Assembly: GCF_000315625.1 (NCBI RefSeq)
Contig: NW_005434626.1
Coordinates: forward strand, 65,001-129,000
Source of the DNA: Guillardia theta CCMP2712
Taxonomy: Eukaryota > Protista > Cryptophyta
Length of the DNA stretch: 64,000 nt
Reading direction: 5' to 3'
In this document: positions 1 through 64,000 of the stretch, piece by piece
Numbering within the stretch: the stretch's first letter is position 1
How the letters are laid out: every line of letters starts with the position of its first letter
Program-made: the position numbers and the translations under genes
The notes under the pieces: generated by a model
What the model was told of the DNA's origin: nothing
Databases searched by the model: none
What the model saw: the letters and a program-made list of their open reading frames with translations, nothing else

Positions 1-489
1 TCCTCCACACTCTCCTCCGCCGTCTCCTCCTCCACCCTCCACCCTCTCCTCCTTGTCTCCTCCTTGTCTCCTCCTTGTCTCCTCCTCCACCCTCTCCTCC
101 TCCACCGTCTCCTCCTCCACCCTCTCATCCTTGACCAACCTCCAACTTCTCCTCGTCCCTCCAACTTCTCCTCGTCTTCCTTCCCCCTCCCGTTTTCCCC
201 TCGCCCCCGCCCAATTCCTCCCCACCCTCCTTTTCCTCTTCTTCTAATGCTGCCCTGCTCCTGCTGCCTGTCTATTCGAGCTCAGTCTCAACTACATTCT
301 CTCTTTACACCGTGATGCAATCCTCCAACGATCTCCCGCCTCACTTCGACCTTCGATTTGCCCTGCTACACTCAAGTTGCTTCACGTCCCCTATCGCTCT
401 TCCACAGCTTCACTCTCATATTGGTCTTGTTCATCATCTGGCCATGGACTTTACCTTCGGCTTCTGACTCTTTCTTCCTTGTCTTCCAG

Positions 490-3400
490 GCTCGTTTGCC
501 CCCCCTTGGATCGTCACGTTGTTGGTGTGGATACAGAGCTCTTGGGTCTCATGCTCACAACCGTGGACAGGAATGTGGTAAAGTCAGGTTGAAACTTTGA
601 GCTGTACGCCGCCGCTATGCTGGGTTCTTTGTCGCCGATGTCCAACGGTGTCAGAACACGCGAAGATCTGGAGAAGAAGGTTCAGGAGCAAGCTGAGCAG
701 ATCAAGAAATTGGCTGAGAGTCTTCACAATCAACAACTCAAGTGATTGGCCACCACTCCCCTGAGTTTGTGAGGTTGACTTTGCCTCCAAGGTTTCAGCA
801 ACTTCAGCAGAAGTATCAACAGCTGCACAATGAGAATGCTGTTCTCAAGGTACAGCGAGTGTGAACCAATCCGGACTGAAGGAGCTTGTCAGGCGTCCGG
901 GAAGACAGGAGGCGATGACCAAGGAGGCATCATGAGCGAGTTGTCCAAGAAAGATGCTATGCTTGACAGGTGCAGCGAACAGTGTTGTGGTGGAAGGCAG
1001 TGAATTTCTGTTTACAAAGGATGAAACGAGAAGCGAAGCAAGTGATTGATGCCCTTAAGAAGAAGCATGCTGAGGAGGTGATGATAAGCTCCTCCCTCTC
1101 TCCTTCCTTGTTCATGTGGGTGCAGATCGAAGCACTCAAGGCGTCTCACTTGACTCTGTCTCCTGCCTCTTCATCGAGCAGGGCAGCAGCTGGCGACCCG
1201 TCGAGCTCGCATGTACTGGAGGTTCTCACTGCTCTCACTTTCCTGACGTCGAGCGTGTCTAGCAGGGGCCTGCTGCTCATGTTGCAGCTCTCACTGCCGA
1301 GCTGGGGGAAGCAAGAGGACGGATCTCTGAACTAGAGGTGAGTTAGGAAGGGGAGTAGAGGAAGCAGAGTGTTACGGGCGAACGAGCAGGGTTGGGATGC
1401 GCGTCCGTGTCATACGGGAGAGAGTTGAGGAGAAGTTGAGGAGAAGGATTTGACGACACAACAGGTGAAGCTCAACGCAGCTGAAGAAGCTCAAGTGGAC
1501 AAGGAATGGCTGGAAGCAGACCTAATGGCCGCAAAGAGCGAGATCGAGAACTTGAAGAAGGACTTGGCTCTCGCACAAGCAAACTCACACGTCAGGGACG
1601 GAGCGAAGGAGCACGAGAAGGAGATGAAGAGGTTGATTGAGGAGTCGAAGCGGTTGAAAGAGACCAACGAGGAGATGAAGAGTGCTGTTGCTGCCGCCGA
1701 GCAAGGGAAGCTGACTCTTCAATCCGCGCTGGCAGCCATGGAAAGAGAAGTAGGAGAGAAGAAGCAGCAGGAGGAGAAGAGGGAGGAAACTGCGAGATTG
1801 CTGGAGAAGGAGTTGGAGGAAGCAACAGGGGAGATAAAGACACTCCGAGCTAAGATTTTTGAGCTGGAGGAGGACGGTGAATTGCTTCGAAAAGATCTCG
1901 AGGCCACGAAAAGGAAGCTGGAGGAGCAACAGGCCAAGTTTGAGGAAGAAAAGCTTGCAAGCGAGGAAAGACTTCAGTCGAGCAGCAAGGTGACAGAAGA
2001 GGACACTCGCTCCTGCTCACGTTCTTGCAGAGTCCCACGACTTCTCTGCAGCTGGGAGACATGCAGGGCGAGGTCTGTCTGATTGTCCGCCAGGTCCTTG
2101 AAGCCATCGATCTCGCCAACCTAGTCGAGGCTGATGGAAAGTCGCTGGTGCAAGAGGCATGCAGTCTGCAGGAGCAGCAGGCAGCCCGAGAGAAGGAGAG
2201 CAGGGAGATGAAACTGGAGGTTAACGAGAAGGAGAGCAAGATTGAAGGACTGCAGAGCCAGTTGGCAGAGCAGAAGCAGTTAGTCTTCGAGCACCAGCAG
2301 ACCGTGCAGGAGTTGAAACGAGCCAAAGCTAGCATGGAGGAGGAGCTCGAGAGTTTGCAAGTCGAGAACAAGAAGCAGAAAGAGCAGATCACCAAGATCA
2401 AGAACGAAGCGCAGAAGGCGACTGACAAGAGCAAGACTTTGGTTGAAGAGGCACAGATGGCGAAGATCGAGCTCGAGAAAGACCTGGTCCAATACCAGGA
2501 GAAGATCGCAACCCAGGACGCCAGGATCGCCGAATTGCAGAACGAAAGACAGACTCTCATGGCAGTGAGGGCTGAGCTGGCGAGTCACAAGTCTGAATGG
2601 GAAGCCCTAGAGTCACAGCTGAGGCAGCAGCTGCAGGAGAGCGAGGAGGAGAGATCGCGTGCGGAGGAAAGAGAGGCGATCCTGAGGCAGAAGGCGGAGG
2701 AGCTGGAGGAGACCATGGCAAGGCAGGGCAACGCTCATGAGGTGCAGGAGCTGGAGATGCAGCTGCGAGAAGCGAACGAGAAGCTGGCGAAGTTGATGCA
2801 GCATGAGGAGCATGTGGAGACCATGCACAAGGCAGACGTGGACCACCTGAGGAGCGAGAATCAAGCGCTGCGAGAGAAGAACGACAAATATCGACAGATC
2901 TTGCAGCGAGTGAAGGACGAGAGGGCGCAGGAGGAGCAGCAGAAGCTCAAGGACGAGCAAGTGGAAGCAGCGCACAAGCAGGAGATCGAGAAGCTCAGGG
3001 AGAAGATCCTGGAGCTGCAGGCTGCTCCCAGCCATGCTTCCGCATCCAACGGCTTCGTGGCCTACTCGGACCTGATGAATGCGAGGGAGGAGATATCTCA
3101 GCTGGAGGAGGAGCTGAGGGCTGCGCGCATGGAGAGTCAGATGCTGAGGAGAGAGCTCCAGGGGCACAACCAACAGCAAGAGGAGGGGGTCAACCGCGAC
3201 GCCTTCCCTTCAGCGGGCGATCGGTTAGGCCCCGAGGCCGAATGGAGCAATTGGCAGGGCGCGAGCACGTTTGCCAACCCGGCGGCTCCCAGTGCTCTCG
3301 AGTCAAGTGCGGCATGCTCCAGCTCTAGCCCCGGGGCCTTCCAAGAGCTGCGGCACGACGAGGAGGGAGTAGCGTTCTACTCGCAGCGGGCTCTGTGCCT

Positions 3401-4841
3401 CGCAAGCGAGGAGGAGGTCCAAAGCGCGTTGAGCAACATCGAGGGACTCCTGGAGAAGTGCCGAGCGGACTGCCCCCCGTCGTCTGCCGTCCTGACAAGA
3501 CTCGTGAGCGAGGTAGAGCTGCTGCGTCCGATGGTCAGCCTGCGGGAACCAGCAGGAGAGACGGTGAGGAGGCGTCTTTCCTCCTCGGCGAGTACTCACT
3601 GGTCCGCCAGGTGGAGGTCAGGAGCTGGGAGGAGCTCTCGATGCTCCTCTTCGTGAACTCCGACATGCCCGACGGAAGTCCCTTCGTGTTCTGCGGCATG
3701 CCGGACTCCGAGTCTCGTCTCCTTACCAGCGCACAGCAGGTAAGCACATGACGAACTGCTGCCCAGGCTACGTGAACGGGGAAGTGACGTCCACTAGGTG
3801 AGCGAGAGATGCCAAGACAAGGAGTTGGCGATCGTGGAGGTGACAAGTAACTGCGCGCTTAACTTGCTGACATGCTGTCAAGAACTTCCGCAAGGAAGCG
3901 AGCAAGCGACTTTCAACTTCGGCCTCTGCGTTGGAGTGGATGGTGAGCAAACTAAGGAGCAGAATGCGCTTAGGGGGAGATGAGAGGGACGAGGGTAGAT
4001 GAACGGGGGGAGACGAGTTGAGTGAGCAGGAGATTGCAGGCGCTGGGCCATAGGAATGGCCTGCCGACGAGGATGATCGATTTTTGCTCTTCTCCTCTCG
4101 CTGCTGTTCACTGCGCAACTCTGGGAGCAGAAGACAAGCCGGGAGTGAGTGAGTTGCTTCCTGCTGGAAGGAACTGACAAGCTTCAGGTCGTGTGGGCGG
4201 TGGATGCGAGCGTTTGTCACGAGAGCAGTCACTTCTTCCCTCTGTGGAAACAGGATGCGAGCTGGTGGAAAGCGTCAGCAAGGAGGGGAAGAGCTCGAGG
4301 CTTTTCTGGGGGGAAAGTGATGTCAGGAGAGGAGTTTGAGGATTTCGTGCTTTACGGGAAAGAGAAAGCGGAACGAGAGCGAGGGATGGAGATGGGAATG
4401 GAGGAAGACAGAAATCAGCCGCTGGGACACGAAGAGAGGGTCGAGGCCATTGACCTTCAGGTGTTCGGCGACTCTGTCTTCTTTGTAGAGCCGACGATCC
4501 CCGGCGAGTCGCTCTCCTCCACCTCCTCCTCTTCAATGCAACAGGTGGTAATACCCGAAGTTAGGCTTCTTCCTCATCACGTTGCAGGGCCACATCGTCG
4601 CGATCATGGCGGATCGTTACAGGCGGCTGGAGGAGTGGCTGACGAGGAGGCCGGGAGCGTGAGTTGTCCCGTGACTAGGGGAGAAGGGAAGCTAAGCAGG
4701 CGCAGGTACCGTCGCATCCTCATCCCTGCTCGGCTCAAGCGTTCTATCCGGTCGCGGCTGGACCAGTCGGGGCTGACAGAGAAAACGCTGCAGCCCGGGC
4801 TAGACGGGCTGTGCAAGTGGATCCGCAGATGTCACACATGA
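490..4841 (+). CDS. Multi-exon long coiled-coil protein with C-terminal divergent FRG domain (5' start uncertain)
   Basis: E/K/Q-rich coiled-coil ORFs 1450-2082 and 2025-3656. Phase-0 intron 3564-3610 joins them to VEVRSWEELSMLLF..SPFVFCGMPD. Later exons read NFRKEASKRLSTSASALEWM / ALGHRNGLPTRMIDFCSSPLAAVHCAT / VVWAVD / FFVEP / LEEWLTRRPGAYRRILIPARLKRSIRSRLDQSGLTEKTLQPGLDGLCKWIRRCHT*, collinear with bacterial FRG-domain proteins. Confidence 0.75.
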
Positions 4842-4849
4842 AGTGAAGA

Positions 4850-5900
4850 GGTTGAGACAGACGCCTGCTAGGGCAGAGGAAGCAGAGGAGCTTGAGACTC
4901 GATTTGACGCTCGGTGGTCCCTCCAGACCGGATGAGCTCTGACAGTCGTTGTGTGCTCGTCCTCCAAGCAACGCCGTCCCTGAAGTGACTGGCGATGCAC
5001 ATCGAAGGAGGATACTCCTGCTCTCGCCCCGACTCATCCTCTCGTCCTATCCCCTCCTCCTTCCTTGCTCCGTCATGGCTCGGAGATCCCTTACAAGCAT
5101 GTCAGCTTCACTCAGCACAGAGCTTCACCTATCCTCCCCCATTTCTCCCTCTGACCCACAACCTCGCAGCTGAGTCTCGTTCCTCCATCTTCTCACCTCT
5201 GCTGGAGGTCGCAGGGTCCTCGGGAAGGGTTCGGGCGGTGGGACATGCCTCCTTCTCTCGTCCATGTTGCTGCGAGCTCGTCAGAACCGCACAAGCGTCA
5301 AGTCAGTCGCACAGGCTCTTGTTTCCCACAGCCTCCATCCCCTCCTCGCTCCTCCTCCCGTTGGCCTCACAGACGCGTGCGATGTCTTCATGGTCATGGC
5401 CTATGTCGAGCAAAACTTCTTGGCACCAGTCGTCTCTCTCCCTTGTCAGCGACTGAGCCATGCACTGGTCTCTATCCTGATCCCTGCTCTCATTATCGTC
5501 CAGCTCCGACCCACTGAGCCTCCAGGTAGACAGGAATCGCTGGTGAGCTTGCAGCACGCGCGACTCGCATTCCTTCCTCAGTTCCTCCCAGCGCCCGTTG
5601 GTCATCGTCCTCCCGAACCTGCTGGCATCATGGAACAATCAGGCCACCGTCAACCTCATGAGCTCCTCCCTCCTCTTCTCTCTCCTACCTCCTCCCATCA
5701 TCCCTCTCCATCTGCATCTCTCTCACTCGGTCTTCCTCTGCCTCCCTCTACTCTCCCCTACTTCAGTTTTCAGTCTAGCTGAGAGTCTGATGTGGCAACC
5801 CTAACCATGTCAAGTTTCTCGCTCCCGAGCCTGGGTTCGATCATCACATCACTGTCGTAGGCTACACTTCGTTGAGTGCCTCCTACTGACATGGTGGAGT
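4850..5900 (-). CDS. Hypothetical multi-exon protein
   Basis: Charged coding-like ORF 5303-5638 plus neighbouring exon-like segments separated by purine/pyrimidine-skewed introns; no recognisable domain; ends uncertain. Confidence 0.45.
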
Positions 5901-6923
5901 TGTCTCCTCTCCTTCCTCTCCCTCCTTGCTCTTTCCGAGTCTTTCTCTGAGCCTCGGAATGACAAGGTGAAAAAAAACAATCACAGTCAACAAGGCGGGC
6001 CCGCGGCCCGCGGCCCCGCGATCACTGTGTCATCGACATTCAAGCCTTGAATATTTCCGGGCCCCCGGAGTCCTTTCCCGGGCCGGGCGACCTGGCAGGT
6101 CACCGGGTCGAGTCGCCTCAGGCTGCCCACTTCAATGAAGTCTCAAGCCTAGTTGGCCCCAACTCCCGGGTGCCGAAGTTCAGGTATCATATGCCTCAGC
6201 ACTGTCACGGTCTTACTAGTGACTCAAAGTTAAGTTCAACAAGTAAAATCAGTACAAGGACACAATGATCACTTGGAGAGTCGAGGAGGCTTGACCCTGA
6301 CACTCTGTCGACGGTCCCACAGGGCCAAACGGCGAGAAGAGAAAAGATCGGACTAAGCGAGAACCAAACCTTAGGGCCTGCCAACTGCCGCAGTGCTGTC
6401 CGACGCCGACGGTTCCCCAAACTTACTGCCGGTGGCAGGCTCATCTTTTACTCAAATTAAAGGTAAAAATCAGAAAGAGGACAATCAGGAGAGCTCATCA
6501 GTACCGTTCACATGTCATGATGCAGTCAACGTGACGTGACAGCGGCCGACCCGGGCTCAGTTCAGAATGGCGGCGACCCGGAGCGGCAAGTCGGGCCGGG
6601 CGGCCGGAGTCCGGCTGACCGAGCCCGCCCCCCGCCTAGGTGACCGTACCGTACTGCTGGCGTACTACCACACGGTTTGAAACCGTGAAGTACTCAAACG
6701 GTCGCAGTGGCGGCCGCACTGATTCCGAGCCAAAAAGCCATCAGCGGCTGTCTGCACTACCGGCAACGAATTGCAATGATGATGTGAACTTTGAGAGATT
6801 CATTTTTAGTAGTTTACAAACACGCAAATCAATTTATAATCTACAGCAAGCTCAGCCGCAGCAGCCTTGAACTTCCAAGTCTGCAAAGCAGCTCCATCAG
6901 CTTGCACAAGGCAAGTTCACTCT

Positions 6924-7868
6924 TTAAAAGGTCGGCCTCCATTCCATAACAAGAGGATCATTCATTCCTCCTCCACGTAGATCTCGCGCGAGTGCTTGCA
7001 ACCGTCGAGAAGCGAGCTCATCCTCCACTTGGCTCCAAGAGAGAGACTCTGACTGTGCTTCCACTTGTCTCGGGAGGTTCCAACAGCTGTAGTCCATCAT
7101 GGAAGTAGCAGGAGAAGAACTGTCCGAATAACAGGACTTGGGAATAGGAACAATACTTGAGCTCAAGAAGAAAGGAAAACATCTTTCTTCGACTTCGGAC
7201 AGATCTTCATTGCTCGTGCCGCTGGTATCAGTCATGGTGGTTGAGTGGAGGTAATCTAAATCATCTCCCAACTGCTCCTCCACCGGCGATTCTGATTTTT
7301 CCATAAGCGGCCAAGTGATGGAGTCTAGTGCTGAGAGATCACTCTCCAACTTCTTGTTCTTCATGTTCGCTCGCCGACGCCTTGGCTTAGAGTCCTTGGA
7401 TCCAATGGGTCGACCAGGAGATCTCATCTTGATGCCCTTGGGTCTTATGATCTTGCTGCCGTCCTGTAGCTTGTCCTCTGACTTGACAAGGCCAGAGTCC
7501 AGGCCCTCTCCTTGAGCGCTGTTTGCATATGCGTCCTTGGTTGCATGCGCCCACGTCCGACGATTCCACACATCTCGGACGGCTTTGGGACTGACACCAA
7601 ACTTTTTGGCAAGCAATTGGCTGTTCCCAGCAAGCTTGCTGGGGTTGGGATCGTCTTTGTCTGGAGGGCGCAAAGCATAGATCAAGGCTGCTTGTTCCTT
7701 TGTCAAGGTCGCCCGAAACCTGCGACGAGCAGGTCGTCCTTGACCTCCAGCTGCAGGGCCCAGCGCCTGTTTCGAGGTTGCGGCAGAGCCGCTAAAAGTG
7801 TTCATCGTTCTGACTGAAAAAGAAGAGAACGTACTATCCAGCATCCGAGCAATCAATTGTTCAAACAA
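6924..7868 (-). CDS. Intronless HTH-domain protein with AT-hook-like motif (putative transcription factor)
   Basis: RATLTKEQAALIYALRP...SQLLAKKFGVSPKAVRDVWNRRTW (helix-turn-helix), then PGRPIGSKDSKPRRRR and a Ser-rich acidic tail. True start is probably one of the internal ATGs (MLDS or MNTF). Confidence 0.75.
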   Translation of the reverse strand: MFEQLIARMLDSTFSSFSVRTMNTFSGSAATSKQALGPAAGGQGRPARRRFRATLTKEQAALIYALRPPDKDDPNPSKLAGNSQLLAKKFGVSPKAVRDVWNRRTWAHATKDAYANSAQGEGLDSGLVKSEDKLQDGSKIIRPKGIKMRSPGRPIGSKDSKPRRRRANMKNKKLESDLSALDSITWPLMEKSESPVEEQLGDDLDYLHSTTMTDTSGTSNEDLSEVEERCFPFFLSSSIVPIPKSCYSDSSSPATSMMDYSCWNLPRQVEAQSESLSWSQVEDELASRRLQALARDLRGGGMNDPLVMEWRPTF

Positions 7869-9387
7869 CTTCTAACTCTCGTCATACACGGGTACAGATA
7901 ACAACCAGCGAGCACAAGGAATGGTGGAGTGAAGGTTCGAAGGAGAAGGGAGATGGGCTGGAAAGAATTCAGCTCAATGAAGAGAAGTGAGAGGATGAGC
8001 AAGTGGTCAGAAGAGCAGTGTTGAACACGAAGGCGGAACAATGTGAGTGTGTGGCAACAAGGGGAAAGGATTGGGGGCAGGGAAGCAGCGACAGACTAGG
8101 TAGGGTCCAGAAGAGGGGAGAAGGGAGGGTAGTCCACCGGAAAACACTATCAAATTTCAATCGATGGGGTGGGTCAGGATGGGTAGTGGATAATCAAGGG
8201 TAGGTGGTACATAATTCTCAGAATGACCAGGGTCATTTCCTAACAAAGATCTCTATTATGTACGGGTGTGAATATTTGGGTAGGGGTACTTTCCGCTATC
8301 CCTGACGAAAATTTAGGTGGGGGTGGCACTGATTAACGATCTCGGGGGACGAGATACCGCAGGGGCCAAAAAGAAGCCATTTGGGACCACCCCCCCCCTG
8401 TATCCCACTGATTCCTTAGAAAATAACCCCTACATCGATGACCTACCCATCGTTTCAGACATGACAGGTGGGTGGGTCATTCAAAAAGAAAAGAATCTCC
8501 ATGAGGAGATCACGATCTCCAGGAAGGAGATACCCCTTTCCCGGATCATCAGGGCCCGCCCCAGTGTCGCGACTGCGGTCCGTGCCCGTGACCATGCGGC
8601 CGCCACGACCGTGACTTTTTGAAAGCGAGCCCGACCTACCGTAGTACTAGTCACTAGGGCAGCGCGGGTAGCAGTGCGGCGCCGTGCCCGCGACCCGCCC
8701 GGCCGGGCCGGGCGGGCGGGCGGCGGGGCGCACTCGCCGCACAGGCTGCGGCACCACCGTGACGAGGCTCAGTGCAGCCGCTGCCCGGCGGGGGGCCGGC
8801 CGCCCGGCGCCGCCGACTCGGCCCGGTCGGACTCAGTCTCGCCGGCCCCCGCCGGGCCCGAGTCACGCCGGTCCGCCGGCCCGCCGAGCAGGCCGCCCGG
8901 CCGCGCGGCCCGCGCCGGCGCCTAGGCCAGTCACTGAGTCAGTGCGACATTGCTAAGTTGTGGCACGTTGCCGGGCCCCGGGCCTCGAGACTCTCTTACA
9001 CCGGGAGAGCAGAATGATGCCCTGGCAGAACCTCAGGCAGACAACGCAAACGGGTGGAGGAAGGGGAAGAGGAGGGAGGAAGAGGAGGGAGGAAGAGGAG
9101 GGAAGCTGAGGAGCTGAGGGAGGAACTCACAGCGATATCAGAAGACCTGCAATAGATAGCGAGAGCAGAAGGGAGATCGAATTTGAGAGGGATGGAGACA
9201 GTTGCGAGTGGAAAGTGAAATTTAGAGAAATTTGCCACGAATGGAAGTTTTTTCCCGGGGGCAAGGAGGGATGAAAGATCCACAGGATACTTTTTACTTA
9301 TGGATATACTCGATGATGGGGGAAGTGGGATAGGGACAGAGTGATACTGAAAAGCGAGTTCAGTTCTGATGTGTTTTCCACCAGGGT

Positions 9388-10830
9388 ATGTTGACGCAGC
9401 TTCAAATTTCGAGGTGCGGCATGCAGCGCACGGCAAGAGTGTTTCGAGCATGCGTCCAGGCAGTCAAGCCTTGTGACGGAGCATCTATCCCAAGGTTGAG
9501 CTCTTTGAGACAGCCAGCTGCTCAGAGCCGAACCTTGCGGACGTTGGTATGGTCGCAAAGCGCACGAGGTGGTTCAGCAGCGGCAAGTCCCGACATGAAC
9601 AAGTTGATTTGGAGCGGGAGGGCGTTGGGGTGTCTGGCGATTGGTGGTATAGCCATTGCGTTGCCAAATACTTCATACTCAGAGGGAAAGCCGCAGTTAA
9701 CTCACCTTGAGCAAGTAGTCCAATCGCAGGTATCTGACAAGTCTAAGGCAAACAAAATCATTCATCTGGGATTGCATCACCTTGAAATAGAGAAGCTCGA
9801 TGCGATGTTCCAGCATAAAGATGGAGAGTTAAAGCTAGCAAAGGATACTTTGAGCAAAGAAGACTTTCATTCTGGCCTGAAACTTCTTGGAGTGCAGAAG
9901 GAGGATGAAATTGATTCTTTGTTTGATATCCTGCAGAAGCAAGGACAGATCGATCGCAACATTTTCCTTGCTAGTGTGGTAGCTGCAAGCGCACACAGTG
10001 AAGAGGTGAAACTTCGCTCACTCTTTCAGTTGGCCAGCAAGGGTAGCAATGCGGCGAGCAGGCTGTCCCTCGAGCAAGTCCTCACAAGTTTGTTTGAAGC
10101 TGCTCTCCTGCTCACAGACGGTCATGCGTTCGACCACGCGAAGCTCGACAGCCTGGGCCTCAACAAGGAGCAGGCGGTGAGTAGTTTAGTGCAGCAGGCA
10201 ATCAACGAGATGGCGGGTCCCAAGGCAAAGAACATCTCTGACTTGGAGTTTAACGCCTGGAGCTCGCGACATTCGTCCTGCGAATCTGCATACAGTCATC
10301 TCCTACACGCCGCCCAAGGGAGCAGGGAAGCGCATGAGCTCGATCCCACGCGCTACGGAGGGTACGCGTTCCTGTTGGCAAGGTTCGCCAAGTTCGCTCA
10401 AGCCAAGGTGAGGTTCCTCGCCTTCACCTCCGACGTAGGGGAAGCGATGCGGCCTGTGGTGCCGGTCTGGATGGTCAACGCGACTTACGCCATCGCCATT
10501 GGCTACTGCGTGACTGACGTGGCGATCGTGGGGTATCAGGAGCACAAGAGGAACGGGAATGTGGTGCGAGCGGTCACGTTCCAAACCATCTTCCAGGGTT
10601 TGGCGTCTATCGCCCTCCCCTTCGCTATCATTCACACCAGCGTGCATGCCTGCCACAAGGCCTTGAAGCAACGTGCCCCCAAGTACGCTCAGATCGGCCC
10701 GACGATTCTGGGGCTGGCCATCATTCCCTTTCTTCCTATGGTGTGTGACGAGCCCGTGGAGCACCTGCTGGAGTACGCCTTCGACAAGGCCTGGCCGGTG
10801 GAGGGCGACCATCACCACAAGGATGATTGA
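9388..10830 (+). CDS. MTFP1: Mitochondrial fission process protein 1 (MTP18) with N-terminal degenerate EF-hand-like region
   Basis: C-terminal RFLAFTSDVGEAMRPVVP..YAIAIGYCVTDV..FQGLASIALP..GLAIIPFLP..DEPVE matches the MTP18 family. Arg/Ser-rich presequence-like N-terminus; middle LSKEDFHSGLKLLG..EIDSLFDIL..KLRSLFQL resembles calcineurin-B/NCS EF-hands. Confidence 0.8.
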   Translation: MLTQLQISRCGMQRTARVFRACVQAVKPCDGASIPRLSSLRQPAAQSRTLRTLVWSQSARGGSAAASPDMNKLIWSGRALGCLAIGGIAIALPNTSYSEGKPQLTHLEQVVQSQVSDKSKANKIIHLGLHHLEIEKLDAMFQHKDGELKLAKDTLSKEDFHSGLKLLGVQKEDEIDSLFDILQKQGQIDRNIFLASVVAASAHSEEVKLRSLFQLASKGSNAASRLSLEQVLTSLFEAALLLTDGHAFDHAKLDSLGLNKEQAVSSLVQQAINEMAGPKAKNISDLEFNAWSSRHSSCESAYSHLLHAAQGSREAHELDPTRYGGYAFLLARFAKFAQAKVRFLAFTSDVGEAMRPVVPVWMVNATYAIAIGYCVTDVAIVGYQEHKRNGNVVRAVTFQTIFQGLASIALPFAIIHTSVHACHKALKQRAPKYAQIGPTILGLAIIPFLPMVCDEPVEHLLEYAFDKAWPVEGDHHHKDD

Positions 10831-10940
10831 GAGTCTAGGGAGGCGTGCAATCTTGCTCTCAGGTGCACAGAGCACAATCAGAGCGCGCAAACGTTACCCA
10901 CGTAGTTTTTCCTCGCACTACTCTCCAGTTTTGAAGTCAG

Positions 10941-12496
10941 CTATTCAAAAATGCGCAAAATCGTCTCTAAAATCAATGTCCATGAGCTTTTAAGCATCTC
11001 CCTCGTTCGTACAGAACACGCTGCAGATGTCTGTTGAACCACAACAAGTCCAGTGGTGTCTGTCAACATGTCAGCATGTCCAAGAAGCTCACAGCAATAG
11101 AGGCTCACTCTCCACCGAAGGCGTACTTCTCTTGATGCAGGCATCCGTTGCTTCCGTCGCATGAGCCCAACGTCCAATACCTGAAAGCGAATCAGACGAG
11201 GCGAAGCAGCAAGAAGGCTCCTACCCAACAAGCTGCTCTCCCCATTTTCCTGTGTATTGAACCTAGCGAAGGCAGGTGAGGCCCTGGCATCAAGAGAAGA
11301 CTGGAGACCTCGTCGTGTCGTCGTTTACCAGCATTGTCTGCTGTCGGTGAGATGGCTTCTACTAGCGCCTTGTGCGTCATCCTTCCACTTCCGACTGCTG
11401 GGTGTCTTCCAACCTAGAGGGGAGAGATAAGTCGTCGATGTAGTCAACATTCACAACAACCCCTGTCATAGCCAACCAGGATCTTGCTCGATCAACGAAG
11501 GTGTCCTTGAGGGTATTCAGACAACCCTTGTGCTTGCCAACAGACAACTGACCTTCTCTGGAGGTGCCAACTCGAAAGGTAGACATATGGTTGGGGGCGA
11601 ATCGCCCTGCAGCCATCAAGTCACAGCTGGAATGATCATGCACGGAGCGCACCAGTCCGTTGCCATCGTCAGCTTGTTCGATGAGCTCGAAGAGTTTGAC
11701 CTGCGAATTGACATCGTAAGATACCTCCAGCTGCCAAGATGCGTCCGCTCTCACCATCGGATCGTTGGTCTCCTCGACGTGAAAGTATCCACTTTCCTTC
11801 AAGATCCCTCCTACAGCTGTCGCAACCTGCAGCTCCGTTATCACAAGTGGAGGCCGCGGACAGCCGCACCTGCTCTGGCGTGAGCGGGTCATCAGGGTAC
11901 TGAGTTGTCCATTGCTTTGAGAACATGTTGCTGTCCATCCGACCGCCAGCTTGTTGGAGAATCATGGCAGCGCGCTGCGTGAGTGAGTGAGGTGAAATCA
12001 GACCAGAAGGAGAGCAGATCACCTGCAGGAAAGCCATGACTTCACACTCCATGCAGTGCTGCTCATCGGGGTTCGACGAGTGTCGCCCGTGAGGGCATCC
12101 GCCTTCTGTGTTGGAAGGGCGCGAAGACGTTTGATTCTGCCCTCCTTCAGCCCCATGCGCTTCAAGCCCGGCATCGGACTTTGGCACAGGGTCTGAAGAC
12201 CCTCCTCGAAGCTTGAGGGCCATGCTCGCTTGTCGACAGTGCCCGCATAGAGAGCTCGCAGGGTGGAGAGAGAGGCAGGAGAGGAGTCTGGTGGACGATT
12301 GTTTGGTGGTAGCTTGGCAGCCAGAGGCAAAGTGAGAGACATCAGAAGCGGAGTGAAGCTGGGAGAAGAAGGTGGGAGACGAGGAGGAGGGGAATGAAGA
12401 GGGAAAGGAGGAGGAGGAGGAGGAGGGGAAGGAGAAGGAGGACGAGGAGGATGAGGCAGCCACCAGCATAACCGCCAGGGCTCGGAGGGCAGCCAT
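10941..12496 (-). CDS. Signal-peptide/LRGG-leader protein with possible OST-HTH/LOTUS-like winged helix
   Basis: Hydrophobic MAALRALAVMLVAA, Ser-rich linker, ALKLRGG. Spliced AAMILQQAGGRMDSNMFSKQWTTQYPDDPLTPEQ|VATAVGGILKESGYFHVEE; several short introns. Domain call is tentative. Confidence 0.6.
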
Positions 12497-12857
12497 GCCG
12501 CTCTCGTGATACTACTGCTGCCTCAGGGCTTGTTGTAGTGATTATCCCTATGATTGAAAGAGAGTATGCAGCTGTCTTTTGAATTCTCATAAATATTATG
12601 CTGAGGCAAGGTATATTCTCTTTTATTAGTTTTTAAAAGAATCAGGCAGTCACAAAAAGATTATATATCTCTGAGCAAACTATTGTCAAAATCATGTCTT
12701 TCCCTACAAATTTAAATCAATATATATAAGTTTTGTATATTGCTATTAGCTGTTTGTATGAGCATATATAGCCTTTCAATATATATATTTGTTCAATAAA
12801 AATAGAGTTATATTTTAAGGCGAGGGGTCCGTTGGCGCGAATTTGAAATCATCGGAC

Positions 12858-15800
12858 ATGGCGGAAGACGCGATGGGCATGGATGGAGGAGGAGGAGGAG
12901 GAGGAGGAGAAGCGGCGGCTGCAGGGTGTAAGGATGACTCTCCTCTTACTGCAAGACTTGAGAGCAAGGCATGGAAGACCCGTATGGAGGCCTACATCGA
13001 GCTTGCTGAGGTAATATGTGTTTCTTGATCGTGCCCTTGTTTGTTCGATTGGTGCATGTTTTGCATCCCCCCCCCCCTCGGTTTAATTAATAACTTGGAC
13101 AACAATTTCGACTTGATGTCGTTTACCAGCTGGACACTTGACGTGTTTGACTCGGTTGATCTCACAGATGCTCTCGAATGTGGAAGAGGGCGACGCATGC
13201 CTCGAGGAGTTTGGCCCCTTCATCTCGAAAGCAGTGTCAGACAGCAACGTGAATGCGCAAGATAAGGGGATTGATGCAGGAATCAGCTTCGTCAAGAAAG
13301 CTTCAGGTCAACTCTTATCAAAGGTTGCAGCAAGTATCATTTCCAAAGCGGTAGAGAAGGCCTTCGTTCAGGCCAAGTGCAAAGCGAAGGCGCAGGAGCT
13401 TTCCCTGGCATTGATCGAGGCGGATTGCGGAGAGATCGTGACAGACGAGCTGATCAAGGGCTGTGGCAACAAACAGCCTAAGATCTCTGGAGCAGCTGCC
13501 GAATGCTTGCGATCGGCCGTTCAAAGCTTCGGGTTGCGAGCGCTTGGTCCTCAATCTAAGGCTGTTGTGAAGTTGTCAGTCACATTGTTCGATAGCACCG
13601 TGGCGGCAGTGAGAGCAGAAGCGCTTCCTCTCGCCGTCGAGCTGCACAAGTACATGGGAGCTGCTCTCCGCCCCAGCTATGACAACCTTCGTCCCGCCCA
13701 GCAGAAGGAGATGGACGAGGCGTTTGCCTCTGCTGGACCCCCGCAACCGACGAGGGAGACTCGATCTTCGGCATCGAGAAGTGCTCTTGCAAGCAGTCAA
13801 TCCGCTTCTTCCTCCGCCAAAGACAGCGCCGCTTCCGCCCCCGCCCCCGCCCCCGCCGCTGATGTCGATCCCATGGACTTCTTTGATCCGGTAGAAATCT
13901 TGAGCAAACTACCCAACGGGTGGTGCGACAAGGTCCTTGCAGCCCCCAAGTGGCAGGAGAAGAAGGAGATGATCGATAACCTGATCGAACTGGCCAGTGC
14001 TCCGAAACTCGCGTCCGGGGACTACCTGGAGATCGTCAAGACCCTCAAGAGACTCGCAAACGACTCGATGGTCGTCGTCGTCTCCACGGCCATCACCGCT
14101 GTCGGGCTGTTGGCTCGGGGCCTGCGCAAGGAGTTCTCTCAGGGAGGGCGGATGATCTTCTCGACTCTTCTTGATCGTCTCAAGGAGAAGGACAACCGCG
14201 TGAAGGAGTCCGTGCACTCCACCTTGGACTCCTTGACAGGCAAGTGCGTGGCGCTGGCAGACGTGATGGAGGACCTCTGTACAGCGCTGGGACCCAAAGG
14301 GAACCCAAAGTCCAAGGTTGAGATCTTGAAATACTTGAAGAGAGTAACGGATGCGAAAAGTTGCACTGTAAGCTTCCGAATACTCGGCATGTTCGACCAC
14401 TAACTTGTTCTTGCATCGCAGATACAACCAAAGAACCTCAAGCCATTAGTCGATTTGTTGATCAAAGGTGTTGACGATAGCGCTCCTGATATCAGGGAGG
14501 CCTCTTGCGCGGTCGTTGCCTCCTTCGTGACAGTGTGCGGTATGCCAAGTATGAAGGGTTTCCTTGACGCTCTAGATGACAAGAAGAAGAAGAAGATCGA
14601 GTCCATGCTCGAGGGCCCCGGCCAAACTGAAGCTCCTCAACCTCCTGCGCCTGCGGCTGCGGCTGTGAGGAAATCGAGCACGAGCATCAAGAGCGAACCT
14701 TCAGCCCCCAAGGAAACGGCAGCAGTGAAACCAGCAGCCAAGAAAGTCGCCAAGCCAGCGGCTGCTGCGAAACCCGCGAGTGCGAAAGAGACAAGCAGCA
14801 ATGCCAAGGACTCAAGTGAGACTGACGTGACTGCCGGGACCCCAGTAGAGCAGCTGGATGCTCTCGTTGAAGAGATTGTCTTGCAGGTAACATGCCTTCA
14901 CTCCTGTCCTGAGTGAACCTGAACCGCTTCCTGCAGGAGATCCGCACAAAACTTACCAGCGCGAACTGGAAGGAGAGATTAGAAGGAGCCGAAGCCTTGG
15001 AATCGGAGGTGAAAGAGCAGGGCAAAGAATATCAAGTAGCTTCCGGTGAAGCAGTCATTCGTCTTCTCAGCAAGACGTTCGTTGAGAAGAAGGAAACAAA
15101 CTTTCAGGTTGCTCTTCCTGACAATAAGCGCTCTATGCTCATTCTGGCTCCTCGTAGGTCATGGCCAAGGCTTTTGCGATTGTCCAGTGCATCGCTGAGT
15201 TGTGCCCGAAGATGTCGAAGCGTTCAGCCTTCTGGTTTATCCCGATGCTGCTCGAGAAACTCGGAGACGTGAAGCTCAAGGGCCCGGCAAACGACTGCTT
15301 GTTTGCAATGGCTGAAGCCGTCTCCCCGCAGTTCGTCTTGAATCAAGCTTACGAAGTCTTGCCGAAGCAGAAGAACCCGAAAGTTATGGAGAACTCGATC
15401 ATGCTGGTGAACTCGATGGTGTCCGACTTTGGCCTGAAGGTCGTCAAGCCCAAACCTCTTCTTGACTTTGTGAAGACGATGTTGGATCAAACAAACCCGG
15501 CGACCAAGAAGGCTGCCGTTGAGCTTGTCGTTACCATGCGGAAGCATCTTGGACCTGATCTCCGCAATATGTTGAACGACTTGAAACCTGCGCTGTTGTC
15601 GACCATCGACGAAGCTTTCTCCAAGGTGAACAATTTGCGACTCCCCGCATCCTCCTCGCACTCACTTCTGCTCCAGATACAAGACACCGAGGCTGTGCTG
15701 GCTCCTAAGCGTCAAGTCAAGTGCGAAGAAGAGTCAGCAGCTGCTGCGGCTGGGGGAGAGGGCGAGATTGTGAACCTGACGAGCCAGATAGGAGCGCATC

Positions 15801-18800
15801 TGAAGGCGCTCGGTGACGCAAACTGGAAGGAACGACAAGCAGCGATCACCGCCATCGACGAGATCGTCACTCAAGCCAAGCCCCTGGGGTGCACAGGGCC
15901 TTACATGGAGGGACAGTGCGGGGAGATGTGGGCTGCGATGAAGGCGAGGCTGAAGGACAGCAACAAGAATCTGTCGATCCAGGTGTTGGCCCTCCTCGCG
16001 AAGATCGCAGATGCTGTTGGAGCCCCGGTTGACAAGTACAGCAAGCACATCTTCCCCAACATGCTCTCGCTGATTTCAGACAACAAGAAGACTGTCCGTG
16101 ACGCGGTCCTCAACTGCCTCGAGACCTGGTCTAAGTACGTGTCCACCGAGACCATCATCAAGTACTTGCCTGTCGCGCTCTCTGTCGATGCCCCTGCTGG
16201 ACGCGAGGACGCGGTCAAATGGGCCGCAGAGTACTTGTCGCGTAAGTTGATCTCCTTCTTGTTGCCGACCCTGAGAGCAGTCGCGTGCAGGCACCACCAA
16301 GTCCAACGACCTGGACCTCTCCCCCATCCTGCAGCCTGTGATGGATTGCCTGATGCACAGGGTGGCGGAGGTCAGGAACGGGGCCGAGAGATGTCTGGTC
16401 GCCATCTACGTGTGCGGGGGCAGGGAGCTGATCAATCGAGCCCTGCGAGACATGAAGCCGGCGCAGCTCAAGGGCATCAAACCTCTCTGCGAGAAGGCAG
16501 AGAAGGCGGCCATGTCCCAGGCCCCCGGGAAGGATGCGGACAATCAGGTCGAGCACAAGGTGGAAGAAACGCTGTCGAAGGCAGCGAGCGAGGAGATCAG
16601 CCAAGTGGCGACCAAGAAGGCTGTCAAGGCGGCAGAGAGCTCCAACGAGGCAGTAGAAGCCGCTGCACCGAGTGAAGACCTGGCAGAGAAACCCTTGCTA
16701 AGATGCAACAACGGGAAGGAAGCGAGGTACAAGAAGTACGGCAAGGCGAAGTGGATCCTGGATGACGCCAAGGAGATAGACAACTTGATCAGCATGGTTG
16801 GAGAGCAGATGTTGTCAGTGGCGAACGAGGACTTGCACAGCAAGTTGTTCAGCAAAGACTTCAAGAAGCAGGTGGACGGGATGAAGGAGTTGACGAGCTT
16901 CATTCAAGAGCAGCACCAGCCGTTGATCGACAATCTGGACCTCATCCTCAAGGTCTGCTCTCTCCGCATGGTCGCCAAGGCCTCCAACACCTCCGTCCTC
17001 CTCGGCGTGCTCGACCTCTTGAAGCATTGCTTCGAGCAGTTGGTCGTTCACAATCACTGCCTGGACGACACGGAGGCTCAGGTGATCCTGCCGGTGCTGA
17101 TGGAGGAGGTTGGAAGCAACAGCGATGTGATTCGCAAGTCTGTGCGAGAGCTGCTGAAGAAGGCGACGCAAGTGTATCCCGCCAGCAAGATCTTCTCCTT
17201 CGCTCTCGACTCGGCGCAGAACACAAGGAACCAGCGGTCGCGGGGTGAGATCCTGTCGGAGATGTCGGCCCTTATCGAGAGGCTGGGGCTCGAGCAGGTC
17301 TGCACTCCCTCCAAGGCGCTCACAGCCATCGCGTCCTTCATCTCCGAGCGCGACCCGCTCGTCAGGAACGCAGCGTGCGATTGCATCGCCGCGGCGTACT
17401 CGAGCATGGGAGACAAGGTGTGGAAGTACCTCAACAGGCTGGAGGGCAAGGAGAAGGACATGCTGGAGGCGAGGCTCAAGAAGGCGAAGCCGCCGCAGAC
17501 AAGCGACTTGCCGAGACCCTCGACCTCCTCGGAGATGCGCCGGTCGATGCCCGAGGTGTCAACAGAGAAGATGGCGGTTACAAGGAGCAGCGTGCCCTCT
17601 CTCGAGCCCTCCAGCTTTGTGCCGACGCCAGTCAAGTGCAAGGAGTCGATCAGTGAGCTCCTGGAGGCCCCGACCCCGACCATCAGCAACATCCGGAGTC
17701 GCTTCCAGGCGTCGGAGGTCAAAGCTGAAGACAAGAGCGACAGCCGTGGCGAGGACGTGCGGGCGATCCTCGCTGAGTTGTCGTCTCCAGCTCCCCTTGA
17801 GCAGATCGAGGGGCTGAAGAAGCTCACGGCGGCCATGGAGAACGATGGCAGCCGGGGGGCGAACCTGAGCAGCAAGGCGGACGAGGTAGTGCAGGCGCTG
17901 CGAGGGCTGATGGCTGCAGGGCTTGAGAGCGATCTCAAGGATGAGAGCGTCTTCCGCGTCGTCAAGTACTCGCTCAACGCTGCCCACATCCTTTTCACCG
18001 ACAAGTCTGACGCTACCCGGCACGTGAAGGACTCGACGCTGGGGGCGCTCATCGAAGAGCTTTTGATCCGCCTGCACGACCAGAAGTTTCAGACGGACGA
18101 GGCGTACGAGGTGCTGATGAAGGGGATGAACGAGCTGATGATGAACATCCTGCACAACGGGAACGCGAACCATGTCTTCACGGTCCTGATCCGATTCCTC
18201 TACGAAGGAGCTCCCCTCTCCGGGGGACGAGATGTAACAGCCGAGTTCACCGACGGCGTTCTGCGTTGCTTGCTGGAGATGGCAAGGAAGATGCAGGTTG
18301 TGCTTGTCGTCTCGCCCGCTTGCTCTCTGACTTGTCGTGTCTGCAGTCGTTCGCTCCTCGCCTCGATATCGACATGCTGCTCTACGACGCTCACATGTTC
18401 CTGGTGGCCCATCCTCCCTCCAAGTACCGGGGGCGAGAGTTCCGCCCCCTCCGCCTCCTCAAGACCATTCTCAACGAGCTGGTGAAGCTCAAGGGCGAAG
18501 GCATCCGCCAGCACCTCACCCTCGTCCCCGTCGAGTCGAAGCCAACGCTCTGCTCGTACCTTGAGCTCGTCCTGCAGCAGCACGCGAGCAAGGCAGGCGG
18601 AGCGAAGCCGTCGGGAGGAGAGGACATCTCCGCGATCTTCGACAAAATCGGGAGCAGAGATAAGGACGTGGCGAAGGAGGTGAGACGAGGAGGAGGAGGA
18701 GGAGGAGGAGAGCTGAATGCATTCAGGGCTTCAAACTGCTCTACCTCTACAAGCTCAACCACCCTGACTTCAGCCTCGACCAATACCTCTCCGGCAGGTC

Positions 18801-19192
18801 TCCGCAGTTCCAGGTAAGAAGATGCTGCTGCTGGGCTGCTGGGGTCTGACGTTTGGCAGGAGCACGTGCACAAGAACCTCGCCAAGGTGCAGGCGCAGCA
18901 TGAGGCCGCGAGCAGCGCGAGCAGCATGCCGCTCCAGAGCGCCATGTCCATCGCCAACAAGGGGATGACGCCCCTCGACCTCAAGCCAAGCGGCGCTGGT
19001 GCTCTGCTGGACAAGCTTCAAGGGATCCGAAGTCAGCTGGGGATCGGAGGGGCGGGGCAGGAGGCAGAGGCGGCAGGAGAGAAGGAGGAAGAGGAGGAGA
19101 AGGAGAGCAGACAGGCAGACGAGAACAGAAGCAGCTTGACCAGCTCGTCTGTCGTCAGCCTCCAGGAACGTCTCGCCAAGTTGCGATCGTAG
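12858..19192 (+). CDS. CKAP5: XMAP215/Dis1/MOR1 (CKAP5) TOG-domain microtubule polymerase
   Basis: Successive TOG domains beginning RLESKAWKTR, APKWQEKKE, SANWKERLE, DANWKERQA, FSKDFKKQ; HEAT repeats; plant-MOR1-like C-terminal PLRLLKTILNELVKLKG; ends SLQERLAKLRS*. About 10 short introns. Confidence 0.95.
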
Positions 19193-19253
19193 TGTTTTTA
19201 GTAACGGACATGAACTGACTTGTAACGCTGTAACTGATCCCGTAACATGAAGT

Positions 19254-21497
19254 CTATGACTGGTAGAGAAGACTGCAACACTCGTTGAATAGTTCTTCCC
19301 GCTCCTGAGCCTCTTCCTCGCTACACCTGAAGCCCAGTCATCCCCTCCTCTCCTCCCGTCATCCCCTCCTCTCCTCCCGTCATCCCACCATCCCCTTCTC
19401 CCAATAGCACCTGCTGCTCTCCAGCACAGATTTAGGTATCGGTTCCAAGCCCAGCAGCTGCTTCCCCAGCTCACTGAGCTGGCTCGGCTGCCAAGCTGGT
19501 CACGCCATGACCGACAGGCAGCGCCGTGTCACCTTCATGCGACGCTCGGGGTCGTTCTCGATCCTCAGGTTTGGGAATCCAGGAGGAGCGTCGCCGCGAA
19601 GAAACGCTGCTCGCTGCTTGGCAAGGTACCGCGCGTTCTGTGGGCATCTGCGACGGGGTGAGGAGGAGACGAGGGCGTGAGCAGCAACGCACAGGGGAGA
19701 GGCGGGGATGTAGAGCACGTTGCTGGGCTGAGAGCCGGCGTGATCCGCTTCGACGCCATGGATGAGGTCGGGATGCCACCAGACCTGCAGCGCATCAACC
19801 TCGCCAGCTCTCGCGCCTCCTCTCACCGTGTCCCCGGCGTCGACGGGCCCGACAGGAACCTTGGCCTTGAGGAGCGGAGCATGCCACCTGCTGGTGATCT
19901 CGATGGTGTCGCCCCCCCCCGTGTCGCTGACCCCGCAGAACTGATGGACAGGCACGTCCTCCTGGAAGGGCCGCAGCAGCACATACGCCATGGCCTCCGT
20001 CACCATCGGGATCACCTCCAGGGTCCCGTCAGTCGGGCCTTGAGGCGAGAGCGCCAGCCAGCCCTGGAAGGAGCGGAAGAAGGACCCGGACGTCTCCGTC
20101 CGCCTCCCAACGTCCCAGGCGTCGTAGTCCTCCAGCCTCCCCTCCATGATCTCCTGGTACACCTCCTGCCAGGCTGGGTCCGCCCAGCGGCACATGGCGC
20201 CGTTGTCGATGTGCTCCTTCATGCCTGTCTGCTTGTCGTAGCCGGGCAGGCGGTGGCGCCAGCGGTCGATGTAAGTGGTCTCGACGTCGGGGAGGAACAA
20301 GAGCTTCTTGCTCTTCTTCTCCCTGTAGCCCCACAAGTGATTCAGCCAGACCCTCACCTTGTGCATCTTCTCGTCTTGCCGGGCTTCGAACTGACCGCGC
20401 GTGTAGTACATCTCCTGCACCCCCCCGAAGGTGAAGGCCTTGGGGTTCTCGTCGTTGTAGATGGTCTCGTAGCTCTCAGGCTTCTTGGGGTCAACCTTGA
20501 GGTAGTGACTCAGGTCTGCCATCATCCCCTCGTTCATCTCCAGCGCCTTGGCCTTGGCTACAACCCCTCGGATCTTGATCACCCCTGCCACCTTCACCTG
20601 CTCCACCACCTGCGCTGGCACCTCCCCCTTCAAGATCTCGTCCACGTGGATGGACGGGATCCAGGAGGCCCCCGCCGCCTCCATCTGCTCGATCCTCTTC
20701 TCGATTCGCTTCTCCAGCCTCTCCCACATGTCTGCAAGCTGCGAGGGCTCAGCGCTGCATCGAGGCTGGGGGAGGCTGTTACCTTGCGAGGAGCGATGGT
20801 CTTCTTGAGCTGAGCCTGGTAGATCTGTTGCTGCGTCATCCTCTTCCCCATCCCCGCGTACGAGTTCAGGAAGGCGTTTGGCCGCAAGTCCATCTCCTGC
20901 CAACCTTTCAGCTCCTCACCGCATCGGCTGCCGCTCACCCCGACACTTTCGCGCCTCCGCTTCTGCTCGAGCGGGAGAGATCCTATGAGCTGAGGACAAG
21001 TTACCCAAGAAGCGAGAAGAGGCAGAACTCACGCTGCTCTGGTCGAAACCTCTCCTCTTCCCCTTGTGCTTCTCTCCATCGCTCTTCTCGGGCGAGCTCA
21101 TCTCGTCGCCTTCGTGCTTGGCTGACCGCGAAGTCCGAAGATTCTCGTCTTTGCTTGGCGAGAAGAATCTTTGCATCAAGCAGTCGCGGCATGCAGGAGG
21201 GAGGAACTGGCTGAAGCCCTGCAGCAAGTACTCCCTCCCGATGAGCATCTCAATCACAACTGTGACCACCATCTCCGCATTTACACTGTCACCGAGGTGA
21301 GGTCAACGCTAGAGACTAAACACTTTCTCCACTTACTTCTTGGAGCGAAACTGAGTCAAAATCTCCAGGAACGTATCATACTCTGTCGGCATTTCGCTCT
21401 TGACCTTTCGAGGACGTCAAGAAGAACAAGAAAGTCTTGTTCCCACCTGTTTCAAGAATGCCAATGCGGTTTGAATGTTCGGTTTCGAGTCGGACAT
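19254..21497 (-). CDS. PAH (Sin3-type paired amphipathic helix) domain fused to DUF1479/YbiU/Gig2-like Fe(II) oxygenase-fold protein
   Basis: Spliced N-terminus MSDSKPNIQTALAFLKQ|VKSEMPTEYDTFLEILTQFRSK|NVNAEMVVTVVIEMLIGREYLLQGFSQFLP (PAH). In-frame via short introns to QLKKTIAPRK|LADMWERL..IPSI..HIDNG..FRSFQGWLALS..GDT|VWWHPDLIHGVE..LYIP (DUF1479). Confidence 0.82.
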
Positions 21498-21547
21498 CTC
21501 TATCTTGACTTAGCGAACGCGATGATCTCAACCTTCTAGACAACGAG

Positions 21548-22501
21548 ATGCATCCGCCCTACTCTCTGCCGTCTCACAGGATGCAACAGAACATGTCGCG
21601 CCTCCCGATCCTTGGAGGTCAGCAACACTCGTCAGACCGGGTAGCTTGGGTGAGTATCATCCCGAAGAGCCTGACTAATCTATCGGTAAGATCAACCTAG
21701 TTTCACACGAGCTTAAGGAATGACGATAAAGCTTGTTGCTTCTCATCCCGTAAATGTCCACTATCTCATGGCAACCTCACCCTGACTTTCACTCCTTACT
21801 CTTCTAGTTGGGTTACACGCAGCGAACAAACATAAAGGGATCAGAAAGCCAGTTTGAAAAGTGAAGGGAGACATGGCAACAGGAGCACGAGTTTTGAAAA
21901 AATCGAACGATTAATGCAACAGGGCAAGAGAACTTGAGGTGATGAGTTGCAGTAAAGTTCCCTCACTCATATCAGAAGCGGCAGAAGTGGAACGGTTTGC
22001 TCTGACAGCACAAGCACCAGGAGAGGTGAAGTATGACGTTCAGAGGCAGAGCATAGCAGCACATGTGCTCAAGCAAGTGCGAGAAAACAGAGAGAGGCAA
22101 GATAAGCGTATGGATGAAGCAACACATTGTGATCCGCGAGAGAGTCGGTCTAACTGGAAGAGCCACGAGCAGGACGTAGAAAGAGGACGAGGCAGCAAAG
22201 CAGGTCCATGTTGTAAAGGATGCAAGGAAAGCGAGATGAGAAAAGGGCGAAGTCGATTATTGACATGAGAGAAGATTGCAAGTACATACACAGATGAGGA
22301 TTGAGGAAAGGGAAGGAGCAATATGATGAAGCGCAGTTGTTATGCGGTACAAAGACGAGCATAATGAAAGAGTTGGCAAAGAGGTGGTGGAGGAGAAGTA
22401 CAAGCAGGAAAGTAGCCATGGCATTGAAGCGTTCAAGAAAAGCTCTGCGAAGGAGGGAGAGGGCAGAGGGAGAGGAGGAGAGGGCAGAGGAGGGGGGCTG
22501 A
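21548..22501 (+). other. Possible small hypothetical gene or pseudogene
   Basis: ATG at 21548, splice-like signals and charged ORF pieces (21939-22268, 22301-22501), but stops in intervening frames; no domain. Confidence 0.25.
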
Positions 22502-23573
22502 TGTAGAGGAGCAGGAGCAGGAAAGCTGCTCAAGTCAGAGCGGAGGTTGAGGCGGAGGAGGCTCGAGGGGAAGATAAGATAGAAGGGACTTAAATTTAGT
22601 GAGAAAGGAGCTAATTGAGGGGTTAAACACCTTAATTTGAGCCAAAAGTAGCCCAAATCCTCAAACTCTACTTAATTTTGCCAGGAAGTAGGCTAACGCT
22701 GCCTGTGTTGTAAAGTTCTTTTTTTTTTAGCACAGCCAGAACTAAAAGATATCTTTTCGATCTCATTTTTTTTCACCCACCCACCTTTTCTCCCTTTTAC
22801 CACCCCTCACTTCCTCTGGGAGTCTCAACGTGACGCGTACCACCCCTCCTTTCGTGGTGTTCACACCCCCACCGGAGAGCGACGTGGAGAGCAGAGAATT
22901 TCGAGGATGGTGATGCGGGGATGAGGAACAAGAGGAAGTGGATGCAGGACCAGAAGAGGCTCCCATGGGTGATAAAGATGCTAATAGATCATGAACAGTG
23001 ACGAGAAATGATCAGCGAACATGAAAGATCAGCGTTACAAGACGCTGATAGATGATAGTAGGTGGTACACTGATAACATGTGATGATAGATGACGTAGCA
23101 AAATCTGATAGATGAAGCTGAGAAATGATGCAAGACGGTGGAAGATGGTGAAGGAAGATCAAAAAGAACAAGCGTGACAGGATGACGAGATGGTGATAGA
23201 TGATAATGATGGATTGTGAATGTAAAAGAATGTGATGGAGAAGGATACAAGATGGTACAATCAGAGACGCCGGTAGTTTCAGGCATTCAACTCGGCGTTA
23301 GTCGGTTCAGGTCAGTCGTGAACGAGGTCACCCAAAACAAGTCGTGCAATAGATAGGATGTTATCCGGGTAATCACTGGGAACTTGAGGGATGCGGCAGG
23401 GCAAACAGAGAAACTCAAGGTGAGAACAACAGGCAAGTTCCCGACGGAGATCGATGAAAGTCTGAAGGAATTCCCGTCTGACCACTAGAGGATCGTTTAT
23501 TTTTTATAGCCATGGAAGCATGGTTCGCACAACAGTCAAATGTTCGGAACAACAACATCAGCTTCGTATGCTT

Positions 23574-24924
23574 TTATCGTGGTGACATGTCAACCATTCC
23601 AGCGACCACCGATGACTCGATGCCGCATTCATCATCTCCTCTTGCGATCTTGAATGTACCTTTGTCACCCCAGTCCTCATTCCAGGAATTGGCGACCAGC
23701 CAGTACTTGTTGCCTGCCTCGACTCCCCATCTACGCAAGAGCATCAGTCAAGTGCAATGTTGGTGAGGGAATCCTGTACCCCATGATCTTGATCGCGTGT
23801 CCACCGAGCTCCGGTCCACTGACATGTCGATAAACACCACTCTGATAGGCAAGAAAGTCTTGGTAGACAGTGAAGGCAGCTTCCACAGGTCCTGCCGATG
23901 TACGTCAGTGAAGCAAATAAGCAAGCCAGGAGAATGCTTCATCACCATTCGTCATGATCTCGGCCTGAATCTTTGCTGGGCTTACGGAATAAACCGATTT
24001 GCCATGGTATCTTGGCTTCTTCTCGCTTGCTCGCACGCATTTGGGGGTTGGCTGGCTTGGACCACAAGGTTTGTAATGGGTCTTGTTGATGTGATGTTCG
24101 CAAGGGGGGAACACGTAGGGGTACTTTGATTCCGTCGTCAACCCATGCATCTTGAAGAACCTCCAGGCACCCGTTGGGAAACCGCCGTTGCATCCCATTC
24201 CGCATTGTACAAGGCAGCACGAGAGCATATCCTCTGCAGACAGTTCGTCCTTGACCGTCCCGTTGCTGGCGATGCACAACCTGTCACTCATCGCTTCCTG
24301 CGAAAGAATATCAACGACAACATCAACGACAATGTTTCGAGCAAGGAGAGCGCAAAGAGTCGGAGGATGCATCTTACCACGGCTCCAAACGCCCAGCAGG
24401 ATCCGCACGTCGACTGGTCGCGAATGTGTGCGATGGAAGGGCACTGAGGCCAGTTGGTGCGAGCGTCAAAGTTGTCTGGGATCTTCACGTTGGGATAGTC
24501 AAAGTCTGGAGGTCCAGCAAGCATGTCCTTCGGCTCCTTCAACGCTCCCATCCAGGTACGCACGTCACCGAGCTTGGTATTTGCAAACCGCTTGTTGGTT
24601 GTAGCTTTCCAGCTCTTTGCAGCATTGTTGACTTCATTCACTACAAAAGACATTGAGTTAGATAGTTTCACATCTTGAGACAAGACGAGGCTAAAGAGGC
24701 TCGAATCAGAAACATGAAACGCAAGGTAACAACGGTTTGTTTAGTCGCGCACAAATCTCTTCAAAACGCATCACTGAGGAGGCAAGAGGGAGACAGGGAG
24801 CAGAGAGATGGCGGCGAGGCTCACCGAAGTCTTCTGAAAGAGCAGGAGCCTCGTCGAGCTTCTGGTTCAGAGGCACGGCTGCCGCCAGCCCAAGAGCGCA
24901 GCACAGAACTGCTGTCCGCAGCAT
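23574..24924 (-). CDS. CTSB: Cathepsin B-like cysteine protease (papain family C1A), preproprotein
   Basis: Signal peptide [16 protein letters not shown]; [32 protein letters not shown]; CNGGFP; occluding loop PPCEHH; GGHAIKIMG; [16 protein letters not shown]. Confidence 0.95.
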
Positions 24925-25305
24925 CGCAGGGATCACACTTTTAATCATAAAAGTTATTTCCAGACGAAGGACAGCAGATGGGTAGGGAAGATACAATCAA
25001 AGTACCAATAATTGTAAAATTAAAACATTAAAATGCCCTCAACCTACCATGTGTGTTTTAAATATTTTTATCTGGCGTCCCCACCACACCCTGGTGATAT
25101 CAAACCACCCCCTACCCCCTGAAGACCTTGAGGTCTCAGCTTGACTTCCCTCACAATCCTACAATCTTCAGTTCCTCCTCCTTCCCCCTTCCCCGCTCTC
25201 CACCTTGCTCCTCCTCCTCCTCCCTCCTCCCTCCCTCCCTCCCTCCCTGTATCGCCCATACCTGCTGTAACGACGGTCTTCGCTCTGCCATAGTCTAGTA
25301 TATTG

Positions 25306-28300
25306 ATGCTCCTCCATCGCAGGCAAATGATTCAGTTGCGGGCTCTTGATGGGGAAGACCTCGCAGGGAGGCAAGAGGAGAGGCAAGAGCATCTTCCTCT
25401 TAACCCCTCGAATGGCTACATAGCGGATGCTGGCAGCTTCCTGGTAGAGATGAGGAGCCCACAGGACCTGATCGAGGGGAGCCTTGTGACACTGAAGGAG
25501 AACGAGCTAACGACATGGTCTAGCAGCGGCACACACCTGAGCTCCTTCCGAGTCGACAGCCATCACAGCAGTGTGCTGGCCGCGATGCTCCGCCTGGTGG
25601 CTAAGAAGTGGATTACTTACTCAGCCTACGTGAATTCTTGCAACGAAGCATGACAGAGGAAAGCGTGGAGGGAGGAGAATATGATGTGGACATCGGGTTT
25701 ACCATTCATCTGAGTGTGAAGCTCACGTACGACAGCATGAACAACGAGTTGGGACGAGACCTGCACGTGCTGGTCATGCATCTCGACACTCGCTGCCCCT
25801 GCAGGTCCTCCAAGGAAGGAGGTCTCGCGCAAGAGCTCAGAAGCTTGGAAGCGTTTCGAGGCGCCCTGTCACAGCTGAAAGAGAGCGATGACTCCGTCAA
25901 AGTGAGCCTCGCTCAGATCAGATGCAACTGTTTCGTCAAGGACTGCTGCTGGGATTCGCTGCATGACAACGGGCAAAACTTAGCTCCGCTGTTCAGGTTG
26001 GGATCAGTTTTGCTTGCCCTCAATAACCTGCAGCATGAAGATGTGCTTGATGAAACCAACAGAAACTCCACACCATCTTTGATGGTTCAAAGAAAAGGCT
26101 GTTCGAAAAGCGTGGATCTTGTCGATGGGGCTGAACTAGAGCTATGCATGTATGAAAGTGATGTTTGGAAAAGGGTGCGTGTAGAAGGCGTTATGAAGAA
26201 TCCGGACGGAAGTTTCAATTTCTTTGCTGACGAAGGCTCTGTGAAGCAAGAGCATCGCATGGTGGATTTGAAGCGGGTGTCAGGCAAGTCTTCCTACAGG
26301 ATGGCAGCAACAGACAAGAGCAACTCCAAGCCACAGCGAGGAGCTCTTGTGTCGGTACGATGGAAGTACAGTCTGGGCGCACGGGTGAGAAAGCTGGCTG
26401 GCGAGGTAGTCTTGTGTGGAAAGATTGTCAACATCTTGAGAGTGAAGAGATCTCAAAGCTTGAAGTATGAAGTGAGGTATGAGTCCGGTGAGCAGGAAGT
26501 GGTGTCCTTTCCACATAAATGCTTCGAGTGTGTAGAAGAATCCAGAGGGTGCACGTTCGTAAGGGATGCGTTTGTGGTGGGCATGGAGGACCAGCACGTT
26601 CTTGTGAGATATGCTTCGACAACCCTGGTGGAGCGACTGCTGCTCTCTGAGGTCCTGGGAGTTCGCGAGAGTATTCAGATGCCGATCCATGTGCTTCCTG
26701 ACGATGTTCTTGTGGTGCTGCTCGATCAGCTCGACCCCTTAGAGGAGCTGAGCGTTGCGGCGATGACATGCCGATCGCTCAACAATGCTGTACAGAACAT
26801 GATCCCTGGACTCAAGCTCACTCTCTATGGCCATCAGCGACGAGCAGTTGCATGGATGCTGAGGAGAGAGACTCGACCTGAGAGAATTTCAAACCCGAGC
26901 GTCGAAGAGTTCTGCTCCAAGAAGGGAAAAGATTTCTACATCAACCTCTGCAAGGGAGTGTCGCTGTCCTTTGAGGCTGAGAAGGAGGTGGAGGACGTGC
27001 GAGGAGGCTTTCTCTGTGACGAACCTGGCATGGGGAAGACCATCACTGTGCTCGCGCTGATCTTGAAGTCTCGCAGCATGAGAGGATGGAATTTCTTGAA
27101 CGCAGATGAGAGCGACAGAAGTAGCTCAGAAAGTCTCGGCATATCGCCTGGGAGGTTGACAAGGTTGTCAGCTCAGGCCCTGTCGCCTACCAAGGGTGTG
27201 GTCAAGTTTCCTTCTCGCGCAACTCTCATCGTCGTTCCTGGCACGCTGCTCCACCATTGGACGTACCAGATCAGTGCTCACACTAAGAGAGGCACCCTTC
27301 GGCTCCATACTGTGTCCAAGTCGTCTGAGATCCTCTCGGCCAAGGACATGTCGCGACTAGATGTCGTTCTCACCACCTTCGATGTGCTGAGCAAGCAGTG
27401 GAGTCTGGGGAGCCCAGTCCTTGGTTCACATAGATGGTATCAGCAGCAGCGAGTCCAGTCCCTCAAGCAGGGCAGGTATGTGCACGATTATGTGGGGATC
27501 GCAGACTTCAAGAGGAAGGTGGAAAGTGCTCAGGAGGAGACGAGGAATGGGAGTGAGTTTCTCAAGGTCAAGTGGAGGAGGATCATCCTCGATGAAGGTC
27601 ATGTTATGGGAGGAACCAACGAGACTAATCGTGCCATGATGTGCTCCAACATCGATGCTTCTTGTCGATGGATCTGCACGGGGACTCCGACGCCCAACAA
27701 CCCTGGGTCTGAGCTGATGCACCTCTACGGCCTCATGTGCTTCCTCCGCTCCAAGCCCTTCGCCAACTTTGACGTGTGGCGCCAGCAGGTGGTCCTGCCC
27801 TTCGAGTCCTTCGACTGCTCAGCTTGGGTGCGGCTGCACGCGATGCTGTCGAGGAGCATGTTTCGATCGCTCAAGGCTGACATGGAGAGGTTGGGGGAAA
27901 TTCCTGCCTGCAAGGTAGAGACGACGCACATCCGGTTGTCACGAGGAGAGCAGGAGGCATACAACGGGCTTGTCTCCATCATCCGCAGAAATTTGATTCT
28001 CGCTGAGTGCGATGACATCCGGATCGACTCTCTGCTGCACAGCAAGAACAGGAAGTACGCGCTGGAGGCGATCAGCAACATGAGGAAAGCGTGTTGCGTG
28101 ACGGGGCAGGTACTCGTGGGGTAGTCAAGTCGCGTTCCCTTGACGTTTGTGACAGTTCAAGATCGCGATCGTGAAGGCTCACCTGGACGAGTCTGTCGAG
28201 GTGATGCGCAGGGGACACTCGTTGCAGGACAAGGGCTGCGACTGCCCTGGTGAATATTTCGACATGAACTCTTCCAAGATGGTGGACTGCAGCGACAGAG

Positions 28301-29646
28301 GAGGAAATTGCCCGCTGCTAGCTGACACGTCTTGTGTGGTGCCAGAGAGGAGGATCATGAACGTGCAGCACGCGTTTGTGCCTGAAAGTTTCTCTGCTGG
28401 AAGAACTTCTTTGGTGGACCAGCATTGCTGCGTGTGCGACAAGTGCAACAAGAGCTCCATCTTCCCTTTCATCTCTCCCTGCGGTCATCTCATCTGTCTG
28501 AACTGTGTGGACGCAACTGCGATGCGCGTCTGCCCCATTTGTGCTCGCAGTTTCTCCCTCCGTAGCTTCGCTGACTTCCAGCCGTCAGTGGAGCAGTCGA
28601 ACATGACATGGAACCCCTCCTGGATCGACGACTTGTCCTCCAAGGTCGCTCTCCTCCTCGTTCGCCTGCGGCACTTCGGGTTCCTCCAGGTCCACAAGTC
28701 CCAAGAGATCTGGTGGCACAACAAAGTCCTGCGCCTCGCCAAACAGACGCGCAAGCACGAGAGCAAGAGCCCGCCGCAGCGACACCCGGCCGGCAAGTGC
28801 ATCGTGTACTCAAACTTCATCGAGACCATCGACAACGTGGCGAACTCGATCTCCGAGGCCATGGGCGGGGGCGGCAACTACATGCGCTTCACCGCCAACC
28901 TCAAGCGAGGAATGCTGGAGCGCAACGATGCCATCCAGCAGTTCCGAGACAACCCAGACATTCAGATCATCCTCATCGACAGCGCGGGAGCTCTTGGCCT
29001 CGACCTCAGCTTCGTGACGCACGTGTACCTGCTCGACCCGATCTGGGACAAGAGCCAGGAGGATCAAGTGATCAGTCGCGCCCACCGACTAGGTGCCAAG
29101 AGCTCGATCACGGTCGAGAAGTTCATCGCGACGGGGACGGTGGAGGAGATCATGGAGTTGTGGATGAAGGAAAAAACGCTCAGCAACGCGAGCAAGTCGG
29201 GCGAGAAACATGAGGAGACGGGCCGGAAACGAGTCCGCAACGAGGAGCAGAGGAAGGCAACTGAAGACAAGAAGATCAGATGGATCCTGACCAACGTCAA
29301 GCTGCTTCCCGAGGACCAAGACTCCAGCATGGAAGCGAGCTTAGAGGCTGCAGCCATGTCGGCCAGGCATATCTTCGCTACGGAAGATGCCGAGGAGGCT
29401 GAGATGAACGAAGCTGTGGAGGAGGAGGAAGTCCTTTCTGACTTGGAATCCGAGGGTGAGGAGGAAGCCCTTTCGCGCCGTGACTTCATCCCCGCTGATG
29501 CGGGGAGCTCGAGGCCGGGGTATGTGTTCAGGCCGGGAGAGCTCGGGTTGGGCTACTATCGTGATCTGGTCGAAGCCGGGCCCGCCGGGTCCGACGGCGA
29601 GTCATCTAGCAGAGGCGGCAAGCGAGTTCGGTTCGCAGAGATGTGA
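25306..29646 (+). CDS. F-box + SNF2-family (RAD5/16-like) helicase with RING finger and Tudor-like N-terminal region
   Basis: F-box LPDDVLVVLLDQLDPLEELSVAAMTCR directly followed by LYGHQRRAVAWM; GGFLCDEPGMGKT; WRRIILDEGH; CTGTP; RING CDKC..PCGHLICLNC..CPIC; HelicC GALGLDLSFVTHVYLLDPIWDKSQEDQVISRAHRLG. Architecture resembles plant F-box SNF2 proteins. Confidence 0.92.
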
Positions 29647-30324
29647 GCAGGTCTGCATCCGATGCCAAGATGATGATGGACTCCCGGATCTTTGAGCTGT
29701 AAACTTGAAAATTAACGAATAATTCATGCAAAGCCACACTGCCACGGACGGTCAAGCCAACGTGGCACAGTGTCGGACCGTCGCAATCACGGCCGATGGC
29801 GGGGGTGGGCGCCCGGCCCGCCGCACTGCCAGCAGTGCGGCAGTCTACACCGTCACTGACTACATCTGACAGTTCGGCGCCCCCGCCTACCGCCCCGAAG
29901 ACTCGCGGCAACTTCTCAGCTTCTGGCTTCGGGGCCGGGCCGAACTTCCGAGCTTCGGAACTAGGCTTTCATAACTTTGAACCGTTTCAAACAGTTACAC
30001 GCCTCAGTGCTGACCCAGTACCAGACCCAGTACTGCAGCAGTACTGACCGGCATGTCCCCAGGATCAGCCATCAGTACCGGACAACACGTGGAACACAAC
30101 CCGCCTCACCATGAAAGTTTGAAATGCCAGCTTACTTTTTCAAAATAAAGAGGAAATATAGAACCATAACCTTAAATGTGAGATCCCAACGGTACCTAGG
30201 GAATGCAGGGCAGTCGCCGCCTCCTCCTCGTCCTCCCGCTCTTCCTCCAGATCGGCAGGTGAGAGGATCACTCCTCCCTGAGATTCTTCGCTCGGCATCA
30301 TCTCCAACTCCTGGAGCAGCTTCT

Positions 30325-31682
30325 ATGATGGCTCGCCTTGTGCTTCCCTTCACTCCCCTTACACTGCTTCTCTATGATTTCCTTGCTGTTGAGCGATGTA
30401 TTCTGAATCAATCTTGTAGCTTGGAAGCTTTCTCTTTCGCTCCAGTAAATTCAGCAATGAGATTTGGCTTGTCTTCTTCAATGCACCAGATTTCCTTGAT
30501 ACAGAGAGCAAGGCTGACACTTCGAGGAGGCCATGGTCTACGAATGATGGTCGATGGTCCTCGTGGGAACAATGTCCTTTGTGAGATGATTTTGCATTGT
30601 GCTTCACTTGATTTCGCTGACATAGCTGAAACTTTCAGATGCAAAAAGAGGTCAGCATGACGGAATTCTTGGAGATTGTCCGTACACACACAAGGCGCAG
30701 ATGGCAATGAAGGCCAAGGATCTGCAGTATGAAGTTTGCCTGGTAAACCTTTCCGACAAACCCAAGTGGTTCCTCGAGCTCAACCCCAAAGGGACGGTGC
30801 CGACGTACGTGACGGGTGAGAACTTCCTACCTGCTACCACTCCACTCACGTATGGCAACAGCTGAAGGAAAGATTTTGACGGAGTCTGACGACATCATCC
30901 AATGGTGCGACTTGCAAGAGCCAAAGGTTGAGAGAAAACATTGTGCCTGCTACTGTCTCAGAGACGCTGATGTTTGACCTTGCTGTTGAGCAGGACTTCA
31001 AGATGTTCCAACGACCTGGAGGGTACGATAAAGCAACCGTGTATTCGAAACAGACCCTGATCTATTGCTCCTAGAGACGAGGTTTGGAATGTTGCCAAAG
31101 AGGTTTTCCCAGCCTTCGGAGGTCATTTATGATCAAAGTGCATCAATCTTTTATTCGATGTGAATTGGACTTCAGAATACATGAAGAACAAGGACGTCTC
31201 GCGCAACGACGAGCTCAAGGCCAAACTTGACGCCAAACTTGCTGCACTTGACAGGTCGGTCAGCTACAAGTGTCTGCGCTTTGATCACCTCCATGTACAG
31301 TTTTTTGAAGGGTCGCAATGGGCCTCTTCTCTTGGGAGAGCAGGTGACGACTGATGCAAAGCATTCGCCGCGGGATCTGATCAAGACTGCAGATCAGCGC
31401 TGAAGACTGCAAATTGACTCCTCAATTGTATCACATCAGGCAAGAACATTCACCTCTATCCGTGGTTTTCCTGAAGCTTAATGCAGCATTGCTGTGCCAC
31501 ACTATGTGAAATATGATGCTCTCGAGAAATATGACAATATTAAGGTAAGTTCTTTTCGTCTTGTGAACATGGTTGATCGAACACTACAGAAATACCTCAA
31601 CTCCGCCATGCAAACCGACGCTTTCAAGAAAAGTGCGTACACACCAGAAACCGTGATCTGGGGCTGGTCGAAGTTCTTCTAG
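30325..31682 (+). CDS. DHAR: Dehydroascorbate reductase-like glutathione transferase, probably plastid-targeted
   Basis: GILGDCPYTHKAQMAMKAKDLQYEVCLVNLSDKPKWFLELNPKGTVP, LTESDDI, DCKLTPQLYH, C-terminal FKKSAYTPETVIWGW. Leader with A-FSFAP cleavage-like motif and LTLRGG; many short introns. Confidence 0.85.
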
Positions 31683-31816
31683 AGGGGATGAACTCTGATG
31701 TGAGGAGTGAATGTGTAGGGTGGATGAAGGTATTTCTTGTGAAGTGCGCACAAGTTGGAAAGCAGATTGATTCATTAAATCATATCCTCGTAGAGTTAAA
31801 AATCTCGTTTGATCAT

Positions 31817-32512
31817 TCAGACAGCCGACTTCTCGCAATGCTGCACAGCCTCAAGAGGAATCATCGCCTCTTCTCGAACATCTCCCGAGATCTTCTCCCT
31901 ATTCATCCGGTTGTACAGCGGGCAGGAAGATTCTATCTCGCACCGGCAGCACGGGCATGTGTTGTGCACTTGCAGCCATTCAAACAAACAGTTCTCGTGG
32001 AAGGCGTGTGAGCAAGGCATCTTCTTCATGCTCCCTTGTAGCGCACACTGGCAGATCGCACAGTCACTTCCCGAAACCTCGGAATTCTCCGGCACTGGCA
32101 AAGCATGCATTGCAAAGGACGAAGCGCATGGGTTGCCCTTAGCATGCAAATCCATCGAACGACGACGAAATTCACTCAGAAAATAACCGGACAAGCCGCC
32201 GCAAGCAACAGGAAGTCGCTCCATCCGCTCGGGGAAGTTCAACACGATGGGCTGATTCAACAGCCTGCGTCTTGACGAAGTTGCCTGCCTAGCTGTGTAT
32301 CTGGGCTGGGTTGCTCCATCCTCCAACGGGCGCTTTCTAACTTGGCTCTGATCCTCCTGTTGGGCTTTCGGTTGGTGCTGCTCTGATGAAGACATGACAT
32401 GGCCAGCATTATTTTCCCTGACCGTTCTCCTCGTGGTCAAGGCACAGACAATTGCTCCATCCGAGATCAGTTCATCGGATAGTGTGTTGGGCGCTTCTGG
32501 AAAACTGCTCAT
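31817..32512 (-). CDS. RING-H2 finger protein (putative E3 ligase)
   Basis: CAICQCALQGSMKKMPCSHAFHENCLFEWLQVHNTCPCCR; single-exon ORF of 231 aa. Confidence 0.88.
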   Translation of the reverse strand: MSSFPEAPNTLSDELISDGAIVCALTTRRTVRENNAGHVMSSSEQHQPKAQQEDQSQVRKRPLEDGATQPRYTARQATSSRRRLLNQPIVLNFPERMERLPVACGGLSGYFLSEFRRRSMDLHAKGNPCASSFAMHALPVPENSEVSGSDCAICQCALQGSMKKMPCSHAFHENCLFEWLQVHNTCPCCRCEIESSCPLYNRMNREKISGDVREEAMIPLEAVQHCEKSAV

Positions 32513-32897
32513 CTTAGTTTGGATTCTAGATAGAGGTCTGTTGAGGTGCTTTTGGTCTTGAATTCGTTGACGTTATCTCACTGCTGTTTCGGCAAGAAAC
32601 GAACAAATAAAGGTAGTCGATGTGAGGCAGAGGGAGCGATGAAGGAGAGGAATGGTGCGTGGATCGATGATAGAGATACGAAGCTTTTATGGAAGAGTGT
32701 GGTGTTGGCTGATGATTTATAGCAGGCGCGGGCTGCTGGATCGTCGGGGGAGTCGCGTGAGCGTCGGGGTTGGAGGAGGTAGATACAGGCGCAGGCAAGT
32801 GATCCACCACAGTGGGTGGGGTTATTTAGATAGGGTGGGGGTAGACGTGTACAGCCGAGAATATTAAAAAGGGGTGGGTAGAGAAAATTTGAAAAAA

Positions 32898-33820
32898 GGG
32901 GTATTCGACAGAAACGCGTCCAAAATCATGGATATAGGACAATTGGATAAATAGTACAAATTGTTTGGATAGTAACGCTTCTTGGATTATTTTAAACAGT
33001 ATGAAAATAGCAAACTCGGTACTAATTTAAGTTACATTTGCCCTTTACAAACAATTATTGCTAAGGTACCGTAGTACGACCCCGTACAAACTCTCCAACT
33101 TGGTACTACTTTCCCGCCAACAAATCTGGCCATTCCAGCACGCCGCGGACGCCGCGCCATGGCAGCTCTGCATCCCACATCGTTCATGCACCATGTTGAA
33201 ACCATACGTTCTCAGCTGGGGCTTTCCTCCAACCTTCGTATAGGTCAAGTTATCTCGAAGGGACATCAACTCGTGGGATGGAGGCTTGACGGGAACCTCG
33301 TGGAAGCGGCTAGTCGTCTTTATCATGAACTGGCAGACCAATCTATGCCTACTTCTCCCGCCACGGTCAATGTTAGTCACACAACTCTTGGGTATAGGAT
33401 GTCAGGCTGCCACAAGGGGGTACTGTAGACTTTCCTAATCGTGATGAAGTACCCCTCCTACGTATAGTATGTCAGGCTGCCAGGAGGGGGTACTGTAGTC
33501 TGTTTGGGGTATGACGACCACCCATGTGACAACCGATGTTCTCTGACAAAGGAGGGTGGGGGGGTGGTGGATTGAGGAGAGGTGGGGGTAATGGGGGGTA
33601 GTGAGAGTGAAGTGGAGGGGTAGTCGAATACAAGAATACTTTTTGTACCGTAATCCTAAAAAGGTTGTTAACAATTATTAATTGGTACCAGAGAGTACCC
33701 ACCCCCTCTAGATGTCTTTGCCTTGTTTGGACCGGTTAAGGCAGAGGAGAATATGCTTTAAAATAGATAAGATTTTAATCTGTCACCCAAGATTTCGGGC
33801 GCGTTTCTGTCGAATACCCC
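32898..33820. mobile_element. Non-autonomous TIR element (MITE-like), 923 bp
   Basis: GGGGTATTCGACAGAAACGCG at 32898 and its exact reverse complement ending 33820 (21 bp perfect, about 34 bp imperfect). No transposase ORF; internal ~30-bp direct repeat at ~33401 and ~33471. Confidence 0.7.
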
Positions 33821-35093
33821 GAAAATTTGGATAAAACTATTCATGTAGATGGATTCAAAATCACGAGGGTGTTAGCTATAGGTAAATCACATTGAAGAGA
33901 AGCGAGAAATAGTAAGAAATATTTGAAAGAGAACAAGTATGGGTGTTTAGGCTTTGAGGATGAATTGAGGTAGGTGGGGGTGACAAAGGAGGCGAAAGGT
34001 TTGAATAGGTGGTAGGGTGGTGTGGGTGATGGAGGGTTAAGACGGGGGGGTAGGGAACGTGGAGGTCATCAAAGGGCTAGAGACGGAAGGAAGTCTATGA
34101 AATGGGGGTGGGGGTAGTGAATGGATGGTAAGTGTCTGATCACCTCTATTCAGTATTGGGGCAGATGGAGGGGTACCTGACATAAATGAGGGGTTCGATT
34201 ACTCCGGGGTTTGTAATGAAACGTTGAGGTTTAAAGGTCAGAATTGGAAGCAAGATATGAAGAAAAAGGCAGGCACAAGTAGAGTCGAAGAGAAGGAGTG
34301 GGGTGGTACATATCACCCACCATTGGATCAATCATGTGGTATTCTTGCTAGTGAAAAGAGGGGTACTAGAACAATAGACGCTGTACTCGCGAGTCCATGT
34401 GGGGTGGGTGTGGGGGACGCACGGGGGGGAGGCAGATGCGCGGGATATGCACGGGGGGTAGATATACTGACCAGGGGTGGTTTTGAGGGGTGAAAGTTGG
34501 GTGCCGAGAAATATATCGAAGATCACGTTACTCCGCGAAACGTTGTCTCTTCAGATGGTCAGAGGTCCATGACTCATCTGGCTCTTTTAGCCCAAACTAC
34601 CCCACCAGGGGAAGGTAGCTCAAGCACCCCCTCTATGTGCTCCCGTTATGACTTCCATGTCCGGCGACCTTTCAGTGATTATGATCATGTACTGTGACTA
34701 AAAATAGCATCACTTTACTACAAGGGCCCCCTCTTGTCACATGACAATCGTGCGATTGGACCCCTTTGATTCCAACCCTCTATTTGAAAGAGTGGCTGGT
34801 CCTGTTGTTTACTCAAAGTTAAGTGAAAAATCAGTACGTGGACACAGGAGAGGTACTACTAGTCGTCAACGACTGCATTGGAAAGAGTTAGATTCACTCC
34901 AGGTAAAACCGAAGCGTTTCGATTATGACTCCGACACGGTCTTGGCTTCGTGACCGCTGACTCCACCCGTCCGGGTCTCTCCGATGCCGAGGCAGACCTG
35001 CGGTGACTTCGGGCCTTAACGGAACCCGGTAGGGCCCGGCTGTCCGAGAGCGAATTGAGTGAAGGGACTAGTGAAACCTCCGACTGGATTGCC

Positions 35094-36695
35094 ATGCTTG
35101 GGGGGAGAGGGCGGGTCATGGCAGCGGCACTGCTACATGCGCTGCTCGCAACGGGAGAGGTAGGAAGAGACACGAGCTCTCGCTCTTGTCCAACGGCTCC
35201 TTCCCCAAACCTCCACCATATGATGAGCCAGCATGACGTCAGCAGCAACGAGACGCTGCGATACGTGATGCAGCTCAGAGGGGACAAGCATGTCAGGATC
35301 GCCGAGGGCCTCTACATGTGGGACTGGCGGTACATGAGCCCATGGCTTAGGAGACGACGAGATAAAGTGCGCGAGTTCTGTATGGAACCACATGAGGGAG
35401 GGCAAGTTCACCTGAAAGGCGATCAGGCGGTCCTTGATGGCCAGTGGGACTTTCACCCGCGGTGCTCGGGGTCCTTCACCGACCTTGTTTTCCGGTACAG
35501 CACCATCGTCGTGGATGGACGAGAACTTATGCTGCTCAATGGTGGGTCCTGGGTGGTGAGGATGTGCGAGCTGAAGGCCTCCGGCATGCAGGTCCTTCGT
35601 TGCCAGAGAGACAGCCGAGTGGACATGTCGAAGAGCGTGGTGGGAGGGATCACCTTCGACCCCTACGAGCCCGATGCCAATCAGGATTACCTCAGAGCTA
35701 GTAACGGGCTGGTGGCCATAGAAACGAGCAGAGCGTCTCTGCATTCTTGCGAGCTATCGATGACAGGCTTGCTGGATGGCAGTGCACTCAAGGCCTCTGG
35801 GAAGTCGAGCGTGAAAGCGAGTCAGTGCACCTTCATGCAGAATGTTGTGAGTGTGTTTGTAAGCCAAAACTGCTCCGTGCTGGTGGAGGACAGCGTCTTC
35901 ATGCACAAGAGGTTGAGCCACCTCCTGGTTGGACCTCCTCTTCCCTCCAACGCCAGGCTGAGCTTCTTTCGCAACCGAGGGGTCGGAAGTCTGTGGGGGC
36001 TGAACGGGAGACCCAAGGTGTGGGAAGAGCGAGACAACTTCTTTCCGGAGCAGGAAGAGAAGTCAAACCTCGAGCTGCTACGAGAAAACTTTGCTTATGT
36101 CCCGCTGTACGAAAACAAAGGAATCGGAGAGAAACCTGATTGGCTGCTTGCAAGGGAAGGCGGGTACCTGATAGAGACCGGCGACCACATTGTCTATTGC
36201 CTGACATGCGGGAAAGACAACAATCTCAATCACTTCTTGACGTGTCAGCACTGCTATGATCCGCGACAGCAGTTCCAGCGCAAGTACGGCCTGGGAGATA
36301 TCATGAATGTGACTGCTCTGTTCGACTCCTTGCAAGAAGAGAAACGAGAGAAACGAGAGTTCCGTCGAGACGAAGACATCGAGCGAGCCAGGCAAATGGC
36401 AGAGACAACTCGTCAATGGCCTTGGACGAGGCCCAAGGAGCTTCAGCAAGTGAAGGCAAGCAGCAAGCCCGTCGCTGACTTTCTCGCATCCACTCAACGT
36501 CTGCATACAGTTGAAGAACTGCGGACTAACTTCACTGAAGCTTACAAGGAAAAAGAAACCCTCAAGGCGATGTATCGCAGCAGGCGAGAGGAAGACGTCA
36601 GGGTCCTGCTGGTACAGGCGCAAGAGAAATATGCGCGAGCACGAGCAGCTTTCGTCAAGGCGCTGGATGAGCTGCCCAAGCAAGATCGCTCATGA
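35094..36695 (+). CDS. Hypothetical protein with right-handed beta-helix (pectin-lyase-like) region and C-terminal coiled coil
   Basis: 546-aa ORF; hydrophobic N-terminal segment; parallel beta-helix-like repeats (SLHSCELS, VKASQCTF, VLVEDSVF); CxxC..CxxC; charged helical tail. Confidence 0.65.
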   Translation: MLGGRGRVMAAALLHALLATGEVGRDTSSRSCPTAPSPNLHHMMSQHDVSSNETLRYVMQLRGDKHVRIAEGLYMWDWRYMSPWLRRRRDKVREFCMEPHEGGQVHLKGDQAVLDGQWDFHPRCSGSFTDLVFRYSTIVVDGRELMLLNGGSWVVRMCELKASGMQVLRCQRDSRVDMSKSVVGGITFDPYEPDANQDYLRASNGLVAIETSRASLHSCELSMTGLLDGSALKASGKSSVKASQCTFMQNVVSVFVSQNCSVLVEDSVFMHKRLSHLLVGPPLPSNARLSFFRNRGVGSLWGLNGRPKVWEERDNFFPEQEEKSNLELLRENFAYVPLYENKGIGEKPDWLLAREGGYLIETGDHIVYCLTCGKDNNLNHFLTCQHCYDPRQQFQRKYGLGDIMNVTALFDSLQEEKREKREFRRDEDIERARQMAETTRQWPWTRPKELQQVKASSKPVADFLASTQRLHTVEELRTNFTEAYKEKETLKAMYRSRREEDVRVLLVQAQEKYARARAAFVKALDELPKQDRS

Positions 36696-36699
36696 GCTT

Positions 36700-39180
36700 T
36701 GCCGGGAGAGACGATGAAGCGAATGCGAGGCCATCGAGACTTGTGGGCAACAGAGAGAAGCTCTCTGATATCCCGCCTGAAGATGGTCAGAGAGGACAGG
36801 GAGGATGAGACCTTGGCTTGGGGCCTCTGCTGCTGTTTGAGGCGAAGTCAATGCGATCCAGTGATGATATCTTGTATTATTGAATGAATAGAAGGAAACT
36901 GATGCACAATGGCATGACTGGCAAGAGCTGGGAGATGACATGGGCTCTAAATTTTCTTCCTGGAATCTCGAAGTATCGACATGTGCCAACCTTGTCTGGA
37001 GCCGCAGAGGGTTCACCTTTTCTCAATCTTGTCTCGTCCTAGACGAGGTAGCCCACCTCTTGCACTATTTCAGTCTGCCTGCTTGCCCGAGCATGAGCAA
37101 CCGCCTCCCTTGCAGCAGGAGGTGGCATTGCGTTGCCCAGCTCCTGCCCGCTCGGACTACAAGGCGGCCCCTCCTCTGCCTGAGACTTGTCATAACCCGA
37201 CCTCCCTGCTGCTGCTACACTCGTCCTCGTGAATTGCTCGGGCCAAGGCACCGCGCTGCCGGACCTCCTACCTAGCGGAGTATATTACATCACATCAACC
37301 ACATTAGAGCACATCAACCATATTAGAGCACATCAACCACATTAGAGCACATCAACCACATTAGAGCACATCAACCATATTAGAGCACATCAACCACATT
37401 ACACCACATCAACCACATTAGAGCACATCAACCACATTACACCACATCAACCACATCAAGCACATTAGAGCACATCAACCACATTACACCACATCAACCA
37501 CATTAGAGCACATCAACCACATTACACCACATCAACCACATTACACGCACATCAACCACATTAGAGCACATCAACCACATTACACCACATCAACCACATT
37601 AGAGCACATCAACCACATTAGAGCACATCAACCATATTAGAGCACATCAACCACATTAGAGCGACATCAACCACATTAGAGCACATCAACCATATTAGAG
37701 CACATCAACCACATTAGAGCACATCAACCACATTAGAGCACATCAACCACATTACACCACATCAACCACATTACACCACATCAACCACATTACACCACAT
37801 CGACCACATTAGAGCACATCAACCATATTAGAGCACATCAACCATATTACACCACATCGACCACATTAGAGCACATCAACCACATTAGAGCACATCAACC
37901 ATATTAGAGCACATCAACCACATTAGAGCACATCAACCATATAAGAGCACATCAACCATATAAGAGCACATCAACCATATAAGAGCACATCAACCATATT
38001 AGAGCACATCAACCATATTAGAGCACATCAACCACATTAGAGCACATCAACCACATTAGAGCACATCAACCATATAAGAGCACATCAACCATATAAGAGC
38101 ACATCAACCATATAAGAGCACATCAACCATATTAGAGCACATCAACCATATAAGAGCACATCAACCATATAAGAGCACATCAACCATATTAGAGCACATC
38201 AACCATATTAGAGCACATCAACCACATTAGAGCACATGAAGGAGATGAGGAGGGTCGCTCGCCCGCTCTCCCCGAACCTTGTCTGTCGTTGAAGATCTGT
38301 ATGGTTTGAAACGTCGACCGATCGGAGGGAACAAGTTGCATGTGAGGCTGCCACGGCTGCATCTGGATGGTAGAGTAGAAGTCGTTGGTGTGCCGCTGGC
38401 TCGCGCTCATGGTCTTGTAGACGGTGTTGCTGCTTCGGGTCGCGTCAGGCTCGGCAGAAGAAGAGGAGATCGACCTGGTCTCTTGGGGGCTCTGAAACAA
38501 GTTTGGCTGGTACTGGCATGCTAGTCAGTCTGCGGTACAAGAGCTCTCTTCTCCTACCGACATGTACTGCGTCCCTGCCTGCGTGTACATGGGCATGTAG
38601 CTGGCGCTGCGGGAGGCTGTGAGCGAAGGGGAGGAGGGGAGGAGGGGACCTGAGGTAGTAGGGGTGGGCATACGGCGAAGGCTGAGAGGTCATCATGTTG
38701 GGGTTGAGAGCGACCTGAGACCTGAGGGAGAAGCGATCGGGTCAGCAGAGAAGCGAAACAGCACAAGAGGACCAGGGGCTGAAGGGCGACGCCTGATACG
38801 CCATGGGATTCATCTGGACGGCAAGTTAGGGAGCCAAGGAGGAACAGAGAGCGGAGAGCAAAAGAAAATCAGAGATACAAGCGCTCTATGAGGTCAGTGA
38901 AGGAGATGTGGAGATACAAGCGCTCTATGACGTTAGTGTTGCATGCGCCATGCGGTGATTGGAAGCCTCATGCATGGAGAGCTCCATACATGAGATAAGA
39001 CAAGGACGATGACAGAAGTTGAAGATAAGGACGGGGAAGGGAAGGGAAGCAAGGGGAGGCGGAGGGGGGGGAAGGCGAAGAGGAGCGAGGGAGGGAGGCG
39101 AGGGAGGGAGGGAAGCGATTAGGTCCAACGAACGGTAATTAGATTCTATTAGACTGAAATGGAGGGCGGGAAACATGTCG
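36700..39180 (-). CDS. Hypothetical multi-exon protein whose intron contains the 19-bp minisatellite
   Basis: Coding-like pieces at 38280-38700, 37050-37270 and 36880-37020 with plausible GT/AG boundaries; low complexity, no domain; ends uncertain. Confidence 0.35.
37291..38236. repeat. Minisatellite, 19-bp unit CACATCAACCA(C/T)ATTAGAG, about 50 copies
   Basis: Direct tandem array with variant units (..CATTACAC, ..TATAAGAG); no spacers. Confidence 0.97.
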
Positions 39181-39517
39181 CAGAAGAATGAGGATGGTAC
39201 GGCCCTACTCGCCTCCCTTGCCCCTCCTCTTCCACACCCTCCTCAAGCTTGTCTACCAGCACCCGAACTCACCCTCTTCTTCCTTACTTGCTCGTCCTCC
39301 CAGTCCTCCTGATCTCACGCTCATTCCTCTGCTGCTTTTCCTCGTCTTCCTCCTGCCCTCAACCTCTTCAAGTGTAGAGAGTAGGAAGAAAAGCCATGAG
39401 GAGAAGAGCGACGAATAATGAGAGGAGGAGAGCGAAAGGAGAATGTTGAGTGAGGAAAGACGTGAGGAGGGGCTTCTGAATGATACGACAGGAAAGAAAG
39501 AATTCCTCAAAGAGGAT

Positions 39518-40013
39518 GTTTGACAGCAGGAACAGATCTTCGTCTTTGACAGCAGGAACAGATCTTCGTCTTTGACAGCAGGAACAGATCTTCGTCTTTG
39601 ACAGCAGGAACAGATCTTCGTCTTTGACAGCAGGAACAGATCTTCGTCTTTGACAGCAGGAACAGATCTTCGTCTTTGACAGCAGGAACAGAGCTTCGTC
39701 TTTGACAGCAGGAACAGATCTTCGTCTTTGACAGCAGGAACAGATCTTCGTCTTTGACAGCAGGAACAGATCTTCGTCTTTGACAGCAGGAACAGATCTT
39801 CGTCTTTGACAGCAGGAACAGAGCTTCGTCTTTGACAGCAGGAACAGAGCTTCGTCTTTGACAGCAGGAACAGATCTTCGTCTTTGACAGCAGGAACAGA
39901 TCTTCGTCTTTGACAGCAGGAACAGATCTTCGTCTTTGACAGCAGGAACAGATCTTCGTCTTTGACAGCAGGAACAGATCTTCGTCTTTGACAGCAGGAA
40001 CAGATCTTCGTCA
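39518..40013. repeat. Minisatellite, 26-bp unit TGACAGCAGGAACAGATCTTCGTCTT, about 19 copies
   Basis: Near-perfect head-to-tail array; a single T>G variant (CAGAGCTT) in three units. Confidence 0.97.
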
Positions 40014-40881
40014 TGTATTTCTGTCCCTGTTCATGTCACCTTCCTGAGCTTTGAGTGATATTGCCGTCTCAAGATTGAGTTTTAAAGACGTTTATCCCAT
40101 GGATTCAAGACGTTGTCTATTGTCTCTTACGTTTGAAGAAATCTTTCTCGTGTGTCTTTTGTGCATACAACATGTGTGTGTGACTGCTAAAGTCTGTTCT
40201 GCCAACATGAACCCTCCTACCCGTTTTGAGGGTCAAAACTTCAGTCGCTCTCATCTCGCAACTCTCACGCTGATTCAAGCACTGCCTGTGCCTGAGTGCT
40301 TGGACGGCTGCAGCAACTGAAGTTGAGATGGCAGTCATTCGTGACTTCAATTCGGTCTCGCCCCATTCAAGTAGTCAGATATGCATGACGAGAGTCGATA
40401 CTCCTCTCCTCACAATCAACTCACAGCTTTGACGCTGCTCTTCTGTTCAAATCTGCCCTCGTCCATGTCCTGCCTCCCCTCCCCTCCCCTCCCCTCCCTC
40501 CCCTCCCTCCCCTCCCCTCCCCTCCCTCCCCTCCCCTCCCTCCCCTCAATCTCTTTCGCTGCTTTACGCATTTTTGACTTGATTCCGACAGTCACCCTTC
40601 GCATCTTCACCCCACCCCACCCCACCTTCAACCTTCACTTGGGGAGAAAGTTGACAAACTTCTTAGAGGGTTGGGATACTTTCTGTACTCTTCTGTATCA
40701 TCCAGAGGTCAGCAAAGTTATAAGTCGAGCATTAAGATATATTGCGACATCACTGAGGTAGGCCACTGAGATGGGCGGGGGGGGATGGAGGGATACAGAA
40801 ACCAGGGGTTGTGGTTTTGTCCTCAGCTTTGCGTTGCTTGCAAGACATGGGGTGGGGTGGCACTGGGTAGCGGAGGACAAA

Positions 40882-46218
<5,337 letters not shown>

Positions 46219-46587
46219 GATGACAGGAAGAACGGAGATCTCATCTCCTACATCTAAACCTTCTGCCATTCCCTCTCCCTCTTTTCTCGTCCTACTCTAC
46301 TCCCCTTCTCGTTCTCCCTTCCATCCTCCCTCTCCCTCTTATCCCACACTCCTCCCTTTCCCTCCACTCGTTGAAATGTTCAGGTCTTATTCAATAAACG
46401 TGTCGCATCCGACCCCTTCTCCTCTCTCGTCATGCCCTTTACGGCCGCCAGCATCATCCCTAGCAGAGCGGCGCCAACGAGGGTGCGACGCAGGAGCAAG
46501 GAGGCGGAGGCGGAGGAGGAGGAAAGAGAGAAGAGAAACTCGTCGAAGCTGCGGGGCGTCAGGCAATCAAGAAACGCTACAAGGAGA

Positions 46588-47211
46588 TCAGGCTGACCGG
46601 AGGAAGGAGTAAGGCTCACAGTCCAGCAGCTCTCCAGCAGACGAAATGTCGAGGTGAATTTCATCGATCAAACTCTCTGCATCTGAAGTCAGGCAGGACA
46701 ACATGGACCTCCTCTCTCCCTCCCCCTCTCCTACCAAGTGACTCGAACTTTGCTTCTGCCCGCAGGTGACCTACGATGACGATCTTGATGGAAGAGCCGT
46801 AGAAGTCGTCAGGGAAGGAGTGGAGGAGGTGGGGCTCCACCGTCATGCTCGTGTTTGCGAATTGCGGGTTCCCTGCCAAGAGTAAGCAGAGAGGAGATGA
46901 AAGAGGGAGAGGGGAGATCAGAGGAGATCAGAGGAGATCAGAGGAGGAGGGGCTACATCCAACCGACGTCACCATCTTGTAAGGACCAACGCCGTCAACC
47001 GTCGCCCATCCGAAGTAAATGCCTGTTTCAAAGGAGCGAGGCAGTTGCTTCAGCGCGTCGTGCGGCAGGTTGGCTGCCATGGCGTCAGGATGGAGGAGGA
47101 GAGTAGAAGCGAACCTGTGGGGATGCCGAGCACTTTGCTTCCTCTCCCAAACCCTTTCACTACTTCTCCGCTCATCCTCACCGGAGCTTCCAGCGCCCTG
47201 GGCTCTCGCAT
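46588..47211 (-). CDS. RFK: Riboflavin kinase
   Basis: MSGEVVKGFGRGSKVLGIPT|ANLP..GIYFGWA..MVTSVG|WNPQFANTSMTVEPHLLHSFPDDFYG..GHLRAEAKFESL..LIDEIHLDI. Termini approximate. Confidence 0.92.
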
Positions 47212-47952
47212 CTATCGAGCATCGCGGTGAGGCCAATGGAGTGATGAGAGACGAGGAGGAACGAAACCAAGATAGGAGGCGAGAAAGTGAAGAATCAAGG
47301 GATTCATGGAGGGCGGGACCTACAGACGGGCAGGGGGGAAGGAAACCGAAGGAAACCGAAGGGATTGTGGGGGAGGAGGACATGGGAGGAGGATCGAGCA
47401 ACTCTACCGCAACCGCCGGCATGGCGAAGCAGGGCAGGGATGAGGCGCTCAGAGCAGCCCGCCTCAGTACAATCCGAAGCCCTGACTACCTGCTGACTAC
47501 CCGGGGGCCCCCGGGCCCCGGCCACACCGTCACCGTGACTGGCACGGTGTGACACACTGGCACCACCCCAACTTCCCCCTAGCTGCCATGTCAGCCGGCC
47601 AGCGCCCGGCCGCCCCGGCTGCCGGGTGCGTGACGGCCCGGTGTCAGTCATGGCCCAGTGGCGGGCTCAGCCCCCGGACACGCCCGGCCGACTCTGTTAC
47701 CGTACTCGTCGCCGTAGTACCGTACTTACCGTACCAGTACGCCGGCTACCGTTACTCGTACTACGGTACGTACTACGGTACTACCGGCGGTACTCAGTAT
47801 TACTCGTAGGCTACGGTACTCAGTGACTGCTGCTCGTACGCCTGCCCCTGTACTATGATGGTACTCATCACGTGATTCGTAGCACGGTACCGGTACTGTT
47901 CATGGTTACTCGTACGGCTACTACCGGGTACTATTTTTCACTGTGACTGTGC

Positions 47953-48450
47953 ATGTTTGCATTCCACATCATCATTCTCATACTCGCATGTGTCGCCCGT
48001 AGTAGTCGCTCGGACGGGTCTTGCACCCGTACGTCTGGCTCCTGCCCTTCCGTGTCAGTGGGATGCCACTGTCAAGACCAAACTGAGCTACATGGTTCGC
48101 TTCTCAGCCCATGCAACATCTACGTGAGGAGCATCGTGACCCGCAGATGCACGGAAGGCGTCCTGAGCGAGAGGGACTCTTGCTCGCCCTCCAACTCTAC
48201 ATCATCCCCGAGTCAACATCCACGCCTGGCATGTTCATGTTGAGGAGGAGGATGCGGCACTGACCTCCCGTGCTGAGAGCGGGCGCTCATGCAGCCGTCG
48301 ATGCTTTCAAGGCTCGACTTTAGATCCTTGTGATGGCGCGTTCGAGCTCGCTGCTTCCATGCGTAGTCAGCAGCTAGAAGACAGGAGGAAGATGAGGGTG
48401 ACCTGACTGGCATTAGCTGAGAGGTCAAGGAAAGATTCTCTGCAGACGAT
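47953..48450 (+). pseudogene. Exons of a secreted Cys-rich protein interrupted by the downstream insertion
   Basis: Signal peptide MFAFHIIILILACVARSS and Cys-rich exons; the next exon (D-IDSEEWR) is split by the 48451-50932 element. Confidence 0.35.
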
Positions 48451-50932
48451 TGTCACAGAACTTTAGGCACACAAAGAGCTGCTCGTCTTCCTGTTTGACT
48501 GGCTGGGATAGTGCTTGCGAGCATGACGCGAACCGCTGGCCTCCTGTTCAGGGTTGTTATCAATGATTGCAGGGCTGCATCCCCTCCAGCAGCTCTCGCC
48601 GATGCCTCTGACCGTGGAGCTGTTGACGAGGTCTGAGTTCGAGGCGATGTTGGCTGTGTTGCACAGTCTTCCTTGGCAGTCGATCTTCCTCAGGCTGCGC
48701 GTGCCCTCTCCCTGTGCTGACAGCAGCTGTCTGCCCATGACGGGCTGTAGTTGCGTGAGGGAGGTGAAGAGGACAAGAGCGAAAACCTTGATGACGGCGA
48801 AGCGGCTGCAGGAGAGAGGCGCCACTCTACTCGAGCTGACGAGACATGAATGCACCTCCAGCAACCTGACATGGCGTTACCTCCCAGCTGGTGGCTCGCG
48901 GGCCTCGTTGATCTTCGTTGCAGCTTGTCGCTCCGCCGCCTTCACAGCCGCCTGCACACGCAGATCAAGAAACTAGGGTACATCCGTCCCTCAATGATGC
49001 TGGAGCTAGGTGAAGAAACTAGGTACATCCGTCCCTCAATGATGCTGGTGCTAGGCGAAGAAACTAGGTACACTTGTCCCTCAATGATGCTGGTGCTAGG
49101 TGAAGAAACTAGGTACACTTGACCCTCAATGATGCTGGAAGAATCCATGCACATCACCTTGGCTGTCGCTTCGATCCAGCTCGCCATGCGAGCGATTCAG
49201 TGAAGACCGTTAAAACACAGACAAGTGGGTCAATCTTTCAAACTTCCTTTCAAATTTTCAAAAATGAAGAAACCAAAATAAAATATGATTGACAAACCTA
49301 GTCAACTTATCACAGCAACTCAAAGCATCACAGAGCAAAGTAGTGCTTCCGAATCTCCTCCTCCTCCTCCTCCTCCTCCTCCTCCTCCTCCTCCTCCTCT
49401 GACTTTGTCGAGGAGCCTGAGGAGCCTGAAGCTTCGATCGATTTTTCGGACTCTTTGACGGTGGGCCTGCCCAGGCGGCTGATGACCGTTGCGGAGCTGG
49501 AGAGCAGGAAGGAATCGTATTGAGCAGGAGTGGGCAGCAAGGGAAGATATGGTCTTGTCTTACAGCCACGAGGGCAGCAAGAGAAGCTATGGTCTTGTCT
49601 TACAGCCACGAGGGCAGCAAGGGCTCTAACGGCAGCACGATTGGATGAACCTCGAGGAGGAGCAGGCAGCAGATCTAAGAAGATGAACGAGGGATGCTCA
49701 CTCGTGCAAGAGGCAAGCCTCACCACCCCTGGTGGTTCCCCTCGACTATAAAAGAATCGTCAACAACTGCCGAATCGATAGTGTTTGTGTTATAACCTTC
49801 ACATCTCTACTCTTCACCTCTACGTGATCCAGCCGAGGTGCCTTGAGCATGCGCTGTAGACGTCTGCAACCCAAAAAGCGTCGGGGGGTGACACGATTTG
49901 GTAGCGTTAAATGGTAGCGTTAAACCCTAAACCAGGTGTAGTGCTTTGTGAAGTTTCCTTCTGTTCCCCTCTCCCATTTGTTTTACTTTCTTGCTTCTGG
50001 ATTACTGTATGTCGTAGCCTCCGGAGAGCTCGAGCGGCGTGGGCCTACTGGGGTACACTTGAGTCAGATACCTCGCGACAAAGAAACAGTTCAAGTGTCT
50101 CATCAGAGTCCCAGGCAACACCCGAAGGTGAGGTTGACCATCATGCCATGCTTTTATCAGGAGCAGCTTGCCATTCACCGTCCGAACCTAGAAGTCTACC
50201 TACACCTTAACCACCTTGCTTGGCTGCCGTACCTTCTTTGATCATTAGCTTACTGGACTCTACTACCTTGCTTGATTAGCTTGCTTGGTCAGCTGAGCCG
50301 CAAAGCGCTGATACAGGTCAACAGTCATGGTTGAGATGATCCACTGAGCCATTCTTCATTGATTGCTGCTGCATTCCTCTTCATGGCATATCGTTCACTG
50401 ATCCATCTATTCCCGTATCGTGAGACAAGTCAAGGCCGCGCCAAGGCCCTACTACCTCTGGTGGCCCTCCTCCCTCCTCCTGCCCTCCCTTCCCCATCCA
50501 GGCCCTAGGCCTGCATCCAGGCGTCATCCAGCAAGGGCTCCCAGGGCCCCAACCAGCAGCCAACCCATGCTCGATGGTCTTCCCTAGGCTCCGTCCTCGA
50601 TGTTCTCGTGCTCTAGCTTGCACGTGCTCCTTGTCTTTCCTTCCTCTGACTTGCTCCTTGTTCTCGTTTCTAGTTTTTTTCCCACGCCCGTATCCTTTGC
50701 TCCTGCTTGTTTCTTGCGCCGTATATGTTCGATCAACCTCCTCCCAACTGTTGATCTATTTCTCGTTCCTCTCTCCTCTCCATCTCTTTCAATCTCTCTT
50801 CTCTGCTTTCCTTTACCATCTCCTCTCTTTGCTGCTCCGTCCCTCCTTGCTCTTGTTTTCTTCAAGCCCGCGGTCCGCTGTCTTGTACAGCTCCGTCTCA
50901 AAGAATAAAAAACCGTACAAATCATAATGACA
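48451..50932. mobile_element. Putative solo LTR / non-autonomous insertion bounded by TGTCA...TGACA
   Basis: TG..CA inverted termini; imperfect target duplication GACGAT/GACAT; AATAAA ~25 nt from the 3' end; internal tandem repeats (42-bp unit x4 at ~48969-49138, ~40-bp duplication at ~49548-49620). Removal restores an in-phase exon. Confidence 0.45.
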
Positions 50933-50995
50933 GACATAGATTCAGAGGAATGGAGGTTGAGAGAGCGAGCGAGTTTGTTTGACCTCTGCAGGCAG

Positions 50996-52640
50996 ATGCT
51001 TCTCTTCCGCCTCTCGTTATGCTTGATGATGCTAGCAACTCGAGCAACTTCCCATCTGCTCGGAGACACGTGCACTGTGAGGCTTCACCTCTCTCGTTTC
51101 TCATCCCTTCTGTCTTTTCCTCTCTCTTTGCATCTCACTTAGATTCAGATTGCTGGCAACGGAGCCACTGGTTATGCCGATGGAGCTGCAGGGGCTGCGA
51201 GTTTTTCGGGGCCCTCAGGCATCTCAACGTGGGCCAACGGTAGGGGTGAGGCCGAAGCCCCACGCCTGAGAGAGCAGCAGGGAACTCCATCCTTGTGGTC
51301 GACACTGGAAACAACGTGGTCAGGCTGCTCGCCAGCGCACAGGTGAATCAGGCGAGCCGCTGCCGAACCTCTGAAACCTGCTGGGAGGTCTCGACGATCG
51401 CCGGGAACGGGAGGCAGGGCGTCGCAGACGGTCAGGCGACATCGGCTGAGTTCAAGTCACCTCAGTGAGTGCCTTGTGCCTTGCTCATGCTGCTTGCACA
51501 GCTCTCCCAGCGACGTGGCCACCAAGACTGATTTCAACACGGGCATGGTGACGGCGCTGGTAAGCGACACCAACAACAAGAAGATCAGGTTCCTCTACGT
51601 GGGTCAAGAACAGGTCGGGAGGTCTGCCAAGCTTGAGCCCTCCTCTGATGTCCCTGACTGTGTTGGTCATCAAGCTTTGTCCAGACTTCCATGCAACAGC
51701 CGTCAGGTGGTTTGTGTCTTGTTATCCCATCGTGACAGACCTCGCATCTCTCAGCTCTTGCGCTGGCCCCGAACCAGGCGACTCTCATCGTTTCTGACCT
51801 TGAGCTCCATCAACTCCTGACCTTCAACATGGCTGATGGCAAGACTTCGAAGTTCGTGGGAAACGGACAACGAGGATATCAAGACGGCGCAACAGCATCG
51901 TTCAACGGCCCGAGAGGACTGACTTTCTCGCCCGATGGAACCTACGTATGCTCTCCTGCTCTCACGCCCATGACCAGCACCTGCTGCAGATTCTTGTGGC
52001 TGACACAGGCAACCATGTCGTGAGGAAAATTGACGTGGGCTCAGCCATGACCTCCACCCTCGCTGGGGCAGCGGGGATGGCGGGATACCAGGACGGGATG
52101 GGAGTGGATGCGAGGTGAGAGGGAAAGGAGGGAGGAGGAAGTTGACGCGCGCAGGTTTCAATCTCCCTACGGCATCACCATCGACTCTGTCGGGCAGTTC
52201 GCGTATGTCTCAGAGACCGACGGGAACAGGATCAGGTGCCTGTGACAGGCGGGGGCCTTGAAGCCTCTGACGCCTGCCAAGGATGATCGACCTTGCAACA
52301 AACGTCGTGTCCTCCATCAGCGGAAGCAGCCTCGGCCTTGCAGGCTCCCAAGACGGAGAAGGATACACAGCGCGATTCAGCGGTGGAAGCGTCATGACGA
52401 CGTGACAATCAGCTGAGGAGGATGTGACTGGGGAGCTGCAGGTCCCAAGGGGGTGACGCTCATGAACGATCAAGTGCTGCTGGTGTCAGACTCGAACAAC
52501 AACCGAATCCGAGCGGTTGCGACCAAGGTGATAAAAGCTCAAGCGATCCGAGCTGACTTCTCTCATATGGTGCCAACAGGATAACATAAAGATCGATCTT
52601 TGTGTATCATCGACTACCACTCAGAATGCGTATGCTTGAG
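50996..52640 (+). CDS. Secreted NHL-repeat (six-bladed beta-propeller) protein
   Basis: MLLFRLSLCLMMLATRATS signal peptide; repeats IAGNGATGYADG..FSGPSGI, VVDTGNNVVR, IAGNGRQGVADG, VSDTNNKKIR, FNGPRGL, VADTGNHVVR, VSDSNNNRIR. Confidence 0.85.
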
Positions 52641-53548
52641 TCCCATCCTCTCTTTTTGTCTCCTAACTCAACCGAATAGGACCGCGACTGCCAACGAGTT
52701 GAACCTTGATGCTCGCGTAAGTGTAACAAGCCTCCTGAGTATGATTCTGCTTCTTGCGTGGACGTGTTAGATTTAGATAGATTTACAAACATGCTGCCAG
52801 AAACAACTGATGCTCGCCTGATAGTAGAAGCTACTTTCCCCATATCAAATGAGCTTCTTCACCTAAGTTCACCTCTTCTCACTCTCCGAGTCAGTCAAGT
52901 GACATCGGTCAAGGACACTCGAGAACAGCTAAGCGCCTTCAGGCGGCCCGAGACCGACCGTAGGCTGAAGGAGACATGGTGAGGAAAACACGCACACAAT
53001 TCGCAACGACAAGAGCTGCGCAAACACACAACTTCCCTTGGCACAGTACCGTCATCAGCGCAGCCCTGCATCAGTCTGTCCGCTGCCCTACCAGGTGGAC
53101 ATGTCCGTTCTCCGGCGCCGGGAGGTTGGCAGAGCTACCAATTGCCGCCCGCTTTGTGGCGGCAGCGGACGTCTCGACTGACAGTGGTCAGTCGGCTGCC
53201 TCCGGGTATCGCGTCTAAGGGATTTATTCCTCCTGCATGTTGTTGCTTGATTGCTTGTCCCTTCGGCTGCTTGTCTGCACGGCTTCGCGCTTGGGCTGGC
53301 GGTGCCGCGTCTGGGTGCCAGCAGTGCTGGTTCTTTTCGGGCTTGTGTTTTGTGTGTGATTGTGCAGCTTCTCGCTGTGCGCTGTGTGCCAGGAGGTTTA
53401 GCTTGATCCTGCTTTGTTTTGCTTGAGGCACTTTTTACCTTCTGCCAGTAAATCCAATACCGATGGGGGAAACACGTCGAGTGGCGCCGACGATCGGCGC
53501 GGAGCTGGCGAAGCGTCTCCGTCCCTCACTGTGACGTCGGGTGCCTCC

Positions 53549-55342
53549 ATTCGTCACTTTGACCTCTCTGTCCACCTGGCGCTTGAGAAATACCACCGCT
53601 GGCCTTCCTCGCAGTACCTCGCCGCGCATCCCGACCTGCTAGAGTTTGCGAGGTTCAAGCGGGAGCTTCCGCATAGTCGGGGAGGGGACGAGTTCACGCC
53701 CTCTGAGGGTCTACACCCCGCTGTTTACTATACGGCTATCGCTCGCTTCCTCGCTTGGTACTCTGACCAGCCGATGTCACGGACGCTGCTCTCTCCTCAT
53801 AGCCTGGACGTTCACTGCTCGAGATCTCTCCGTGCCCAGAAGCATCCTCTGGCGACCTTCTTCGTTGAGGCGCACGACTTCGTTCATAATGCTGGAGCGA
53901 TCCTCTACCGTCGTGTCAAGGCTCCTGCACCAGCTGCAGATGGCGCGGCGATCCCACCTGCCCCGGCTGCTGTGCCTGATGACGCAGGACGCCCCCCGGC
54001 ATCTGTACTCGTCTCATGAGCACTTCATTCCTCCGCCTGCGCAGCGAAATGTGACCCCTCTTGTCATGCGCGTCTTCCCTCGCCATGTGCATGCTCGCGC
54101 TGCGCTGACCGATCAGCAGCGTCTCGGATATCCTCACCTTGCACAGCCGCAGGACACACTCGCTCAAGTCGCAGGATAGGGTCTTGCAGTCTACCATCTT
54201 CGCTCATTTTCCTGAGCGAGACCTGAGCCACTCTCCGATGCGAGTCTCGAGCTACTACCCCCTCAAGGCCTTCCCGCACCGCTATGCTCAGATGCTCGAC
54301 TGCTATCTCCATGGCATGCCGATCTGCCAGTGTCCGACGGAATGTGATGGATGTCAGCGCGAGCTCGATCCCTCCGTTGCTGCACATCATCTCCAGACCT
54401 GCAAACGCCGATCCTCCAAGCTTCCCACGGCGCATGTCTACCTTCTGCCAGTAAATCCATTATCTTACAACCTTACTCGTACGATTCGGTCGATGCTGAA
54501 CGAAGCTGGTCTTCAGAGCGTCATCGATACAGTGGGGGATCCTCGCTCTCGACGGCAGGTACCCTCCCATCCTCATGGCCGCAAGATGAAGGGCGATATC
54601 CACATCCCTGGAATCCGCGATCGAGGGTCCGAGCAGTACGAGGGCTTGATGGCGGACGTGACGTTGGTCCACTGTGACCCTTACATTGGAAGCTCTGCCG
54701 ACCTGACCAAGTGGGGGGAGGTCAACCTCGACGCCCTCCATGTTGCAGCGTCTGAGAAGATTCGCAAACATCGCGCTGCATATGCTATGACTACTCCTCC
54801 TCGAGCGTTCATCCCTCTTGCCATCTCGACGGACGGTACCCTGCATCCTGACACCCTCCGCTTCATCTGGTATCTCGCGGACATCATTGCTCAGCGCTCA
54901 ATGCCTCTTGAGGATGCGGCGTTTGGTCGGCACTTCGTGCCTGATGACGGACCTGCTGCTGAGGTCTTGGCTCGCAAACGCGCCGCCACCTATCAGCGCC
55001 TCACCATGCAGCTGACGCTGGAGGCGCTCTTGTCTGGTGCGAGGCGCATGACGCCCTTGCGGTCACGCCGGTCCTTGGGCATTGCCGCGGCGTGCGGCCG
55101 CCGTCACGGGCGGCTACCGCTGACTCGGCTACCGCTGACTCGGAGGCTAGCGAGGAGGACTACCTCGAGCGGTACCGTGTTCCTGTGTCCAGCCTCCCTC
55201 CGTCCGCTGCCCCAGGCGGACCCCCGGGCAACGCCGGCTCCTTGTCGGCGGCTGCCCTTTCTCCTTCCGCGGCCGCCCGCTTTGTGCCGGCAGCGGACGT
55301 CTCGACTGACAGTGGTCAGTCGGCTGCCTCCGGGTATCGCGT
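53549..55342 (+). mobile_element. 5'-truncated retrotransposon copy (post-RT region, knuckle, RLE)
   Basis: ORFs 53414-54019 and 54139-55344 match the minus-strand host copy, with internal deletions and a 30-nt self-insertion. Confidence 0.85.
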
Positions 55343-58300
55343 GAAGGTAAAAAGTGCCTCAAGCAAAACAAAGCAGGATCAAGCTAAACCTCCTGGCACA
55401 CAGCGCACAGCGAGGAGCGGCACAATCACACACAAAACACAAGCCCGAAAAGAACCAGCACTGCTGGCACCCAGACGCGGCATCGCCAGCCCAAGCGCGA
55501 AGCCGCGCAGACAAGCAGCCGAAGGGCCAAGCAATCCAGCAACAAGCAGCAGGAGCATGCAGGAGGAATAAATCCCTTACACGCGATACCCGGAGGCAGC
55601 CGACTGACCACTGTCAGTCGAGACGTCCGCTGCCGGCACAAAGCGGGCGGCCGCGGACGGAGAAAGGGCAGCCGCCGACAAGGAGCCGGCGTTGCCCGGG
55701 GGTCCGCCTGGGGCAGCGGACGGAGGGAGGCTGGACACAGGAACACGGTACCGCTCGAGGTAGTCCTCCTCGCTAGCCTCCTCGTCAGCGGTAGCCGAGT
55801 CAGCGGTAGCCGCCCGTGACGGCGGCGACGCCGCGGCAATGCCCAAGGACCGGCGTGACCCGACCGATGCCGGGAGGAAGCAGGCGAGCTCGGACCAGCA
55901 GCAAGCACCCCAGTGGTGTCGAGCTCTCCGGAGGCACCCGGCGACGTCAGTGAGGGACGGAGACGCCTCGCCAGATCCGCGCCGATCGTCGGCGCCACTC
56001 GACGTGTTTCCCCCATCGGAGTCGGAGACCTCCGGCGAAGACTCCCCCTCGGGCGACTCGACAAAGTCCGAGGAGGAGCTGTCCTGTGGCTCGAGAAGTG
56101 CTTGCGCCCGCAAGGGCGTCATGCGCCTGGCACCAGACAAGAGCGCCTCCAGCGTCAGCTGCATGGTGAGGCGCTGATAGGTGGCGGCGCGTTTGCGAGC
56201 CAAGACCTCAGCAGCAGGTCCGTCATCAGGCACGAAGTGCCGACCAAACGCCGCATCCTCAAGAGGCATTGAGCGCTGAGCAATGATGTCCGCGAGATAC
56301 CAGATGAAGCGGAGGGTGTCAGGATGCAGGGTACCGTCCGTCGAGATGGCAAGAGGGATGAACGCTCGAGGAGGAGTAGTCATGGCATATGCAGCGCGAT
56401 GTTTGCGAATCTTCTCAGACGCTGCAACATGGAGGGCGTCGAGGTTGACCTCCCCCCACTTGGTCAGGTCGGCAGAGCTTCCAATGTAAGGGTCACAGTG
56501 GACCAACGTCACGTCCGCCATCAAGCCCTCGTACTGCTCGGACCCTCGATCGCGGATTCCAGGGATGTGGATATCGCCCTTCATCTTGCGGCCATGAGGA
56601 TGGGAGGGTACCTGCCGTCGAGAACGAGGATCCCCCACTGTATCGATGACGCTCTGAAGACCAGCTTCGTTCAGCATCGACCGAATCGTACGAGTAAGGT
56701 TGTCATGCGCCGTGGGAAGCTTGGAGGATCGGCGTTTGCAGGTCTGGAGATGATGTGCAGCAACGGAGGGATCGAGCTCGCGCTGACATCCATCACATTC
56801 CGTCGGACACTGGCAGATCGGCATGCCATGGAGACATTCCGTCGGACACTGGCAGATCGGCATGCCATGGAGATAGCAGTCGAGCATCTGAGCATAGCGG
56901 TGCGGGAAGGCCTTGAGGGGGTGACATAGNNNNNNNNNNNNNNNNNNNNNNNNNNNNNNNNNNNNNNNNNNNNNNNNNNNNNNNNNNNNNNNNNNNNNNN
57001 NNNNNNNNNNNNNNNNNNNNNNNNNNNNNATTTACTGGCAGAAGGTAAAAAGTGCCTCAAGCAAAACAAAGCAGGAACAAGCGGAACCGGCAGGNNNNNN
57101 NNNNNNNNNNNNNNNNNNNNNNNNNNNNNNNNNNNNNNNNNNNNNNNNNNNNNNNNNNNNNNNNNNNNNNNNNNNNNNNNNNNNNNNNNNNNNNGGGGGG
57201 GTAGTAGCTCGAGACTCGCATCAGGTCTCGCTCAGGAAAATGAGCGAAGATGGTAGACTGCAAGACCCTATCCTGCGACTTGAGCGAGTGTGTCCTGCGG
57301 CTGTGCAAGGTGAGGATATCACGCTGCTGATCGGTCAGCGCAGCGCGAGCATGCACATGGCGAGTTTTATTCCTCCTGCATATTGTGCCGCTCCTCGCTG
57401 TGCGCTGTGTGCCAGGAGGTTTAGCTTGTTCCTGCTTTGTTTTGCTTGAGGCACTTTTTACCTTCTGCCAGTAAATCCATTATCCGCGAGGGAAGACGCG
57501 CATGACAAGAGGGGTCACATTTCGCTGCGCAGGCGGAGGAATGAAGTGCTCATGAGACGAGTCGACGAGAGCGCGCAAACCAGGGATGTGTACCACAGAT
57601 GCCGGGGGGCGTCCTGCGTCATCAGGCACAGCAGCCGGGGCAGGTGGGATCGCCGCGCCATCTGCAGCCGGTGCAGGAGCCTTGACACGACGGTAGAGGA
57701 TCGCTCCAGCATTATGAACGAAGTCGTGCGCCTCAACGAAGAAGGTCGCCAGAGGATGCTTCTGGGCACGGAGAGATCTCGAGCAGTGAACGTCCAGGCT
57801 ATGAGGAGAGAGCAGCGTCCGTGACATCGGCTGGTCAGAGTACCAAGCGAGGAAGCGAGCGATAGCCGTATAGTAAACAGCGGGGTGTAGACCCTCAGAG
57901 GGCGTGAACTCGTCCCCTCCCCGACTATGCGGAAGCTCCCGCTTGAACCTCGCAAACTCTAGCAGGTCGGGATGCGCGGCGAGGTACTGCGAGGAAGGCC
58001 AGCGGTGGTATTTCTCAAGCGCCAGGTGGACAGAGAGGTCAAAGCGACGAATCCGCTGACTCGGAGGCTAGCGAGGAGGACTACCTCGAGCGGTACCGTA
58101 CGGTTCCTGTGTCCAGCCTCCCACCGTCCGCTGCCCCAGGCGGACCCCCGGGCAGCGCCGGCTCCTTGTCGGCGGCTGCCCTTTCTCCGTCCGCGGCCGC
58201 CCGCTTTGTGGCGGCAGCGGACGTCTCGACTGACAGCGCCTCAGTCGGCTGCCTCCGGGTATCGCGTCTAAGGGATTTTATTCCTCCTGCATGCTCCTGC

Positions 58301-60110
58301 TGCTTGGTGCTTGATTGCTTGGCCCTTCGGCTGCTTGTCCGAACGTCTGCGCGGCTTCGCGCTTGGGCTGGCGCTGCCGCGTCTGGGTGCCAGCAGTGCT
58401 GGTTCTTTTCGGGCTTGTGTTTTGTGTGTGTTTGTGCAGCTTCTCGCTGTGGACTGTGTGCCTGGAGGTTTAGCTTGATCCTGCTTTGTTTTGCTTGAGG
58501 CACTTTTTACCTTCTGCCAGTAAATCCTATACATCATTGGACCCGCGGGAGAAACGGAGATGACCCCTGGAGGAAGAAGCGCAGCTTCTGGAGATGGCTC
58601 GCCCTCACCAGCGTCTTGAACATGAAGCCATGATGCTGGACGAGCCCGAGCTTTGAGAGCTCTTCGTTGAGGGTAGAAACCTTCGCTCGGAGCTGACTAG
58701 CATGAAATCCATCCGGCGTGCCGATAGGCAGGCCGCCAAGTGTAATCCCGCCAGTGACGACCTCGAAGTGAAGAAGTTGAGTCTTGAGACGCGGCGCTTA
58801 AGGCTCTTCTTCAGCTGCGAGAGATCAGGGTGTTGATGCCAGGAGGGGATGTAAACTTTCGACTCGCGAGGTTGAATCTCTAGCTTCAGATCAGCCACCA
58901 TGTACTTCTTCATAGCGGACGTAGCTGCAACGGCATCCTCGAGTGGACCGACAAGCACGACGTTGTCAGCATAGGCCAAGACTCGAACAGAGGGAAAAAG
59001 CTCTGCGATATGGAGGAGCAGGGGGTGGATACTGTGGCAGAAAAACACGCTGGAGGGGACATCGCCCTGACAGACGCCCGAGGTACACTGAACGGAGGCT
59101 GACTGACTTTTGTGAAAGAGTCGAAGGTCAGCAGAGTCTCCATAGTAGCTGGAGAGGTAGGAGGCGAACAAACGGAGATGCTCGCAAGAGGGCAAGCTTG
59201 CGCCTTCAGTGATGCTCCCATCAAAGTAGTCGCGACTCGCACGTCCCTCGATTGCATCGAAGAGAGCCTGGCGGTCGAGGGAGTTGAAGGCGTTCTTTGC
59301 ATCCAAACTCACCAGCACTGTGGGGTTGGCAACATCCTCATCATCACCGCGAGCGTGAAGGGGCAGGAGCGCTGACGCGGTTTGCGAGAACTTCAGACAG
59401 CCGTTTGTAAATCCTATGTCAGGCCGTCTCGATCGAGCCCGAACTGAATCGCTCGAGGGTGAGACGAGAGGAAGTGCTGGTCAAGAAATGAGCGAATCCC
59501 TGCCAAAGCAAGCTTCGTCGCGAGTCGACGGTGTGCAGAACCGATGACAATTGGCCGGAGACCAGGTTTATCAGCTCCCTTGGAGAGGGGAATAAATCTG
59601 CCTCCTCGACGAATGGCTGACAGGGCAGGAATAAGAAGATCCGGCATCCGGCCAAGAAGGACCCCTTGGAGGATATGTTGGCAGTAGAGCTTCAAAGCTG
59701 CAGGATGACTAGAAAGGGGTGACAGGTGTTGCCGAATCCTCCACCCTTGGTCATCGGTCCCCGCAAAGGAGCTGTGTTGCTTGATCGCCTGGATCAGGCT
59801 AGTGGTGTCGAGGATGTCAGTCAAATCCACCTGCAGTACTGCAAGCGCTTGCTGGGTGAGATGATCCGCGGAAGCACTTCCAAAGGCAGGCGACGCACCA
59901 TCAGGGAACTTCTCTTGTGCTTCAGCAAGAAGATCAGCGAAAGATTCAGCCCTGTAGATGCCGGAGCTCAGTAGTGTCCGTACCGCCCGATGAAGGTCAC
60001 CCGCAGTGAACTGATGAATCGCCAACTGTCGTTGGCGCTCGCTCGCAGAGGTGAGGGACAGCGTAGGTCGCGGCGGAGGAGCAGGCTCAGACTCCTGAGA
60101 CGATTGGCCG
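55343..60110 (-). mobile_element. Longest (host) copy of the retrotransposon, interrupted by four nested insertions
   Basis: Collinear on the minus strand from RT N-terminus (60110-59420) through RT (59400-58535), thumb region (58050-57485), knuckle/RLE and C-terminal extension (56920-55577) to the 3' UTR (55576-55343). Confidence 0.8.
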
Positions 60111-61319
60111 ATGTTATTCCTCCTGCATGCTCCTGCTTGTTGCTTGATTGCTTGACCCTTAGGCTGCTTGTCTGCGCGGCTTCGCGCTTGGGCTGGCGAT
60201 GCCGCGTCTGGGTGCCAGCAGTGCTGGTTCTTTTCGGGCTTGTGTTTTGTGTGTGTTTGTGCAGCTTCTCGCTGTGGACTGTGTGCCTGGAGGTTTAGCT
60301 TGTTCCTGCTTTGTTTTGCTTGAGGCACTTTTTCAGGTGACCTTCTGCCAGTAAATCCATTGTAGTGCTCACTGTGACGTCGGGTGCCAATCCGTAGGTA
60401 TTCCTCCGGAGAGCTCGACACCACTGGGGTGCTTGCTACTGGTCCGAGCTCGCCTGCTTCCTCCCCGGCATCGGTCGGGTCACGCCGGTCCTTGGGCATG
60501 ACATTGCCGCGGCGTCGCCGCCGTCACGGGCGGCTACCGCTGACTCGGCTACCGCTGACTCGGAGGCTAGCGCGGAGGACTACCTCGAGCGGTACCGTGT
60601 TCCTGGGCCTGTGTCCAGCCTCCCTCCGTCCGCTGCCCCAGGCGGACCCCCGGGCAACGCCGGCTCCTTGTCGGCGGCTGCCCTTTCTCCGTCCGCGGCC
60701 GGCAGCTTTGTGGCGGCAGCGGACGTCTCGACTGACAGTGGTCAGTCGGCTGCCTCCGGGTATCGCGTCTAAGGGATTTTATTCCTCCTGCATGCTCCTG
60801 CTGCTTGTTCGCGCTTGGGCTGGCGATGCCGCGTCTGGGTGCCAGCAGTGCTGGTTCTTTTNNNNNNNNNNNNNNNNNNNNNNNNNNNNNNNNNNNNNNN
60901 NNNNNNNNNNNNNNNNNNNNNNNNNNNNNNNNNNNNNNNNNNNNNNNNNNNNNNNNNNNNNAAATCCACTAGGATTAGGAGGCCATCCAGTCCAGGAGGT
61001 GCCTCGAGTTAGAAGAAGGAGTAGCGGGTGCCAAGAGCTGCCTCCGGGTGTGCTTGAGGCACTTTTTACCTTCTGCCAGTAAATCCGCCTGGGGCAGCGG
61101 ACGGAGGGAGGCTGGACACAGGAACACGGTACCGCTCGAGGTAGTCCTCCTCGCTTTTCTTCCTCCTGCATGCTCCTGCTGCTTGTTGCTTGATTGCTTG
61201 ACCCTTAGGCTGCTTTGTTTTGCTTGAGGCACTTTTTACCTTCTGCCAGTAAATCCAATGTGCTTGTCAGTAAATCCTATACAAGCCTTGTCTGCGCGGC
61301 TTCGCGCTTGGGCTGGCGA

Positions 61320-62930
61320 TGGACCTGAGCGGTGATGATGAGGATGTTGCCAACCCCACAGTGCTGGTGAGTTTGGATGCAAAGAACGCCTTCAACTCCC
61401 TCGACCGCCAGGCTCTCTTCGATGCAATCGAGGGACGTGCGAGTCGCGACTACTTTGATGGGAGCATCACTGAAGGCGCAAGCTTGCCCTCTTGCGAGCA
61501 TCTCCGTTTGTTCGCCTCCTACCTCTCCAGCTACTATGGAGACTCTGCTGACCTTCGACTCTTCACAAAAGTCAGTCAGCCTCCGTTCAGTGTACCTCGG
61601 GCGTCTGTCAGGGCGATGTCCCCTCCAGCGTATTTTTCTGCCACAGTATCCACCCCCTGCTCCTCCATATCGCAGAGCTTTTCCCCTCTGTTCGAGTCTT
61701 GGCCTATGCTGACAACGTCGTGCTTGTCGGTCCACTCGAGGATGCCGTTGCAGCTACGTCCGCTATGAAGAAGTACATGGTGGCTGATCTGAAGCTAGAG
61801 ATTCAACCTCGCGAGTCGAAAGTTTACATCCCCTCCTGGCATCAACACCCTGATCTCTCGCAGCTGAAGAAGAGCCTTAAGCGCCGCGTCTCAAGACTCA
61901 ACTTCTTCACTTCGAGGTCGTCACTGGCGGGATTACACTTGGCGGCCTGCCTATCGGCACGGATGGATTTCATGCTAGTCAGCTCCGAGCGAAGGTTTCT
62001 ACCCTCAACGAAGAGCTCTCAAAGCTCGGGCTCGTCCAGCATCATGGCTTCATGTTCAAGACGCTGGTGAGGGCGAGCCATCTCCAGAAGCTGCGCTTCT
62101 TCCTCCAGGGGTCATCTCCGTTTCTCCCGCGGGTGCAATCACAGATTCGTCGCTTTGACCTCTCTGTCCACCTGGCGCTTGAGAAATACCACCGCTGGCC
62201 TTCCTCGCAGTACCTCGCCGCGCATCCCGACCTGCTAGAGTTTGCGAGGTTCAAGCGGGAGCTTCCGCATAGTCGGGGAGGGGACGAGTTCACGCCCTCT
62301 GAGGGTCTACACCCCGCTGTTTACTATACGGCTATCGCTCGCTTCCTCGCTTGGTACTCTGACCAGCCCATGTCCCGGATGTTGCCCTCTCCTCATAGCC
62401 TGGACGTTCACTGCTCGAGATCTCTCCGTGCCCAGAAGCATCCTCTGGCGACCTTCTTCGTTGAGGCGCACGACTTCGTTCATAATGCTGGAGCGATCCT
62501 CTACCGTCGTGTCAAGGCTCCTGCACCAGCTGCAGATGGCGCGGCGATCCCACCTGCCCCGGCTGCTGTGCCTGATGACGCAGGACGCCCCCCGGCATCT
62601 GTGGTACACATCCCTGGTTTGCGCGCTCTCGTCGACTCGTCTCATGAGCACTTCATTCCTCCCCCTGCGCAGCGAAATGTGAACCCTCTTGTCATGCGCG
62701 TCTTCCCTCGCCATGTGCATGCTCGCGCTGCGCTGACCGATCAGCAGCGTGATATCCTCACGCCGATCCTCCAAGCTTCCCACGGCGCATGACAACCTTA
62801 CTCGTACGATTCGGTCGATGCTGAACGAAGCTGGTCTTCAGAGCGTCATCGATACAGTGGGGGATCCTCGTTCTCGACGGCAGGTACCCTCCCATCCTCA
62901 TGGCCGCAAGATGAAGGGCGATATCCACAT
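61320..62930 (+). mobile_element. Truncated retrotransposon copy (RT core to RLE start) with internal deletion
   Basis: LVSLDAKNAFNSLDR, AYADN, DLSVHLALEKYHRW; jumps from DILT directly to RRSSKLPTAHDNL; runs into an N gap. Confidence 0.85.
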
Positions 62931-63389
62931 TNNNNNNNNNNNNNNNNNNNNNNNNNNNNNNNNNNNNNNNNNNNNNNNNNNNNNNNNNNNNNNNNNNNNN
63001 NNNNNNNNNNNNNNNNNNNNNNNNNNNNNNNNNNNNNNNNNNNNNNNNNNNNNNNNNNNNNNNNNNNNNNNNNNNNNNNNNNNNNNNNNNNNNNNNNNNN
63101 NNNNNNNNNNNNNNNNNNNNNNNNNNNNNNNNNNNNNNNNNNNNNNNNNNNNNNNNNNNNNNNNNNNNNNNNNNNNNNNNNNNNNNNNNNNNNNNNNNNN
63201 NNNNNNNNNNNNNNNNNNNNNNNNNNNNNNNNNNNNNNNNNNNNNNNNNNNNNNNNNNNNNNNNNNNNNNNNNNNNNNNNNNNNNNNNNNNNNNNNNNNN
63301 NNNNNNNNNNNNNNNNNNNNNNNNNNNNNNNNNNNNNNNNNNNNNNNNNNNNNNNNNNNNNNNNNNNNNNNNNNNNNNNNNNNNNNNNN

Positions 63390-64000
63390 AAACACAAGCC
63401 CGAAAAGAACCAGCACTGCTGGCACCCAGACGCGGCATCGCCAGCCCAAGCGCGAAGCCGCGCAGACAAGCAGCCTAAGGGTCAGGCAATCAAGCAACAA
63501 GCAGCAATCGCGGATTCCAGGGATGTGGATATCGCCCTTCATCTTGCGGCCATGAGGATGGGAGGGTACCTGCCGTCGAGAACGAGGATCCCCCACTGTA
63601 TCGATGACGCTCTGAAGACCAGCTTCGTTCAGCATCGACCGAATCGTACGAGTAAGGTTGTCATGCGCCGTTGGAAGCTTGGAGGATCGGCGTTTGCAGG
63701 TCTGGAGATGATGTGCAGCAACGGAGGGATCGAGCTCGCGCTGACATCCATCACATTCCGTCGGACACTGGCAGATCGGCATGCCATGGAGATAGCAGTC
63801 GAGCATCTGAGCATAGCGGTGCGGGAAGGCCTTGAGGGGGTAGTAGCTCGAGACTCGCATCGGAGAGTGGCTCAGGTCTCGCTCAGGAAAATGAGCGAAG
63901 ATGGTAGACTGCAAGACCCTATCCTGCGACTTGAGCGAGTGTGTCCTGCGGCTGTGCAAGGTGAGGATATCACGCAGCTGATCGGTTAGCGCAGCGCGAG
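63390..64000 (-). mobile_element. Truncated retrotransposon copy (knuckle region joined directly to 3' UTR), continues past window end
   Basis: ORF 62898-63959 shows HIPGIRD fused to 3' UTR sequence, so most of the RLE and the C-terminal extension are deleted. Confidence 0.8.

Follow-up and report, generated by a model that had tools for sequence, protein, structure and literature searches.

One internal island of an RLE-type non-LTR retrotransposon per large scaffold: candidate centromeres in the cryptophyte Guillardia theta

The right-hand end of the window analyzed here (the whole 64,000-nt stretch of DNA, from scaffold C48 of the Guillardia theta CCMP2712 assembly) is occupied by a dense, nested island of a single non-LTR retrotransposon family bearing a restriction-like endonuclease (RLE), and, among the matches listed for the rest of the genome, such islands recur singly within the large scaffolds. 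The explanation that best accommodates these observations is that the island is made of one RLE element whose integration is directed to a region, and that the islands are, or adjoin, centromeres; we regard this reading as a whole as probable, if well short of established. A more specific proposal is that the ~70 islands are the G. theta centromeres, the first for any cryptophyte, built by an RLE LINE without site-specific targeting that reads centromeric chromatin via a novel N-terminal domain, the Zepp strategy having arisen here a second time, in another LINE superfamily and another eukaryotic supergroup. Toward this proposal we lean only slightly. The literature searched, which left out most subscription journals, described no centromere for any cryptophyte nucleus.

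Positions 53144-64000 of the window (10.9 kb) consist of this one family only, in 26 segments by blastn of window positions 52501-64000 (Table 1). Reference coordinates follow a natural copy of 4.9 kb (C77:45678-50600), taken as it stands in the genome, without consensus building or repair. Two kinds of sequence within this interval are excepted: N runs, of which there are four (758 N in total), and a piece of 89 nt at 60962-61050 that is unrecognizable beyond its first 6 nt. Self-blast recovered no family copies in window positions 1-53100. A preliminary description of the window, which had reported more than 10.8 kb of one family in at least 13 fragments with no copy in the preceding 53 kb, is upheld on all of these points. 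The window holds only the left 10.9 kb of the island, which spans C48:118,144-141,334 (~23 kb, including a 6.4-kb N gap), picks up again after that gap at C48:135,448 and reaches its right edge, past the window, at C48:141,334.

Table 1. Family copies and related features in the island portion of the window. Reference coordinates are those of the natural 4.9-kb copy.
Feature	Position	Strand	Evidence or remarks
Left island edge, 5'-truncated copy (reference 4588-4914)	53144..53459	+	blastn vs natural copy; 3' end ...CAGTAAATCC + tail AATA; adjoins unique DNA
Short internal fragment (reference 4217-4305)	53460..53548	+	blastn
Fragment with C-terminal third of ORF (reference 2626-4129)	53549..55062	+	blastn
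30-nt micro-insertion: element's 19 terminal nt + tail ATTATCTT	54437-54466		Inside copy 53549..55062
Host copy, left part (reference 4379-4658)	55061..55342	+	Cut by large minus-strand copy
3.8-kb copy, 5'-truncated (reference 4897 down to 1077)	55343..60110	-	Encodes RT, CCHC, RLE; four interruptions of its own; ~7 host bases missing at insertion site
436-aa open frame: CCHC knuckle, RLE motifs (AHD, GDI, DVT, K..KH..Y)	55577..56887	-	Translated; C-terminal tail low-complexity; 39-bp tandem duplication close to ORF start
Nested minus-oriented copy across two N runs	about 56923..57196	-	3' end alone readable, 57030-57094
Nested 3' fragment (reference ~4667-4685 joined to 4814-4910), tail ATTATCC	about 57365..57486	+	
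Nested 479-nt 3' fragment (reference 4448-4914), tail TATACATC	about 58052..58535	+	
Micro-insertion GTAAATCC + TATG: element's last 8 nt plus tail	59407..59420	+	
Host copy, resumed part (reference 4665-4910), to 3' end	60110..60358	+	
Mosaic of eight short 3'-region fragments (reference 4301-4910)	60403..61318	both	One site hit by two successive insertions, TGCTTGTC/TTGTC duplications; one N run, 60862-60961
Copy fragment (reference 1814-3242 joined to 3510-3678), RT to CCHC	61329..62930	+	98-99% identity to copies of other islands
Fragments (reference 4805-4689 and 3694-3203)	63390..64000	-	Continue into 6.4-kb N gap

A 31-nt pattern at the element's 3' end has 699 matches genome-wide (control, 0). 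Coordinates are available for 207 of these 3' ends, and statements on distribution hold among the matches listed. On that basis, 206 of 207 3' ends belong to islands of 2-29 kb, one to a scaffold. The first 100 matches listed cover C1-C24, with one island of 2-23 kb per scaffold and a sole outlier at C21:590,292; a second sample of 107 matches listed, reaching out to contig C269, never places two islands on one contig. Among the matches listed, an island is present on 23 of the 24 largest scaffolds and two islands on none, with no island on scaffold C16 (1.0 Mb). The chance that none of 23 randomly placed islands would share a scaffold is ~1e-8, if 24 equal scaffolds are assumed. The expectation of about one cluster per chromosome, proposed beforehand as a check, was thus met. 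Five scaffolds (C2, C3, C4, C5 and C12) have telomeres at both ends, CCCTAAA on the left and TTTAGGG on the right, and each carries one island, at 55%, 50%, 32%, 57% and 81% of its length, respectively; overall, island positions range from 22% to 86% of scaffold length. The ends of C48 itself have no telomere. A subtelomeric or chromosome-end domain, which the preliminary description had entertained, is refuted, since the islands are internal even on telomere-to-telomere scaffolds.

Because exactly one island lies inside each chromosome-size scaffold examined, the islands are the best current candidates for the unknown G. theta centromeres. This is an inference from position and number, made without CENH3, Hi-C or genetic data: the single internal island on five telomere-to-telomere scaffolds favors the possible centromere raised at the outset, but function is inferred only. 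Histone-mark ChIP data exist for G. theta (bioRxiv 10.1101/2025.03.17.643675). It is possible, if unlikely, that the islands are instead heterochromatic safe havens or transposon nests, one per chromosome and with no tie to the kinetochore, the element seeking out silent chromatin to whose formation it contributes. Nesting and a missing target motif would suit any chromatin-directed targeting, and no centromere assay data were available to set against this account. However, the telomere-to-telomere scaffolds carry exactly one island apiece and, in the matches listed, no scaffold among the 24 largest carries two; this is hard to explain without a feature that occurs once per chromosome, and to our knowledge the centromere is the sole such feature.

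Junction statistics, drawn from seven islands and 16 shorter loci, bear on how the element selects its targets. In the islands analyzed, 3' junctions adjoin family sequence in 106 of 110 cases (96%). The target positions at 78 junctions range across reference 784-4918; no position reaches more than 0.22 bit and no motif is common to them, which agrees with the earlier claim that targeting looks regional and the insertion sites share no obvious sequence; the Zepp-like behavior proposed alongside it is likewise borne out by the nesting, the 3'-end-rich arrays and the lack of a target motif. Insertions oriented like the target copy outnumber opposite ones 54:24 (~2:1, p 0.0009), a bias that hints at some strand or sequence preference and is unexplained. 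Fragments also occupy unique DNA, both right at the edges of islands and 3-6 kb outside them. The island flanks have no repeat in common, Rfam families gave no match in 124 kb of islands and flanks, and neither tRNAs nor satellites or tandem repeats were found as a hidden common target.

The same statistics admit a reading as sequence-specific self-homing, in which the endonuclease site would lie within the element and each founder would seed its own pile, without any chromosome function. The 96% of 3' junctions that adjoin family sequence and the orientation bias both point that way, as does the target specificity of most RLE elements (PMC4640811). Against this, insertion points are scattered across 4 kb of the element, occur in either orientation and show no motif, fragments occur in unique DNA at and beyond the island edges, and exactly one island per chromosome is not expected from random founders; we find self-homing doubtful. 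We give little credence, too, to random insertion with survival only in a gene-free, low-recombination centromere core, selection purging copies elsewhere. Such an account would fit the gene density of G. theta and the unique sequence that directly flanks the islands, but harmless fragments with little beyond the 3' end are equally island-bound (206 of 207 among the matches listed), and two related RLE families persist in the same genome, scattered on arms and outside the islands. Region-directed integration at or beside centromeres remains the reading that we prefer.

Reading of individual junctions confirmed all six nested insertions named in the preliminary description, together with the 5-6 bp duplications (GCGAG, GGGGGT and TTGTC) that it assigned to some insertions and the small deletions that it assigned to others. 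The 57365-57485 insertion has a 5-bp target duplication, GCGAG; that at 56923-57194 has GGGGGT on either side, the host going from reference 3362 to 3367; and at 58052-58535 four host bases (TGTG) are replaced, the uninserted form with TGTG being visible in other copies (Logan contigs). The micro-insertions 54437-54466, 59407-59420 and 61269-61287 each join the terminal 8-19 nt of the element to an A/T-rich tail, the last of the three with a TTGTC duplication. A larger nesting, beyond those previously listed, places the minus-strand copy at 55343-60110 inside a plus-strand copy whose sequence breaks off at 55342 (reference 4658) and is taken up again at 60110 (reference 4665). Identical nested junctions occur on different scaffolds, and some of the structure therefore spreads via copying of composite pieces, not by new insertion.

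The N runs affect these junctions to differing degrees. The run at 56930-57029 conceals about one base, tail and 3' end being continuous across it; the run at 57095-57194 conceals the body of a nested insert; the run at 60862-60961 fits one 3' fragment (reference 4792 before and 4905 after, ~112 nt missing); and the run at 62932-63389 conceals a junction whose flanks are not continuous. Logan contigs from four public runs supplied uninterrupted forms from other copies only, and repeats break such contigs. Because the assembly is an older scaffolded one, with N gaps in islands (the C77 island is gap-free), island sizes and some junctions are uncertain. An outright assembly artefact, with repeat reads piled or mis-joined and the nesting and clustering unreal, would draw on the four N runs in the feature, the 6.4-kb gap right after it and the failure of independent contigs to bridge the junctions, but we give it almost no weight: the tailed 3' ends, target duplications and micro-insertions at the junctions are hallmarks of reverse transcription that mis-assembly cannot produce, one island has no gaps at all, and the flanking DNA is unique and belongs to telomere-to-telomere scaffolds.

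The element is ~4.9 kb long, with a 3' end ...CAGTAAATCC followed by a short TATA/TATG-like tail and no poly(A). Its one ORF is put at ~1,500 aa, as judged from an intact full-length relative of 1511 aa; G. theta copies themselves yielded open frames of up to 1017 aa. Longer frames of 1,900-2,559 aa were rejected as artefacts of N gaps read as X. The protein comprises a conserved N-terminal domain of unknown fold, which reference 104-538 encodes, then polyQ, RT, a CCHC knuckle and a restriction-like endonuclease of the R2 type. Pfam RVT_1 scores 26-29 bits (28.7 at best), just below the 29.6 cut-off. A profile of 12 relatives gives E 6.8e-15 with R2 proteins and ~1e-4 with LINE-1 ORF2p, and its alignment with R2 brings the CCHC, (R/A)H(N/D), (P/G)D, DVT and K motifs into register. 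The knuckle (C-x2-C ... H-x4-C) is kept in the 12 relatives (23-71% identity) and aligns with the R2 CCHC; in the endonuclease, G/D (GDI), D (DVT) and K are invariant among relatives. The endonuclease domain alone has a weak sequence score (7 bits). With the C-terminal 206 aa modeled in AlphaFold (pLDDT 77), the best four Foldseek matches are R2 proteins (R2Tg, R2Pm, R2Bm), from E 6e-4 (probability 1.0) to 2e-2. Pfam detected no Exo_endo_phos (apurinic-type endonuclease) domain in the 1511-aa relative or the G. theta copies. The aligned CCHC and PD-(D/E)xK motifs, the R2 profile match and the fold match support the identification of the element as an RLE-bearing non-LTR retrotransposon, as had been proposed from the outset.

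Homology beyond these matches is sparse in the searches made. A phmmer search of the PDB with a single copy gave no match; the profile alone matched. The N-terminal domain scored 0.81-0.82 in the ESM Atlas, which is chance level. The only results of a word-based protein search were G. theta copies, under names of the form GUITHDRAFT_*, and a single relative, from run SRR22388310, with 70% identity. HMMER returned 757 relatives, of which the 20 distant ones looked up are metagenome or transcriptome proteins; six distant relatives carry, in Pfam, only RVT_1 and one N-terminal UCH fusion.

In the mechanism that we propose, reverse transcription would begin at the RNA 3' end and mostly abort early, an abortion that would yield 5'-truncated copies, micro-insertions of 8-30 nt, and 5-8 bp duplications or small deletions. 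Integration would be aimed at a region rather than a sequence, with copies entering older copies or unique DNA a few kb from the island. The region may be recognized via its chromatin, most likely centromeric, through the N-terminal domain, and the islands may be the centromeres, or their immediate neighbors, on chromosomes of ~1.1-1.4 Mb; both of these last steps are inferred and lack direct demonstration.

Members of the RLE group are commonly viewed as strict site-specialists. If our reading is correct, an RLE-type LINE is able to integrate by region, not by site, and its N-terminal domain would be a natural protein for finding what recognizes centromeric chromatin. The family-specific 31-nt probe, which marks one locus per chromosome-size scaffold seen, offers a handle for CENH3 mapping, and could also be used for chromosome counting (~70 chromosomes of ~1.2 Mb, by rough inference) and in building artificial chromosomes in a model alga.

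R2 is the best match to the G. theta element by both sequence profile and fold, and in both, as seen in R2 structures 9nl3, 9dou, 9nl2 and 8gh6, the RT is followed by a CCHC knuckle and then a PD-(D/E)xK endonuclease; endonuclease identity is only ~15-17%. R2 has a single 28S rDNA insertion site and N-terminal zinc-finger/Myb DNA-binding domains, whereas the G. theta element has no target motif or rDNA and carries an unrelated N-terminal domain and polyQ. An RLE-type architecture and build-up at one type of chromosomal place are shared with the CRE clade (CRE1/2, SLACS, CZAR), MoTeR and Cnl1. The targets of these other elements are spliced-leader genes or telomere repeats; the G. theta islands, in contrast, have no RNA gene and lie far from the TTTAGGG telomeres. 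Insertion in spliced-leader RNA genes, as in CRE, is not seen, given the absence of Rfam matches in the 124 kb, and the targets are the element's own copies. As with plant CRM chromoviruses, Dictyostelium DIRS-1 and Cryptococcus Tcn, a single retroelement family is confined to, and composes, regional centromeres, which in G. theta are candidates. CRM, DIRS-1 and Tcn are LTR or DIRS elements, integrase- or recombinase-based, whereas the G. theta element is a LINE using target-primed reverse transcription.

L1-clade LINEs such as Zepp carry an apurinic-type endonuclease. At green-algal centromeres, Zepp and ZeppL elements, LINEs of the L1 clade, form one nested, 3'-end-rich cluster per chromosome (PMC8226300), and in Chlamydomonas an association of CENH3 with ZeppL elements is described (bioRxiv 10.1101/2025.03.28.645958). 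The G. theta element resembles Zepp (Coccomyxa/Chlorella) and ZeppL-1_cRei (Chlamydomonas) in having one cluster per chromosome, in self-insertion and in near-absence elsewhere, and its arrays are likewise mostly 3' ends, because of 5' truncation (PMC8226300). Unlike these L1-clade elements, it has an R2-like C-terminal endonuclease and CCHC, and no poly(A). Since its host is a cryptophyte, the Zepp-like behavior would be convergent, and the G. theta element looks like a convergent, RLE-type analogue of green-algal Zepp.

Self-comparison of the window recovers no copy of the island family, a non-LTR retrotransposon whose nested copies form clusters (islands), in positions 1-53100. Positions 53144-64000 resolve into 26 segments, all mapping to this single family when a natural, gap-free 4.9-kb copy on scaffold C77 (C77:45678-50600), and not a consensus, serves as the coordinate reference. 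The preliminary description of more than 10.8 kb of one family, in at least 13 fragments and with none in the preceding 53 kb, is thereby borne out. Past the window, a 6.4-kb N gap (C48:129,001-135,447) is followed by island-family sequence to C48:141,334, and by unique DNA from there on; accordingly, 53144-64000 makes up only the leftmost 10.9 kb of a ~23-kb island on scaffold C48 (558,711 bp, in a Guillardia theta CCMP2712 assembly of 87.1 Mb and 669 scaffolds). GUITHDRAFT_110825, annotated as a gene on C48, is a fragment of the island retrotransposon, as are other annotated G. theta "genes", GUITHDRAFT_122725, _110103 and _112513 among them.

Nested insertions beyond which host sequence resumes, and the GCGAG and GGGGGT duplications attributed to them, were both recovered, the nesting within 53549-60358, where the 3.8-kb minus-strand copy has four interruptions of its own; the window-specific junctions lack confirmation by independent data.

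Nested copies, interruptions and N runs in the window (reference, the copy at C77:45678-50600)
Feature	Window positions	Strand	Observation
Interrupted host copy, 5' part	53549-55342	+	Reference 2626-4658
Large nested copy, 3.8 kb	55343-60110	-	Reference 4897 down to 1077; splits the plus-strand host copy
Interruption 1 of 3.8-kb copy	56923-57196		Nested copy; GGGGGT duplication on flanks
Interruption 2 of 3.8-kb copy	57365-57486		GCGAG duplication
Interruption 3 of 3.8-kb copy	58053-58535		Four host bases missing
Interruption 4 of 3.8-kb copy	59407-59420		Micro-insertion
Host copy, 3' part	60110-60358	+	From reference 4665 to the element 3' end
N run	56930-57029		Hides ~1 base (essentially a zero-length 100-N gap); reverse complement of tail and 3' end continuous across it
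N run	57095-57194		Hides body of nested copy; host coordinates carry on, 3362 then 3367
N run	60862-60961		Inside one 3' fragment; ~112 nt absent
N run	62932-63389		Hides the junction between its two sides

Three of the six sites at which host sequence had been said to resume are micro-insertions, each joining the terminal 8-19 nt of the element to a brief A/T-rich tail. Such marks are left by reverse transcription that stopped early and cannot arise from mis-assembly. Logan contigs from four public runs, which are unable to bridge repeats, contain only uninterrupted forms, as in other copies. Their 3'-end bins are ~10-18x deeper than the element body, as expected from 5' truncation; one LINE, of restriction-like endonuclease (RLE) type, builds nested, 3'-end-rich islands. 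A 780-nt low-depth contig from public run X15, tentatively guessed to be an RNA run, matches uninterrupted element body at window 57221-58581, and the family may therefore be transcribed.

The stretch homologous among long copies extends from C77:45678 to about C77:50587-50591; the element 3' end ...CAGTAAATCC falls at C77:50587. The 3' end sequence, ...GAGGCACTTTTTACCTTCTGCCAGTAAATCC, is followed by a 0-6-nt tail (TATA in 33 of 78 junctions, TATG in 11), and poly(A) is absent. The longest G. theta open frames reach 977-1017 aa, the window copy contributing the C-terminal 436 aa, and a 70% identical relative (P0005, on contig L058 of a public run) has an intact 1511-aa frame, whose N-terminal domain has a conserved G. 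theta counterpart, encoded at reference 104-538 and lying 5' of a CAG/polyQ expansion. This long CAG/CAA tract (reference ~540-1080) varies strongly in length between copies (L020:157-700, from C63, versus L017:478-700, from C77) and is missing from P0005.

The sole Pfam match is a borderline RVT_1. An exhaustive HMMER search returned 757 relatives, and a profile built from 12 of them has R2 retrotransposon proteins as its best match (E 6.8e-15), the motifs CCHC, (R/A)H(N/D), (P/G)D, DVT and K each aligning with R2 counterparts. When the C-terminal 206 aa are modeled with AlphaFold (pLDDT 77), the top four Foldseek matches are R2Tg, R2Pm and R2Bm proteins, with viral PD-(D/E)xK endonucleases ranking after them. 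Profile, motifs and modeled structure together identify the element as an RLE-type LINE. P0080 (1577 aa), a distant metagenomic relative with 26% identity from RT to RLE, has a ubiquitin carboxyl-terminal hydrolase domain (PF00443, E 4e-29) at its N terminus.

Genome-wide, a 31-nt 3'-end pattern has 699 matches at ≤2 mismatches, and a control pattern has none. The 100 matches listed, on scaffolds C1-C24, form one 2-23-kb island on each scaffold with matches, C21:590,292 being the single outlier. The expectation of about one cluster per chromosome is met: no scaffold has two among the matches listed, and 23 of the 24 largest have one; were 23 islands placed randomly on 24 equal scaffolds, the probability that no two fall on the same one would be ~1e-8. 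Of the 24 largest, only C16 (1,003,651 bp) has no island among the matches listed; its centromere may be missing or hidden in a gap, or only diverged copies may be present. A second pattern including the TATG tail has 107 matches, down to contig C269, all at positions consistent with DNA and protein searches and never with two islands on one contig. At least ~85 contigs occur in the lists of matches, and the ~70 of them longer than ~60 kb are, as a rough inference, compatible with ~70 chromosomes of ~1.2 Mb.

Each chromosome-size scaffold with an island carries it internally and not subtelomerically: of the 21 largest scaffolds with an island, the 20 whose length is known have it at 22-86% of that length. 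The nuclear telomere repeat, TTTAGGG, lies in correct orientation near both ends of C2, C3, C4, C5 and C12 (1.09-1.30 Mb), which are therefore near-complete chromosomes, and at one end of C1, C7, C21, C63 and C77; the left array of C4 sits 10-17 kb inside the scaffold. The five doubly telomeric scaffolds have a single island each, at 55%, 50%, 32%, 57% and 81% of length, respectively, and the proposed chromosome-end or subtelomere domain is refuted.

In the sequence of seven islands and a further sixteen, shorter, loci, family sequence lies within 44 nt after 106 of 110 3' ends; the other 3' ends are in unique DNA, as are isolated fragments located 3-6 kb beyond islands. Counting duplicate loci once leaves 78 short-filler junctions, inserted in the same orientation as the target copy in 54 and opposite in 24 (p 0.0009). 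No repeat is common to the six islands' flanks compared, and no Rfam genes, tRNA or satellites were found in the islands and flanks examined. Confinement of copies to islands through selection alone is argued against by two related RLE families of the same genome that persist on chromosome arms, outside islands: family B, P0180-like (C19:797570-799072, C36:562481, C22:572568), and family C, ~44% identical to it (C22:194753, C31:87172, C4:599760, C58:410381, C42:442643), share 36-44% RT identity with the island family and have long open frames (up to 1406 aa), and the arms therefore tolerate such elements. Sequence-specific self-homing is argued against too, since targets range over reference 1044-4886 with no position exceeding 0.22 bit in the 78 junctions, and fragments also occur in unique DNA. 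Integration thus proceeds without a target motif, and the junctions, flanks and arm families argue for region-directed integration, as first suggested. Identical nested junctions, sharing target coordinate and filler, link C12:882440 with C75:301508 and C63:399318 with C19:408809, and one recurs within an island (C32:580633/C32:582656); composite pieces were therefore either copied between or within islands or mis-assigned by the assembler.

By inference, it is centromeric chromatin that is recognised, and the islands either are centromeres or adjoin them. Of the earlier proposal of a Zepp-like RLE element marking a centromere or chromosome end, the RLE nature and Zepp-like pattern are supported, the centromere remains an inference and the chromosome end falls away. 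Cryptophyte centromeres are made directly testable by these islands. No literature on G. theta centromeres or the island family was found, in a search mostly excluding subscription journals, and an earlier description is possible.

Centromere-associated retrotransposons are already known as a kind, of which the island family is a new variant. Most RLE LINEs are reported to target repetitive genes or microsatellites specifically (PMC4640811), and the loss of site specificity here is therefore unusual. Unlike CRE, the clade to which it was first likened, the element does not insert in spliced-leader genes, as judged by the absence of Rfam genes from the islands and flanks examined. Coccomyxa Zepp and Chlamydomonas ZeppL likewise form a single cluster per chromosome, with nested insertion in existing copies and 3'-end arrays (PMC8226300), and ZeppL is associated with CENH3 (bioRxiv 10.1101/2025.03.28.645958). 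Those elements are L1-clade and green-algal, and the cryptophyte case, with its RLE-type element, would therefore be convergent, in a different LINE superfamily.
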